A DNA stretch of 64,000 bases from Porphyridium purpureum. Its lineage: Eukaryota. The stretch is from assembly GCA_008690995.1 (NCBI GenBank), contig VRMN01000002.1:1178001-1242000 (forward strand), given 5' to 3'. How positions within the stretch are numbered: position 1 is the first letter of the stretch; each line of letters begins with the position of its first letter. The notes under the pieces were generated by a model that was not told the DNA's origin, made no database searches, and was given only the letters and a program-made list of their open reading frames with translations. Positions 1-64,000 of this stretch are shown piece by piece. The translations under genes and the position numbers were made by a program.

Positions 1-10
1 TCCGCGCGAC

Positions 11-2092
11 GTGGTCACGCTCGCAGATTGGTTTCCGCTCAAGTTTAACCCGACGACGCGCTCATTTGTACTGCACGGGTGCCGCGTCACGAGCGTAGAA
101 ACAGACCCCGTGCAGACAGAAAACGTGCTGTGGCGGTCGAGCCGCGTCGCAGAGTCGTTTGTCGGCTACATGCCTAGTGGCGTGCTCGCCGACCCGACGC
201 GTACGTTTATTACGGCGTCCGGCAAGCTGTACGTACTCTTTGGCAAAATGAATGTTGAACTAGCGCAGCAGCATAATCCGGGGATGCCTCTTCATATTTT
301 AGCGCGCCTCGTTGACGGATTTCCTGTGCAGTGGTCACAACTCCTTTTCCCGCTCGAGAGCGCATCGGAAGCAGCTGATGCACAGGGTCTGCAGCCCTTA
401 CCGACGTCGACGATGATTCCGGCCCAGCCGTATTCTTTGCAGCACTCGCCGCACCCTACTGCGGCAGGAGCCGTAGCTGACACGTCGAAGCCTCCGGAAA
501 CGGTTGAGACAATTGAACAGCGCAAGGATGTTGCGGTGGAGAGGAAGTCTCTGATCGATGACAGAGCACATGATCACACTGAGCGTGCCAACTTGTCGAC
601 CAACCGAAAGACGAAAGCGAGGGGAGTTCATGCTGTTGCACACTCCAGCACACCAGGTCATGCTGTGCTTTCAACAAGATTTCGGCGAACGTCTGAATCG
701 TCGCCTGGGGATCCGGTTGAACCATCCGTTTTGCATGCGTCACCGGCACCAAAGCCGCAAGTTTCTTTACCGCGAAAACGGCACGATGCGTCGTCGGGAA
801 TCAAAGCCCCCGACATGGTGAATCGCGGGACATTCACTCGTCCTCCCGGCGCTTCTAGTTCAACGCCTATGCCGCGGTCGTTGACCAAGAAGGAAGGTCC
901 AGATCCTCGAAAGCCCGTATACGACCGAGAAGTGCCGCTCCGTACAGAAGCAGGTGGTGACAATACTTTGGACGTCGCTGCACGAGCTAATCTGGCGTCG
1001 TCCAAAATGCGTACGTCAACATCGCGCCAGAATCGAGAAGTGGCGTCTCTTAAAGAAGCGGAGGGTGTGGATGACTCCAGTGCTCTTCTGCCTTCGCCCC
1101 TGCAGCTGCAGTCCGTACCCGGCATGCGCGTTTCGCGCTCAGGTCGTGTTGTGATGCCCGTGCTCGAGTTCTGGCGAAACCAGACCGTGATTCGCGATCG
1201 GAGAGGCGTGGTTGGTATATTTGATCCGTCGGATGAGATTGAGAGGCAAGCCAAGCATGCGACCGAAGCGCAGCTGAAAAGGAAGAACATGAAAGAGAAT
1301 GATGCGGTCAGCCGAAGGGCGAAGCACGGACGACGTCTCGTGTTGTCCGAGCTGAAAGCTCCCAAAAAATCTTCCTCGCCGCGTCGAGAGAAGAAACACT
1401 ATTTAAGCCATCAGGGGCGAAAAGCTGACCAAATGCAAGCGGACAGCGGGAGCCAGGATGAGAGCGAAGGAGGCGGTACGGATCCGGAGCCAACATTTGT
1501 CCGGCGTCGGCTTCTGCAAGAGCTTGCAGAGGTGTCAGACAATGAAGAAGTTCAGCAAGAGCCGATGAGGCCGGAGTCAGCTGCAGGCGATGCTTTGCCG
1601 CCTAATCCTGAGGGGCGAAACGCGAAAGAGGATGATCTTGTGAAGGCGGGAATTGAGCTGTTCATGGACGTGATCGATGGGGTACCAGTGAGTGATTTGG
1701 AAGACTCCAAGCAACAGAATACGCGCTTGCACTCAAAATCTGCACAAGGGTCTCATCGTATCGGCCCGGATTCGGAGTCAGAGTCGAAAAGCTCCGCTGA
1801 GCGTGCGGAGATTCACTCGGCCTCGGAGATACTTTTTCGGGGTCGTCATCACACCAAACAGGGAGAAATGGAATTGAAGATGCAAGAGAGTCGTGAACAA
1901 GTCGAGGAGGGAGATGTGGAGAACACGGAGCGGACCGAGAACGGAGACAGCACAGGTGACGTCGGTGATGGCGCAGATGACGACGAAGAATCGGGCGACA
2001 TGGCTTTTCAGCCAGCTCGCAAGTCAGTGGGCAAGCGAAAGCGAAGTATGTGGCTTCCGAAAAGGCGTCGCAAGCGTATTACAAAGTCGTGA
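11..2092 (+). CDS. KNL2: KNL2/Mis18BP1-like centromere licensing protein (SANTA domain + CENPC-k motif); 5' end probably upstream of the window
   Basis: N-terminal SANTA-like pattern (LADW...WRSSRV...TASGKLYVLFG...DGFPVQW); CENPC-k-like motif SRSGRVVMPVLEFWRNQ at ~1133-1183; basic NLS-like C-terminus. The ORF opens on GTG with no upstream stop in the window. Confidence 0.8.
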   Translation: MVTLADWFPLKFNPTTRSFVLHGCRVTSVETDPVQTENVLWRSSRVAESFVGYMPSGVLADPTRTFITASGKLYVLFGKMNVELAQQHNPGMPLHILARLVDGFPVQWSQLLFPLESASEAADAQGLQPLPTSTMIPAQPYSLQHSPHPTAAGAVADTSKPPETVETIEQRKDVAVERKSLIDDRAHDHTERANLSTNRKTKARGVHAVAHSSTPGHAVLSTRFRRTSESSPGDPVEPSVLHASPAPKPQVSLPRKRHDASSGIKAPDMVNRGTFTRPPGASSSTPMPRSLTKKEGPDPRKPVYDREVPLRTEAGGDNTLDVAARANLASSKMRTSTSRQNREVASLKEAEGVDDSSALLPSPLQLQSVPGMRVSRSGRVVMPVLEFWRNQTVIRDRRGVVGIFDPSDEIERQAKHATEAQLKRKNMKENDAVSRRAKHGRRLVLSELKAPKKSSSPRREKKHYLSHQGRKADQMQADSGSQDESEGGGTDPEPTFVRRRLLQELAEVSDNEEVQQEPMRPESAAGDALPPNPEGRNAKEDDLVKAGIELFMDVIDGVPVSDLEDSKQQNTRLHSKSAQGSHRIGPDSESESKSSAERAEIHSASEILFRGRHHTKQGEMELKMQESREQVEEGDVENTERTENGDSTGDVGDGADDDEESGDMAFQPARKSVGKRKRSMWLPKRRRKRITKS

Positions 2093-2335
2093 AAATGGAA
2101 TGCCAGCCCGGGCTTGTGGACATATGAATGTAAAGAGAAACTTGAAAATTGAAGCAGATCCATGACCTTGCATGAAATTCTGAAGCAACGGAAGGACTGA
2201 ACGCCCTCGCAACCTTCCCTCTGATGTGCTGAAGCATAACGTAGATGTCTTCACGTCGAAACGAAAACGTATGACAACTTTATCACAATCTCCCCTAGGC
2301 ACCTCACGCGTTTCGTATCCCGTCGGTCCTACGCA

Positions 2336-3925
2336 CTACGCACGTGAGTTGCTTCCTTTCAGCCTGCCGGCAAAATCCTCACTCCTAAGACTAAACCCGC
2401 CGCGCATCCCCACGCTTCGTGAGAGCGAATGCGAAAGATGCTCCTCAAAGCTGTCCGACTTGGATGCGACTTGCTGGATGTGCATGTCAGGCAGGCGTGA
2501 GCTGGCGCGCTTCTCAGACAACATGCTGGATTCAATGATTTCAATCACGTCGCCGGTTTCCGAAATGACCTCAAAAGCTGCTCCGCACCGTTGGATCAAA
2601 ATTGCGCACATGAGGCCGAGCAGCGAGAACCAAAAGCAGAGAGAATAGTATGGATCATGCCACTTGTGTCCCGGTAGGCCCGACGAGTACGCCGCGTCCT
2701 CGATGTTTGCAATCAGGATGGAGAACATCATCGTCGTGAGCCCGTCGGTGAGCCCTCCCGCGAATCCAAACACCACGGCGGCGTTGACCGGAGAGAAGAT
2801 CTGACGAGACATGACTGCTGCAAGTACCGCAGATGCTGCAAAGGACATGAGCAGGACGGCAATGCACATTTCAAATGGCAAAAGCGCTTCGCTGTCGGCA
2901 AATTTTTGGGCGAGCAGCAGAACGAGGCACTGCGTTGCGAGAACAAAGATGCACAGGTTCTTCGCGCCACTCCAGAAGAAGCCGCAGCCGAACGAGGCCT
3001 TGTCTACAAGAGCGCCAATACCAAACCGGGTGCACATACTGAGCACTTGCATGATCGCAAAGAGAGACGAAACCTGGTCGGAGGTGAAGTCGAATGTCTG
3101 ACGCATGATCGTGGGCATGCTGACCATGGCGCCGTAGCCCGGGCCTGCTCCCATCGCGACAATAGTGAGAAGCAAATAAAACGCCGGCTGGAGCAGCAGC
3201 TCACCTTGCAACTTGCGGCCTACCTCTTGAGACTGGCCAGAGACTGAGCCTTCGATGACGGCGGTTTTGACGCGGGGGTCCCACCCGCGTGGCGGGAATT
3301 TCAGAAAGGGCAGCAGCAAGATGGGCGTGACGCTGAGAGCCAGCATGACAGCGAGCCACGCATTGATGAGTCCCACTGTCGAGATGAGAGCCGGGATGAC
3401 CTTACTTCCCACGATGGATCCAAAGCCAAGCGAGCCCATGCCAAAGCCCATTGCCAGCCCTTCTAGTTCGGGCATCCATTGGGCAATGTGCTCTACACCA
3501 GCAATATAATAAGTGCCGAGCCCAAAGCCAACCAAAGACGTACACCAGAACAGCATCGCCGGCGAGTCGGCGCTGATGGCGTAAATGATCCCAAACACAC
3601 TGAGCACGATGACGAGCGCGCCGGCGACGAGAAAGGCGCGCAGACTTGCTGGTTTTGCGTCGAGCAAGTACCCTCCGACGAGCATTGAAATTGCGATCGC
3701 AAAGCTCTGGACGCCCAAGGCGGAGGTGAACGGCGACACAAACGAGGCGTCGACTTGATACAGCGGGATCAGGAACGTGGCCAACGCGTACGACGACCCA
3801 AAGGTGAACATCAGCAGACAACTCGCCGGCACGTATGTGCGCCAGCGCACGACCGCGTCATCCACCATTTGTCTTTGTTTCTCCCTTCCTCCGCTCCTTG
3901 CTTCCTCCCTCTCCCCACCAGCCAT
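2336..3925 (-). CDS. Major facilitator superfamily transporter (oxalate/formate antiporter- or MCT-like)
   Basis: About 12 hydrophobic segments; GGYLLD and WMPELEGLAMG motifs. Start placed at the ATG at 3925 (MAGGERE); the open frame extends to 4309. Confidence 0.8.
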   Translation of the reverse strand: MAGGEREEARSGGREKQRQMVDDAVVRWRTYVPASCLLMFTFGSSYALATFLIPLYQVDASFVSPFTSALGVQSFAIAISMLVGGYLLDAKPASLRAFLVAGALVIVLSVFGIIYAISADSPAMLFWCTSLVGFGLGTYYIAGVEHIAQWMPELEGLAMGFGMGSLGFGSIVGSKVIPALISTVGLINAWLAVMLALSVTPILLLPFLKFPPRGWDPRVKTAVIEGSVSGQSQEVGRKLQGELLLQPAFYLLLTIVAMGAGPGYGAMVSMPTIMRQTFDFTSDQVSSLFAIMQVLSMCTRFGIGALVDKASFGCGFFWSGAKNLCIFVLATQCLVLLLAQKFADSEALLPFEMCIAVLLMSFAASAVLAAVMSRQIFSPVNAAVVFGFAGGLTDGLTTMMFSILIANIEDAAYSSGLPGHKWHDPYYSLCFWFSLLGLMCAILIQRCGAAFEVISETGDVIEIIESSMLSEKRASSRLPDMHIQQVASKSDSFEEHLSHSLSRSVGMRGGFSLRSEDFAGRLKGSNSRA

Positions 3926-4780
3926 GTCTTCTCCTCTACCCAACCTCGCATTAACCGTCACCGGGTTTTTCCGGTTGCTCTTTCGGCTGCTAGTAAAAAA
4001 GCGCGGAACAGGCATAGTGGAGGTACAGTGACGCTTGACGGTCCGCAGTTCGAGTCGCTGCTGGGCGCGCTGAGTCTGAAGCGCCAGAGACAAAAGCCCA
4101 TCTCGCAGGGATCGCCATGTGAAGCGTCGGCGCGTGGCGGAGACAGACAAATACGGAAGCGTAGCGGATGCTGGCGACGCGCAGAAGGTTTCAGAGGTGC
4201 GCGCCAACGGGACGCGTGAAGAGACCGCCTCGGAATGCGCGGTTGCCTGCCGCTGTCGTGAGAGGCGGGGCATATGAAATCTGCAGTGCAGTTGGGCCGG
4301 CCATGGCACACGCAGACAAGTTATGGAACTGTGACGCGCAGCGAGTGCGATGCGGTGTGACAGTACATGACAGAGGATGCGGTCTCGGTTTGGGAGAGAA
4401 CGCCCCGATCAACGTCCGCGCGCTTTGCCTCACCCAGCCTGTGGCGTGTATGTTCAGCGCATGGCTCGATTTGTGTACAGTGACGTTCGGGTGTACAGCT
4501 GTGCGTCTCAACGGGCACAAGGGCGATGTGAGCGTCATATGAAAACGAGGTTATTTAGATATGGTGGAGCGGCGAGTCTGACAAAAGAGTGGTGATTTGG
4601 AATATGAATGGATTCAGTTGGCTGGGACGTCCGGTGGCGTGCATGACTCCAGACGGCGTGGTGGGTGGTGGTAGGTGGTGGCGGGCGGGGGAGAGGAGAG
4701 GTGTGGGGCGAGCGGCGTGACGGAAAGGTGAGACGGCACAGGTGTGGAAGCAGGACAACGCAGCTACGATAGCTGGTACG

Positions 4781-6298
4781 ATGGAAATCAACTCGGGATT
4801 CACGAGGTCCGTGAGCTCGCTGCGCGGGACAAACCCGGAAGATGAGAAGCAGCGCAAGACCAGCATCATTTGCACCGTCGGGCCCAAGGTCGCGAACGCA
4901 GGCATGCTCGGCAAGCTGCTGGATGAGGGCATGGACGTGATGCGCCTCAACTTTTCGCACGGAGACCACGAGTACCACGCGGGCGGGATCGCCGCCCTGC
5001 GCAAGGCGCTCGAGGCGCGCCCGGGCAAGATTTGCGCGATTGCGCTCGACACAAAGGGACCGGAGATTCGCACAGGCATGTTGGAGAACGACGCGCTGGA
5101 AGTACGGATCGAGGCTAATAGTGAAGTCGTCCTGACATGCGACCCGCAGTATGCGAAGAGCTGCACGGCAAAGCGCGTTTTCGTCGACTACATGGACCTG
5201 CCGACCACGGTCAAGCCGCGATCCTCTATCTACATCGACGACGGCTTGCTCAACCTGGAAGTCGTACATTGCGGTACCGACTCGGTCACGTGCTTAGCCA
5301 TCAACTCGGCCTCCCTCGGGTCAAAGAAGGGTGTGAACCTGCCGGGCGCCATCGTGACGCTTCCAGCTGTGTCGGAAAAAGACAAAGGGGACTTGTTGTT
5401 CGGCGTGGAACAGGGCGTGGACATGATTTTTGCCAGCTTTATTCGTCGCGGAGAGCAGGTGGATGAGATTCGTCAGGTGCTGGGTGAAAAGGGCAAGCAC
5501 ATCAAGATTTTCAGCAAAATTGAGAACCAGGAAGGGTTGGACAACTTTGATGACATTTTGCGCGTCACGGATGGTGTGATGGTCGCGCGCGGAGATTTGG
5601 GGATTGAAATTCCTCCGTCAAAGGTCTTCACTGCGCAAAAAGTGATCATCCGCAAGTGCAACATTGCTGGAAAGCCCGTGATCTGTGCCACACAAATGCT
5701 CGAGAGTATGATCGTCAACCCGCGTCCCACGCGAGCTGAGGTGTCGGATGTTGGAAACGCGATTGTGGACGGCGCGGACTGCGTGATGCTTTCCGGTGAA
5801 ACCGCAAAGGGCAAGTATCCACTGGAAGCGGTGCGTACGATGGACGAAGTGGCTCGTGAGGCTGAAGAGTTCATTGACAACAAGCGCGTGTGCGAGTACT
5901 TGCGTGCCAAGACGCCACGGCCGCTTTCAAACACAGACTCAATTGCGTACGCAACCGTATCCATGTCGTTCGACGAAGCGTTCGCGATGATTGTCGTGAT
6001 TAGCGAGACTGGCGAGACAGCTCGTCTCGTGTCCAAGTACCGCCCAGCGGTGCCCATTTTCGCAATTACGGCCAAGGAATCTGCCGCGCGGCAGTGCACC
6101 ATGAACCGTGGCGTGTTCCCGATTCTCGTGCCGGAGTCGCACTTTACCAACGTCGCGGCGCTCTTGAACATGGCAGTGACGGCCGGAAAGTCCACGGGCA
6201 TTTGCTCGCCGGGACAAATGGCGCTCGCCGTTTATGATGACAACTTGACAGACAACGTGGAAGAGGCATCGCTGTTGCGAGTAATCACGGTGGAGTAG
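4781..6298 (+). CDS. PYK: Pyruvate kinase (probably cytosolic)
   Basis: RKTSIICTVGP, RLNFSHG, LDTKGPEIRTG, MVARGDLGIE, ATQMLESM, PTRAEVSDV and MLSGETAKG motifs; first in-frame ATG at 4781. Confidence 0.97.
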   Translation: MEINSGFTRSVSSLRGTNPEDEKQRKTSIICTVGPKVANAGMLGKLLDEGMDVMRLNFSHGDHEYHAGGIAALRKALEARPGKICAIALDTKGPEIRTGMLENDALEVRIEANSEVVLTCDPQYAKSCTAKRVFVDYMDLPTTVKPRSSIYIDDGLLNLEVVHCGTDSVTCLAINSASLGSKKGVNLPGAIVTLPAVSEKDKGDLLFGVEQGVDMIFASFIRRGEQVDEIRQVLGEKGKHIKIFSKIENQEGLDNFDDILRVTDGVMVARGDLGIEIPPSKVFTAQKVIIRKCNIAGKPVICATQMLESMIVNPRPTRAEVSDVGNAIVDGADCVMLSGETAKGKYPLEAVRTMDEVAREAEEFIDNKRVCEYLRAKTPRPLSNTDSIAYATVSMSFDEAFAMIVVISETGETARLVSKYRPAVPIFAITAKESAARQCTMNRGVFPILVPESHFTNVAALLNMAVTAGKSTGICSPGQMALAVYDDNLTDNVEEASLLRVITVE

Positions 6299-6638
6299 AT
6301 CATTGCTGCGGATGTTGTTCCTTTGTCTCATGTTACATTGTCTTTTTCTCCGTATGTACTTGCACCTTTCTCCCCGCGTCCGCAGCGGGTTTCATGCGTG
6401 AAACACCCGATTTCTTTGAGATGAAGCCCGAACAAAATAAAATACAGAACCACCCGGCCGCCGAGTGTACTCGGCTGAACTTGAAAGCTGCCCGCGCAAC
6501 TGTACTTGGACGTGTCGAAAGGCGCGCGGGCGACGTGGTGGACAAGTGGGGTTGGGACTCGCCGCGACTCGTTCGGCATCTCCAAACAGCTCGGTGATTT
6601 GCAAGTAGAGGCACGGGCAACTCGAGCGCACGGCAACC

Positions 6639-7757
6639 ATGGCGGAGATTCTGGCAAAAATCGCCGACATCGAGGCAGAAATGGCTCGCACCCAGAAAAA
6701 TAAGGCGACGATGGGTCACCTGGGCTTACTCAAAGCCAAGATTGCAAAGCTGAAACGCGAGCTCATCACGCCCGCTTCCAGCGGGGGAAAGCCGGGCGAA
6801 GGTTTCGAGGTGACCAAGACGGGCGACGCGCGCGTCGGACTGATTGGGTTCCCGTCTGTGGGCAAGTCCACGCTCATGTCGATCCTGACCGGCACAGAGT
6901 CGGAGGCTGCGGATTACGAGTTCACGACCCTGACTTGTATTCCCGGCACCATTCATTATCGCGGCGCCAAAATCCAAATGCTGGACTTGCCGGGTATTAT
7001 TGAAGGTGCTAAAGATGGCAAGGGGCGCGGGAAGCAAGTGATCGCTGTCGCACGTTCATGCAACCTGATCTTGATTGTGCTTGATGCGGCCAAGCCGGCG
7101 CACCACAAGCGTCTTATTGAGACTGAACTCGAAGGATTTGGCATCCGGCTGAACAAGCAGCCTCCGAAAATTGCCTTTGAGAGAAAAGACAAAGGTGGCG
7201 GCGTTTTCTTCTCGACTGCCGTGCAGGCCACCCACCTTGACCAAGAAACGGCCAGCATCATCTGCAAGGAGTATCGCATAGCATCTTGCTCGATTATTCT
7301 ACGTGAAGACGCCACTGCGGATGAGCTTATTGACGTGATTGAGGGAAACCGCGTGTACATCCCGTGCTTGTACGTCGTCAACAAGGTCGATGCAGTCACG
7401 ATGGAGGAGCTGGAACTGTACGACCGTTTGCCACACTACGTCCCGATTTGTGGTAGATTGGAGTGGAATTTGGACGGACTAATGGAAGAAATCTGGGACG
7501 AGCTCAAGCTGGTGCGCGTGTACACCAAGCCCAAGGGCCAAATACCAGACTTCAAGGAACCCGTGATTCTCAAGGGGCACCGCGACTCTCAGCACACGGT
7601 GGAAGCTTTCTGCAACAGGCTGCACAAGGCAATCATGCACAACTTCAAGTACGCCATCGTGTGGGGCACAAGCGTGAAATTTAACCCGCAGAAGTGTGGC
7701 AAAGATCACGTCCTGCACGACCAGGATGTGGTTCAAATTGTGAAAAAGGCAGGATAG
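6639..7757 (+). CDS. DRG1: Developmentally regulated GTP-binding protein 1 (OBG family, with TGS domain)
   Basis: [20 protein letters not shown] (G1), YEFTTLT, DLPG and NKVD motifs; C-terminal TGS domain; the KLKRELI segment is DRG1/Rbg1-type. Confidence 0.95.
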
Positions 7758-7814
7758 GAACACGCTCTTGCATTGGCTTTCTCGCGATCATGCATCGGCG
7801 AAGTACGCCGCGCA

Positions 7815-8726
7815 TCATCGCTTTAGTGTTATTCTGTACTTGCACGTCAGGAGGGGCTCCTTCTGATCGAGACTGTATGGGTTGTAAAAGTTCTCAATCT
7901 CCAACGCCGCAATCGTCGATGCGGACTCGTCCGTGACCTTGTACTTGAACAATTGCCGCTTGGCGCCCAGCACGGGCGAGCCCATCAGGAAGTCCGTTTG
8001 TGCTGCGTCGGTGGTTCGAAAATACTCGCTCGACTCAAATGTCGCCGGTCCAGCAGGCTGATCTTTGAAGCTGCGCTTGGTGACTTTGAACTCGGAGACT
8101 CGGCGCTCGCCTGGTGTGCTGATCGTGAGCACGTTGGGATTGTCGCGCTGCCACATGCACTGCAAACTTTTCCGAGCCACGCTCTCGGATCTCGCAGCCT
8201 CTGCGGCCGCGCCGATCTCTGCCTCTGCTTCCGCGCACGCGTTGAACGAACGATCGGCAACGATATGGCCCCGATGCTGGACGAATCTGACTTTAAAGAT
8301 TCTGGTCGGCGCAGTCTCTGCTCTTCTCCTTTCCGTCTCGACAAGCTTCATGTCTGAGCCCGACACAGACACCAGCGTTTTGGAGCACGTCCACACGCCC
8401 AGAAACACCTCGGGGAAATAAATATCCGAGGGCCCGTACCCGGGAAGCGTTTCCGCCATCCGTGCGATACGCGCCTTGATTGGATCACTCTGATCCAGCG
8501 CACCCGCCGAACTTGTCGATGCCGCGCCATCAGCGCGCGCTCTTTCCGACGGCACCACGCACAGCCACGCCAGACCGCCGGCAGCGACGTGTCGCACGAC
8601 GTGCCGCCTGGTGACCAGCACGGCCGGGTCAACCGACCCGCATCGCGGCGCGCGATCTGTATCACCGCGCCGCTCTGCAGCCGGCTCTGGGCAAGCATGC
8701 ATGTACACACATACTCCAAATGCCAT
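7815..8726 (-). CDS. Predicted thylakoid-lumen protein of unknown function (DUF6816-like)
   Basis: MAF start; twin-arginine segment TRRHVV...hydrophobic...ARA; conserved-looking GYGPSDIYFP..FLGVW, ADRSFN and DNPN motifs. Confidence 0.65.
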   Translation of the reverse strand: MAFGVCVYMHACPEPAAERRGDTDRAPRCGSVDPAVLVTRRHVVRHVAAGGLAWLCVVPSERARADGAASTSSAGALDQSDPIKARIARMAETLPGYGPSDIYFPEVFLGVWTCSKTLVSVSGSDMKLVETERRRAETAPTRIFKVRFVQHRGHIVADRSFNACAEAEAEIGAAAEAARSESVARKSLQCMWQRDNPNVLTISTPGERRVSEFKVTKRSFKDQPAGPATFESSEYFRTTDAAQTDFLMGSPVLGAKRQLFKYKVTDESASTIAALEIENFYNPYSLDQKEPLLTCKYRITLKR

Positions 8727-10008
8727 CTTTGCGCTTTCTCTCCGCCGACGTGTCTCCCACTACTCCCCGCCTTTCACCTCTTCCGTGCGACCCAACCGCC
8801 CACCGCCTCCACTCGCGATGAAGCTTACACTCCCCACACTTTCAACTGTACTTCACTGTACGCCGTCCCACCTCATGCTTACAGTGTCCCATCGCCCGTC
8901 CCAACCCGGCGCTGCGCCCTCGTTCGATAGTCACGTGCCGAAATGGCCCCAGCGCGCCGGCCACGTTTGCGCTACAAGGACACCGATCGCCTACCGCGCG
9001 ACAGAAACGGACGCGACCCCTTGCGCTGGCGCATGCCCCTGCGGCGAGTACCCAGCAACCCCAGGTTCTCGGCCACCCAATCAAACTCGGATTTTGACGA
9101 ATTTTTTTCCTCGTAAACTTGCGTTCGTTTGATGAATTCGCGTTGTACCGCGTCGGCATTTTAGAAATGAGTAGGCGCATGCGCATGAAATTTGCGACAC
9201 GGCTTTTCTTGTTGTCGTCGTTTTTCCTTTCCTATAAGCCAAGGAGCGCCATCAATCCATCATCGGGTGCAGCAGGGAATGGGGGCGGGTTAGTGTTGTC
9301 AAACGCTTCTCAAACATCATCACCTTAGCGGCGAGGCATGTCGTACGCAAGACACTTTTGTTCTTGCTCAGTCTCGAAGCTTGAACTGCGGCTTGTTCAT
9401 AAGCGCAAACGCTGCTTTATTCGTTCTTTGGACGACACGGACTTACACACTCATGCAAGCGCACATGCGTTTGTTGGTGTTGGTGGTGTGCGCATATCTG
9501 AGACCGTGTTTCTATGAAAACATGCGATTGGGATGATTTTTTATTGCGACGCCCGCCAGAGTCCGAAGGGGTTTTTTTCTCGCTTCGAGGAGGAGGAAAG
9601 GGGGTTTAAATTTGGGCAAGGGGTTCTATTTGGTTTAGTGGGTTTTGATGATTTCTAGATTGGGCAAGCGATAGAGCAAGACACAGGGCGTGTGCCAAGT
9701 GCTGTGTGAAAAGATATGGAGGGAAGCGCTCAAAATGAGGGAAAGTAGAAGCGCTTGTGCTTGTTGTTGGTATGAGGAGGGGGGAGGGGAGTGAAGAGGG
9801 CGCGAACAAACTAGGCACAAGCGGGGGATAGAAGGGTGGATGAGTGGGTGAGTACATAAGTGGGAGGGTATTGGCGTCGACGCGTCGACACGCCAAGGGT
9901 GCGGAGGCTGAAGACGAGGGAACGGGGCAGTGTGCACGGGACGCGCCGAGCGACGAGGTGCGGCGTGTGCGCGGGAGGGGGAGCGCCGTGCAGGCATAAG
10001 GGGGAGCC

Positions 10009-12675
10009 ATGCAGGGTCCCTCAGCGATGAGCGTGTCGGCGGGCGACGCGCATGGGAACGGTCATGCGCAGAATGGTCATGCCGCAATGCATGGGAACGG
10101 CAAGAGCGCGAAGATGGTGGAAGCGGAACTCGCAGGAGAGGGCGAGCCAGAAGGGTTCACCGATATGGATGTGCTCAAGGGAGAGGATGCGGACGCATTT
10201 TCCGTGCACTCGGGAGACGAGGGTCACTTCTCAGACGATGATGAAACTGCGGCATCTCTCTTGCTGGGCGACCAGTCCTTCACCCGGCTGGAAACCATTT
10301 CGGCGCGTGTCATCTCGAGGCTTGTGCTGATGGATAACTTTATATATTTGCTGGCTCTGATCTACACGCTGACTTTTATTGTTCTGCTGAACACGAAGCT
10401 GTCCAGTGAGTTTCCGCTCGGCGCAACGGGTGACTCGGTGACGGTAGCGAGGCTGGACCTCGATGGAAACAATGCGGCTCTTTACGTCGACATCGCGATC
10501 AAGCTTCTATGCTTTGGGATTTGTTTCGTCATGACCATCATTTTCACCGTGCGCGTCTTCAGACTTTCGTCAAAGCAGAGACAGTTTGAGCAGTTCTGGG
10601 TTATTTTCCTGGGATGGGCCGCATCGACCTATCTGATGCCGTACGAGTCGATCATCAGCTTGATAGACTTGACTCAGTTGGACAACTTTACTCGAAACCC
10701 ACTGGAAGAGCTCGAGCAAAATATTGTGTACGCTGTGCGCCTTTTTGCTTTCACCATGGCCACGGTTTTCTACATCTGGGGTACGGCTCATTCGTATCGA
10801 CTACTTCGGGGTCGGTTGACGTACGTCTTCTACGTCCCAAAGTTGCTCGTCGTCTACACGTATGTGGTGTTGCAAATGAGTGCTAACTTTGCTCTGGACA
10901 CGCAGGTATCGCCTGTGCCGTTTACCACCTTCTTTGCAATGTGCAAACAGCTGGCCCAGGGCAAGATTTTGGGCGAGACCATTTACCTGGACTATGCGGT
11001 CATTTACACCGTTGTCCTGACGGTATACGAGCTGCTCGTCGTGTTGTGGGTGGTCCGTGACATTGTGGTGACCCGCAAGGTGCTGAATCGTGTAAGCTAT
11101 GTGCGCTTCCGCACAAAGCAAATTGGATTCCGCTTCTTCCTGTATGACACGCTCACCTTTTACGGCATGTTCTGGTTGGTTTACTTCTTGCTGTGCGTCG
11201 CCGTGCCTGTGGGCACCCAGATTCTTTCATCTTTCGGCGGCCTCACGGCTTTCGACTCTCCCGTGATTCTCTATCGTGCCGATCCGGTGCTTGCTTCTAC
11301 GGACCTCATTCTTCTCGTGTACGTGTTGACCGAAATGTTTGTCAAATTGCCTGCGGATGCGCGCGGCATCAAGGGCTGGTTCAAGTCGCAGCCGCCAGCG
11401 CCCGCAGAGACGACCGACTCAAACATGCCGATTTCGTACCGCAAGCGCGAAAGCGTTTCATTTTCTGGTGTATTCGAAGATCTGGGTGCCAACACGTTTG
11501 TGATGCAAACGCATGTGATGCTTTTCAACTTTGCGTGGTATGTGTACTACCATGGCACTAAGAAAGCAGAGAACTTCAAGCTCGAGAAGGACACCTTTGA
11601 CTTTACGATCAGTAAGCTGATTCAGCATAAGGCGACAGACACAAACGCTATTGTTGTGGATGGCTCGGACCGCATCATCGTGTCGTTCAGAGGAACAACA
11701 TCGGCCAAGAACCTCAAAACTGATATTGCAATTAAGCTTCGGCGACTGGATGCAACGATTCCAACCGCGCGCGACGAAGCGCGCATTGGCTTTGCGGAGG
11801 ATCTGCAGTGGGTGTATGAGAACCCCTTGTACACCAAGGGCAGGTTGCATCAGGGTTTCAGTGAGGCGTACCAGGCCGTTGCCGAGGCCGTGCTTATCGA
11901 GGTGCGTGACTTGTACAAGGCCAAGCGCCGGCCAGTGTTCTTGACGGGTCACTCGCTTGGTGGATGCCTCGCCACACTCTGCAGCTTGGATTTGGCTCTT
12001 TCTCTAGGGCTTGGTAAGCGTGAGCTCTTTGTGTCGACCTTTGGCTCGCCGCGACTGGGCAATGCACAATTTCGTGAACTGTACAATCAGATTGTGCCAA
12101 TTCACTGGCGCTTTGCGTTGACTCCGGATTTGGTGACAAAGCTGCCCAAAATAGGGTACAAGCACTGCGGGAAAAAGGTGCTGGTGACCACGGGTGGGGA
12201 GCTCTTTCTCGACCCGAACGCGCTTGAACTCAAAATCTGGCACGGAGAGACGGCGAGTGTGCTGTATCATCGAAAGGCCAGTTATCTGCTTGCGATTCGT
12301 GGCTGGTGCGAGCTGCATCACGGCGACGAGTACGTTCCGCCTTTCTGGGCTTGGCCCGTGGGACCTGAAGATTCGAAACGTTTTGAGTCGCTTGGGCAGC
12401 GAAGCTCAAACTCATCCGTTCGCTCCCGAAGCACAGCAAGTAAGAAGAGTCACACGGATCAGTACCGGCTCTTGGCGCGCGACTCGCTTCTGAACAAGCT
12501 TGATGGCAATGCGGCGTATGGTGCACCGGTTGCCGCACCAAAGCAGGACGACGTGTTTGATCAGTGGGCGCGTCTTACGCGACGACTATTGATTACGGGG
12601 ATGCCGAGTGCTTCAGGCGAGACGAAACGCGAAAAGAAATCGCCGAGAGCGTCACCGAGGAATGCGCCTAGATAG
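10009..12675 (+). CDS. Multi-pass membrane protein with a C-terminal class 3 lipase domain
   Basis: About 8 TM segments in aa ~105-445; lipase_3 motifs IIVSFRGT, HQGF, LTGHSLGG, TFGSPRLGN, DLVTKLP and YKHCG. Confidence 0.88.
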   Translation: MQGPSAMSVSAGDAHGNGHAQNGHAAMHGNGKSAKMVEAELAGEGEPEGFTDMDVLKGEDADAFSVHSGDEGHFSDDDETAASLLLGDQSFTRLETISARVISRLVLMDNFIYLLALIYTLTFIVLLNTKLSSEFPLGATGDSVTVARLDLDGNNAALYVDIAIKLLCFGICFVMTIIFTVRVFRLSSKQRQFEQFWVIFLGWAASTYLMPYESIISLIDLTQLDNFTRNPLEELEQNIVYAVRLFAFTMATVFYIWGTAHSYRLLRGRLTYVFYVPKLLVVYTYVVLQMSANFALDTQVSPVPFTTFFAMCKQLAQGKILGETIYLDYAVIYTVVLTVYELLVVLWVVRDIVVTRKVLNRVSYVRFRTKQIGFRFFLYDTLTFYGMFWLVYFLLCVAVPVGTQILSSFGGLTAFDSPVILYRADPVLASTDLILLVYVLTEMFVKLPADARGIKGWFKSQPPAPAETTDSNMPISYRKRESVSFSGVFEDLGANTFVMQTHVMLFNFAWYVYYHGTKKAENFKLEKDTFDFTISKLIQHKATDTNAIVVDGSDRIIVSFRGTTSAKNLKTDIAIKLRRLDATIPTARDEARIGFAEDLQWVYENPLYTKGRLHQGFSEAYQAVAEAVLIEVRDLYKAKRRPVFLTGHSLGGCLATLCSLDLALSLGLGKRELFVSTFGSPRLGNAQFRELYNQIVPIHWRFALTPDLVTKLPKIGYKHCGKKVLVTTGGELFLDPNALELKIWHGETASVLYHRKASYLLAIRGWCELHHGDEYVPPFWAWPVGPEDSKRFESLGQRSSNSSVRSRSTASKKSHTDQYRLLARDSLLNKLDGNAAYGAPVAAPKQDDVFDQWARLTRRLLITGMPSASGETKREKKSPRASPRNAPR

Positions 12676-12749
12676 GAGAAAAGAATGAAACCTTGGATTC
12701 ATCGTGCGTATAATTGGTCGTCGAGTCATGTTTCTACACGGAATGCTTA

Positions 12750-14186
12750 TCACTTTGGAATACGTTCTAACGCAGCAAGAATCTGCTGGACAGCTTGTCT
12801 TGCGGCAGACCGTGCAGAGAGGTCGCCTGTTCGGACGTGCATTTCGGCTCCCTTCAAAATCTGTTGCAGAGAGGTCGACGAGTGCGATGGCAGGCTGCGC
12901 CTAAGCTCGACTGCAAGTTCATTCCAAAATGCTGCAACTAGGCTCGAATGGTGGGATGTGTCCTCCGACTCGTCAGTGTCCTTCTGGAAAGTGGTCTTTG
13001 CCTTCCGCGCCGTGGTGGCCATCTCAAGAATTTCGGGCCATAGCGTCTCTGGGGTGTAGATGTTGTCATCTGTGTATCCTGGTGCTGCAGAATCATGCAC
13101 GCTGGAGCTGCTCAAGAGCACGCGCTTTTTGGCATATACATGCTTACTGAGCATGGCCAAGGCGCTCTCGTACATATGCCGAGTATGTGACGCTTCGCGC
13201 ACGTGGTCACCATCGGCCTTATTCACGATAACCATATCCACGAGCTCCAAAAGACCACGCTTGGATGCCTGCAATTCGTCACCACTGTTGAAGCTCACCA
13301 GAAGGAGTAGCACATCCACAATATCAGCGACAAAGGCTTCACTCTGCCCCACACCCACGGTCTCAACGAGAATGGTGCCGTAACCAGCAAGCTCGGCCAC
13401 CTGGATAAGGTCTGCTGTGGACGGAGCCAGCCCGCCATACGCGCCTCGAGACGCGGAGGCACGAACAAATGCGCGCGGGTGTGTTGCCAGCTCGGGCATT
13501 CGAGCAACATCACCAAGAATGGCGCCGTGTGTCCGTGGGCTTGACGGATCGACGGCCAAAACACACACAGAGTTCCAGCCAGAGTCAGACTCGGGTCCCT
13601 GGTCCTGTCCGTCGAACCGAGAGTCCAAGGCAAGAATGTGCATCGCGAGACGCTGAATGAAGCACGACTTGCCTGTCGCGGACACATTAGCCCATGCCGC
13701 ACGCAAACACCAGTCGGACAATTCTAGTTAATACTGAACCAGCTGAACCAAGACAAACCTGCCGAGGGCGCATTACGTACCAGCGACATGTCAAGTTTGA
13801 AGAGTGAAAGGGAGAGACTTCCTCGAAACTGAGACCACTCCAAACGTACCCACGCCAGGCGTACCGCTGACGCCAATCTTGAGCGCTCGGTTCGGCCGGC
13901 GCAAGCTCGCGTGCGTTTCTCGCAGCTGTTGCATAAGCGCTTGCGCGCGCGCCAAGTGCTCAGGATGATCTGACTCCATCAGCGTCATCGCTTGCGCCAC
14001 AGCGCGAGGCACGCGCCGCATCACGCGCGCAGCCAACTCCTGCATTTCCAGTCTCTCTCTCTCTCTCTCTCTGCCTCTCTGCCTCTCTGCCTCTCTCTGC
14101 CTCTCTGCCTCTCTGCCGCTCTCTCCTCTCCTCTCTCCTCTCCTGTTCCCTCCTCGCCACCTTGCACACACCCGCCATAATCTCAT
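12750..14186 (-). CDS. MMAA: MMAA/MeaB (ArgK) methylmalonyl-CoA mutase-associated GTPase, two exons (14186-13850, 13672-12750)
   Basis: Splicing rebuilds Walker A GTPGVG/KS; LAVDPSS, ILGD..RM, ETVGVGQSE, GDELQ..KRG and VNKADGD motifs. The start is either the ATG at 14186 (Arg-rich, presequence-like) or the ATG at 14045. Confidence 0.9.
13673..13849 (-). other. Spliceosomal intron (177 nt) in MMAA
   Basis: 5' GTACGT donor; CTAAT branch-like site shortly before a CAG acceptor; removal fuses G|GC AAG TCG and restores the P-loop. Confidence 0.88.
14052..14143. repeat. CT-rich microsatellite, (CT)n/(CTCTCTGC)n
   Basis: Direct reading; encodes the REAERQ/RERE tract if the MMAA start at 14186 is used. 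Confidence 0.9.
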
Positions 14187-14267
14187 GTGACTGTACTTGT
14201 AGTACAAATCTCTGCCGCTTCATTTTTGAACGTGAAACATTTCAACCACCATGTACTTAAATAATGA

Positions 14268-14630
14268 TGTGATGACATCGCTGTACGCCCCAACGGCGAG
14301 ACCGGCAGCGGTTCGGTCCTTGTCACCAGGGCGCCGCAACCGGTCGGGCTGGATGGAGACGCTCCGTTGGGGCAGCTAGTTCGCCCGACGGCGAAGACGC
14401 GGGAGGGGGCGCGACCCCTCACCTCCACTCGGGCGACCCCTCCGCAGGGCCGTGCCCGCACGGCAGAAGCGAAGTGCAGTCCAGCGGCTCTATTTAAGCG
14501 CCAGCCTCCTCTCGCCTGGCGACTCGGCACCACTTAGAGATAGGGCTTAGAGGTAAGGTCTTTCGGTTTAGTAAAAGAGAATGGCCTTCTACTACAATCC
14601 GCACCACGGCGCTGCCTCTACCTCTCATGA
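14268..14630 (+). repeat. 5' LTR (TGTGATG...CTCATGA)
   Basis: No differences from 18667-19029 seen by eye; TATA-like TATTTAAG at 14491-14498; AGTAAA poly(A)-signal-like hexamer at 14570-14575. Confidence 0.95.
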
Positions 14631-17600
14631 GGTTATGAGCCCAGCCTATGTGCTGCGGGCAGACTGCGCCAATTACCCCACGTGGAGTATCAGGATGAAA
14701 CTGATGCTTTGCCAGAAAGAGGTTTGGGGAGTCGTCGGGGGTGGGATTTCTGTGGAGTCGGACGGGTTTTCTATCAAGGATGAGAAAGCTAAAGGGCTTA
14801 TCGGGGCCCTGGTTGATGAGATGCTGATGCACGTGGTTGCCGACGCGGGCTCATCTAAAGAGGCATGGGAGCGGCTTGAAGGTATGTCCAAGTCGGCAGC
14901 GCCAACATACGAGCGCGAGCTCCGCAGGAACTTGGCAAACTTTGGTGAGCATGCTGGGAAAGCAGTAGGGGAACTGCTTGGTCTGATGACAATGCTCCGC
15001 CGGGAGCTCGGCGCTCTGGGAGTCGAATTGTCTGAGCCTGAATATGTCCATGCCTTATTCGAGGCGCTTCCGGACGATTTTGCAGCCGCTGAACAAGCAT
15101 GGATTGCTGGTGGTGGAGTGGCTGGAATTGAGAGCATTCAGTCGATGCTGCTCGCGATCGAGCGCCAGGTAGGCAGGCGCAAGGGTGCCGCGATCGGGGG
15201 CGCACACGAACGGTCGCTCTTCGCGGGGCAGACGGATGCCCAGCGCTCGAATGTAAGGCGGGCGAAGTTCGACGGCTCTTGCTGGGACTGTGGAAAATCC
15301 GGGCATACGCGCCGGAACTGCACTCGTCGAGCGCGCGGCAATGCGACAGCCACAGAGGAAGAGGGAGGCACCAAGTCGAACGAGATTGCTATGTTTGCGC
15401 TAAACACCGTAAAGCGTTCGTACGCTGACGCTGTACGCGGGGGCAAGAGGCTTTGGATTCTTGATTCCGGTGCCTCTGCGCACATGACGGGGTGTGTGCA
15501 ACTGCTCTCGAACGTTCGACCATGCAATCATAAGATAAGGACCGCGAACAATGGCGAGATGGAGGCTACAGCAGCCGGAGACGCGCAGGTTGAAGGCCTA
15601 CATCTCCGCAATGTCCTTTATGTTCCAGGACTAGCGCTGGATCTGATATCAATCCCGAAGTTGGCGGCTGAAGGTGCCAAGGTAATGTTCGAAGAAGGAA
15701 AGTGCCTGGTCGAGGACAAGGGCGAGACGACTGTGAGCACACTACGCGACGGGTTATATGCACTGTCTGCCAAGGATCATTCGCCGATGTCAGCGGGCGG
15801 GATCAGCAGCCAGCTGCTGCATGAGAGGCTATGCCATCCGTACGATAGATCTCTGCCATGTGAGATATGCATACTGGCAAAGAGCACAAGGCGTTCATTT
15901 CCGCCAAACGATAGTCGTGCTTCAGTGCCTCTTGAAGTCCTACACTCTGATGTTCTCGAAGTGACTCCGCGAGGCGCGAAAGGAGAACGTTACTTGGTAA
16001 CTCTGGTGGACGATGCCACAGGATTGTCAGCTTGCACTCCCATTCACCGGAAAAGTCAGACCGGTGCTGTACTAATGGCTATGGTATCAATGATGGAGAC
16101 AGCTTGCAAGCAACAGACGAAGACTCTCCGCACAGACAGGGGTACGGAGTACATGAACTTCGCGGTGCGAGAGTGGGCAGCGGCGCGTGATATATCTTTG
16201 AGACCGAGCCCTGCTTACGTCCCAGAAATGAATGGACGTGCTGAACGTTTCAACAGAACCCTCCTCGAAAAGGTACGGGCGGTTGTTCTCGCCAAGAACA
16301 TCAGTAAGGACCTTTGGCCGGAGTTAGCTCCGGCGGTATGCTACGTGCTAAACCGTTCAATGAACTCACGAGGACAGATTCCTATTGCGGTTGCCTGTGG
16401 CGAATCCAGCAGCACCGAGCATTTGCGCGTGCTTGGGTCACCGGCCTACGTCTTTGAGCCAGGACCAGAGAAACTTGATGCCCGCGCCCAGAAAGGGGTG
16501 TTGGTAGGGTACGGAAAGCGACATAAAGTGTATCGCATTCTCTTGAATGGCAGCGTGAGGGAGGTCACCAACGTGCGCATCCAAGAGAAAGAGCGCTTCG
16601 CAGAAACAATGGTCGGTCCTCCCGGCATTGATATACTCAGCGACGAGTCTGAGCCGTTGCACGAGGAGACTAATGGCAATCAAACGTCGCAGATCGAGGA
16701 GGGACCGCATACTGTTGAAAGAGAAGATGTAGAGCCTGCAACGAACGAGTGGACCTTTGAGGAAGATCTATCACTTGCGTCCGGCCTGCACGCGCTTGGC
16801 TGGGGAGAATGGAATAGGATTGTGGCGCGCGATGAGTTAAGGGGCCGCAGCGCTATCGATGCAGAAAGACGTGCCGAAGTGCTCGGCATCACGCACGATA
16901 ACGCGGCTGAGATACTCAACGATCTGTTCCCAGGGCAAAGTGCATTAGTAGCAGAACTGATCACGGACAAGATCACGTTGAACTCTAAGGCGGCAAGCCA
17001 GGCCGTGAAACGTGAGCTAGACGCTGTGATGTCCATGCACGTCTTTGATCCAAAGAAAGTGGTAGAGTTCCGTGAAGCAAGTACCGACCCGAGCGCTCAA
17101 TTCGTGCGCGGAAAGATGATAGTCGCACGCAAGAATGTTGAACAGGATACATCGCAACAGCTACTTAAAGCTCGTTTGGTTGCACAAGGGTGTGTTCTTT
17201 TTAATGGCAGTGGGCACCTCGTTCGAGACGACGATTTTCAGTACGAGCGACCAATCGGACTCCGCTCATCGCGGTATGTGCTCGCTCATGGCAGAGCGGC
17301 AGGAGATCTTGCTAAGTTCGATGTCGATTCTGCGTATCTCTCGGCAGACTTACGCGGCCCGCGCACATATCTTGAGCTGCCTGAAAGCGTGCGACCGGAT
17401 GCCTGGGCAGGATTTGAGCGGCCAGTCGTTCCATTGCAGAAAGCATTGCCCGGACTGCCGCGTTCCGGCGCAGACTTCGGCGCGGAGGCTAGACGCCGAC
17501 TCACCGAACGCGGTTGGCATCAAACGCAGAGCGATATGAACCTTTACCACAAGGTTTTCGAAAGCGCCGACGTCCTGCTCGCGTTGTACGTAGATGACGG

Positions 17601-18936
17601 CCTCTTGGCAGGTGACATTTCGGCATTGGGCTTCGCCATACAAGAAATGCTCGAGCTTTTTAAAATCTCAAAGCCGGTACAGCGTATATCCGAGAACGGC
17701 AGGGTGGATTTTTTGGGAATGCGCGTGCGCGCAGAAAATCAAAACGAGTGGGTTCTGGACAGTGCCGACTACTGCGCACTTTTCGTTAAGGACGCCATGA
17801 AAAAGCTCGGATACAAGGAAGTAGGCAAACATCGCATCGCTCGGAAGGTGCATACCCCACTTCATGATGAGGTGGTGGAACCCGCGACTGCTTCTGACTC
17901 AACATGCTGCGAGCCATGGGTGCGGAGTTTGATTGGGCAACTGATGTGGCTGGCCAGAGCAGGGCGCCCAGATGTTGCGCACGCCGCGGCATGGATTGCT
18001 AGACACGTCGACGCGTGGAACGATGCAGCTGCAATGGCTCTTGACCGTACCGTGCGTTACCTAGCCTGGCATACGAATCTCGGAATCCCGTTCAAGCGGC
18101 CACAGGTAACGACGAAGCAGGGCCTTTCGATGGCGCAAGTGGATGCTTATAGCGACGCAGATTACGCGGGCTGCTTGAAAACTCGGAAGTCAACCTCTGG
18201 GTTCCTGGTATTTGCGCGGGTGGGTGAAGTGGATTATCTGATTGATTGGCATTCGAGCCGACAGCGAGCTTGCAGCACAAGTACCACAGAATCCGAACTC
18301 GCGGCATTAACGCACACTGTAAAACTGGGTGTGATGCCGATTCTGCTTCTCCAAGAGCATATGCGAAAACAAGCAAGAGAATCATGCCATGCAAAGCCGC
18401 TCACCCCGATCGTTCGATGCGACAACGAAGCCGCGGTCGCGAGCGTGAAGAAGGGATGGTCCGACAAGCTCCTGCACATGACAAAGACGCACGGCGTCGA
18501 ACTCGCATGGCTTCATGAGCTCACAGAGCAGACCAAGAATCTCTTGTTGATGAGAGTAGGAACCAAGCAAAATACCGCGGATATGATGACAAAGGCGCTG
18601 AGCGCAGACAAATTTGGTCTTCATCGAGGACGAATCCTGTGTGTTGCGGCGTCCAGCGAGGGGGCGTGTGATGACATCGCTGTACGCCCCAACGGCGAGA
18701 CCGGCAGCGGTTCGGTCCTTGTCACCAGGGCGCCGCAACCGGTCGGGCTGGATGGAGACGCTCCGTTGGGGCAGCTAGTTCGCCCGACGGCGAAGACGCG
18801 GGAGGGGGCGCGACCCCTCACCTCCACTCGGGCGACCCCTCCGCAGGGCCGTGCCCGCACGGCAGAAGCGAAGTGCAGTCCAGCGGCTCTATTTAAGCGC
18901 CAGCCTCCTCTCGCCTGGCGACTCGGCACCACTTAG
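14581..18936 (+). CDS. Copia Gag-Pol polyprotein (1451 aa)
   Basis: Gag NYPTWSIRM; zinc knuckle CWDCGKSGHTRRNC; protease WILDSGASAHM; integrase HSDV/TDRGTEY/NGRAERFNRTL; RT KARLVAQG and YVDD; RNase H YSDADYAG, STTESE, DNEAA and ADMMTKAL. Confidence 0.96.
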   Translation: MAFYYNPHHGAASTSHEVMSPAYVLRADCANYPTWSIRMKLMLCQKEVWGVVGGGISVESDGFSIKDEKAKGLIGALVDEMLMHVVADAGSSKEAWERLEGMSKSAAPTYERELRRNLANFGEHAGKAVGELLGLMTMLRRELGALGVELSEPEYVHALFEALPDDFAAAEQAWIAGGGVAGIESIQSMLLAIERQVGRRKGAAIGGAHERSLFAGQTDAQRSNVRRAKFDGSCWDCGKSGHTRRNCTRRARGNATATEEEGGTKSNEIAMFALNTVKRSYADAVRGGKRLWILDSGASAHMTGCVQLLSNVRPCNHKIRTANNGEMEATAAGDAQVEGLHLRNVLYVPGLALDLISIPKLAAEGAKVMFEEGKCLVEDKGETTVSTLRDGLYALSAKDHSPMSAGGISSQLLHERLCHPYDRSLPCEICILAKSTRRSFPPNDSRASVPLEVLHSDVLEVTPRGAKGERYLVTLVDDATGLSACTPIHRKSQTGAVLMAMVSMMETACKQQTKTLRTDRGTEYMNFAVREWAAARDISLRPSPAYVPEMNGRAERFNRTLLEKVRAVVLAKNISKDLWPELAPAVCYVLNRSMNSRGQIPIAVACGESSSTEHLRVLGSPAYVFEPGPEKLDARAQKGVLVGYGKRHKVYRILLNGSVREVTNVRIQEKERFAETMVGPPGIDILSDESEPLHEETNGNQTSQIEEGPHTVEREDVEPATNEWTFEEDLSLASGLHALGWGEWNRIVARDELRGRSAIDAERRAEVLGITHDNAAEILNDLFPGQSALVAELITDKITLNSKAASQAVKRELDAVMSMHVFDPKKVVEFREASTDPSAQFVRGKMIVARKNVEQDTSQQLLKARLVAQGCVLFNGSGHLVRDDDFQYERPIGLRSSRYVLAHGRAAGDLAKFDVDSAYLSADLRGPRTYLELPESVRPDAWAGFERPVVPLQKALPGLPRSGADFGAEARRRLTERGWHQTQSDMNLYHKVFESADVLLALYVDDGLLAGDISALGFAIQEMLELFKISKPVQRISENGRVDFLGMRVRAENQNEWVLDSADYCALFVKDAMKKLGYKEVGKHRIARKVHTPLHDEVVEPATASDSTCCEPWVRSLIGQLMWLARAGRPDVAHAAAWIARHVDAWNDAAAMALDRTVRYLAWHTNLGIPFKRPQVTTKQGLSMAQVDAYSDADYAGCLKTRKSTSGFLVFARVGEVDYLIDWHSSRQRACSTSTTESELAALTHTVKLGVMPILLLQEHMRKQARESCHAKPLTPIVRCDNEAAVASVKKGWSDKLLHMTKTHGVELAWLHELTEQTKNLLLMRVGTKQNTADMMTKALSADKFGLHRGRILCVAASSEGACDDIAVRPNGETGSGSVLVTRAPQPVGLDGDAPLGQLVRPTAKTREGARPLTSTRATPPQGRARTAEAKCSPAALFKRQPPLAWRLGTT
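14631..14645 (+). promoter_or_regulatory. Primer binding site complementary to the anticodon arm of initiator tRNA-Met (half-tRNA priming)
   Basis: GGTTATGAGCCCAGC immediately follows the LTR; it matches the GGTTATG(A/G)GCCC PBS type of Ty5 and Drosophila copia. Confidence 0.85.
18658..18666 (+). promoter_or_regulatory. Polypurine tract
   Basis: GAGGGGGCG lies directly 5' of the 3' LTR. Confidence 0.7.
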
Positions 18937-19029
18937 AGATAGGGCTTAGAGGTAAGGTCTTTCGGTTTAGTAAAAGAGAATGGCCTTCTACTACAATCCG
19001 CACCACGGCGCTGCCTCTACCTCTCATGA
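18667..19029 (+). repeat. 3' LTR
   Basis: Direct repeat of 14268-14630 (offset 4399), followed by AATGA. Confidence 0.95.
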
Positions 19030-19482
19030 AATGAGTTATAAAACGATATGTTTATACTGTACTTCATCGCGGACCGCTGTACATTTTGTTTGTTAGCATG
19101 CGGCGCGTGGTAGCATTGAATTGTTGTTGGTTGGTATTTGTGATTCGTTAGTACAGTTGTGGATGTGAAGCGTGTACACCTCCACGATTAATTTACGATT
19201 TTCTAATAATTTTTTTTCGCGCCAAAGGAGAATAAAGAAGGCGAAGTTGGGGGGAGGGAAGAGAATCAGTGAGCGCGCGCGGTGGCATGGGGGTTCGTGG
19301 GGGTGTCGGGAGGAGGGGGGAGGGGTGGGTGGGATTGTGTGGGTGGTAGAAGAGAAGCGAGTGCTCGGGAAGAACAGTAGGTCGGGGGGCGGGAAGGCGC
19401 ATGCATGCTGCCGGACTGGAGCAGCGCAGAGGGGGGGGAAGGACGTGCGTGAGGAGAGGGAGAGACGGCGCTGGAGGTCGCC

Positions 19483-22400
19483 ATGCAGAGAATTGATGTG
19501 GACCAGACTGGCGAGGATGGATATGGTGTGATTGATTTTAGAAAGTACTTTGCGCCTGCCTCGCGTGCGGCCGCGGCTGCCGCGCGAGCAGACGATGTGG
19601 ACAGTGACGAGGAAATGGATCACGTGATGCCGGCGCGCGGCGACGCTACGGCACGCAGTTTGGAAAGCGCCATCCGAATGAGAGAGGACCCGCTCGATGC
19701 GATTATCAGCAAATACGCCAACGGTGATAGCCAGATGTCTGCTCTTGGCCTCGATTCCGCGAGGGACCCCGCGCAGCCGGACGCCGCAGCACAGAAGAAA
19801 AAGAAAAAGGCGAAGAAGGGCACAACTTACAATCCCGAAGACGACTATGACTATGACGACGATTTCATCGACGACGAGGAGTTGATGTATGCAGGTGAAA
19901 TAGCGGATTTCCAAAAGGAAGAAGCGAGAAAAGTGCTGCCGGTACATGAAGGCTTTTATATTGTTCGCGGAGGCATCCAGATGAAAACGCAGACCGAAAC
20001 GGGGACAGATGCCGCGGCGCACTCATCCGCAACTGCAGCAAACTCTAAGCAAGGCGAAAACGGCAAGGAAAAAAGCAAGATTGTGTCGAAGCATGAGTGG
20101 CTCACGCAGTACGAAAAGACGCTCGCGAGTAAGAAAAAGACCAAGAAATCAGCACTGGCTGCTCCTGCCGCATCTGGGGCGCCCGAGAAGACAAAAACTG
20201 TGGAATCCCAGTCAAAGTCGACCAGTAAGAGCCCTGCAGCTGAAATTTTGAGTGGGTCAGCGTCGCCCATATCCAAGTCCAAGCTCGTCAAGTCGAAATC
20301 AAAAGTGACCGGCGGATCGTCCGCTCCTTCATCTACTAAGAATAATAAGGGTGGCTCCGCAACCAAGGCTCAGCCAGCCATCTGGTCTGGTGATGGTGCA
20401 GCCTGTGGTACGGGTGGGACGGGCTCAGCTTCATTGTTGGACCCATTTTCGAGTGCAACTCTCGATCGGAGTCTTGTCGAAGACTCGTCGTCTCAGCTTC
20501 CGCAGACGAGCAAGGCCACAGTGCTGCGAACGCCCGAGCTAGACGAGTGTCTTGAAAACATAAGATGTACGGTGCTGCGTCTCTTCGAGGAAAACAATAC
20601 GAGCCGCAAGCCCAAACTGGATCACCCTGAAATGCTGACTTTGTTGGACACGTTTTTCATGGAAGCCGTCAAGAGCAAGTTGGCAACGGCCCCAACCACT
20701 GAAAAATGCAAAAAGGAGCGCCTCTTCCCTATCCACGACCATTTGTGGGGCATCATATCCATCTTGTTGCGTTGCCAGCGGGAGAAGCTGGAAGGCATCG
20801 GCTTTGAGTTGTTCTGGGAGGCCAAAGTGGAGGAAGCGCAAAAACGGCTCAACGAGAAAGTTGATACGCTCGCTAGCGAGATGGCTGCCATTCGCGCCGC
20901 GGCAGGGAACGAGATTGACCATGATCAGGAAGGATCGAGCGAGTATGAAGACGACGCAGCCGATGTCAGCAATGAGCAGCAGCGTGACGTACCGCAGAAT
21001 GAAACAGACGAAGGAACGGCCGGCACGGATGTCGCTCGAAGCGCAAGCATAAAACCGCCGGTGGTATTGCGCGTCGACGGCAGCCAGGATGACGACTTTG
21101 AGGAACAAACGCCCTTGCGAACACGTTCCGTGCCTGAGGAGCAGGATAGCGTGAACGGGCCTCCGGCAGCATCGGCCGGTGCACGGAAGCGCAAGCGACC
21201 AAAGCGGGTAGCAGGTGGTGAAGGACCGAACGAAAATGCGCTTCTGCCTCTGACCTGGGACCGGGCAATGGATGCAAAAATCTACGGCATTTACTCGTCC
21301 TTGCACGCCGAGTTTCGCGCAAAGGCGCAAGTCAAGCCACAAACGGCGACTCGGAAGTTCCGCGCTCGCCTTGAGAGTTATTTTGCCAAGGTACATGCCA
21401 AGTGCTTCCAGGGCTTTGATGTCAAAGTGCAAGATCTTTTGGACGCCTACAAGCGTGAGTACGACATCGTGAGCGAGCAAGACAGGAAACGGCGCGAAAT
21501 GGAAAAAGAGCTGCGCAAGGAGCAGCGAGAGCGCAAGGAAGAAGAGCGGAGGCTCGCAGAACAGGCCAAGGCTGACGCAGGCGAAGCAGTGGGCTCGGGA
21601 AAAGGCGCCGAAGTGACTGCTGTGGCGTCAGGATCGGTGTCCGTCGCTGCGAAGCAGGCACCTGCGAGATCTTCTGCTGAGACTAGTCCTGGGATGCGGT
21701 CTTCTGCGTTTGCTCAGATTTTGTCTGGCGGTGTTTCTGGGAGCTCGGCTGGCGTGCCCGCAGCACTGCCTAAGAAGGTCAAGAAGCAGAAGACCACAGC
21801 ACTTTCGGCAAGCGATGTGGTTTCTAATGCTAATGCGCAGCAGAGTCTTCATGCAAAGGCTAACGTTGACTCAGGAAAAGCGGAGCCTACGAACAAGGTG
21901 CGTAAGATTGTAGCGCCTGTGGACAGTTTGAACAGTGGCGCAGCACCGACCTCGATCAAAGAAGGAAGTGCTGACGTAGTGTCGCCGAAGGCCCCGAAGA
22001 AGCGAAAAGTAGTCGGAAGTCAGGGCGCGATAAATGAGGTCCCCATGGACATGGAACGATCCGTTTCCATGTCGCCAGCGATGGCCAAAGATCAAGTTGT
22101 TCAGGCTCTCAATGACTTCCGTGCGCATGGGTCAGAGCAAAATGGCACAGTTTCGATATTATCGTCGCCGCTGAAAGAGAGTATGGCTGTTGCAGTCGTG
22201 GCAAGTCCAATAGCACTTCCTGTTGGACTTCTCGTTTCTCCTTCGTGCCTGAAAGGTGTGACGTTCCTGCTCGTGGGCAGCTTTCCAGAGTTGACCGAAA
22301 ACATCAAGGCCCGAATCCGTTCGCTTGACGGGCGTTGTCCTCCAAAGTTCTCCAGCGTTATCACACACGGTCTGGTCGGTGCCCAGAAGAAGAGTAACGC

Positions 22401-22755
22401 TACAGAGTCCGGTGTGCACAAAAAGATGAAGCTACTTGAGGAGAAGAATATCCCTCTTGTGCACGGGCTTGAGGGTCTTTTTAAAATGATTGGGCAACGA
22501 AGTATTGGATGTGCGGATGCTAGGCGTGTCGATGGCTCAGCGTACGAGCAAATCGACACGTCCGGTCTTCCAACTCACCCTAGATCTGCGGAGTCTAGAG
22601 CTGATGCGAAGCTACCAATATTCAAAGTCCAGCCGTCGCATGCACCGCTGCCCGAGCTCACGACAATACATGCAGCACAAGCGACACTTGTAAGTTCAGC
22701 TCCGCGTGACAAGCTACCGAAAGCCTTCGATGGGAGCCCTGTTGTGCTGGACTGA
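19483..22755 (+). CDS. Ubinuclein/Hpc2-like HIRA-complex subunit (HUN domain) with a C-terminal BRCT-like domain
   Basis: YDYDDDFIDDEEL...EGFYIVRGGI matches the HUN/HRD motif; LKGVTFLLVG...IRSLDGRC...VITHGLVG...KNIPLV resembles BRCT. Confidence 0.75.
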   Translation: MQRIDVDQTGEDGYGVIDFRKYFAPASRAAAAAARADDVDSDEEMDHVMPARGDATARSLESAIRMREDPLDAIISKYANGDSQMSALGLDSARDPAQPDAAAQKKKKKAKKGTTYNPEDDYDYDDDFIDDEELMYAGEIADFQKEEARKVLPVHEGFYIVRGGIQMKTQTETGTDAAAHSSATAANSKQGENGKEKSKIVSKHEWLTQYEKTLASKKKTKKSALAAPAASGAPEKTKTVESQSKSTSKSPAAEILSGSASPISKSKLVKSKSKVTGGSSAPSSTKNNKGGSATKAQPAIWSGDGAACGTGGTGSASLLDPFSSATLDRSLVEDSSSQLPQTSKATVLRTPELDECLENIRCTVLRLFEENNTSRKPKLDHPEMLTLLDTFFMEAVKSKLATAPTTEKCKKERLFPIHDHLWGIISILLRCQREKLEGIGFELFWEAKVEEAQKRLNEKVDTLASEMAAIRAAAGNEIDHDQEGSSEYEDDAADVSNEQQRDVPQNETDEGTAGTDVARSASIKPPVVLRVDGSQDDDFEEQTPLRTRSVPEEQDSVNGPPAASAGARKRKRPKRVAGGEGPNENALLPLTWDRAMDAKIYGIYSSLHAEFRAKAQVKPQTATRKFRARLESYFAKVHAKCFQGFDVKVQDLLDAYKREYDIVSEQDRKRREMEKELRKEQRERKEEERRLAEQAKADAGEAVGSGKGAEVTAVASGSVSVAAKQAPARSSAETSPGMRSSAFAQILSGGVSGSSAGVPAALPKKVKKQKTTALSASDVVSNANAQQSLHAKANVDSGKAEPTNKVRKIVAPVDSLNSGAAPTSIKEGSADVVSPKAPKKRKVVGSQGAINEVPMDMERSVSMSPAMAKDQVVQALNDFRAHGSEQNGTVSILSSPLKESMAVAVVASPIALPVGLLVSPSCLKGVTFLLVGSFPELTENIKARIRSLDGRCPPKFSSVITHGLVGAQKKSNATESGVHKKMKLLEEKNIPLVHGLEGLFKMIGQRSIGCADARRVDGSAYEQIDTSGLPTHPRSAESRADAKLPIFKVQPSHAPLPELTTIHAAQATLVSSAPRDKLPKAFDGSPVVLD

Positions 22756-23054
22756 GGATTCGTGGCGGTGGTCGCTTCGAAAGTTCCTCAAACGAATCAA
22801 GCGGGATGGGTCCGCGCTGAAATCGAAACCTTACCCAGTCCACTCGGCACCAATCGTTCAAGAAAGCGGACTTTTATCTACGACTAATACCTATCTCACT
22901 ATTTGCTATGTTCGACAGGCGAGCACGATCATCGATTTTGCGGTCTTGACTTTCCTACATTCACATCTGTCGTTGTCCCTCATCATCCACTGGTCTTGCC
23001 TGTCAACCTTTGAGCCATACAACCGCGGCGGGCAAATGCGGCGCTCACTCGTGA

Positions 23055-24209
23055 TTACGACAGTGCAAATATGTTCTTCTCCCTGCAAATTTCGTGCAAC
23101 TTCTCCGGCCACACAGTCACGGTGACCTCACCAATGTGCGCCTTCTTGAGCAGAAGCATCATCACTCGGCCCTGGCCGATACCACCGCCAATTGAAAGCG
23201 GATACTCATTCGTGAGGATTCCCTTGTGATATTCGAGGTTCTCCCAGTTGTCGACAGGGTTCGCCATGCTCATCTGAATGCGCAGCTGGTTAGCATCCAC
23301 ACGTACCCCCATCGAGCTGAGCTCGTGGCGGCGGTTGGTCACCGGATTCCACACCAAAATATCACCATTCAGCCCATGGTACTTCTGTCCACCATGCTCC
23401 ACCTCCGTACTCCAATCATCATAGTCGGCGGCGCGCATTTCGTGCGGCACGCCGTTATCCAGCACCCACCCAATGCCGTACAGAAAGACCGCCTTTTCTT
23501 GCTTGAGGATGGCCGTCTCGCGCTCTTTGCGCGGGAGGTCTGGGAACATTTTCAGAAGATCCTCAGCGTGGATAAACTTGATGTCATCCGGGAGATCTGG
23601 ATAGCGCGGGTCGTTGAGCTGCGGGAATTGGCCGTGCACCTCACGTTCGGTGTCCTTGAGCACGCGATAGATCTTTTTGACCACACTAACAAGCGTATCC
23701 AGGTTGCGCTGCTCGTCAGTGATAGTCACCTCCCAGTCCCACTGGTCCACGTACGACGAATGGTCAATGTCGAGCCAGTAGTCCTTGCGGACCGCGCGCA
23801 TGTCGGTAATGAGTCCCTCACCTGGGTTGGTCAGGCCGTACTCAAGTAGCGCCTTGCGCTTCCATTTTGTCACCGCCTGCACAATTTGTGCATGCACGGC
23901 GTGTTCCGGCTCGTCGTTCTGGATTGTGAACGCGACGGGCGTCCTGGCACCATCACGATCGAGCGTGTCGTTCAATCCAGACTCCTCTGTCACCAAAAGT
24001 GGTACCTGCACGGGCATGAGATTGAGTTCGCGTTGAAGGCCTTCCTCAATCAAGCGCTTGGCCAAAAACAGCGCCTGCTGTGTCTGCTTTCGATCGAGCA
24101 ATGAGGCATAATTGTCCGGAAGCGACTGCTTCAAAGCATCATAGTTGCCCATCCCGGGGCCAGCCAGCTGTGCGCGCTTGGCCTCATCCCCTTCTCCTCC
24201 ACGCCCCAT
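23055..24209 (-). CDS. asnA: Aspartate-ammonia ligase (asparagine synthetase A, bacterial type)
   Basis: SGLNDTL, KWKR.AL, GEGLITDMRAVR, HSSYVDQWDWE, RAADYDDW, LNGDILVW, ELSSMGVRV, SIGGGIGQ.R and HIGEV motifs; start at ATG 24209 or 24152. Confidence 0.95.
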   Translation of the reverse strand: MGRGGEGDEAKRAQLAGPGMGNYDALKQSLPDNYASLLDRKQTQQALFLAKRLIEEGLQRELNLMPVQVPLLVTEESGLNDTLDRDGARTPVAFTIQNDEPEHAVHAQIVQAVTKWKRKALLEYGLTNPGEGLITDMRAVRKDYWLDIDHSSYVDQWDWEVTITDEQRNLDTLVSVVKKIYRVLKDTEREVHGQFPQLNDPRYPDLPDDIKFIHAEDLLKMFPDLPRKERETAILKQEKAVFLYGIGWVLDNGVPHEMRAADYDDWSTEVEHGGQKYHGLNGDILVWNPVTNRRHELSSMGVRVDANQLRIQMSMANPVDNWENLEYHKGILTNEYPLSIGGGIGQGRVMMLLLKKAHIGEVTVTVWPEKLHEICREKNIFALS

Positions 24210-25095
24210 CCTGGACGCGTCGTTCCGACACCTTCCCAGCACGTGCGCCTGCTACTTCGCGTACAGAAAGTTTCGAGCCCCTACCTTGTCCTGTCTTCTT
24301 CCGTTTCTCTTTTCCTGCGTCTTCTGATCGAAGCACGCGCACAAAGTCTAGCGCAGTCGGGCGTCTCCCTTTTAAGGACGTGAGAGACATGCGGGACGCT
24401 TGGACTCCTCTGAGCCGAGAGGGAGACGAATCTTGCACTCAGTCGACGTGGAAGCAGTAAGGCGTCATTCCCTCGTTACGACGAACTAGGCTGGACCATG
24501 GAACGTATGCTCCAAGCCATGGCTTCAGATTCTGATTTCGGGTTCAGGTCGGTCATTCCATGCGTGTAAGAATTGCAGCCACACCGCACTTCAAAATGGC
24601 GTGCGCAAGTGCGCACACATTCATCGAGAATCATATCAAACCAACAAAATCTGCGGAATCTGCACACCGACAGCGATGACTCATGCGTCACCAGAGAAGA
24701 GGCTATGGCACGGAACAAAGCTGGCCTGGGCACGCGCGAGAATGCATTTCTACAAGCGTCTCTTGCCGTCGCTTGCAACCGTTCGGAGGGAGCCAACTTG
24801 TCAGCCCAACACTCGGCTGAAAATCTCGAAGTGCGCTTCCAAAGGGCAACCAGCTTCCTCCGCACTGTACACAAAATAGGCGGGGTACAGTTCATAAATT
24901 AAATTAAATCTCAATTTAATATCCTAGGACGTTAAAAAAGGACAAAAGAGGTACAGTGAACCGATGATGCTCGAGAAAGTGGAAGGCAAGCAAGTTGGAG
25001 CTGGGAGGTCGAAAGATGCATGTTGGGTTACGACAAGAGGAGGGTCGTCGGGAGGTGGATGGCAAGGTGTGAAGAGGGTGTGAAGTGGAAGTGGG

Positions 25096-25614
25096 ATGAG
25101 AATGAGGAAGGATGGATGTCTTGGATTTGTAGCGTATGCTCCACTGGATGTGGGAAGGAGCGCACGCGATGGTTTGCGCAAGACTGGGCGATGTGTGGCA
25201 GCAGGAAGGATGCGGCTGACGGGTGAGCGTGGTCGTACGCCGTCGGTCGGAAAACGGATACGGCCGTCGTCAGCGACGCTGGCTTGTGTGGTGGTGGATA
25301 TCGATACCCGCGAGGAGCGCGAGGATGTGTTAGACTTGGCTGAGGACGCTCTGGTCGTCGTGAATTACACGGCCACATGGTGCGGGCCCTGCGTTCTCAT
25401 TGCGCCCGTATTTGACCAGCTCTCGGAAAAGTACGACAACGTCATCTTTGTCAAAGTGAATTCCGACGTCAGTGTCGGCGCACAGGAGCTCATGACGGAC
25501 GCCAAAATTCGCCAGGTGCCCTCTTTCCATTTTTGGAAAAACAGAAAGCGCGTCGAGACCCTTGACAATCCATCTGCAGACGAGCTGGAGAGAACTATCC
25601 TAAGCTTGCAATAA
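25096..25614 (+). CDS. Thioredoxin with an N-terminal targeting extension (probably plastid; possibly f-like)
   Basis: WCGPC active site; FVKVN and cis-Pro VPSF motifs; Arg-rich N-terminal extension. Confidence 0.9.
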   Translation: MRMRKDGCLGFVAYAPLDVGRSARDGLRKTGRCVAAGRMRLTGERGRTPSVGKRIRPSSATLACVVVDIDTREEREDVLDLAEDALVVVNYTATWCGPCVLIAPVFDQLSEKYDNVIFVKVNSDVSVGAQELMTDAKIRQVPSFHFWKNRKRVETLDNPSADELERTILSLQ

Positions 25615-25748
25615 GTAAATGTTGGCAGCGTTTAATTTAGCAATGTGCGCCGATTGCTAGCGACAGTCCCAGAGGAGAGCTGTATTTTCGAAGTCCATAC
25701 TTGGTTTGTTCGATAATTTCTCGCGCAAAGATACTAGTACAAAACTGA

Positions 25749-26639
25749 CTAATCTGAAGGCACGACTGCGTCATCTTCATCGACGCCGGAAAATTCCGAA
25801 TTCATCATCCACGGATCCACAACGTCCGGAACCATAGAAACAGGGGTACCCGAGTGTTTAAACGTCGGTACATGCTCCCCAAGGATGGTATAGCCGGCGC
25901 CTGTCGGTTCCATGGCAGCACAGTGAATCTTGGTACGGTGCCGTGCCTCACCTATTTGACCCGCCTGTGACGAAGGCTGTGTGTTCTGGCAAACATAATA
26001 TTGCGCCATTTCGTGGCTCTTTTGCACCAGCTCTTCCTCTGTGAGCTCGCAAAGTGCGCTCACGTTCGATAAGCTGTCACGGTAGAACACTTCGCTATAA
26101 TCAAAGTCATGCTCTCGCCCGGGCACAAGAATTTCGTGTCGCGCAAGCGCATGGTTCACGAGCCTTTGAAAGCAACCCACCGAGCCTTCACACTGTTCAA
26201 GCTCGCCGTCGCGAGCAATAACAATCCACCCTTGTGTCGTCTCAGCCACCGCAATCGGAAGTTTCTGGCCGCTGCATAATGACTGCACATACTGTTTAAG
26301 CTTTGGCGGCATCTCGTCGCGGTGCAAAGTAAACAACCCAGCAGAGCCCCAGCCCTTCTGTTTCAGCTCAAAAAAATCGCGCTTCATCTCTCGCGGCCCG
26401 TGCGTGATGTGGCAAGCGCTACAGTGCCAGCCACAAAACTTCTTGATCGCGTACACCGCCTCGCCTAACCGCGTCCCGTCCGCGTTGTACACCACATAAA
26501 TGTCTCGCAGAACTGGTAGCTCACTCTTCATGTCGGGCTCTTGTCCCTCGAAGTCACTTTGCTTCCGCTCTCGGTCGACGTCAAGCTGCCCACTGACGTG
26601 CAACCGCGCTTCCGCTGCTTTCCGCTTCACCGAATCCAT
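25749..26639 (-). CDS. Hypothetical protein with a bacterial-like VYNADG...HCxxCxITHG domain
   Basis: 296-aa ATG-initiated ORF; motif YVVYNADG..LGE..Y......HCSACHITHG...LHRDE. Confidence 0.65.
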   Translation of the reverse strand: MDSVKRKAAEARLHVSGQLDVDRERKQSDFEGQEPDMKSELPVLRDIYVVYNADGTRLGEAVYAIKKFCGWHCSACHITHGPREMKRDFFELKQKGWGSAGLFTLHRDEMPPKLKQYVQSLCSGQKLPIAVAETTQGWIVIARDGELEQCEGSVGCFQRLVNHALARHEILVPGREHDFDYSEVFYRDSLSNVSALCELTEEELVQKSHEMAQYYVCQNTQPSSQAGQIGEARHRTKIHCAAMEPTGAGYTILGEHVPTFKHSGTPVSMVPDVVDPWMMNSEFSGVDEDDAVVPSD

Positions 26640-28230
26640 CTGCCTACTGCTGTCGTACGAAGTCGTCGCTCGATTCCTTCCCCCCGCTTCTCAACTTGAA
26701 GAACAGCGCAGCGCGTCGACAGCCGCCGCCCAACTATCTTCCCTCCGTTTCTGCCAGGTGCAACGCCGCATATATACACAGCCAGCCAACGAGCTGATTC
26801 CACGAAAATTCGCGCGAGACGCACATCCACAGGAGTTGACCGCAGTATCAGGACAACACCATTTTCAACGCTTTGCGTGAGACGCGCCTTGTCTTTCACC
26901 TCACGAATGCAACACCCCCTCACCAAAAAAATCCAATGACAGCCCCTCGGGAAGTCAACCAATTAATGGCTGGGAGGACACGAAAGTTGCGCGATCCGCC
27001 CTCCCCACTGTACCCAGGTACAGCGTCGGCAGGTATCGCGCACACACGGAAAGTACAGCTCGTGCGTTTCAGCGCCTGGCCTGGACCGCCTGCGACAAGC
27101 GCAGAGCAGCTGCCTGGCGGCAGTCGCGCGGCATGTACGTGTGCGGGAAGCAGCCGTCGGGCTGAAAGCGGACAAGGTTCAGATGCGCCCGGAAGAAGGA
27201 AATGCACATCTGTGCCGCAGTCTTCGACTTGCAAGTCGAATGCACCTTTACTCCGAGGTCTCGCGGGATCCCGGCTGTGGTTGCAAAAAGGGTCGCGTAC
27301 GTCACGCACAGCAGACGAACGACCAGGGACCGCTGGTGAGCGGCTTCATGGCCGGGGAAAAATGTGACAGAACGGACCTTCCCCTCGCATCATGAAAACT
27401 TGGTCTCCGTTGTGAATTTGAGATTCTCCAGAGCTGTCCCAGGACCACATGTGTCAACAATAAGCGCACCTCCTTCAATGGCCGAGTCCAGACTGAGGAC
27501 CACCTCGCCAGATGTTTTTCAAACCTCGTCAAAAGCAATCTGCAAATGTTGCGCCGCATCATGATTTGTGCCGGACCACTTCACCGTGCATTCGAGCATG
27601 AAGGAGTTACCATTCTCGCCACCATGCCGTCCGGTCAGAGCCATCTCGCTCTCGCTTCACGGCACGCGCGACGCCTGCACCTTGAATTCTTCCGCTGTCG
27701 CGTGAACTCTTTCTCGCTTCTTCTTGAAGAAATCTGCTCGTCAAGAGAAGAGACGAGGAGAGTCAATGCGCACATATTTGTCGTCGATAGCTTCGCGGCA
27801 TCCACCTCATTGATGCCGTGAAAATCGCGTGAGTGCGAAAACGACTCTGCTCTTGTTCGAAAGGTTGGCTAGTGCATGGCGCGCTGAAGAACAATCACGG
27901 TGCGTAAACTGAGACGATGTATACCACGCTAGGCGCTAGCAATCAGGTTAGGGCATGTCGCGGGACGAACTCCAAGGCACCATGCGGCTACAGGGATACG
28001 AAAACAAAGGGCAAGAAGAGCATGCGTCCATGCATGAGTTTAGAGGAGATCACGTTTCAACGAAGCAAACACAACTTTTTTTCGCAACAATGAAGCGCTG
28101 GGCGTTCCGGTGACCAGCCTTGGGCCTTCTTCCCCGTTTCGAGCGCTGGCGACCTGCAGCAACATGGCATTGAGGTGTCTCACCAGATTTCGACCTTCTT
28201 CAATACCTCGGACTTTGAAATCGGCGAACT

Positions 28231-29481
28231 TTATTTGAGCAGACTAAAGTACAGAAGCGCGGCACTGAATATGGCCACCGGGACTGCAAATGTGATGGGA
28301 ACGCTGCTAGGTGGCGTGGGTGACGCCGTTGACATGTCCGAATCACTACTACCTTCATAGTTCGCAGGAAGAGATGCGCGGCTCGCGTTCTGGATGTGGT
28401 CTGAAATCTCAGTGCGGGAAGGTGGACTGGAGGCAGGCCACGTATGTAGCAGCTCAAATTCTTCCCGCATAATTTTTTCCGCCTGCACGCCGGCGCCAAG
28501 CACCGTAATGTCTTGCCAGCGCTTCCACAGCTCAAAATCGCCAGGGTACGCGCGAAACAGGATTCCCCGAAGAGGGTACCAAGTTCCGGACTTGTACAGC
28601 AGCTCCATCACAAAGGCGCGCGGGATCTGGCCCACAAAGTCCAGGCGTTCGCGACGACCCTGCACTTGCATAACTCCAGAATGGCTGGGTACCTCGCCGA
28701 GGCGCGGGTTGATCAACAGGATCGGTCGCTCAGATCCGATGCGCTCAACCGTACTCATGACCTGTTCAACCACAGGAGCACCCTGTGCATTGGTTGGAGA
28801 CACGAATATGAAAACATCGACGTCATCTGTGACATGTTCCGGTCCAAGATCCGCCAGCCGAACTCGCGTGCGCAATCCCTCTGACCACGATTCGCTTGAC
28901 GCACGAATGTCGGCGGCGAGCGTCTTCTGCAGGCCCGCAACGGACAGCGGCAAACCGCCAAATTGTGTAGCGCTCTGAGTCATCATTTGCACGGTTAATG
29001 CGCGATCGTCCGCCAGCCGCATCACCAAGTCCCAGATCACCTTGATTAGGAAGCGACGATCGTAAATGTCGAGCGCCGGATTCAGTTCCGGGAGTAGCAC
29101 GGTGGCCGACATTACATTTTTGCAAGTGCTACCATTGACCTTGCCCTGACGCACGTCGTCAATCGCGGTAACCAACGCAGTATTCATTGTATCTGTATAA
29201 AACGCACGCTCATGTGCGCTCATGGGTGACTGGTTGATGCGCGGTGTGAACCGGCTGTTCTTGACCAGCTGTACACCATGCTCCTCGTCCAGCTCCAGCT
29301 CGGTGAAAGGCACTGCGCACATCACCGCCACCCTAGATGGAGCGCGCGTCCGTACACTCGGACAGGCTTTTTGTCGCGTCACGGCAGACGCCCACGCGTT
29401 ACCTCCGCCGCCACGCAATCGCAGCGCGTTCGGACGCTGTGCCGCCGCCGGGGAGGCAGAAAACGCAAGAGGATTTGACAT
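28231..29481 (-). CDS. Plastid DUF1995-family protein (similar to the C-terminal domain of chloroplast adenylate kinase 5), with a C-terminal TM anchor
   Basis: LPELNPALDIY, GGLPLSVAG and RPILLINPRL.EVPS.SGVMQ..GR motifs; transit-like MSNPLAF start at 29481. Confidence 0.78.
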   Translation of the reverse strand: MSNPLAFSASPAAAQRPNALRLRGGGGNAWASAVTRQKACPSVRTRAPSRVAVMCAVPFTELELDEEHGVQLVKNSRFTPRINQSPMSAHERAFYTDTMNTALVTAIDDVRQGKVNGSTCKNVMSATVLLPELNPALDIYDRRFLIKVIWDLVMRLADDRALTVQMMTQSATQFGGLPLSVAGLQKTLAADIRASSESWSEGLRTRVRLADLGPEHVTDDVDVFIFVSPTNAQGAPVVEQVMSTVERIGSERPILLINPRLGEVPSHSGVMQVQGRRERLDFVGQIPRAFVMELLYKSGTWYPLRGILFRAYPGDFELWKRWQDITVLGAGVQAEKIMREEFELLHTWPASSPPSRTEISDHIQNASRASLPANYEGSSDSDMSTASPTPPSSVPITFAVPVAIFSAALLYFSLLK

Positions 29482-29709
29482 GCTGCCTAGAAATGATTTA
29501 CTCTCTCTGACCAGCGGCTCCAGTTCATCTGTGACTTGACCTCCCTTTGTTCTAACGCCTGCCGGCTCTTTCGATCTTGAGTTGGAATCGCACTGTACTC
29601 CACGAGTTGAACAACTTTGGTCCGTGGTTGGCGTCAGCGTGCTGCTTGCTGCGCGCAACCATTTCAGTGGCAGACTGGGCATGGAGTCGTGTCGCATATC
29701 CGCGACGCG

Positions 29710-31311
29710 TCACGTCTTGGACAGCTCAAGCTGAGTGGCACGATCGCGTCGAGCATCCAGTTCGTTTCCGCCTGGAGCCAGCGTCGAGCAGTATATGGCA
29801 TGAGCAAATGGCGCGCTGCAGTACGGAATGGGTTCCTGGTTGTCGCGACTGTCGAGCACCTGCCACGCGTCGTCTAGGCTAATAAACGTCTGTGGTGGTT
29901 GTGAGCGGAGCATCTGCACCAGCCTGGAAAAAGAGCTCGTGAAGCGACCCACGACGAGTGGTGCACGACGCATAATTTCAGCTTCGGCCGCTGCGTGAAC
30001 AAATGCGACATGATTGAGCGAAAGCGCGTCGCGAGCCTGCAGCTGCTGGATCGAGTAAGTAGGTGAGTACACAATGGCAACAAAGCGCAAGCCGGAGCGT
30101 GAACCCGCGACGCTCTCCAGACTCTCAACCACTTTTTTGGATTTGCACGCCACGAACACCGTGCTCGCATTCGACAGGTACAAAGCCACTTCAAGGAATG
30201 GCTCCAGATCCGAAGCACCACCGTGCCAGCCAATATGATCGCTCTCCACTCGCAAGTCAAAGCCAATAAAGTCGCTGCCAAGAGTATCCAGCTGCTGTTT
30301 CACCAGCTCGTCTACGTCTGCTACAACTTTCGGCTTTAGTCGCGTCCATGCCGCTTGTGCAATCAGCCGAAACTGCGCTAGCGAGTCAGGCAGCGGCACC
30401 TCGTACTTGAAGTGCAGGTTAATAAATTCACTGGGTAAATAGTAGCACATGGGAAGCTCGCTATTCTCTGGCAACGGATCCGTTCGGAAAACCATGGCTA
30501 TGTTCCTGCACCGCACACCATCAAACTGATGCACAATCCTATCGATGGGCACCAATACGCGCTCACTTGCCGCAGTGGACTCTTTGTCCGAATCAGCCGC
30601 CCGAAGGCATGTTTCGGTGATGCGCTCAGAGTAGCACCGCCAAGACTCGCCAGTGCCACAGTCATACATCCATTCGGAATGTTTCTCAAACGGCTTAAGA
30701 AAAAGCGGAACGCCACGCTCAAGTCCCGCGGCAATGCCAGCAATCACCCACAAAAAAGGAGTAGCAAAGCCCGACCACTGCAAGTTTTGCTTCATCATGA
30801 CTGCGCGTTCGCATGACATTTTCTGCAACAAGGCAGAGCCACCATCCTTGCCCTCCCAGTGCTCCGTGGCCTTCTTTGCAATCATATGCCACGCGAGCTC
30901 CTGATCGGTCACGTTCACAGCGCTCGATGATTCCCCATGCGGATGCGACGGATGGTGAACGTCTGTCTCCGCATTCGGTATTCTGCCGTGGCCATGAAAA
31001 TGACCCTGACTGGCACTATTGTGCGTCCAGCGTCCGTACAGGAGCATGTGCACGAGCAGTATACCAACCAGAAACGCGGCCATGAGCCCCAACCCGACTT
31101 TGAACAGCGGCGAGTGCCGCGCGTGTATCAATTCGCGCAACATCTTTTCCAGCCAGCGACTGAACGGCTCGTGCGCCGCTGGTCTGGACGGCGGAAGCTG
31201 TCCGTCTTCAAGCGCGGAGATAGCATCTGCGCGCGGATCATTGTGCACGCGCACGAAGACTTTGCGCTGCGACGCATGTGCGGCACCTGCTGCGGCCGCC
31301 GCAGTCGCCAT
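29710..31311 (-). CDS. Type II membrane glycosyltransferase, fucosyltransferase-like (GT23/NodZ-like fold)
   Basis: Single N-terminal TM and His-rich stem; degenerate motifs FIGFDLRVESD, VFVA and EIMRRAPLVVGRFTSSFSRL. Confidence 0.65.
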   Translation of the reverse strand: MATAAAAAGAAHASQRKVFVRVHNDPRADAISALEDGQLPPSRPAAHEPFSRWLEKMLRELIHARHSPLFKVGLGLMAAFLVGILLVHMLLYGRWTHNSASQGHFHGHGRIPNAETDVHHPSHPHGESSSAVNVTDQELAWHMIAKKATEHWEGKDGGSALLQKMSCERAVMMKQNLQWSGFATPFLWVIAGIAAGLERGVPLFLKPFEKHSEWMYDCGTGESWRCYSERITETCLRAADSDKESTAASERVLVPIDRIVHQFDGVRCRNIAMVFRTDPLPENSELPMCYYLPSEFINLHFKYEVPLPDSLAQFRLIAQAAWTRLKPKVVADVDELVKQQLDTLGSDFIGFDLRVESDHIGWHGGASDLEPFLEVALYLSNASTVFVACKSKKVVESLESVAGSRSGLRFVAIVYSPTYSIQQLQARDALSLNHVAFVHAAAEAEIMRRAPLVVGRFTSSFSRLVQMLRSQPPQTFISLDDAWQVLDSRDNQEPIPYCSAPFAHAIYCSTLAPGGNELDARRDRATQLELSKT

Positions 31312-31519
31312 CGTCTCAACATCATCAGCTCAACACAAACTCCCGTCTCCCCCAATCGTAAACGGTTTCAATTTCCAGCATTTGGTTGCAGGTTCAGAAA
31401 CCAAACCGCTTAAACCAGTAGACCGTTTATCTGAAAGTAGTGTACAGTTGCGCCGGGCTGAACGGTTGCGCGAGTGCGCAAGGGCGGCAGTGCAGGGAGA
31501 GCGAGCCAGAGAAAGGCAA

Positions 31520-32437
31520 ATGATTGATGAAGGCGGGACGGTGCGGCGTGACCATGCGGGTGCCGCGCATGGGGCGGCAGGTCCAGTGACACCCAAGATT
31601 CTGGTTCACGGCAGCCACCATCATACGAATGCGGGGGCGCCTGCAGTACTGGCCGGTAAAGAAAAGCCGCATGCAGCTGGCACGGCCGCCATTCCGGAAT
31701 GCGTCAAGTGTATGCTGCGCGAGTTCCCGCAGCTTATGCTTGGATGCTTTGCGTGCTCTCGAGCAATTCATTTCTATTGCATGAACCCGCCGCGGGTCCA
31801 ATTTCCGGACGCGCCGTGGATGTGCAGGCTGTGCCTCGACGAAGAGGTCCGGCGTGTCCCGCGGAAAAGCAAGAAGCAGAGGTTGAACGCATGGCTGAAG
31901 ACCGCGTCCTCGGCCTCCAGCGAAATATGTCGTTCAGAAGTGCAAGCTCAGGATCGTCACCCGTGCCACATCAGCCCGGATCGCCACGCGACTCAAATTC
32001 ACAACTTGCTGACTGAATTAGACCTGGAAAGTGTTCTGAGCTCGCCAGAGCTTTCGCAGGAGTTCCTAGAGCAGGTTGTGATGCAACTCGCTCGACAAAA
32101 GGGCGGTTTGCTCAGAGAGCTAAAAACAGCTTCGGCAGCAAGACCGCAATCTGTGCCCACCGAAACGCAGCACGTCGTGAATGCTGCCTTGGAAAGAAAT
32201 CCTCAGGGCGTAGGAGGGGAAGGTGCAAATGCGCTCACTGTATTCAATGGACCGGAAAATGCTGATTTTGTTCATCTTTCAAATCTGCCAAAATTGCAAA
32301 CAGAAGCGCACGCGCATCATTCCTCGGATTTTCGATCGCAGTTGCAACCAAAGCTTCTCGACTCCGCCGCCGCTGCGCCAGAGCTTCGGCGAGAAAATGA
32401 CGAGTGGGTTTTGGGTGCTCAGACAAGAAGACCCTAG
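31520..32437 (+). CDS. PHD-finger protein
   Basis: C4HC3 pattern CVKC...CFAC...HFYC..PP....P...WMCRLC; first plausible ATG at 31520. Confidence 0.8.
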   Translation: MIDEGGTVRRDHAGAAHGAAGPVTPKILVHGSHHHTNAGAPAVLAGKEKPHAAGTAAIPECVKCMLREFPQLMLGCFACSRAIHFYCMNPPRVQFPDAPWMCRLCLDEEVRRVPRKSKKQRLNAWLKTASSASSEICRSEVQAQDRHPCHISPDRHATQIHNLLTELDLESVLSSPELSQEFLEQVVMQLARQKGGLLRELKTASAARPQSVPTETQHVVNAALERNPQGVGGEGANALTVFNGPENADFVHLSNLPKLQTEAHAHHSSDFRSQLQPKLLDSAAAAPELRRENDEWVLGAQTRRP

Positions 32438-32540
32438 AGGCAGGTGGGGGCGATATTCCTACGGGGCAGGCGAAGCAGGCAAAGCAGGCGAAACACCAGG
32501 TATGCACATGAAGGCATCCCGCACCAACAAAGCGCTATTT

Positions 32541-35500
32541 TTAGGTTGGTGCGGTGGCCGCGATGGCGACGCTACGCTTTGAATTCTGGCGGTCGAGACC
32601 CGCCCGATCGATGTCTGGATTGATGAGAATTCGAGCCATGAAATCCTTCCACACGTCACGGCCATTAAAGAGATTGATGGCGCGGATTCGCTCGTTGGCG
32701 AGATGAGCGTTGTCTGTGTTTGCACCCAGAGGAATTTGGATGACAGGGCACTTGAGCGTCTCTTCAAAAAAGGAAGTCAGTCCCAGCGTACCGCCTTCGC
32801 GCACAAACAGGGGCTCCTGTTGCCAGACGTGCTGGATAGCGGCGGACACCGCGGTATAGTACTCATCATGTAGGTTCCCAAGCCACCATTTGCCTTTGTT
32901 CATGCACTTGATTGACACCTGGTTGCCCGAGTGAAGCTTGCCAAACTCATATTCCAAGTAACGCTTAATCAGCTCGAGTATCTTGTCGGGGTCCTGGTCC
33001 GGGACCAGACGTACTGATATCCTAGCGGTGGCGCTCTTGGGCAGCACCGAAAAGACTTTGGTCATGTTTGAGGTCACGACGGACGTGATCGACAATGACG
33101 GTTTTGCCCATCGCGCCTCCAGAACCTCGAGGCTATTTGAACTAATCAACTTGCTCACACCCGTGCTCTGCATGAAGTCTTCCGCTCGAAAGTCTACCCT
33201 TTCGAAGAGCGCGCGCTCGTCGGCGCTTAAGTCCTTGACATCTTCGTGGAAAAAGGGAATGTTAATATTTCCACGTGAATCCTTGAGCGAAGCAAGCACG
33301 ATGCACAAATCTGTCACTGGCTCAAGCATCGCGCCGCCATCCACGCCGGCATGCAAATTGCAATTAGGCCCACTCACGCTGATTTCGAGATCCAAAACAC
33401 CGCGCATGCCGTACGTGATGCACGGCTGCTCGGCCCCAATCCAGTATGAATTTGACTTCATCACAAGTTTGCAGTTTAACAGCAGCTCACGATCGACGCC
33501 GTCAACCAGTTCGCGTGCGATCATCTCCCGAAAGCCTTCGTTGCTGCCTTCGCCATGACCCTCTATGGCAAAGATCACATTGTGTGTCAGCACGCGCTCT
33601 GGACAATGTTCTACCCCATCGCTACTATATTGCGGTTGCTCTTCATTCGTAGTGTTATCACGGATCGCTCTAAACTCCTGAAGGAGCTCCATGAATGCAA
33701 ACGCCATGGCCAAAATCGGGCCCTTATTGTCTGTCACGCCTCGGCCGTAAAAATGGCCATCGCGCGCACTCATCTGCCAGGGGTCGGAGTACCATTCCCG
33801 CTCCTGAGCGGAAACGCAGTCGTAGTGCCCATAAACCAAAACTGTGGGCGCGTTCGGTTGCATGGCTCGAAAAACCGCCCACACAAGCGGGTTTGCAAGA
33901 AAATCTTTCTGCAAATCAGGAGTCCCTGAAGCCAACGCAGAAGGTGCATCTGGCAAAAAGGTACGGTTCGCGGCCGGATTTTCAAAGCGCACGGTCGCAC
34001 CCAACTCCTCAAGAACATTAAAAATGAACTCCGCCGCGTCCCAGCATCCGCTCCGATGCAAGCCATGAGCACTGCCAGACACAGATCGGAAGGCGACCCA
34101 TTCACTGAGTGCGTTTTCCAACAGGCGATTGCGATCCTGATGGGCCATTTTGGCACTGAATACGCGATTTCTTCCGGCATGAGACGCCTGTGCTGTGCGA
34201 TCAGATACTGCCGAGTCTGCTAGCGCACCATCAAAGTCAGCCTCCGTCGAGGGAGTGCAAGGCTCGGCTACCGGTGACCACAGATCTTTGGCCTCCCACG
34301 CCAGGACCTTGCCGTTGGTATGGGACGAGAAAATCACGCGCGAATCTGAAGAGACACAGACACTTTCAACCTTACTATACCCTACAGTCTGAAAGGTACG
34401 CTGCACAGTGCATGTGTCCGTGCACCATTGTGTGATAACACCACTTGCATCACCGGCAACAAAGAAGGAATCATTTGCCGCTACAGCCAGACAGCAGATT
34501 TCCGAGCCACTACCGTACAGGGTCGACTTGCACACGAACCCCTTACTCACATCCCAAACCCGAATGGTACCATCTTTGGACGCCGAGACTATAAGTGGAG
34601 GGCCTCTGTTCTCGGACGCAGTGGACGCAGAATTTGAGGCACTGCGAATAGATACGCAAGCTGTCACAGCGTCACGGTGGCCCCGCAGTAGAGCTTGAAA
34701 CTTACCACTTTCGACATCCCACACACGCAAAAAACCGTCGGCGCATGCACTGCACAGAAGAGCGCCGTTCTCAGCAAGCGCGAGCCCTTGCACACCGCTG
34801 TGATGGTACATTTCGGACGACACATCATCGGAACCATGGCGTACCAGAGGTTCCCACCAGCTTTCGAAGCCATTGATCGATGGATGCCTCTTTCCCTTTG
34901 GCAGTGGCTGAAGCGGCTGCACCGGATTGTTCGCGTGGTACGTACTCAGAAGCGTGCTGTCCTCGGAACTGCAAATGCGCAAGTACGTATCTCCACACCC
35001 GTAAAAAATGCTGCCATCTCGAACGTACGCGAGTGCGAAGATACCACCCACTTGACCACATTCAATGGTTCGAATGAGCTCAAACGACGAACCGATACTC
35101 CACTCCTTGATCACTCCTGACGTAGACGCAGAAGCCAAGATACAGCGCTGCGGGTCCACCAAGAGTGAGAAAATCGAAGTCGGAATGCGAAGATTATCAT
35201 GTTCGAGCACAGTATGCATTTGCTGAGCTTCAAGATCCCAGATGTGGATGTCACCATTTTGAGAGCCCATAATCAGATACTTGTTCTCGAATTCAGCCAT
35301 GCAAAACACGATCTCGTTCTCTTTGGTGGAAATCTCGTAACGCAAATATATATTCCCACTTTCGACACCAAGCGCCGCTGTTTTGCTGCCTCCGTCCGGG
35401 TCCGGATATGATCGTCCAGGCAAGGACTGGTTCACTTGCAGCGCCAGGGCTTCCACACCACTCCTCGATGAGGTGCCGGCCGCGAGGCCATGCGCTTGCA

Positions 35501-36584
35501 ACTTGGCCGCATGGCTAAAGTCTGCGTTTTGATGCCGCTGGGCCTGCTCAAGGCACTCATGAATGAGAAAGCGCGACGGTCCCAAGCCGCGGCGATCAGA
35601 CAGGTCATCATTCGCTGCCTTTTGGCTGCTTTCGTAAAGCACAATTGGGCAAATAAAGATATCCCGAGCAGCTTCGGTCACTAGAATAAGACTCTGTGCG
35701 GGGGCCGGGATCCAATCATTCAAATTGTCGCTCAGCGGCTCCGACGAAATCATCGCAAAACTCGGGTGCCGACTAGTATGTTTCACACAGTAATTCCCTG
35801 TCCTTTGCGGGCAGCAATCTTCGTACTTCGATCCCATGGCCACGTAGAGGGACGCACATGTCACAGTTTTCGGATCTGGATGGATGGCAAAGCGTGTCGC
35901 GCACGTGGTAATGCCGTCCGTGACGACGAAATTGAGCAAGGAAACCTCCTCGATGCCGTGGGTTTTCAGAATACTGTACACAGTTTGCAAGGTGGCTTCA
36001 GTCACCAGCCTGAACTCTTCCGGGCTGAGCGCTGTGCGCAAGATCTGAGCGGGCGTCTTGTTCGCGCCAACAAGGCGCATGACCTCATTCAAAAATACCG
36101 CGAACAGCACCGCCGAATCGGAAGAGCCGTGCTCTACAGCAAAGTCGAACGCGAGACCTTCTAAGCTCTGGACAATATCACGCCGCACTCTCGTATACGC
36201 CGCTATGCCGCCATTATGCATGAACGAAAACCTTCCTGCTTGGAAAGGGTGACATGTATTCTCGCTCACGTCCATGCCAGCCGACGCCGCGCGCACGTGC
36301 GCGAAAATCATGCGCGAACGCACCTTGTTCGCGATTTTCTCCAGGTTGACGTCGTTCCATGCTGGCCGCGTACTCTTGTACACGCATGGCTCTGGATCTT
36401 GATCCAAATCCAAAGAGTACCACAAGAGACCAAAGCCATCACCGTTCAGCGCACTGGGCAGCCACCCATCGCCTGAAATACGCTCCCTCGACGAAAAGCT
36501 CTGTCGTACAATGCTCCGGTTCGGCCTCAGCACCAACTCCGACGCAGTCACGATGTCCCCCACGTACGCCAGAAGACGACACAT
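32541..36584 (-). CDS. DUG3-DUG2-like fusion: class II glutamine amidotransferase + WD40 repeats + M20-like peptidase domain
   Basis: Met-Cys start MCRLLAY; NGDGFG, PAWND.NL, FAHVRAA, HPF and MHNGG motifs; WD repeats; YGHYDCV, GRGVTDNKGP, SNSYW, YGMRG, REGG and AHLANER motifs. Confidence 0.9.
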   Translation of the reverse strand: MCRLLAYVGDIVTASELVLRPNRSIVRQSFSSRERISGDGWLPSALNGDGFGLLWYSLDLDQDPEPCVYKSTRPAWNDVNLEKIANKVRSRMIFAHVRAASAGMDVSENTCHPFQAGRFSFMHNGGIAAYTRVRRDIVQSLEGLAFDFAVEHGSSDSAVLFAVFLNEVMRLVGANKTPAQILRTALSPEEFRLVTEATLQTVYSILKTHGIEEVSLLNFVVTDGITTCATRFAIHPDPKTVTCASLYVAMGSKYEDCCPQRTGNYCVKHTSRHPSFAMISSEPLSDNLNDWIPAPAQSLILVTEAARDIFICPIVLYESSQKAANDDLSDRRGLGPSRFLIHECLEQAQRHQNADFSHAAKLQAHGLAAGTSSRSGVEALALQVNQSLPGRSYPDPDGGSKTAALGVESGNIYLRYEISTKENEIVFCMAEFENKYLIMGSQNGDIHIWDLEAQQMHTVLEHDNLRIPTSIFSLLVDPQRCILASASTSGVIKEWSIGSSFELIRTIECGQVGGIFALAYVRDGSIFYGCGDTYLRICSSEDSTLLSTYHANNPVQPLQPLPKGKRHPSINGFESWWEPLVRHGSDDVSSEMYHHSGVQGLALAENGALLCSACADGFLRVWDVESGKFQALLRGHRDAVTACVSIRSASNSASTASENRGPPLIVSASKDGTIRVWDVSKGFVCKSTLYGSGSEICCLAVAANDSFFVAGDASGVITQWCTDTCTVQRTFQTVGYSKVESVCVSSDSRVIFSSHTNGKVLAWEAKDLWSPVAEPCTPSTEADFDGALADSAVSDRTAQASHAGRNRVFSAKMAHQDRNRLLENALSEWVAFRSVSGSAHGLHRSGCWDAAEFIFNVLEELGATVRFENPAANRTFLPDAPSALASGTPDLQKDFLANPLVWAVFRAMQPNAPTVLVYGHYDCVSAQEREWYSDPWQMSARDGHFYGRGVTDNKGPILAMAFAFMELLQEFRAIRDNTTNEEQPQYSSDGVEHCPERVLTHNVIFAIEGHGEGSNEGFREMIARELVDGVDRELLLNCKLVMKSNSYWIGAEQPCITYGMRGVLDLEISVSGPNCNLHAGVDGGAMLEPVTDLCIVLASLKDSRGNINIPFFHEDVKDLSADERALFERVDFRAEDFMQSTGVSKLISSNSLEVLEARWAKPSLSITSVVTSNMTKVFSVLPKSATARISVRLVPDQDPDKILELIKRYLEYEFGKLHSGNQVSIKCMNKGKWWLGNLHDEYYTAVSAAIQHVWQQEPLFVREGGTLGLTSFFEETLKCPVIQIPLGANTDNAHLANERIRAINLFNGRDVWKDFMARILINPDIDRAGLDRQNSKRSVAIAATAPT

Positions 36585-36678
36585 TCTCGCTCGCCAAGTC
36601 TCGCACGTGCCTTGGCCACATGCGCAAGGCTGCTCGTCTCAGAAATCGTCAACATCGGCAGCAGAAGACGCCGGCGGT

Positions 36679-37497
36679 ATGGCATTTTCGAGTTCGTTGG
36701 CCGCAGCTTTGTGGGGGCGCCAACCTGCTGCCACATGCGCTCGTACGTATTTAGGCAAAGCGCCGCCACGAGCGGCGTTTGGCAGTGCGGATGCCCAGAG
36801 GCATACGACCGCGCCGGCGACAGCGCTGAGAATCGCGCTGGTGCTTGGCAGCACGAGAGTTGAGGGTCCGCCGTTCCCGGCCAACGTGGGAAAGCGTGTG
36901 GGGCTTTTTGCGGCGCGGCGGCTGCGTGAGCGCGGACATCATGTGGATGTGGTCGACCCGGTCGCGCTCAAGGAGCTACTACCACTGCTGGAGAAACCGC
37001 ACTTTGCGTACCGAAATGGCACCGCACCGCGCGGGATGGATGAGCTCGCTGATATATTTAAACGTGCCGATGCCTACGTGACTGTGACGCCAGAGTACAA
37101 CCACGCACCGTCACCTGCGCTGCTCAACGTGCTCAACCACTTTGGCAGCTCAATTTTTTCGTTCAAGCCTTCGGCAATCGTGGCGTACAGCCAAGGCCAA
37201 TGGGGAGGTGTGAGGGCTGCTCATACGCTTCGCTCGGTACTCTCAGAGCTCGGCTGCCTGCCCGTGTCGGCCATGATGCTCGTTCCGCATGCGCACCGCG
37301 TGTTCGACGACGAAGGGAACACTGCCGAGCCCACCGAGGCACAGCGATGGACCGGGTACTCAGACCGCACGTGGGCGCAGCTGGAATGGTGGGCACATGC
37401 TGCGCGCCAGCGCCGCGCTGAGCATGATCCCTTCGAGCAGTCTCCCTCTTACCAGCAGGCGCCCAGTCAGCGCAACGCGCCGATTTCAGGTTCTTGA
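36679..37497 (+). CDS. NAD(P)H-dependent FMN reductase (flavodoxin-like fold) with an organellar targeting extension
   Basis: LGSTR, ADAY..VTPEYNH..SPAL and KP...V.YS.G.WGG.RA motifs; MAF start at 36679. Confidence 0.9.
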   Translation: MAFSSSLAAALWGRQPAATCARTYLGKAPPRAAFGSADAQRHTTAPATALRIALVLGSTRVEGPPFPANVGKRVGLFAARRLRERGHHVDVVDPVALKELLPLLEKPHFAYRNGTAPRGMDELADIFKRADAYVTVTPEYNHAPSPALLNVLNHFGSSIFSFKPSAIVAYSQGQWGGVRAAHTLRSVLSELGCLPVSAMMLVPHAHRVFDDEGNTAEPTEAQRWTGYSDRTWAQLEWWAHAARQRRAEHDPFEQSPSYQQAPSQRNAPISGS

Positions 37498-37679
37498 TTC
37501 GGTGACAAGTTCGACGGAGCCATCGCGCATGTTAAGGAAAATGTGCGGGAAGGCTGGCCAGCCGGGAGAGGATTTGTGCCGTGTTCCCACCCGGTGAAAG
37601 CTGCCGTGCGCAGACATATAGCGCGCACCAGAGAGGGGCTGGCCCTGTGCTCGCCGCCTTGTGTCTCATCTGAGCAGAA

Positions 37680-38093
37680 ATGATTGTGCGCGGGAGCATT
37701 GAGTTGAAGCCGGGCGATTGGGAGATGCCCAGCGCTGCGGATTTACAAGGAGCGACGCTGTTCATCAAGATCAATCAAGCAGTACACGGGTTTGGGGGCT
37801 GCGGGCCATCGCAGGTGGCTGTCAAGCAGGCAGTGGTTGGTCCTACATCCTTCCCGCTGCAATATGAAATCACGTTCGAGCCGCCACCGGATCCTGAGGG
37901 TCGGCCACCGATCGCGTATTCGGTTAGCGCGGTCATGAACATGGGCTGGTGCCCTGAAGAAGGAGCACAGGAGTGGATCCGGAACGGCGATTGGCTCACC
38001 GACACCCACTTTCCACTCGAGCGGGGTGCGTCCGATGCCGCACAGCTGGATATCTTTCTTGTCCACCATCCACTTCGTCGAAGCGCTGAGTAG
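37680..38093 (+). CDS. Small beta-sandwich protein, YbaY/YscW-like
   Basis: VRGSI...ATL.I.I...FPLQYEI...YSVSA...GDWLTDT pattern; the 5' end is uncertain. Confidence 0.5.
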   Translation: MIVRGSIELKPGDWEMPSAADLQGATLFIKINQAVHGFGGCGPSQVAVKQAVVGPTSFPLQYEITFEPPPDPEGRPPIAYSVSAVMNMGWCPEEGAQEWIRNGDWLTDTHFPLERGASDAAQLDIFLVHHPLRRSAE

Positions 38094-38235
38094 TTTATCT
38101 CAGAGTTGCTATGTTGAGAAGGCGCCGACGCACGCGCACGCGCGGACACTTACAAAACAGGAACACATGCGCGGGGTCTCTGTCTTTCTCTCTCTTTCTA
38201 CATTATACACATCGATTGCCGATATCTCGTTGGTT

Positions 38236-39171
38236 TTACACGTGCCACATGCTCCTGCGGCAAACGGGACACTCGTCGTGACCCAGTCTTGCCCACTCAT
38301 CAATGCACTTGTGGTGGAACATGTGGTCACAGTCTGGCAACCGCACCACGCAGACGCGCGTCTCCGCGTCGTCCTGTCCGTCCACCGACAGTGCGTCAGA
38401 GTTGAAGCCGCCAAGACAGATGAAGCACTGCAGCTCCTGCAGATTGTCCAACTCGCCCATTTCCGCGGCGGAGAGCGCCGGGAGCTTGCCCGGCAGCTCC
38501 TTCCGCCGCGCTTCGCGGTCGCCTCTCGGTCTCGCGGTATCATATACCGCAAGTTCGGCATGCTGCAGGACCCAAAAGCGCGTGAATAACATGCACGCGA
38601 ACATGGACACGCCCACAAGCACGCAAAACGTAGTGCTCACTGCGGCCTGTACGGTGACGCTGCTGCTCGACAGCGCCACCTGCTCATATTTATCAGACGT
38701 CATCTTGACTGATGCATGGGACGTCTCATTGTACCAGCACAAGTACTCCTTGCCCGGTTGAAACCTCGCGGCAAACGCCTCGGCCGCGTTTCGATCGTAC
38801 GTATATTTTCTAGTGGCAGAGCGCATCGCGATGGTGACATTATCCAGATCGACATCCGGCGTCCTGTCGCGCGGCAGCAAGTACGTATTTTGCACTGTAA
38901 TTTCCGAGCGCCATCCCGTCAAGTCTGGGAACAAGTCCACCGTAAACGGTGTCGACGCGGTGGCGGCCTGGACGGGGCACTTCGTCTCTGCCCAGCCGGC
39001 GTAGATTTGCTCGTGATACACGCCCCAGCTCTGGAGCGTCCAGTACAGCACACCCGCAAACACCAGCATGTTCAGCACAATGGCGACTGTGAAGTACACG
39101 ATGTACCACCGATACGACAGGGGCACGCACGCCCGCGCAAGCCAGCTGCGGCCCGCACTGCGCGGCGGCAT
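38236..39171 (-). CDS. Two-TM membrane RING-H2 E3 ubiquitin ligase
   Basis: CFICL...LPDCDHMFHHKCIDEW.....CPVCR; two TM helices flank a Cys-containing loop; first ATG at 39171. Confidence 0.88.
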   Translation of the reverse strand: MPPRSAGRSWLARACVPLSYRWYIVYFTVAIVLNMLVFAGVLYWTLQSWGVYHEQIYAGWAETKCPVQAATASTPFTVDLFPDLTGWRSEITVQNTYLLPRDRTPDVDLDNVTIAMRSATRKYTYDRNAAEAFAARFQPGKEYLCWYNETSHASVKMTSDKYEQVALSSSSVTVQAAVSTTFCVLVGVSMFACMLFTRFWVLQHAELAVYDTARPRGDREARRKELPGKLPALSAAEMGELDNLQELQCFICLGGFNSDALSVDGQDDAETRVCVVRLPDCDHMFHHKCIDEWARLGHDECPVCRRSMWHV

Positions 39172-39551
39172 GCTCCCACACCGCGAGCCCCCGTCCCTCC
39201 CCACGTCCGTCCCTCACACACACACACACAACGTGCCTCTACCCCCCCTTCACATCCCCATCGCCACCCCCCCGTCTCACCTCTACCTCGTCTCACCTCC
39301 ACCTGCCTCACCCCCTGCACATCTCTCTCTCGCTCTCCCCGCGCCCCGTCCCTCTCCTTTCCCGCAAACAGTTCCACAGCGATTCCAGTCACGTCTCGCC
39401 TCACCGCGCAACCCCTTTTTCGACCCGCTTTCTCTACGCGAATCGCATGTCTCCCCATTACTCATAATCACAATAACCTTGCGCCGCTGCTACATGTTTA
39501 TTGTTTCGCGCTTTCAGCAACTTCCGCCACAAGGCATACTTTCGGCTCGGT

Positions 39552-39552
<1 letters not shown>

Positions 39553-39582
<30 letters not shown>
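39553..39582. repeat. (GT)15 microsatellite
   Basis: Direct reading. Confidence 0.95.
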
Positions 39583-39584
<2 letters not shown>

Positions 39585-39827
39585 TTTTTACCACGCATGC
39601 CTTGATTCTGTGGCTTACGTGGTTAGAGTACAGCTGAATGGGCACTTCATACTAAAACGGCGCCGGTCATCTATGCCGGTCTATTTTTGGACGGACAGAA
39701 CACACGTCATCGCCACGGACGGTCAGGGAAAAAGCGGTTTAGGTCAGAGCCGCTTACACGGGCGCCTCGTTCTTTCCTGGGGAAGCGGGGAAGGGTGTTC
39801 AGCGACGCTGTACAGTGATGTGTGGAT

Positions 39828-41594
39828 TCACGTCTCGGAGGTTGGGCGCGTTGAGGGAAGCGCGCCAGTGGGCGTGGTGGCGTGCGGTGTACGAATGGAA
39901 AGGATGCCCTCGTCGAAGAGCGCCTGTGCAATGCCGACCTTGTCTGCGTCCGAGCCGGTTTCGTGACTCAGGTCGGACACAAGCACCCAGTGCGGTTCGA
40001 TTGTCGTGAGCAGCGTTTCCAGAGCGGGCGCGTCGTCCAGCTCAAAGTCAAGCGGCGAAAGCGCGCGCTCGTGGTACACGCGTCCGTTCGCGGCGCAGTG
40101 GTACACAACGGCCTTGTCGCCTTCGATCGTGAGCCGCGCAACGCCAGGTCGGACAAGTCGGCACGCCGTGCTGGCGTCAATCGTGTGCGCGCCGCCAGCA
40201 CTCGTACACAGCCGCTCCGCAGCGCTGAGCGCAGGCGACTGCCGATCCGATAAAAAGCGCACCGCCATGTCATCGCACCCCGCATCAATGAGCGCGATCG
40301 CCCGCTTGCACACGCGCATGATTCTGCTCGAAGCTTCCGCTCTGAATTGTTCGCGCAAGCGTTGGGTATTATCCTGCGGTGCGTCTTCATCTTTCGTGCC
40401 CTGGCTATGCTGCGCTTCGATATCCCTGCTTTCGTTGACCGGGTCAGAGGGCTCGTGCATGACGCCCATGTAAGCCTGGAAGTTGAGCGGCAGTCCCTGG
40501 CGCATCGATTGGTTCTTCGAGACGACGGCAGTGAGTGCTTGTGGGAAAAGAATGTCCAAAAAGTCGGCCCACGACCAGTTTTGCATAACGCTGACCGTCA
40601 GGTGCAGTGAGTGACCCTTGCTCTCCTGCTCGGTGTTGGCGTGATGAATCCAGCCCCTTGGCATGTACAGTACATCACCAGGCTGCAATGTACAATCGAT
40701 CACGGGCTTGCATCCGCTCAAGTCGGCCTCGGAAAAGTCGGGCGAGCTTGCGCGGGGGAGTGTGTCTTCCTTGCTCAAGGGTGCATACACGCGCCACCGC
40801 TTCTCGCCTTCGAGCTGTAGAACAAACGCTTCAATGTCATCATAGTGGGGCGCAAACCCCTGCGCATGGCCACCCGGAGTCAGGTAAGCGTTCGCGCCGA
40901 CCATGCAGCCAAACTCTGTCTCGAGGGTGGATAAGAGCGCATGCACAGAGTCTGAGAGCTTATGTGGACACAGCATGCGAATCGTCCATCCCTTTTCCTC
41001 AAAACCCTTCCACATCTTGTCGGGGTCGATCGCGCCGTTTCTGACCTGACCCTCATCGTCGTCTTTCATTCGATCAAAGTTGGCGCGATACTTTCCCTTT
41101 CCATCGCCATGATCTGCGTATGCCGTCACGTTGATGTCTGTTCCAAAGTGCAGCTTGCGCGTCTCCAGCTGCCGTCTGATTTCCTGCAAGGAAAGAATTC
41201 CGCGGAGCCTTGTCCTGTACTCGGCCTCTTCGCACCCGAACGCTTTGGCGCTTGCCCACGAAACGAGCAGCGGCTTTTTTTCCCAAACGTCTTGATAAAA
41301 CTGTGGGACGGAGCACCCGCTCGGGCTCAGGAGCGAACGCAATACTGCCGTTGCCATCTCCTGGTGGCTCGCGGAGCTCTTTACTCCAGGATTCTTATCA
41401 CCGTGTGGGACATGATTCATGGGCACCAGATCGCACTCGGAACGCGTTGCCGAAACAAGCTGCGTCTCTGCTGCCCGCTTCGTGCGCTTTCTGGGCTCCT
41501 TTCCTCCACTTACATTGCCTAGATGTTCTCGGCCAATCAGCGGCCTCTTCAGCATTGCCTTCTTCCCGCTGCCTGTACGACTTGCCTTCTTCAT
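39828..41594 (-). CDS. RIOX1: JmjC ribosomal oxygenase NO66/RIOX1
   Basis: FYQDVWEKKPL, GANAYLTP, QGFAPHYDDIEAFVLQLEG.K.W, PGD.LY.PRG.IH and SLHLT motifs. Confidence 0.92.
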   Translation of the reverse strand: MKKASRTGSGKKAMLKRPLIGREHLGNVSGGKEPRKRTKRAAETQLVSATRSECDLVPMNHVPHGDKNPGVKSSASHQEMATAVLRSLLSPSGCSVPQFYQDVWEKKPLLVSWASAKAFGCEEAEYRTRLRGILSLQEIRRQLETRKLHFGTDINVTAYADHGDGKGKYRANFDRMKDDDEGQVRNGAIDPDKMWKGFEEKGWTIRMLCPHKLSDSVHALLSTLETEFGCMVGANAYLTPGGHAQGFAPHYDDIEAFVLQLEGEKRWRVYAPLSKEDTLPRASSPDFSEADLSGCKPVIDCTLQPGDVLYMPRGWIHHANTEQESKGHSLHLTVSVMQNWSWADFLDILFPQALTAVVSKNQSMRQGLPLNFQAYMGVMHEPSDPVNESRDIEAQHSQGTKDEDAPQDNTQRLREQFRAEASSRIMRVCKRAIALIDAGCDDMAVRFLSDRQSPALSAAERLCTSAGGAHTIDASTACRLVRPGVARLTIEGDKAVVYHCAANGRVYHERALSPLDFELDDAPALETLLTTIEPHWVLVSDLSHETGSDADKVGIAQALFDEGILSIRTPHATTPTGALPSTRPTSET

Positions 41595-41934
41595 CACGCC
41601 AAACTAACACACGCACGCCGGCTCTTCGCGCCCTGCACGCTTACAAGATGCATGTGCCACTTCCGGAAATCCAAATCGGCCAGCGTATGTTTGCGCGGCT
41701 GTGACGACAGTTGAGAGGCAGGAGGGGCATGCCGATATAAGTAGATGGCGGGCGACGCCATGCGTCGGTCTGGTTTCGTGAGTCTCTGTAAGAACGGCGC
41801 AGCTCATACGCCAACACGAGAAGGCGACAGAGACGCGCTGGCATTCATTGCGACTAGAACTCGAAGAGCGATTCGTGGAGCGCAACGCCAGTCGTTGGAA
41901 ACAGCGAGAATTGGAAGCATTGGGCTGCGCACTC

Positions 41935-43446
41935 ATGACCGGCTTTTCGATTGACGGAAGTCTGCGCTCGCAATCGAGCCTGAATGTTTACAGGAGCGAC
42001 AGCGCGCTGCACTCGCAGCCCAGCCTCAGGTACACGGACTCGATCACGCGGAAGAAGTCCACCCCACTCGACTACTTGCTCGTAGTCGAAGACAAGTCAG
42101 AGGCAGATGGTGCGAAAGGTTTGGACTTGTCGCATGGATTGTTTCGCAGCGACGGAACGCCCGTGCCGTCCTTCAAGCTGCTCGACTTCAATGACGAGCT
42201 CTTCCTCGAGGTAGCGCGCGGGCTCGGCGGAATGCTGGTGTCCTATGAAGAGTCCGCCCGCAAGGTCGATGCGAGCGCTGGAATTCTCCACAAGATTGGC
42301 CAAGTGGTGGATCCGTCAGAGATGGACGCACCTTTCCAGGGCATGAAGAGGTTTGATGTGACGTACGAAAACGAGCACTGCGAGTACATCTGCAAAAGCG
42401 TTGTCGTTAAAGTGAAACAGGGCGATCAGCAGGCGCTCGAAGACACTGTAGCGGATATATTCCGCGGCAAAGACGAAGCCTTCTCAAATCTTCCGCCGAT
42501 TGACTATTGGACGAAGGGTGTGCTGGCTCGAGATATCTATGTATTCCGCGACTTCCAGGATGTGGGGGAGTTTTGGCGTATCGCCCCCGAAATATACTAT
42601 GCCCACGCGGACCCCGCGCGCGGTCACCATGTGATTGCCATGGAGGACATTGCATCACAGGCAGTCTCTGAGAAGCTGAGTCTCGAGCCGGGCGAGTTCT
42701 CGACCATGTCCGAACTCAAAGTCATCATCCGCGATATTTCTAGGTTTCATGCCGTACACATGGGCCAGACCGACTCGCTAAGGGATCGATACGCCAACGC
42801 TGACAAATGGCTACTGGCTCACGACATCCAATTCAAGGACGCGCGTAGTTTTGAGTCGATCCGCGTCGTGCACAAGAGGAATGTAGAACGCTACGCGGAC
42901 GCGTACAGCGGGCCATTTGGCCGTATCGTGGACAAACTGGTCGAGAACATGCCGGAGCTGATCGACGAGATAAATAGATTGGCGCGCGAGCACAAGCTGG
43001 AGACCGTCATTCACGGCGACTTTTCGACGCGCAACTGCTGCCTGCGCGCCGGCGGGGAGCGAGCGCTGGTGTACGACTGGGAGCTGATGGCCATTGGCAT
43101 TCCATGCATTGACATCACGGAGCTCTTGTACTTTGGCCTGCATCCTCGAGACGCCACGAGGGAGACATTTTTCGAGCTTGCGCGCTTTTCGCACGCATGC
43201 CTCGTGGAGTCTGTCGCTGCCGTGGGCAATCCCGTTGCCGTGTGTGACTTTGAGACGTATCTGCACGCGTTCTGCCTGACATGGCTGCGGCATTGCGTGC
43301 TGCGCACCGCGCTGTTCGTGTACTTCCAGGCCGGCGAGACGCTAGACTGCGTGGTCGAACTGGCTGTCGAGGTCACCAAGCAGTTTGTCCAGGTTGCGCT
43401 GGCTACGCTGCCGGAATCATGTCCAATCCGAACCAAGCTCGGCTAA
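41935..43446 (+). CDS. APH/choline kinase-like (EcKL-type) phosphotransferase; start uncertain
   Basis: VVVKVK, P.IYYA, IAMEDI, VIHGDFSTRN and VYDWEL motifs; the frame is open upstream to ~41782. Confidence 0.78.
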   Translation: MTGFSIDGSLRSQSSLNVYRSDSALHSQPSLRYTDSITRKKSTPLDYLLVVEDKSEADGAKGLDLSHGLFRSDGTPVPSFKLLDFNDELFLEVARGLGGMLVSYEESARKVDASAGILHKIGQVVDPSEMDAPFQGMKRFDVTYENEHCEYICKSVVVKVKQGDQQALEDTVADIFRGKDEAFSNLPPIDYWTKGVLARDIYVFRDFQDVGEFWRIAPEIYYAHADPARGHHVIAMEDIASQAVSEKLSLEPGEFSTMSELKVIIRDISRFHAVHMGQTDSLRDRYANADKWLLAHDIQFKDARSFESIRVVHKRNVERYADAYSGPFGRIVDKLVENMPELIDEINRLAREHKLETVIHGDFSTRNCCLRAGGERALVYDWELMAIGIPCIDITELLYFGLHPRDATRETFFELARFSHACLVESVAAVGNPVAVCDFETYLHAFCLTWLRHCVLRTALFVYFQAGETLDCVVELAVEVTKQFVQVALATLPESCPIRTKLG

Positions 43447-43656
43447 GCCGCCGCGCGCCCCATTTTCCGTTTCACGGGTGTACAGTTTGCGCTTTCTTGA
43501 ATTGTAGGGTACACTGAAAGGTACAGCGTTTCATGTTTATCTCGGAGCGTGCGTGGAAGGAAAACCGAATGGGATGAATCTGCTGCTGGTGGTGTCGAGG
43601 TTGTGTGGGTGTTTGGCGTGTGATGGAGGCGAGGGAGACAGGCGGATGGAGGCGCG

Positions 43657-45363
43657 ATGGGCGCGCGTATTGGAAATGCGGTGAGGCGCGATCTTCCGCG
43701 CGCACTGCGCAACTGCGAGCGCATGCAGGAGCTCGAGCTGGAGCTGAAGCGCGTGCTGGCCGTGGACGTGCTGTGCGGTGGCGGCGCCTCTGCAATGCAG
43801 CGCCACATGTCGCGTGGCAAGCTGCCCGTGCGTGAGCGCGTGCACCGGCTCCTGGACCCGCTCAGCCCGTTTCTCGAGTTATCGCAGCTCGCGGGATACA
43901 AGCTGTATGACGAAAAGCCTATTCTGCCGGCGGGCGGTGTCGTCACCGGCATTGGAAAAGTGCACGGTCACCTCGTCATGGTGGTGGCCAATGACGCCAC
44001 CGTAAGCGGCGGGACATACTTTCCCATAACAGTGAAGAAGCACTTGCGCGCACAGCACATTGCGCAGCAATGCGGCTTGCCGTGTGTGTACCTTGTCGAC
44101 TCTGGGGGCGCGTACTTGCCGCGGCAAGCAGACGTGTTTCCAGATCGTGACCACTTTGGGCGCATCTTCTTCAATCAGGCACGCATGTCAGCGGCAGGAC
44201 TCGCACAAATTGCCGTGGTTATGGGCAGCTGCACCGCCGGCGGCGCGTACGTACCGGCTATGGCCGACGAGGCCATCATTGTGAGAAAAACGGGCTCCAT
44301 TTTCCTGGGTGGGCCGCCGCTGGTGAAGGCAGCCACGGGCGAGGACGTGTCGGTTGAAGAACTTGGGGGTGCCGAAATGCACTGCTCAAAGTCTGGCGTC
44401 GCAGACTACTTGGCCGAAAACGATGAGCACGCGCTGCAACTGGCTCGCGACGCTATGGCTCAGCGCGTGACCGCGTTCACGACAGGCTCATCAGCAGCCT
44501 CCTCGTCTGCGCCCACCTTTGACGCGCCGCTGTTCCCAATCGATGACTTGCGATATATTATTCCATCCGACTCCAAGGAAATGTACGACGTGCGCGAGGT
44601 ATTGGCGCGGCTGGTGGACGGCAGTCGCTTTCACGAGTTCAAGCCAACTTACGGCGCGTCCTTGGTCACCGGCTGGGCGCACGTTCATGGCCAAGTGGTG
44701 GGCATTCTGGCCAACAATGGCATTCTTTTCAGCGAGTCGGCCAACAAGGCGGCGCATTTCATCCAACTCTGCGAGCAGCGCGCCATCCCGCTGCTTTTTC
44801 TGCACAACGTTTCTGGTTTCATGGTAGGTTCAGCATACGAGCAGGGCGGCATTGCTAAGCACGGCGCAAAGTGGGTAAATGCCGTGTCCAATGCTCGCGT
44901 TCCCAAGATCTCGCTGCTCATCGGCGGATCGCACGGCGCCGCCAATTATGCCATGTGCGGGCGTGCGTATGATCCCCATTTTTTGCTCACTTGGCCGAAT
45001 GCCAAAATCTCCGTCATGGGCGGCACACAAGCCGCGAACGTGCTGTATACCATTCAGCGCGATGCCGCTGCACAGCGTGACGGCCAGAAGAAGAAAGCAA
45101 ATGCTGTCTCGGCCGAGAGGGACGCAGACGGCGCGGCGCAGGAGCTCAAACTCAAGCAAGAAATTGAGAGTAAGTTTGAGCAAGAAGGCAGCGTCTACTA
45201 CGCCGGCGCGCGGCTCTGGGACGACGGATGCATTTTGCCGACTGACAGTCGCAAGGTGCTCGCATTGTGCCTGGCAGCGGCGGCGGCTGGGAACCGTTCC
45301 GTCGCAGCTCCTAGCACCCATGTCCGCACAGCTGGCAGTACGTTTGGCGTGTTCCGCATGTAA
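43657..45363 (+). CDS. MCCC2: Methylcrotonoyl-CoA carboxylase beta subunit
   Basis: RGKL..RER...[48 protein letters not shown] and ARLWDDG motifs; C-terminal FGVFRM. Confidence 0.96.
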
Positions 45364-45398
45364 AGGCCACCGATCGAAAGCGCTAATTAAAACAAAGC

Positions 45399-46466
45399 AT
45401 GTTCGTTGCGGGAACGCCGCGTGCGTGGCGATGTCATTGTCGCCCGCGAAATGTCGCGTCACGACGACCGCCTGAGACCATCGCTCATGCGCGCAAGCGG
45501 CGTGCGCTTTTCTGCGCGTCTGCACAGGACGCTGGCCGTGGCGGCAAGGAGCTTTGGCCGAAAAGCAAACTGCTTCTGGATGTTCGCGACGCCGTGGCGT
45601 TTGAACGCTGTCATGTTGCCAACGCGGTGTCCTTTCCTCTGCGTGAGCTGGAGCAGCGCGCGTTTGAACTTCCGCCGCCATACACGCCTGCGCGAATCGT
45701 GATATGCGGCGAATCGATTGCGCAAGTGGAGCACGCGGTCCTCTTCCTAACAGCCAAGGGATGGCAATGCGACGTCCGAGAATGTTTACTGCTAGGTACC
45801 GACGAGGCAAGCGCCTTCTCGAGGTTCAAAACGGAGACCGGGCGATGCACAGCGGTCGTATGGCGGCCGAATGAGTTTTTGGAGCAGCTATTCAGCAGCG
45901 GACCGCTTCCGCTGAGCGCGTACTTACGAGCCGAGCAACAGAAGCTTACTGAAGCTCCAGTGGCGCTGGACTTGGGTTGCGGTAGCGGTCGGGATTTGGT
46001 GTTTCTAAAAATGCACCTCCCCGGCCGCTGGCGCGTCATGGGCTTTGATAATCACTCCTATGCACTTGAACGCGCGAAGGCGTTGGCACAACGGGCAAGT
46101 GTGGACGTGGAGGTGTGCACCGTGGACCTTACGGATGAGCTCCAAGCTGCCCGGCTACCCAAAGCACATCTCGTACATGGCTGCCGCTTCTTGCACCGCC
46201 CGCTCCTCAGGCATGTGCGGGACCACGTCATCCATGTTGGAGGGATATTCATTTGGTCGACGTTCGTCCAGAGCGCGGAGAGCGCGCGCAACATGGCGCC
46301 TCCGTACAAGGAAAAACGGGTGCTTGCCCCCGGTGAGCTCCGAGAGATGTTTTTGGTACCATCTTTACACGTACAGTACGAGCTAATTGAGGAACGCGAC
46401 GGCGTTTTCCTGACTCGCGGGGTTCCAGTGCCCGCGACATTTTTCGCTTGCCGGCGCGTACGCTAG
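45399..46466 (+). CDS. Rhodanese-like domain fused to a class I SAM methyltransferase (TehB-like)
   Basis: LLDVR...F...HVANAVSFP (rhodanese); ALDLGCGSGRD..FL, RFLHRPL, GG and L.PGEL motifs. Confidence 0.82.
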   Translation: MFVAGTPRAWRCHCRPRNVASRRPPETIAHARKRRALFCASAQDAGRGGKELWPKSKLLLDVRDAVAFERCHVANAVSFPLRELEQRAFELPPPYTPARIVICGESIAQVEHAVLFLTAKGWQCDVRECLLLGTDEASAFSRFKTETGRCTAVVWRPNEFLEQLFSSGPLPLSAYLRAEQQKLTEAPVALDLGCGSGRDLVFLKMHLPGRWRVMGFDNHSYALERAKALAQRASVDVEVCTVDLTDELQAARLPKAHLVHGCRFLHRPLLRHVRDHVIHVGGIFIWSTFVQSAESARNMAPPYKEKRVLAPGELREMFLVPSLHVQYELIEERDGVFLTRGVPVPATFFACRRVR

Positions 46467-46642
46467 TGCACGAACAGCGGTCTAAAGAGAGCATGAAGCA
46501 AACTCATATTGTGTATCATGCAGTTAGATCATTACAAGGTTACACAAGAGAGCAGAAAGACAACAAACCCTGTCTTGCGCTCACAGTAGCATCCTACGAC
46601 ACGAACACGAGTGTGCAAACTTTCATGAGATGCCAAACCCAT

Positions 46643-46849
46643 TCACATCCTTCTACGCTTCAGTTCATGATCTCCCATGAAAAGCCGCACGGTCCATCTC
46701 ATGATGTCAAACCAGATTGTGAAGAGCCGGACGAACGGATACAGCGTTGCCTCTAAACCGTTCACGTAACAGGACACCCCGAAAGCAACTATCAGCACCA
46801 AAAGTGAAAGCGCTAGGGTGACTGGTGCCGAGAACAGCTCGTCTTCCAT
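46643..46849 (-). CDS. Putative 68-aa membrane microprotein
   Basis: ATG after a purine-rich leader like those of neighbouring genes; a hydrophobic helix followed by an amphipathic helix and a basic tail. Confidence 0.4.
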   Translation of the reverse strand: MEDELFSAPVTLALSLLVLIVAFGVSCYVNGLEATLYPFVRLFTIWFDIMRWTVRLFMGDHELKRRRM

Positions 46850-48607
46850 CTCCGCTCCACGTTGTCTTCTTGCCTTTCCTTCTCCCACCTCCCTCACTTA
46901 TCTACCACCGGAACCTGTCACCGCTTTCTTCGCCCGCAAACCCGTTCGTTCACCGTCTTGTAACGCTTCGGTCACATGCCCAACGCAGTAAGCTGTTCCG
47001 ACATGTAACATTCAAACCACATGTGCCGCGGAACAGCTCGTCGCAGCGCGGATCACGCGCATGCGACAGGCAACGGACCGAGCGCGGGTCGATGGTACGC
47101 TCCATTGTGAAGAAGCAAAAAGCTCCGCCGTGGCGCGGTGCGCAACTTGGCACGCAGCGCGTGGCATTGGACGCGTGCGCGGAGTTTTCTTTTTTCTTCT
47201 TGGCCTGGCGTCCTCGAGTGCGTTTAAAGGGCCCGCGTGTGATGGCTGACTCTTCGGGACAGAACACGACAGTGTTGACAAATCAACATCAACGGTCCGC
47301 GCAGACGACAGGCTTCATCCAGTTTGGAAAGATTGAAACGTACAAGTGGCGACGGTGAAATTCGGATGTGAAAGTTACTGCCTTGCAGACGTTGCGCTTC
47401 CCTTCAATCGTCTGCGGGGACAGAGTGGTTTGCTGGATGCGGCGAGCAGCAGTAGGTTTGGGTGTAGACAAGGAAGCGGAGAGGGCATGTGAGACTTGGC
47501 GCCAAGGCAACGTTGACATTTCCTTCCCGTTTTCCTGTTTAATGGTTCTTCCCGTCTTGGTGATGCCAATCCGACCCGTGCCACTGAACGCCGTCCAACC
47601 TGGTGGCACAAGAATCAGCCGTTGGCGTACACTCGACAAGACGAATGTGAAACGCATCGAATGTCTCATCACGGACGTGTGCTGGTCTTGTGAAGGAACA
47701 GAGTAGCTCGCTCGATGTTCTCCAGCGTTCCATTCCAAGACCGGGACGAGCGGCGGCGGCAAAATAGCAGCTGAAATCTGGATGAATTGGATTTTATCGC
47801 GAGAGAGTTTCGCCGGGAGCCCTTAATCTTTGATCCACTTGTGAATGACTGTAAGGTTTGCCCGTGTGGGCAGAGTTCAACGCAACTGTGGCTGCCACGG
47901 CGCCGCGTGTTTCATGCAGCGTTGGATCTCCATCCAGGCATGCTCGATTCTGTCCGTGATCGAACGTGTGCTTACCACTAAATTGAACCCATCCACACTA
48001 CCGAAACGTCGATGCAGACGCACAAGTCACTTACACGCGCTTAAATTGTCGCAGTGAGGAACGACGTGAGGGACAGGGAGGGACAGGAACCAGGAACGAA
48101 GTGGTTGTGTTGTTGTCCTCCCGGTGGGTATTCATGTACATGGGCATGGACGTGCATGAGCATCGAAAGCAATACAGTGCATGTGCGCTCTGAGCTGCCG
48201 TGCATTCGCCCTGTTCGCGCGCGGGGGGTTGTCCTCTGTGGGTGGGAAGAACAGAAGCGCCGTGACCCGGGCGACTCGGAGTGGGGAAACAGATTTAGAG
48301 AATACGGCGCGGGTTGGGAGCGCGCGAGAGAAGAGTGGGAGAGCTGGAGGGCAGGTGCGTTGAAGACAGTGGCGTGAACATCCGTGAAGATTTGGATCCG
48401 CGAATTCACGGATGCAGGGAGCGGCGAGTGGTTGGGCGCGACTGCTCGAAATTTAAAAAAGCTTGACCAGTCCACGAGTGCGTTTCGGCCTGAATCCGGC
48501 GCGCCGCTGCGAAGTGTGCGTTGGGAGGGGAGAGACGGGGCCTGCGTGCTCCGTGAAAGGCGGATTGATGGTCGGTTTGTACTTCTTTATGGGATGAGCA
48601 TGCGAGG

Positions 48608-51085
48608 ATGAACGTGCAAGACCACGAGTTTGTGCCGGAGCCAACCGACCTGGAGCTTTTGCGCAAGGTCAAGACGCGCCTGCTCTCCATTGTGGTTCCT
48701 GGTGATCTGGTTCAGCTGAGAAATCTGCTCGTTACGACCGCAGATGGTACTTGTCCGCACGAGCTACGAGGTACGCTATGGTTACACTTACTTGGTATCA
48801 CGCCCGAGCATGTGCTGGCCGAGGAGGACCCCCAGCAATTTGCTCTCGAAGCTCGCCATGCTGTACGGGACGATAATTCGAAAGAACAAATTTGGAAGGA
48901 CGTTAGAAGAACGCGGCCCTCCCTCATGCGATTCAAAGAGGAGCGCGTGCAGAATGCCCTTTTAAGGCTTTTGTCTCTTTTTTGCGAGAGAAATTCCATC
49001 GAATACATTCAGGGCATGAACGAAATTCTCGCACCGTTTGTGCTGCTGGACGATACGGGTGGCAATCCGCGATTAGTGTATGCGCTGTACAATGAGTTCA
49101 TCACTAAGTTTGCCACGTTTTTACTGGAGGGAAGTGAGCAGCGCATGTTCAACACCCTTCGCATTGCATTCAGCTTCTTTGCGAGGCTGTTCTTGTACCA
49201 CGACCCGGAATTGTTTTGGTATCTGGAGAATCAAGGTATGTCGGTCGACTTGTATACAACTAGCTGGTTCATCACCATCTTTGCGCGCAACTTTAGCCTT
49301 GAGATTTTGCTCAAGTTGTGGGATTTGCTGGTGCTGGAAGATCACGCTCTCGGAATCTACTTTTTTGGACTGGCACTCGTGCTGGACAAGAAAGAGCATC
49401 TCAAGCGTGTCGATCCGTCCGCACTTCCGGAGGCGCTGATGAATCTTGCACCGCAGGACGTGAGTGAGGTCAAGCGGCTCTGGCGCAAAGGCTCGGAGCT
49501 CAGAATACGGCAAACCCCATCTTCCTATTTGCGGATCCTCCTGTCCCGATTCAGCTCGCACCAGCGGCGCGGGAGTCGCGAAAGTGTTGATCAAAGAAAG
49601 CATGCAGTTCATGACGCAGCGCTGGAGGAGATGCGGCATTCGTCATGCCTGCAAGTTTCTTTGGATGAGACTGTTCTGGATCGCTCTTTCAATATGAGCT
49701 TTTTCTTGTGGGATTGTCGCACGCGTGAAGAGTTTGACTCTGGTCACATTGCGCAGGCAGCGTACCTGCCGCTGGATCGGCTGCGCGCAAGTGCACCGGA
49801 CAAAGATCTGGATTTGGACCACGTACTGCAAATATGTGAACCGCTCAAGGGCTCCATTCATTTCTGTCTGGTGGGATCAGGGTATCCTGAGCTCGACGCT
49901 TTGGATGCGCACGCCCTTGCGTTCTTTCTGACGCAGAGAAAAGTGCCGTTTGTTTCGGTGCTGCGAGGCGGCTTCAAATCAATAGTGTACCGCGTTGAAG
50001 AGGAGGACGCCGTTTTCCAGGACATGATCGGCCTTTCTGAATTTAATCTTGCGCGTTACGAGGCGGCTTTGAAGAAGCGCCGCACGGCCTTTGCACTATC
50101 ACGAGCCAATGCTACCGAAGATCAGTCTGACATGCATGTCCCAGCATCGGCCTCACTTGACTATGACATGCAAATGGTCAGCAGCTCGTCAACACGGAAA
50201 GAATCATCATCGCCCAAGGGCAGTGTGAAAAAGAGTGGCCGCGAATTGAAGGAAGACGAGGAACAGAAAAATGCGGTAGGAGCGGACGGGCGGCCCGCAA
50301 CCTCGACTGCGAGCTCAACCTCGTGGTTCCGGCGTACCATATTCGGGCAAAATACGGGCGGTGGCGGTGGCGGTGGCTGTGGTCGAGGTGGGATGCTGTC
50401 GCCTGCTGGGGAGAACAACAAGACTTTGGTGGGGCCTGGTTCGGCCTCACCCCACCAGAAGCAGGGCCAGAACTTGGAGCCCTGCAAGTGGAAAGCGCAC
50501 GCGGATGCTGGCTGGTTGGACAAGAGCACAATTTCGCGTCCCGTGAATGGAATTCCCGAAGGCTTTACTGTGAACATTGCTGACCCGAAAGTCATGCAGG
50601 GCGTGAGCTTGTTTCCGTGCTACGCCGCTTACCAGCTCACATCGCTGGATAACTGCGATGCGAATCACGTCGGCGGCGATGAGGAAGATGACAGCTCCAG
50701 GTTACCCCCATCGATCAGCACAGACTCATTTGGAACCACGCGGTCAAACAAGCTGCGCAGGCTCTTTGTGGGCATCTCCAAGCTATATTTTCTGGTGCTT
50801 GTGCCACATGAGTCGCGCCCAGAGCTGTTAGTACTGGAAGTCATTAGGCATCTCACAGACGTCCATCAGGTATCCTTCAAAAAGAGCAAGCCAGAGTGGT
50901 TGCGCTTTGTGCTGAGGACTCGGTATGTCTTCTTCAAGAGCGAAAAGACATCCAAGCCGAACGCGCGGGGACAAAGCTCGAACAGCGGCGAAGAACTGCA
51001 GATGATTTGCCACATGGCGAGCAACGTGCCGGCGTGCCTGCAGGTTTTGCAGCAATACATGGATCAACCGTCGCCAGAACTGTAA
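48608..51085 (+). CDS. TBC1D23: TBC1D23-like protein (TBC + rhodanese-like + C-terminal PH-like domain)
   Basis: LRGTLW..LL, QI.KDV.RTR, YIQGMNEILAPF, LYHDPEL, DCR..EEF..GH and VS.L.GGF motifs; C-terminal beta-rich domain with ..SFKKS.P. Confidence 0.82.
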   Translation: MNVQDHEFVPEPTDLELLRKVKTRLLSIVVPGDLVQLRNLLVTTADGTCPHELRGTLWLHLLGITPEHVLAEEDPQQFALEARHAVRDDNSKEQIWKDVRRTRPSLMRFKEERVQNALLRLLSLFCERNSIEYIQGMNEILAPFVLLDDTGGNPRLVYALYNEFITKFATFLLEGSEQRMFNTLRIAFSFFARLFLYHDPELFWYLENQGMSVDLYTTSWFITIFARNFSLEILLKLWDLLVLEDHALGIYFFGLALVLDKKEHLKRVDPSALPEALMNLAPQDVSEVKRLWRKGSELRIRQTPSSYLRILLSRFSSHQRRGSRESVDQRKHAVHDAALEEMRHSSCLQVSLDETVLDRSFNMSFFLWDCRTREEFDSGHIAQAAYLPLDRLRASAPDKDLDLDHVLQICEPLKGSIHFCLVGSGYPELDALDAHALAFFLTQRKVPFVSVLRGGFKSIVYRVEEEDAVFQDMIGLSEFNLARYEAALKKRRTAFALSRANATEDQSDMHVPASASLDYDMQMVSSSSTRKESSSPKGSVKKSGRELKEDEEQKNAVGADGRPATSTASSTSWFRRTIFGQNTGGGGGGGCGRGGMLSPAGENNKTLVGPGSASPHQKQGQNLEPCKWKAHADAGWLDKSTISRPVNGIPEGFTVNIADPKVMQGVSLFPCYAAYQLTSLDNCDANHVGGDEEDDSSRLPPSISTDSFGTTRSNKLRRLFVGISKLYFLVLVPHESRPELLVLEVIRHLTDVHQVSFKKSKPEWLRFVLRTRYVFFKSEKTSKPNARGQSSNSGEELQMICHMASNVPACLQVLQQYMDQPSPEL

Positions 51086-51113
51086 TATAAGTACAAAATA
51101 ATTTCACGCGCTT

Positions 51114-52301
51114 TTAATGTACGCCGTTCGCAGCAACTTTGCAGCTCGTAGAAGCTGGCTGACTGGCGTCTTCAAGACAGCTGACGCCCGCAGCCTTTGT
51201 GACACTCGCGGGCACTGACGTCTCAGGCGACACTATGCCAAACGCCTTTTCCCACGCGGCCTGGAGGACATCCTGGTGCTCTGGAGCGCGGATACCAAGG
51301 CGCAGATTGCGCGGAGTTCCGAATGACGCACACCAACGGACGGGGCAGCCAACCTCCTGCGCAACGGCTGCGGCTTGCTCAGCGGCGTCAGCCGAGCCGC
51401 AATCCACAAAAACCCACGGCACCCACAACGGCGACTGCTCGTTGACCGTCCAGCCCAATTTTACCAACAGCTCCTGCTGGCGCTGCTTCCAGCCAGGCAG
51501 CGTGTTCCACGTGCGCTCCATGTAGCCCGTATCGCGAGCAGCCGCGGAGCAGAATGCCTGCGCCAGCGTGTTGCACGACCAAGGCGTCTGCAGCTTTTTA
51601 AATGTCTTGTACCACTGCTCGCCACATGCCACAGAGCCCAACCGTAAGCCGGGGCAAGACCATAGCTTTGTCCATGAGTTGATCACAATGACGGTTTCCG
51701 GATATTTGTCGATGAGCGATAGCGCAGAGTGCGCATGCCAGTCTGGTCCGAAGAACGGCATGAAGCTTTCGTCCAAAACAAGCAGCGAGCTGGTCTGTTT
51801 AGCGAGCTGTGCGCGGCGTTCGATGTCCTGCAGGCTCATGCAGTGGCCTGTGGGGCTATTCGGATGAATCACCACGGTAATGGCCGGCGTGGCCGGATCA
51901 TCGTGCTTCATCACGCTCCGCCCGGCGGCCACTGCGGCGCGGTTGTACTCCATGTAAGCCGCGTCGTACGGGCCTGGCTGAAAGCTACCGGCCGGCCCTG
52001 CGCGCATGACGAGGTCGATGAACTCGGACGCGCCGTTCCCAACCAGCAGCCTATTTTCCGGCCAGCGCATGAACTCTGCGAGGTCTCTGATTGCATCCTT
52101 ACAATCTGCCGCCGGATAATGATGGATCTGTGCGAGCGCCGCCTGCGCCTCCTGCATCGCCTTCGCCGGCGCGCCAAACGCGTTTGTGGTCACGCTGAAA
52201 TCCTCCACAAAGCTGTCGCACAGCCGCCACGTCTGCCCGCCGTGCACCTCCTGATGCTCCGTATCCCACGCCGCCGACGCAGCTGCCTTTGCATCCACCA
52301 T
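51114..52301 (-). CDS. PLP-dependent class I/II aminotransferase-fold enzyme (CobD/HisC-like)
   Basis: HGG, DFSVTTN, GNGASEFI, PNSPTG, LDESF and SWTKLWSCPGLRLG (PLP lysine) motifs; ATG at 52301. Confidence 0.88.
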   Translation of the reverse strand: MVDAKAAASAAWDTEHQEVHGGQTWRLCDSFVEDFSVTTNAFGAPAKAMQEAQAALAQIHHYPAADCKDAIRDLAEFMRWPENRLLVGNGASEFIDLVMRAGPAGSFQPGPYDAAYMEYNRAAVAAGRSVMKHDDPATPAITVVIHPNSPTGHCMSLQDIERRAQLAKQTSSLLVLDESFMPFFGPDWHAHSALSLIDKYPETVIVINSWTKLWSCPGLRLGSVACGEQWYKTFKKLQTPWSCNTLAQAFCSAAARDTGYMERTWNTLPGWKQRQQELLVKLGWTVNEQSPLWVPWVFVDCGSADAAEQAAAVAQEVGCPVRWCASFGTPRNLRLGIRAPEHQDVLQAAWEKAFGIVSPETSVPASVTKAAGVSCLEDASQPASTSCKVAANGVH

Positions 52302-52862
52302 GTTTACTCCGTTTCCGACTCCACAACTCTCCTCCACCTCCTCGAATCCTCCACCTCCACCCTCTTCCTCCTCTCTCTCCCTCTTGCCTTTCCTCTCCTT
52401 CAACCACCTTCCCACAACCACTTGCCCCACTTACTTTTCGAACGTTGCTAGTGAAACCGCTCCATTTTATACCAGCGTCCCACGCGCGCACACCGCACGT
52501 TGCTTACTGGCGCGCACGCCCGCGCACGGCGCTACCGGTTCGGCTCCGGAAAGGCAAACCGGTTGGACCGGGATGAACCGATAAGCACAAGCCAGAGCTC
52601 GCGTGTGAGGGGACGACTGCCGAACGTGCGCGGTCGTTCACGCCATCGCCACTGCGGCGGGGTACACACAGACGGACAGAAAACAGGCGCATGGTCTCAC
52701 GGCTGGTCACACATCACCGTCTTCTGGAGCTTGGCGTGTGTCGTTCGTCGCTGTGCTCTTGTTCCTTCCGCCAGTTCTCGAGAAGGTCGTGCGGTTTTCA
52801 CTTGACAAGCTTTGAGGTCTTTCAAGAGGACACGGGGAGTCGGCCGTGAGGTGGCGCAAATC

Positions 52863-54092
52863 ATGGCGATGCGCGCGGGGGCATCGTGGCTCCGACTGCG
52901 GCCAAAGAGCGCCCAAACGAGTGCGGGGTTGTGGCTGCATGAAATAGGAAATGCGGCGGGCATGCGGTCCGCGCGAGATGCATGGTTGATTCGTCGCGTG
53001 CGGTGGCTGAGCTCACAAGGAAGTGGAAGTCGAGGCGACGAAGGCGACCATGGAGACGGCGCGAGTACTGCGTATGAGCAGGGATACGCTCAGGGGATGT
53101 CGGAGGGCACGCCGAGGGAGGATGCAGTTCGGCAGTACGATCGCGAGGCAATGGACATGGTTCGTGGCGTGAGCGGAGCGCACGGGCGCGGCACCGTGAT
53201 GACAAAGTACCGCGGCGGAGTGGATCGGTATAGAAGTACGAATGTGGCAGAGGTGTATGCAGCTACCGGACATCGTCCGCCGTGGCTGCCAAAGGATTCA
53301 CCCATGTTTGCAGATGAGAATATTCGAGGCCTGCCCATTTCTGAGCTCATGAGGATGTCGCTCATGCACAAGTTGATCATGAGAGAAGTATCATATATGG
53401 ATGCCACACCGGATGCCGCCAACGATGCTGCCACGCAGCGCGAAGAGAGGGAAGTGAATTTATTCATGCGATCGGATGACTTTCCGCAGCAGCACTTGAG
53501 CAAGCTTCCAGAGGCTGTGCTCAAGACTTTCCGCGAGGATGTGCCTGCAGAGATGGCGGAGCACTCAGAAGAGGCTATTGTGGCTGGATTTGACAGACTT
53601 GTCCTTAGCGAGCCGGACGGCTCTGAGACTTCCATGGAAGACAAGGCCAAAATCAACGAGCGAGTGGATAAGCTCACTGGTGCTGCGGTCAAACCCCGCC
53701 GAACGTTGAACTTCAACCGCGGGCTTAGCATCGAGTACGATCCTCTGGCTATTTTGGAGGAGGAAAATGCACGCAAGGTGCGCACGAACGTTCGCAAGTC
53801 TTGGATCAAGTGCCCGCTGACGAATACGGCCACTGGGAATATCATGGATATGGACGTTCGGTACATGAACATTTGGACCCGATTCTTGAGTGAAGCTGGC
53901 CGGATTGTACCGCGCCATCTCACAAAGGCCCGACCAAGAAGCCAGAGGAGAATAGCAAAGGCGATCAAACAAGCTCGAACCCTCGGTCTCGTTAGTAGAA
54001 TCTCGTTTCCGTTCGGGTTGGTCAAAAGCGGCACTGCAGTGAAGATTGAGAATTCTTCCTCACCCGCCTCTACTGCCTCGCTGAAGCCATAG
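52863..54092 (+). CDS. Mitochondrial ribosomal protein bS18m with a long N-terminal extension
   Basis: C-terminal S18 signature Y.N....RFLSE.GRI.PR..T......QR.IAKAIK.AR.LGL; Arg-rich presequence. Confidence 0.82.
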   Translation: MAMRAGASWLRLRPKSAQTSAGLWLHEIGNAAGMRSARDAWLIRRVRWLSSQGSGSRGDEGDHGDGASTAYEQGYAQGMSEGTPREDAVRQYDREAMDMVRGVSGAHGRGTVMTKYRGGVDRYRSTNVAEVYAATGHRPPWLPKDSPMFADENIRGLPISELMRMSLMHKLIMREVSYMDATPDAANDAATQREEREVNLFMRSDDFPQQHLSKLPEAVLKTFREDVPAEMAEHSEEAIVAGFDRLVLSEPDGSETSMEDKAKINERVDKLTGAAVKPRRTLNFNRGLSIEYDPLAILEEENARKVRTNVRKSWIKCPLTNTATGNIMDMDVRYMNIWTRFLSEAGRIVPRHLTKARPRSQRRIAKAIKQARTLGLVSRISFPFGLVKSGTAVKIENSSSPASTASLKP

Positions 54093-54140
54093 AGTGCAGC
54101 GTGTCTCCAAGTACATCAATTTTCTTCCATTCGCCTTTCA

Positions 54141-55631
54141 TTATTCTGAACCATCGCCGAACAAGCCTCCGAGCAGGCTGCCGAATCCCCCGCCACCACC
54201 GTCGTCATCATCACCACCGCCGTCGTCGTCGTCTCCGCCGCCCCACGAATCCCACGACTCCTCTTTTGGAGGTTCAGCGGCTTCAAATGTGCTCCATTGC
54301 GAGCCACCATCACTGCCTTGCTCGTTGCCAGCGCTCCCGAATACAGGCGGCGAGTTGGATTCTCCACCAGTTGGCACTGGCCCAACACCGCCGACCGGAG
54401 GAGCTTCGGCTGCGCTTGGCTCTGGATGTTGTTCAGGACTCGCGTCTCCACCGGAGCCACCCGGGAATGGCATGAAAAAGGGTATGCCAAAGCCAGATCC
54501 CCCACCGGACGAATGCAGCGAGAAGTAGTCAAAGTCAATGCTGATTGCGCAACCTAATGCCACGGCGCGCTGAGCAGAGGTCAATGCCAAGTTTGAGCCT
54601 GCACTGTCAGACTGCATTTCCGAGCGGAACGCCCCAGGCGCCAAGTTGGTGTCGCCAAATTTCGGTTCCAGCCGGATCACGTACTGTCGCGCGTCAGTGA
54701 AAAGCTCACGCGCAAAGCCCGTAAAATCTTTGTTGATGGAGGCGATGCGACCACCAGTCTCATCAAGCATGTTAAAGTCCCAAGCGAGAAAGCCTTCGTC
54801 AATGCTGGCAAATTGCTTCTTGTCCACAAAAAGCTCATAGCGTCTTCTGTACAGGTGCCATTTCATGTGGACTTCGCCAATCAGCTCTCCGGTCGGCGTT
54901 TCTACGAACAAGGACGTGGAAATCCAAAAGAAGGGGCGCCTAATCACTAGCACGGGCTCAGCGTGCACGTCTAGCACAGTGGCCTTGAATGCGCGATGTG
55001 TTCGCAGCATGTTGCGCACCAACGACTTTCCGAGTGATGTTTCTTCGGCAATATAGCCGACTACTTGGCCGTCCGGCGGTGCGCGCAATGTGTATCGATT
55101 GGCCTGTTCAAAGCCCAGCAAAATGTTACCCCACTCATACTCGCGCGTCACGACCAGCGCGTCCTGTTGCAGCACCATTTGGTGCGCTTCGGCCTTGCTC
55201 ACTGCCGTGTTTGGCCCGAGTGCAGAGCTTGCAGTTGCTTCTGCATGTCCGCTTGTTCCTTGCTCTGCAGTGGGTTCCGCCGTGGGCTGTGCTATGGACT
55301 CTGCCTTTTGCTGCGCTGCGGATTCGAGTTGCGGTGCAAAGTCGGCCTCCTGGATTCGAGCAGGAGGCCTCTGGCCCATGCCCGACGTTCGCCGCGAGAG
55401 CTTTGACACGAAGAACCTTGCTTGCTGGCATCTCTGCTGCAAGCCGAATCCCTCATCATCATCACCCACAAACTTGGTGCCGCAGCGCAAATGGCGCTCG
55501 TGCCGCTGTTGTCCGCTGGAAAGCCGCCAGCCTGGTCCAAACCAGCGGTGCGGCACGCCGCTCCCTTTCGACGACGCCAGCTGGAGCCCATGCACGGAAC
55601 GTGCACGGAGCACTGGCGCGCGAAGCATCAT
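54141..55631 (-). CDS. Phospholipid scramblase family protein (mitochondrial AIM25-like)
   Basis: RE.EWGNI..GFEQANRY, LRTHR.F.A, WHL.RRRYELF, FARELFTDA..Y and QRAV.L..AISIDFDYFS motifs; Gly/Asp-rich tail. Confidence 0.9.
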   Translation of the reverse strand: MMLRAPVLRARSVHGLQLASSKGSGVPHRWFGPGWRLSSGQQRHERHLRCGTKFVGDDDEGFGLQQRCQQARFFVSKLSRRTSGMGQRPPARIQEADFAPQLESAAQQKAESIAQPTAEPTAEQGTSGHAEATASSALGPNTAVSKAEAHQMVLQQDALVVTREYEWGNILLGFEQANRYTLRAPPDGQVVGYIAEETSLGKSLVRNMLRTHRAFKATVLDVHAEPVLVIRRPFFWISTSLFVETPTGELIGEVHMKWHLYRRRYELFVDKKQFASIDEGFLAWDFNMLDETGGRIASINKDFTGFARELFTDARQYVIRLEPKFGDTNLAPGAFRSEMQSDSAGSNLALTSAQRAVALGCAISIDFDYFSLHSSGGGSGFGIPFFMPFPGGSGGDASPEQHPEPSAAEAPPVGGVGPVPTGGESNSPPVFGSAGNEQGSDGGSQWSTFEAAEPPKEESWDSWGGGDDDDGGGDDDDGGGGGFGSLLGGLFGDGSE

Positions 55632-55838
55632 CTGTCGTATCCTTATCATCTCGACGCTGGCCATCAACAATCCAGCACCTTACTCCCTCCGCACACTTCC
55701 ACAATTCAAGAAACGTGCTTGTGGTTTATACCCGGTACAGGTACAGTACCGGGTATGACTATCACTTTACCCGGTCGTTGAACCGGGTCAAAACGCCGAG
55801 CACGGCGGCTTGTCGGACGGCACGTGCGAGCGGGACAC

Positions 55839-55888
55839 AGAGAGAGAGAGGGAGAGAGAGAGAGAGGGAGAGAGGGAGAGGGGAGAGA
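55839..55888. repeat. GA-rich microsatellite upstream of RRP1
   Basis: Direct reading. Confidence 0.9.
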
Positions 55889-55927
55889 CGAATGTCGGGC
55901 AGATAGAGGGAAGTGCGGGCGGCGTCG

Positions 55928-57397
55928 ATGATGGCGAAGACAAAGTCCAACAAGCAGGGCCAAGGCGAGAGGAAGGCAGCGTGGAATGAGGCGGAGGAGC
56001 AGGAGCAGAAGCAGCAGGACCCAGACACGCAGGCAGCGTCGGAGCGGCCGAGTTTGTGGAATGTGCTGACGGAGGTGGATCAGGAGGGCGCGACGGTGAA
56101 TGGCAGTGAAGGCTTTCATGGCGACAAGGCGCGCGGAAAATTTGTGCTTGCGCTGGTGAACAGCGATCGCAAAGTGCGCTCGCAGGCGTTCAAGGCCTTG
56201 TCCCAGTGGATTGAGGCACGCGGCGCGCTGATGGATGAGCAGTATGGCGACGATGACGCCATTATTGTCTCTACGCCAGACCTTGAGCTGCTGAAGCTGT
56301 GGCGCGCGCTTTTCTTTTCGGTCTGGATGAGCGATAATCGATCAACGGACAAGCTGATGCGCAGGACCGTGACGCTCGCGCGATCGCTTTCGAATGTGCG
56401 TCTCAGGCTGCAGTGGCTCGCCGCAGCCCTGTACATTCTCGTACGAGAGTGGTCGCAATTGGACCGTTATCGAGTGGACAAGATGTATGTCATGTTGGAC
56501 GTGTTGCTCGAGTACGCCGCCGACACCGTTGCAGCGCAAGCGCACTCGGTTGTTGCCCTTGAGCAAGCAGTCTGTGCATACTTGACAGTGTTAGAGGAGG
56601 TACCCGGCTCCACGTTTGGCATGCAACAAGCACGTGGCGTCATGTTCCATGTATTTGACCGGTTTGTCGAAAAAGTTCTGCCCGTCGCAGTAATTGACGA
56701 TGAACAGGGCACCGTTTGGTCCCATCTGATGCAGTTTCCCATCCGCATGGCGAAGTATCCAGACGCTCTAGTTGGGCGTATGGTACACGAGCGCATTTGG
56801 GAGAGGATGAAGCCTTTGTATTTGCAGATGAGCGACACTCAAGTCTACGTATTGCGAGGGCTTCTCTTTGAGAGCGCGAAGCGCAAAGATATCAACCAGA
56901 AAGTTCGACAGCAATTTTATGATTTGATAACTGAAATTCGGCGCGCGCGGCCGCGCGTGGCATCCGCACCTGCCACGCCGAAGGACAATAGCGCGGAGCT
57001 TGATGAAGCTGGGGAGGCAGGCGTCAGGAAAGCGAAACCGGAGGCCAACGACAAAAAACGCAAAAAAGCTCCTGTAGTCACGGAGAATCACGTGGTGGAA
57101 TTCGTCACGCAACACGCAGGGCATACGCCGGCAAAGAGCAAGCGCCCTCGTCCTGAAAGAATGAAGGAGGCCGGGGAGAAATCAAATGGTGACAGTCTTG
57201 TGGCACCGCGTCCAGCGAGTGAGAGCACAAATGCCAAACAAACAAAGGCGCTGCATGCCGGCCGAACACAAAAAGTGGCGGCTTCAAAGCGCCGGGTGAC
57301 ATTTGTGCTAGAGAAGAACCAAGAATTCCAAATACCTGCGCGCGCGAGGAGTGCGCGCGAGTTTGTCATTGTGTCTCCGCGCCGACTCTACTACTAG
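55928..57397 (+). CDS. RRP1: RRP1/Nop52 ribosome biogenesis protein
   Basis: L...D.K.R..A...L..W, LLKLWRALFF..WMSD and REW..LD.YR.DK motifs; C-terminal KRRVTF.L..N (RVxF). Confidence 0.88.
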   Translation: MMAKTKSNKQGQGERKAAWNEAEEQEQKQQDPDTQAASERPSLWNVLTEVDQEGATVNGSEGFHGDKARGKFVLALVNSDRKVRSQAFKALSQWIEARGALMDEQYGDDDAIIVSTPDLELLKLWRALFFSVWMSDNRSTDKLMRRTVTLARSLSNVRLRLQWLAAALYILVREWSQLDRYRVDKMYVMLDVLLEYAADTVAAQAHSVVALEQAVCAYLTVLEEVPGSTFGMQQARGVMFHVFDRFVEKVLPVAVIDDEQGTVWSHLMQFPIRMAKYPDALVGRMVHERIWERMKPLYLQMSDTQVYVLRGLLFESAKRKDINQKVRQQFYDLITEIRRARPRVASAPATPKDNSAELDEAGEAGVRKAKPEANDKKRKKAPVVTENHVVEFVTQHAGHTPAKSKRPRPERMKEAGEKSNGDSLVAPRPASESTNAKQTKALHAGRTQKVAASKRRVTFVLEKNQEFQIPARARSAREFVIVSPRRLYY

Positions 57398-57511
57398 CAC
57401 TCGCCCTTCTCTGTATAAAAGCCCCGGTACGACCCAAAAAGTCAAATCGATCGGACAAGTGGTTGTTTGCGCGCAGGTCCTGTGAGCAGGACGCGGAAAA
57501 GCGCAAGGAAC

Positions 57512-58543
57512 ATGGTGCTTTGTGGAGGGTGCGGTACGCCGCATGACGGCACGTATGGATGCGGTAAGTACTGCGGGATGGCGTGCAGTCGGCGCGTCGG
57601 CGGCCGCGCGCGCTGGATCGCGGCAGGGCGGCAGTACGCGGAGTGTTTTGACATGCTCGGGCCCAATGCAAAGCAGCGGCGGGGAGCACGCGGCGGCATT
57701 CCCAGGCGCCCGGATAATAAGGAGAACGAAACCTCTGGATCGGCACCGCAAAATGCTCAATCAGTGGGTACGGCGATTGTCAAGGCACGCCGCCAGCAGC
57801 GTGTCCCCGACCGGTACGTTCCGCAGAGCACAAATGCTTCTCACCGGCGAGAGTCGTCCGATGCGGATGCCGCTGCGTCACTGCTTATGATCACTAAACA
57901 TGCGCGGGGCTCTGCAAGCCCGAGTGACTCGAGCACGGGTTCTGCGCCGCGGTCCCGGAAGGTTTGTCATGGAGATGATTATTCCGTGTACAGGCACTCG
58001 TTTCCACATGCTACTGCAATGGGGCCCACCTATGATGCCACGGATCCCCATATTTATTCACGTGGCGATCAGGACAGCGCACGGGAAACACCGTCGCTGC
58101 ATGAAGCCAGCGACCAAAGCAATGAGTTTATTGGCGTTCAAAAGTCTGGTCTCGGAAAGACACGCTTCGACCCTCGGGTAGGAGGGTCTGCTTTTGCAAG
58201 AGCAAATGCTGGTATATCTAATGCCAATCGCCGCTCAGCTCCGCGGCAGATTTCCGCTGTGTCGACACCTACAGGTTTCCGCGACGAAAACGTTGCTCGC
58301 GACGCCCACGTCATCGCTCGAGCCGGAGCAGTGGACGAGGTTGACCCCTTGCTCGTTCAGACTGGCGGTTTATGTGGGGAGCGACTTTACATCTTCTTGG
58401 ATGACGTGCGCATGTGGTTGAGTGGAATTGCGCTGCGATGGGACGCTGTGACTGATCGTCACGAGATCTTATTCGATACGAACCTGCTCATGTGGATCAG
58501 TCTGCGCGAAGTGCCCGTTCGCTTCGCCCCGCTAACCATTTGA
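57512..58543 (+). CDS. Hypothetical protein: N-terminal C4 zinc finger and C-terminal Tudor-like domain
   Basis: CGGCGTPHDGTYGCGKYCGMAC at the N-terminus; GERLYIF.....W..G....WD.....H.I.FD at the C-terminus. Confidence 0.6.
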   Translation: MVLCGGCGTPHDGTYGCGKYCGMACSRRVGGRARWIAAGRQYAECFDMLGPNAKQRRGARGGIPRRPDNKENETSGSAPQNAQSVGTAIVKARRQQRVPDRYVPQSTNASHRRESSDADAAASLLMITKHARGSASPSDSSTGSAPRSRKVCHGDDYSVYRHSFPHATAMGPTYDATDPHIYSRGDQDSARETPSLHEASDQSNEFIGVQKSGLGKTRFDPRVGGSAFARANAGISNANRRSAPRQISAVSTPTGFRDENVARDAHVIARAGAVDEVDPLLVQTGGLCGERLYIFLDDVRMWLSGIALRWDAVTDRHEILFDTNLLMWISLREVPVRFAPLTI

Positions 58544-58860
58544 TGTCCCTTGGGTACGCTTTGACAAGGAGCATTTCGCTTGCAAGCCAAGTTTGGATAC
58601 GCTCGGATGCCAGTGAAACCGTCGCTTTTGACTCCCCTTTCTGCATGCGCATCGCTTTTGGTCGTGCACAGTTTGCACGCGTCGATAGACTGGACTTCTT
58701 CCGGGGTTTGACCGCCAGTGAGTTGGGCGCCCCGTGTTTATATTGCGTTTTCCTTTGCGCTCTCCGTATCTAGTCAGTGTCGTATCTTTATTCGGTCCTG
58801 CATCGATTAGTCCCGAGATTTAACGGGTTCGACGAGTGCTGTCGATACGTAGTGGTCTTG

Positions 58861-60102
58861 TCAGTAATTACTTTGTTGCCGGCTTTGAGCTCGTCTTATT
58901 TGGGACTTGGCTTGCTGTGCCCTCGCTTTTTCCACCTCAGCGAGCCGCCGCTTGAAGTAGTCCACATCGTCTGTCATTCGGCCCCAGTATTTCTTTTCCC
59001 ACACAGGGTACCGTGACGCATTGATTGCATTCAGGTTATCGTATTTCCACGAAGCCACGGCCTGTTGTCCCAGTTGCGCCTGCTTCTGGACATGCGCTTG
59101 GCGCGATTTGCTCCCGGCAATCCAATGTGAAAGCATCACGACATACAGCCCGTTCTCGCCTGGTGCCTTTGAAAAAATAGTCGTGAGCTCCTTCTCCAGC
59201 TCCTTCTTGTCCTTGGAAGTGAGCCGCGGGTTCAGCAGCGGAGGAATCACTTGCTCTTCGAGCAAAAAGTAGTGCATGCAAAGCTCCGTGAAGGTGTTGA
59301 GCTTGCTCTTGAATGCGGACGAAATCTCAACCCGAAACTCGGGCTGCATAACCTTTGCGCGCATACGAATGCAGGCATGCAACGCCTCAAGAATGTCAAA
59401 GACCAGGTCTTCGCGTGGCTTTGGCTGCAGCTCACTATTCCTTGGAATAATGATATGTCTAGACTCGACGGCCGGCCAAAGTACCTTCTTCTCAACGCTT
59501 TCAAAGTACGCCATCACAAAGCCGTGGAAAATTTCAAAGTGCAAGAAGAACCGCACGATCTCGTTGGTGTGCATGGCACCTCGCGCCGCTTCAAAGTAGC
59601 ACAACATGTTGTAGACGTCAAGCAGCTCTCTGCGGATGCCGTTGTGAGCCACAACAAACAGATCGAGCGCGCGGTTATTACCATACGGCGCCATATGAAT
59701 GGGTGGGTGACCCGTCCCGCTCAGGCTCGTCAATGAAACCGTTTCGGGCGACCCCACGGCTCTACTACCGGACGACAAACTGCGCGGCGCCGAGCTCATT
59801 CGCGGGCCCATCGAGGTCGCACCGAACGTGCCATGGCTGGGTCCCGAGTAAAGCCCATTCGACGCGGAGCTGTTTCCGGAGCTCTTTGGGCCCATCTCGC
59901 GTGCGCGCTGCAGCTCGACCTCTATGCTAGAGTTCCGCCGTGCCTGCGTCGAGGAGGACGGCGCGCGCTCCATCGCAACTCCGTTTGTCGGCGGCGGCCG
60001 GGACGACGACGCCGCAGAAGCCGATGGCGCGCGGTTCATCCCGCCTTGATGATTACTTGGCGTGGCGCGCGGGCGCGACGAGGACGACTCTGCTCGTTCC
60101 AT
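58861..60102 (-). CDS. Hemerythrin-like helical-domain protein with a disordered N-terminus
   Basis: HNGIRREL, YF..VE..VLWP and YF..EE...P.L repeats resemble degenerate HHE motifs. Confidence 0.62.
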   Translation of the reverse strand: MERAESSSSRPRATPSNHQGGMNRAPSASAASSSRPPPTNGVAMERAPSSSTQARRNSSIEVELQRAREMGPKSSGNSSASNGLYSGPSHGTFGATSMGPRMSSAPRSLSSGSRAVGSPETVSLTSLSGTGHPPIHMAPYGNNRALDLFVVAHNGIRRELLDVYNMLCYFEAARGAMHTNEIVRFFLHFEIFHGFVMAYFESVEKKVLWPAVESRHIIIPRNSELQPKPREDLVFDILEALHACIRMRAKVMQPEFRVEISSAFKSKLNTFTELCMHYFLLEEQVIPPLLNPRLTSKDKKELEKELTTIFSKAPGENGLYVVMLSHWIAGSKSRQAHVQKQAQLGQQAVASWKYDNLNAINASRYPVWEKKYWGRMTDDVDYFKRRLAEVEKARAQQAKSQIRRAQSRQQSNY

Positions 60103-60400
60103 GGTCGCCGTGCCTCGTCTTGCGACTCGTTTTGCGGCCCGTCAATGCTTCCTCACCAAGAACAGAACGACGCAAGCGAACGACGCGCGCGCAAAGGTCG
60201 AAGTCTGACGAATTCACAGCGTCGGGTCTCTCGCTCTCTCTTCCTGTGCGTTCGAGCGTGCGCGCCGTTTCGTCGCTTACCACTGCCTTACAAGTCGATC
60301 CGCGCGAAGTAAGAGCAAAGAAAGGAAACCAAAGCAAAGCAAGGCAAGGAAACAAACAAATGAACATGAAACGAATGGAAGCAGGTGACGACAGCGAGCT

Positions 60401-60423
60401 CACCACCACTACCACCACCACCA
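60401..60423. repeat. (CAC/ACC)n trinucleotide repeat
   Basis: Direct reading. Confidence 0.8.
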
Positions 60424-60866
60424 CGACGTGAAAGTTTTACGCATGTCTTACCCCGCCGCCCTTTTTGCGCGTCACCCGAACGCGCCCAAAGCTGAACGAA
60501 AACGCGCACGAACCAGACGAACCCAAAAAACTCGCACTCGGCGCGCGGAACACGCGGTACAGTGCGCGAACCCTACACGCGCATGCACCCAAAAAAAACC
60601 CAGGAAAAGCGGCCTATTTATAGACCGCGGGCACTCTTGTGTGGCTCCGAAATCAAAGAATTAATTGCTTAAAATATGCGAGGGCAGAGCGTGTTTTGTC
60701 GTAAAGCGGGTGGTTTTGCGTGCGAAACACGGACTGGAAGGCAAATGGCGTGCGCTTTTCAGAGAAGAGGGGGAGGGGGTACGGTGAATCATACCTTGTG
60801 TACAGTTGGGGGTGTGAAAGATGCAAGGGAATAGAAGGGAAGCAGGAACAGAGGAGCAGAGAGGGG

Positions 60867-62033
60867 TCACTGGTCTGCGCGCTCAATGCAGCGCTCGAGC
60901 TCCGTGTCGGAGGCCGGCTGAATCAGAATGTCGTCAATCGTCCAGCACCGGAGACGGTCCTTCGTAAACGTAAAGGTGAGGCGGTAGCCGAAATCGTCGA
61001 CGCTGAAGAAGTACGTGCACAGCTCCGCAGACCGCCCGTCCTCGCTGACGCGCGGCTCCTCAGCAATCGCGTACTCGGCAATCGACCTCAGCAAGTGCCA
61101 GCGGCTGTTGTGCTGGAAAAAGGCTGCCAGCGATTCCGCGCTCAGATCCGGGTCCTTGTTCGCAAAGCTCATCAGGTGGAGCACCGTCTCGCACATCTGT
61201 GGTGACATGAAGTCCAGCAGCACTTGGCAGCCATGGTGGAGCGTCGGCGAGTCCATGCAGCGCAGCGCAGACATAACATACATGGCCACCTGCGAAGGAT
61301 CATGCGCGGACGAAGGCTTCATCTTCTCCTGACCGCGCGGCAGCGACGGCTTCGTCAGGTACTGCGGACCGTCAATAAACAAACGCGCGTCAAACTCTTC
61401 GAGCTTCTCATCCACGCAAAAGTCGCGGATTTTCCACTCGCCGGATTTCAGGTCCTTCGTGAGCGTCCAGTGGACAGCGCGCGCCACATCATCCGCCAGA
61501 AGCACCGACGTGATCGTGCACGGCATGAAGCCCAGCACAGACGCCGCTTCGTCCGTGCCCTCCAGAAATTCAAATTCGCGCACGTTGAGCAGAATGGAGC
61601 GGTATCCGTTTGCGCCGAGGTACTTGATGTACGTATCTACGTCAAGCTGGTCCCAGTATGGATTGTGCTCGACGATCTGTCCCATCTCCGCCATATACTC
61701 TGGCGACGCAAACTGGAACAGCGTCTTGACAGCCGACCGGTGCACTTCTTGGCCGAGTTCGCCCTCGCGCCGCTGAAACGCACCCAGCACAGACGTCACC
61801 ACCGCCTTGGGGCTCATCAACATCAGCTCCTGCGGCACCACCCAGCTTGACTCACCGGAACTCTCGTCCGCGGCCGTCATGCGCAGCACCGCTCGACGCG
61901 CCAACCCGCGCGTCCGTCCCGGGGCGCACGCCAGCAGCGCACCGCCCCATTCTCTGGCGCACACATGTCTCTTTTGCGTCACGACCTTGTCACCCACGAG
62001 ACGCCCAGCTGAGCACTGAAAAGCAACGTGCAT
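60867..62033 (-). CDS. Predicted plastid protein with two tandem copies of an uncharacterised domain
   Basis: Transit-like MHVAFQ start; repeats SPKAVVTSVLGAF...LFQFASP...W.I.D and DPSQVAMYVMSAL...LLDFMSP...W.IDD. Confidence 0.68.
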   Translation of the reverse strand: MHVAFQCSAGRLVGDKVVTQKRHVCAREWGGALLACAPGRTRGLARRAVLRMTAADESSGESSWVVPQELMLMSPKAVVTSVLGAFQRREGELGQEVHRSAVKTLFQFASPEYMAEMGQIVEHNPYWDQLDVDTYIKYLGANGYRSILLNVREFEFLEGTDEAASVLGFMPCTITSVLLADDVARAVHWTLTKDLKSGEWKIRDFCVDEKLEEFDARLFIDGPQYLTKPSLPRGQEKMKPSSAHDPSQVAMYVMSALRCMDSPTLHHGCQVLLDFMSPQMCETVLHLMSFANKDPDLSAESLAAFFQHNSRWHLLRSIAEYAIAEEPRVSEDGRSAELCTYFFSVDDFGYRLTFTFTKDRLRCWTIDDILIQPASDTELERCIERADQ

Positions 62034-63101
62034 GATGTTGCTATCTTGGCCTCTCCACTTTGCACGCACCACCGCCCTTGCGGCTCTTCCGGTCAGACCA
62101 AAAGCGAGCTGCCGAAAACCTCGGAATAAACAAACCGCCTGCTCTTTCTCAATCTTTCTCACCAGCCAATGTGTGCCTCGAGTCTCGGCATGTGCCTACC
62201 CTGACAAAGCACGTCAGCCGTGCGCGCGCGCGTTCTTATACCGCGGATGGCGTGAGGCGAATGTGGCGAGCCAACTGGATAAGCTTGCGGCCAGACGCGC
62301 CACCACGAGTGCGACAACACGAGCGTTAGGCAACGGCAGGGCATGCGAAGCCTGCTAAGAACCGGTCCTTTTTGCACTGCGGAATGTGGCTACAGATCCA
62401 CATTCGCATCCACCGCCCCTACACCCTCGCAGCCTCGATGCACGCGAACAAAACGGGAAAAACGCTCCAAATTGTGGTGGCGCTTCCAGGCCACCTTTTC
62501 CCCTGACTGCCGTCGCTACTCAAAAGACAGCGGTTTCATATGATATCGCCACGTGTCCAATCAAACAGTGCCAGTTTATGGGAACCTGGAAAGAGACCGG
62601 ACGAAGTACAGCTCGCGCGTCGCTCGGAGTGCTGGGGGTACAGTGGCTGGAATGCGGTTCGGTTCAAACATTGGCGGCCGTTATTGGAACCCTAACGGTT
62701 TACGGAGTATCGCAGGTTGCGCGAGGTGGTGGGGCAGCTGGTGTTGTTCGTGCCGCGCAAGTGCAGCCATGGCACGGTTGCGGCGCCGCGGGTGCGTCGT
62801 CGTTGTGCCAGACTGCTGCTGCCACGGTCACGATGGCAGCTGATGGTGGTGGTGGTCGTCGTCATCGTCGTGACAATGATGATATTTGCGTCGCGAAGGT
62901 AAGGCGCCAGTACGGCGGGCTGCACATGTTCTGTGATGCGATGGACTAGGAGAATCACATCGCGCGCGAAAGTATGGTCAGCGCTCATCGCTGGACAGAG
63001 CTCGGCCACCATCGTGCCCGGTGGGAAAAAGTTGGAAGAGCGCAAAGGCCGCGCTGGCCTCTTTCCTTGGCTGAGAAGAAAAACTGCGAACGGACGCAGA
63101 C

Positions 63102-63662
63102 ATGTCCCCTGAAGCGTCGCGCACGTGCTTGATTCCTGAGCTCCTGGTGGGTCAAAGGCTCCCAGAGGTGGGATTCGTTTTCGAAGTGACTCCAAGTGAC
63201 GCGTGGGAGCTGGTGTGGAATCACGTGTTCAAATGGGATTTCGTCGCTGGCAAGGTTGAAACAAATTGCAGGCGGCAGGCCATCGATTGTATCATACCAC
63301 TGGCCCCTGGAGTGAACTTGTGCGTCACTTCTGTCGGTACGGCGCACGCTGGAAGACTCATTGTACACTTTTATACTCGCTCGGGTGAGCCGAGCTCGTA
63401 CGCAAAGTGGAGAAGCGAGTTCGACTCGCCTGCGCCGTGCATGATCGGGGCAAGTGCGATGCCCTGCGATGCTCCGCTGCTCTCTCGGCAGACGACTGTG
63501 CAGCTTGAAAATGGCGTCCAGTGTTCCTTGCTATGCCTCAGAGTCTCGTATCTGACCTCAGGAACCTCAACCCGTTCAAATTGCGTGGTTGTGTTCTCGC
63601 AACCGCCATCAAGCGAGTGCGAAGAGCCGTGCACTCCTGAAAGGAATGAAGAGTTCGTGTGA
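63102..63662 (+). CDS. Possible hypothetical protein (186 aa) or gene fragment
   Basis: ATG-initiated ORF with globular-like composition; no recognised motif. Confidence 0.25.
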   Translation: MSPEASRTCLIPELLVGQRLPEVGFVFEVTPSDAWELVWNHVFKWDFVAGKVETNCRRQAIDCIIPLAPGVNLCVTSVGTAHAGRLIVHFYTRSGEPSSYAKWRSEFDSPAPCMIGASAMPCDAPLLSRQTTVQLENGVQCSLLCLRVSYLTSGTSTRSNCVVVFSQPPSSECEEPCTPERNEEFV

Positions 63663-64000
63663 TGACTTTGCGTCGTAGAAGTGCGGAAGCTGACCACGTC
63701 TGGACCTCCAATGGGATTTGCAGCCCGCAGCGAACGATCCTAAAGAAGATCACCAGGGGGTTCTAACCGGTTTACGACCGAGCGTATCCTACATGCCGTG
63801 ACAACAGTCCGCACGAAGTTTTAGATGGATTCAGATTGCGAGAATCGAAATCTAAGCAACAGCAATAAAAGTCCCAGCCGAGACATATGATCTCGGTGTC
63901 AAGCTGCATATTCCGCGAACCTCTGAGAATATCTGTTTCGCAAGCCCATCTCTACTCATGTCCTCGGTTGCATGATGACTGCCGCCGCTCGCATGTCGAG

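Follow-up and report, generated by a model that had tools for sequence, protein, structure and literature searches.

The polyprotein of a copia-type LTR retrotransposon in the red alga Porphyridium purpureum carries, between integrase and reverse transcriptase (RT), a real, conserved, lineage-wide and apparently undescribed Myb/SANT-like domain, for which we infer a role in integration-site choice. The element lies on contig VRMN01000002.1 in a 64,000-nucleotide stretch, here called the window, to which all coordinates refer. The original prediction had been made without knowledge of any Myb-bearing copia integrase, and we likewise found no Myb-bearing LTR element in the full-text literature searched, although Repbase, GyDB, REXdb and subscription papers, which lie outside that scope, could hold one. 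The same search of the full-text literature returned no study of Porphyridium retrotransposon domains, and the source names of these element proteins mention only copia or Pol.

The element and its Myb/SANT-like domain

The copia element is intact and young, a complete LTR retrotransposon at 14268-19029. It is flanked by a 5-bp target site duplication, AATGA (14263-14267 and 19030-19034), one copy of which is present at the empty site in run X5. The two 363-bp LTRs (14268-14630 and 18667-19029, on the plus strand, as are all element features given below) are 100% identical, and the loose ends of other insertions, seen in reads of other runs, fall at 14267/14268 and 14630/14631. Directly after the 5' LTR comes the primer binding site (14631-14644), which we take to be of the half-tRNA-iMet type known from copia and Ty5; the junction falls at this position also in other families, whose LTRs differ. 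The polypurine tract (18655-18666) adjoins the 3' LTR. The order Gag-protease-integrase-RT-RNase H, the copia-type RT, the LTRs, the primer site, the polypurine tract and the 5-bp duplication are all those of a Ty1/copia element; the LTR termini, which read TG...GA, depart from the TG...CA that is usual, though not universal, in this group. Three other families with the same primer site have LTRs ending in CA, as against GA in the window family. Because the site is empty in run X5 and the LTR of this family is joined to different flanks in other runs, the family must have moved recently. A P. purpureum protein on record is 99% identical to the window polyprotein. Copy P0002, which is nearly identical, has 12 residue differences, all of them outside the Myb domain; since about one would be expected within it, these differences, like those of strain variants, say nothing about constraint on the domain.

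A single gag-pol open reading frame of 1451 aa (14581-18936) begins at an ATG within the 5' LTR, the next ATG being at 14635. No stop codon closes the pol frame ahead of the 3' LTR, into which it continues for about 90 codons (18667-18936), as it does in copy P0002. The frame encodes a copia-type Gag with a CCHC knuckle (14695-15324; Pfam Retrotran_gag_2, E 2e-15; zf-CCHC weak, E 0.35), an aspartic protease (15454-15675; Pol_BBD, E 2e-14), and an integrase core with an SH3-like domain, both of classical copia type (15928-16596; rve, E 1e-9; SH3_retrovirus, E 5e-12). An acidic, unconserved linker unlike that of the sister family (16597-16731) leads into the Myb/SANT-like domain (16732-16920), which is acidic (pI 5.0). 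A hydrophobic stretch at 16939-16965 marks the start of the RT, and the RT and RNase H together occupy 16945-18666, the RT belonging to a divergent copia lineage in RT trees (RVT_2 at 17143-17796, E 5e-11) and the RNase H being assigned by motif and position only.

The layout of the domain agrees in its particulars with the original prediction. Pfam places it after the integrase core and SH3 region (rve, SH3_retrovirus) and before RVT_2; the peptide at 16741-16887 (plus strand) is in frame with the gag-pol open reading frame and starts three residues before the first Trp, which is residue 724 from the ATG at 14581 and lies at nt 16750; the second core Trp follows after 19 intervening residues, and Ala occupies the place of the third aromatic. 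The Pfam Myb_DNA-binding profile matched the 49-aa piece at E 9.4e-5, with a score (22.9 bits) below the curated cut-off of 24.4 and with coverage of helices 1 and 2 only. The best sequence matches among solved structures were TRF1 Myb domains (E 0.002), the first match in the ESM Atlas was a Myb cluster (0.94), and a profile built from the family retrieved c-Myb at E 3e-10. When the Pfam Myb profile was run against the aligned domain segments, seven of the nine matched at E values up to 1, the best at 5e-7.

Helices are predicted at approximately 16756-16797, 16810-16824 and 16852-16884, with a short fourth helix at 16903-16917. An AlphaFold model made with eight relatives (best pLDDT 83.8) has three helices and a short fourth and shows the three-helix, helix-turn-helix Myb/SANT fold that had been proposed; two of five alignment-based models were confident, the other three falling below pLDDT 58, and a single-sequence model was poor (pLDDT 57.6). 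The Foldseek list for the window domain model was headed by Myb/SANT domains, the TRF1 Myb domain first (rmsd 1.2 A over 47 columns), with no match at E <= 0.001. VIA tied the repeats of Cdc5, TRF1/2 and c-Myb at Z 7.2-7.8, a range that it rates as middling, the Cdc5 Myb domain giving Z 7.8 and rmsd 2.0 with 50 aligned positions; SANT domains of CoREST, Ada2 and RSC were also among the fold matches, at lower rank. Taken together, the profile, sequence, Atlas and model matches lend good support to the predicted membership of the Myb/SANT fold class, and the modeled fold alone does not tell which Myb subclass the window domain belongs to.

Distribution, conservation and charge of the domain

A HMMER search with the region from SH3 to RT returned 102 proteins, and the Myb domain was found in the same slot in 9 of the 14 P. 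purpureum families that we examined in this RT lineage. Pfam, whose profiles were built independently of the window element, placed Myb before the RT in P0011, P0012, P0015 and P0021 (among 30 proteins scanned; whole-protein E 3e-5 to 0.19) and at the same site in P0126. Profiles from these Pfam-positive families added P0023, P0032 and P0014. Counting P0126 and P0014 as one, these families make nine together with the window family and P0003/P0142, and all are named P. purpureum. The domain was absent from five P. purpureum families (P0007, P0009, P0008/P0117, P0039 and P0048), two of which have full-length open reading frames of 1450 and 1507 aa, so that the domain must be regarded as accessory. 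Twelve of the 15 members listed of the 17-member P0126 cluster have the whole domain, one has half and two gave no match. Two annotated proteins of the P0126/P0014 family, P0113 and P0137, are without the first half of the domain, which may reflect either real deletions or gene-model artefacts.

Outside the nine families, no Myb match was seen in the other retroelement proteins among 146, a set in which the source was checked for 30 entries. When the Myb profile was run on longer proteins, with 7996 candidates scored, it recovered ten element proteins of P. purpureum and a single multi-Myb protein, from a fungus. A search for the domain in proteins of 183-583 aa found nothing, 32 metagenome loci retrieved by integrase gave no Myb match, and a viral collection contained no relative of the element. 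Among the sequences searched, Myb-bearing LTR elements may thus, on weak evidence, be limited to Porphyridium.

In relatives, the slot between integrase and RT is filled by other modules: a Cys-rich finger, a coiled coil or a weak zf-CW match. A Cys-rich motif (CxxC, CxxC, H, C, CxC) occurs in 18 of the 146 proteins (P0010, P0013, P0016, P0017, P0018, P0020, P0021, P0035, P0048, P0058, P0064, P0089, P0102, P0123 and four near copies) and lies between integrase and RT where inspected. More widely distributed than the Myb domain, it had no Pfam match in those of the proteins that were scanned, and this integrase class may have in it a zinc finger not yet described. The motif stands ahead of the Myb domain in P0021, and stretches resembling it occur in P0023 and P0032. 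P0008/P0117, the sister of P0126, has a coiled coil in place of the Myb domain, and P0038 has the weak zf-CW match before its RT. Elsewhere in the polyprotein, P0044 has an AAA_28 domain after RNase H.

The domain is kept across families while the linkers drift, a pattern that the original prediction had proposed as a check. Between the window and sister families, the alignment score of the domain (103) was reached by none of 2000 shuffles, whereas 1564 of 2000 shuffles scored as high as the linker, which is therefore not significantly similar. This pair keeps the hydrophobic core and fourth helix, and its linkers no longer resemble each other and differ in length by about 70 residues. In the trio P0011, P0012 and P0015, the domain is 62-70% identical and the RT 62-67%, while the 45 residues upstream of the domain are 22-27% identical against a shuffled baseline of 19%. 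Domain identity exceeded linker identity in 32 of all 36 family pairs, which are non-independent and were compared by protein identity. Judged in this way, the Myb domain is under constraint. Domain identity does not follow RT identity across family pairs (rho 0.13, p 0.46), and constraint appears weaker between the window family and its sister because their domains are 39% identical as against 57% for the RT.

The nine versions differ in charge. Seven families have a basic domain core (pI 8.4-10.7), and the arm leading up to its first Trp holds two to four basic residues; five of these families keep a Lys in helix 3 at the position of the c-Myb repeat 2 Lys that contacts DNA. The domains of the window family and of its sister are acidic (pI 5.0 and 4.5, respectively) and lack the basic arm, the window domain having 6 Lys and Arg against 10 Asp and Glu and an 8-residue arm without a basic residue. 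This acidic version was found on the classical integrase only, and the acidic pair represents one event, not two. The window domain does not have the three aromatics and the basic surface or recognition helix of a classical DNA-binding Myb repeat, although the seven relatives have the basic surface. According to passages of PMC6353875, a basic pI marks DNA-binding Myb domains, and acidic SANT domains bind the histone H4 tail and not DNA; the pI of 5.0 of the window domain agrees with the acidic pI described there for histone-binding SANT domains. By that yardstick, the seven basic versions resemble DNA binders and the acidic pair resembles SANT domains that bind histones.

The third aromatic position is Ala in the window family and six others, and Leu or Thr in the other two. 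The original prediction had taken this Ala as a hint that the domain binds protein or chromatin. That DNA-base reading is improbable here still stands, but the Ala does not speak for it: as it is common to five basic families, it is a mark of the lineage and not a sign of lost DNA binding. Instead, the acidic charge and the absent basic arm are the features suggesting that the window domain probably does not read DNA bases.

Two integrase types and the origin of the domain

The integrase tree puts four families (the window family, its sister, P0007 and P0009) together with generic copia elements (support 100, branch 0.95), and the other Porphyridium families, several of them with gypsy-type Gag and protease, lie far off. 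In the RT tree, all these families form one divergent lineage apart from generic copia. In tests on 27 proteins selected as carriers of both domains (quick trees, LG+G4), the RT grouping was rejected when forced on the integrase data (p-AU 1e-4), and the reverse arrangement, placing the four classical-integrase families with generic copia on RT alone, was not rejected (p-AU 0.095). Because the integrase and RT trees disagree, the window element is likely a chimera in which a classical copia 5' half has been joined to the RT half of the divergent lineage, the Myb domain lying with the RT half. The Myb domain occurs on two distant integrase types and therefore behaves as a portable module would. 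The disagreement between integrase and RT is a further clear example of distant LTR lineages having recombined. P0011, P0021, P0126 and P0144 combine gypsy-type Gag and protease with a copia-type RT in copia order.

A tree of the 9 element domains and 20 cellular Myb repeats gave little resolution; in it a single origin of the element domains was neither rejected (p-AU 0.28) nor established, and no donor gene was identified. The two best matches of the window domain are other element domains. The closest non-element matches are P0080 and P0033, multi-repeat Myb proteins whose repeats are without the third Trp, P0033 ending in a chromodomain; a profile made without the two acidic families scores the P0080 repeats above the window domain. 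It is possible, to judge from these similarities, that P0080 and P0033 are kin of the donor.

Insertion site and proposed function

The element was said to sit in a gap between divergently read genes, and this was borne out: a MeaB-like gene (minus strand) and a HUN-domain gene (plus strand) read apart, with a gap of about 670 bp without the element if MeaB starts at the ATG at 14045. The MeaB-like GTPase (12750-14046) is split over two frames, probably by a short intron near 13730-13790, and the HUN-domain protein (19483-22755) has a weak BRCT match. Between the two genes lies an AT-rich host island (14159-19275) of 350 bp without the element. The 100 bp around the insertion site have a GC content of 0.34, a value as low as which is found in 0.13% of host 100-bp stretches, making this the most AT-rich island in the window. 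Nine TGTAC or GTACA matches occur in the 350 bp of the island (14159-14267 and 19035-19275), and the motif, perhaps a host promoter element, recurs in one flank from another run.

The flanks of the window copy itself have 9 and 7 G+C of 30, and the five single-record flanks listed from other runs have 11, 6, 11, 9 and 14 by hand count. Four of these five have at most 11 G+C, as against 5.8% of the non-ORF 30-mers of the window (p ~5e-5, with the threshold chosen post hoc), in a count that leaves out four merged two-record rows with 13-17 G+C of 30 and in which one flank may be that of a diverged LTR. An AT-rich insertion bias is plausible, but it cannot be credited to the Myb domain, because selection, or the integrase core, might equally produce it. 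The 64-kb window contains no tRNA gene, and no fixed target sequence was seen in the insertion flanks listed.

We put at about 0.5 the probability that the segment serves as an integrase C-terminal tether to host chromatin, biasing insertion to AT-rich intergenic gaps and, in the version found here, reading chromatin or protein. The argument starts from the domain, its position and its conservation over nine families, and continues through the predicted three-helix Myb fold to the fate of the domain on cleavage. In all nine families the domain lies upstream of the hydrophobic stretch that starts the RT, a similar stretch being present in Myb-less relatives; in the sister family, 93 residues separate the two, including an Arg-rich motif that is also found before the RT in Myb-less relatives. 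Because the domain precedes an RT-start stretch common to Myb-less relatives, the protease would cut downstream of the domain, which, on this sequence evidence, likely remains on the integrase. The seven basic versions would then grip DNA through helix 3 and the basic arm, the acidic version of the window family and its sister would contact histone tails or a chromatin protein, and the AT-rich site bias would come from the tether, not from the integrase core or selection alone. Targeting through the integrase C terminus is described for Ty1 and Ty5 in passages of PMC5911963.

Several features of the acidic pair could also be accounted for if the domain, functional in the wider lineage, were a decaying passenger in these two families, brought in with the RT half as the chimera arose. 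The loss of the basic arm and of the basic helix-3 residue, the acidic pI, the greater divergence of the domain (39% identical) than of the RT (57%), its absence from two other classical-integrase families and the poor recognition of the sister's domain, which has no Pfam Myb match and an Atlas score of only 0.75, all point that way. We nevertheless think decay rather unlikely, as the hydrophobic core and fourth helix have been kept in two families whose linkers no longer resemble each other, and the Myb fold is still predicted. An action on the element itself, through binding of the LTR or cDNA ends or through help with nuclear import or intasome assembly, has a precedent in Harbinger Myb-like proteins, which bind element ends and transposase according to passages of PMC9179366, and would suit the seven basic versions and the unusual TG...GA ends of the window family, which contrast with the CA of the three families sharing its primer site. 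The acidic window version fits poorly with binding to its own DNA, however, and close relatives without the domain have full-length open reading frames, which makes self-binding unlikely.

The acidic, SANT-like character of the window domain, the lower-ranking CoREST, Ada2 and RSC matches and the accessory distribution would also agree with a domain that counters silencing or regulates element transcription by recruiting or mimicking SANT complexes, leaving site choice unchanged. We regard this as quite improbable: the domain is fused to what should be a low-abundance catalytic protein and is not a free open reading frame, and its position fits known targeting parts. Telobox domains (TRF1/TRF2/TRB), for their part, are marked by a conserved helix-3 motif and a basic arm. 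The original prediction had counted the telobox type among the closest patterns, and TRF1/TRF2 do head the sequence and Foldseek lists, but steering of insertion to telomeric or telomere-like repeats by a telobox is very improbable. VIA ties TRF with Cdc5 and c-Myb, the phmmer alignment to TRF1 ends within helix 3, that helix contains acidic residues and no Trp, and the domain as a whole is acidic and has no basic arm, so that telobox membership falls away. Telomere targeting fares no better, since the copy sits among genes, the single TTAGGG and single CCCTAA in the window are both far off, and the flanks listed include no tandem repeat.

Tethering of the integrase to chromatin, the reading that we prefer, invites comparison with other elements. 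To our knowledge, few targeting modules have been described in LTR retrotransposons, those of copia elements being short peptides, as in Ty1 and Ty5; the chromodomain of chromovirus integrases reportedly also has a role in targeting. Ty1 and Ty5 resemble the window element in copia domain order, an accessory integrase C-terminal region and a gene-dense host, and in passages of PMC5911963 this region is described as binding the Pol III subunit Rpc40 in Ty1 and Sir4 in Ty5; the window element differs in having a predicted folded Myb/SANT domain of 50-60 aa, with no host partner on record. In gypsy chromoviruses, a cellular-type chromatin domain is likewise appended after the integrase (passages of PMC3248453), but it belongs to another superfamily and fold and ends Pol, whereas the window Myb domain is internal and precedes the RT. 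Myb-like domains in retroelement proteins, often beside zinc fingers, are also found in R2, which uses a zinc finger and Myb for site choice (passages of PMC12203849), and in R4/Dong, where a Myb-like domain has been proposed to act in site choice (passages of PMC7998251). Three Porphyridium families pair a Cys-rich stretch with Myb and so recall this finger-Myb pairing, but R2 and R4/Dong are non-LTR, target-primed elements with fixed targets, unlike an LTR element with a DDE integrase. In PIF/Harbinger, a Myb/SANT domain works with a DDE enzyme (passages of PMC9179366), although there the element is a DNA transposon and the Myb domain, on a separate open reading frame, binds the ends of its own element. 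The Myb-bearing relatives with gypsy-type Gag and protease and copia-type RT recall, in a likeness drawn by title alone, PyRE10G of Porphyra yezoensis, reportedly a copia-like element with a gypsy-like integrase; the window element differs in its classical copia Gag, protease and integrase.

A fuller history is possible, although we lean against it as a whole: an LTR lineage of red algae would have taken up a Myb domain to tether its integrase, the domain would have moved with the RT to a second, distant integrase, where a basic, DNA-reading form would have given way to an acidic, chromatin-reading one, and sister families would swap modules in the slot. If this is true, these elements would form a natural set in which a single retroelement chassis carries exchangeable targeting domains, and would provide a copia counterpart of the chromovirus chromodomain. 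If the domain is a portable tether, it would also bear on the design of targeted integrases. The Myb/SANT domain, present in nine families in basic and acidic versions and missing in close sisters, amounts to a natural experiment on the evolution of site choice in a compact genome.
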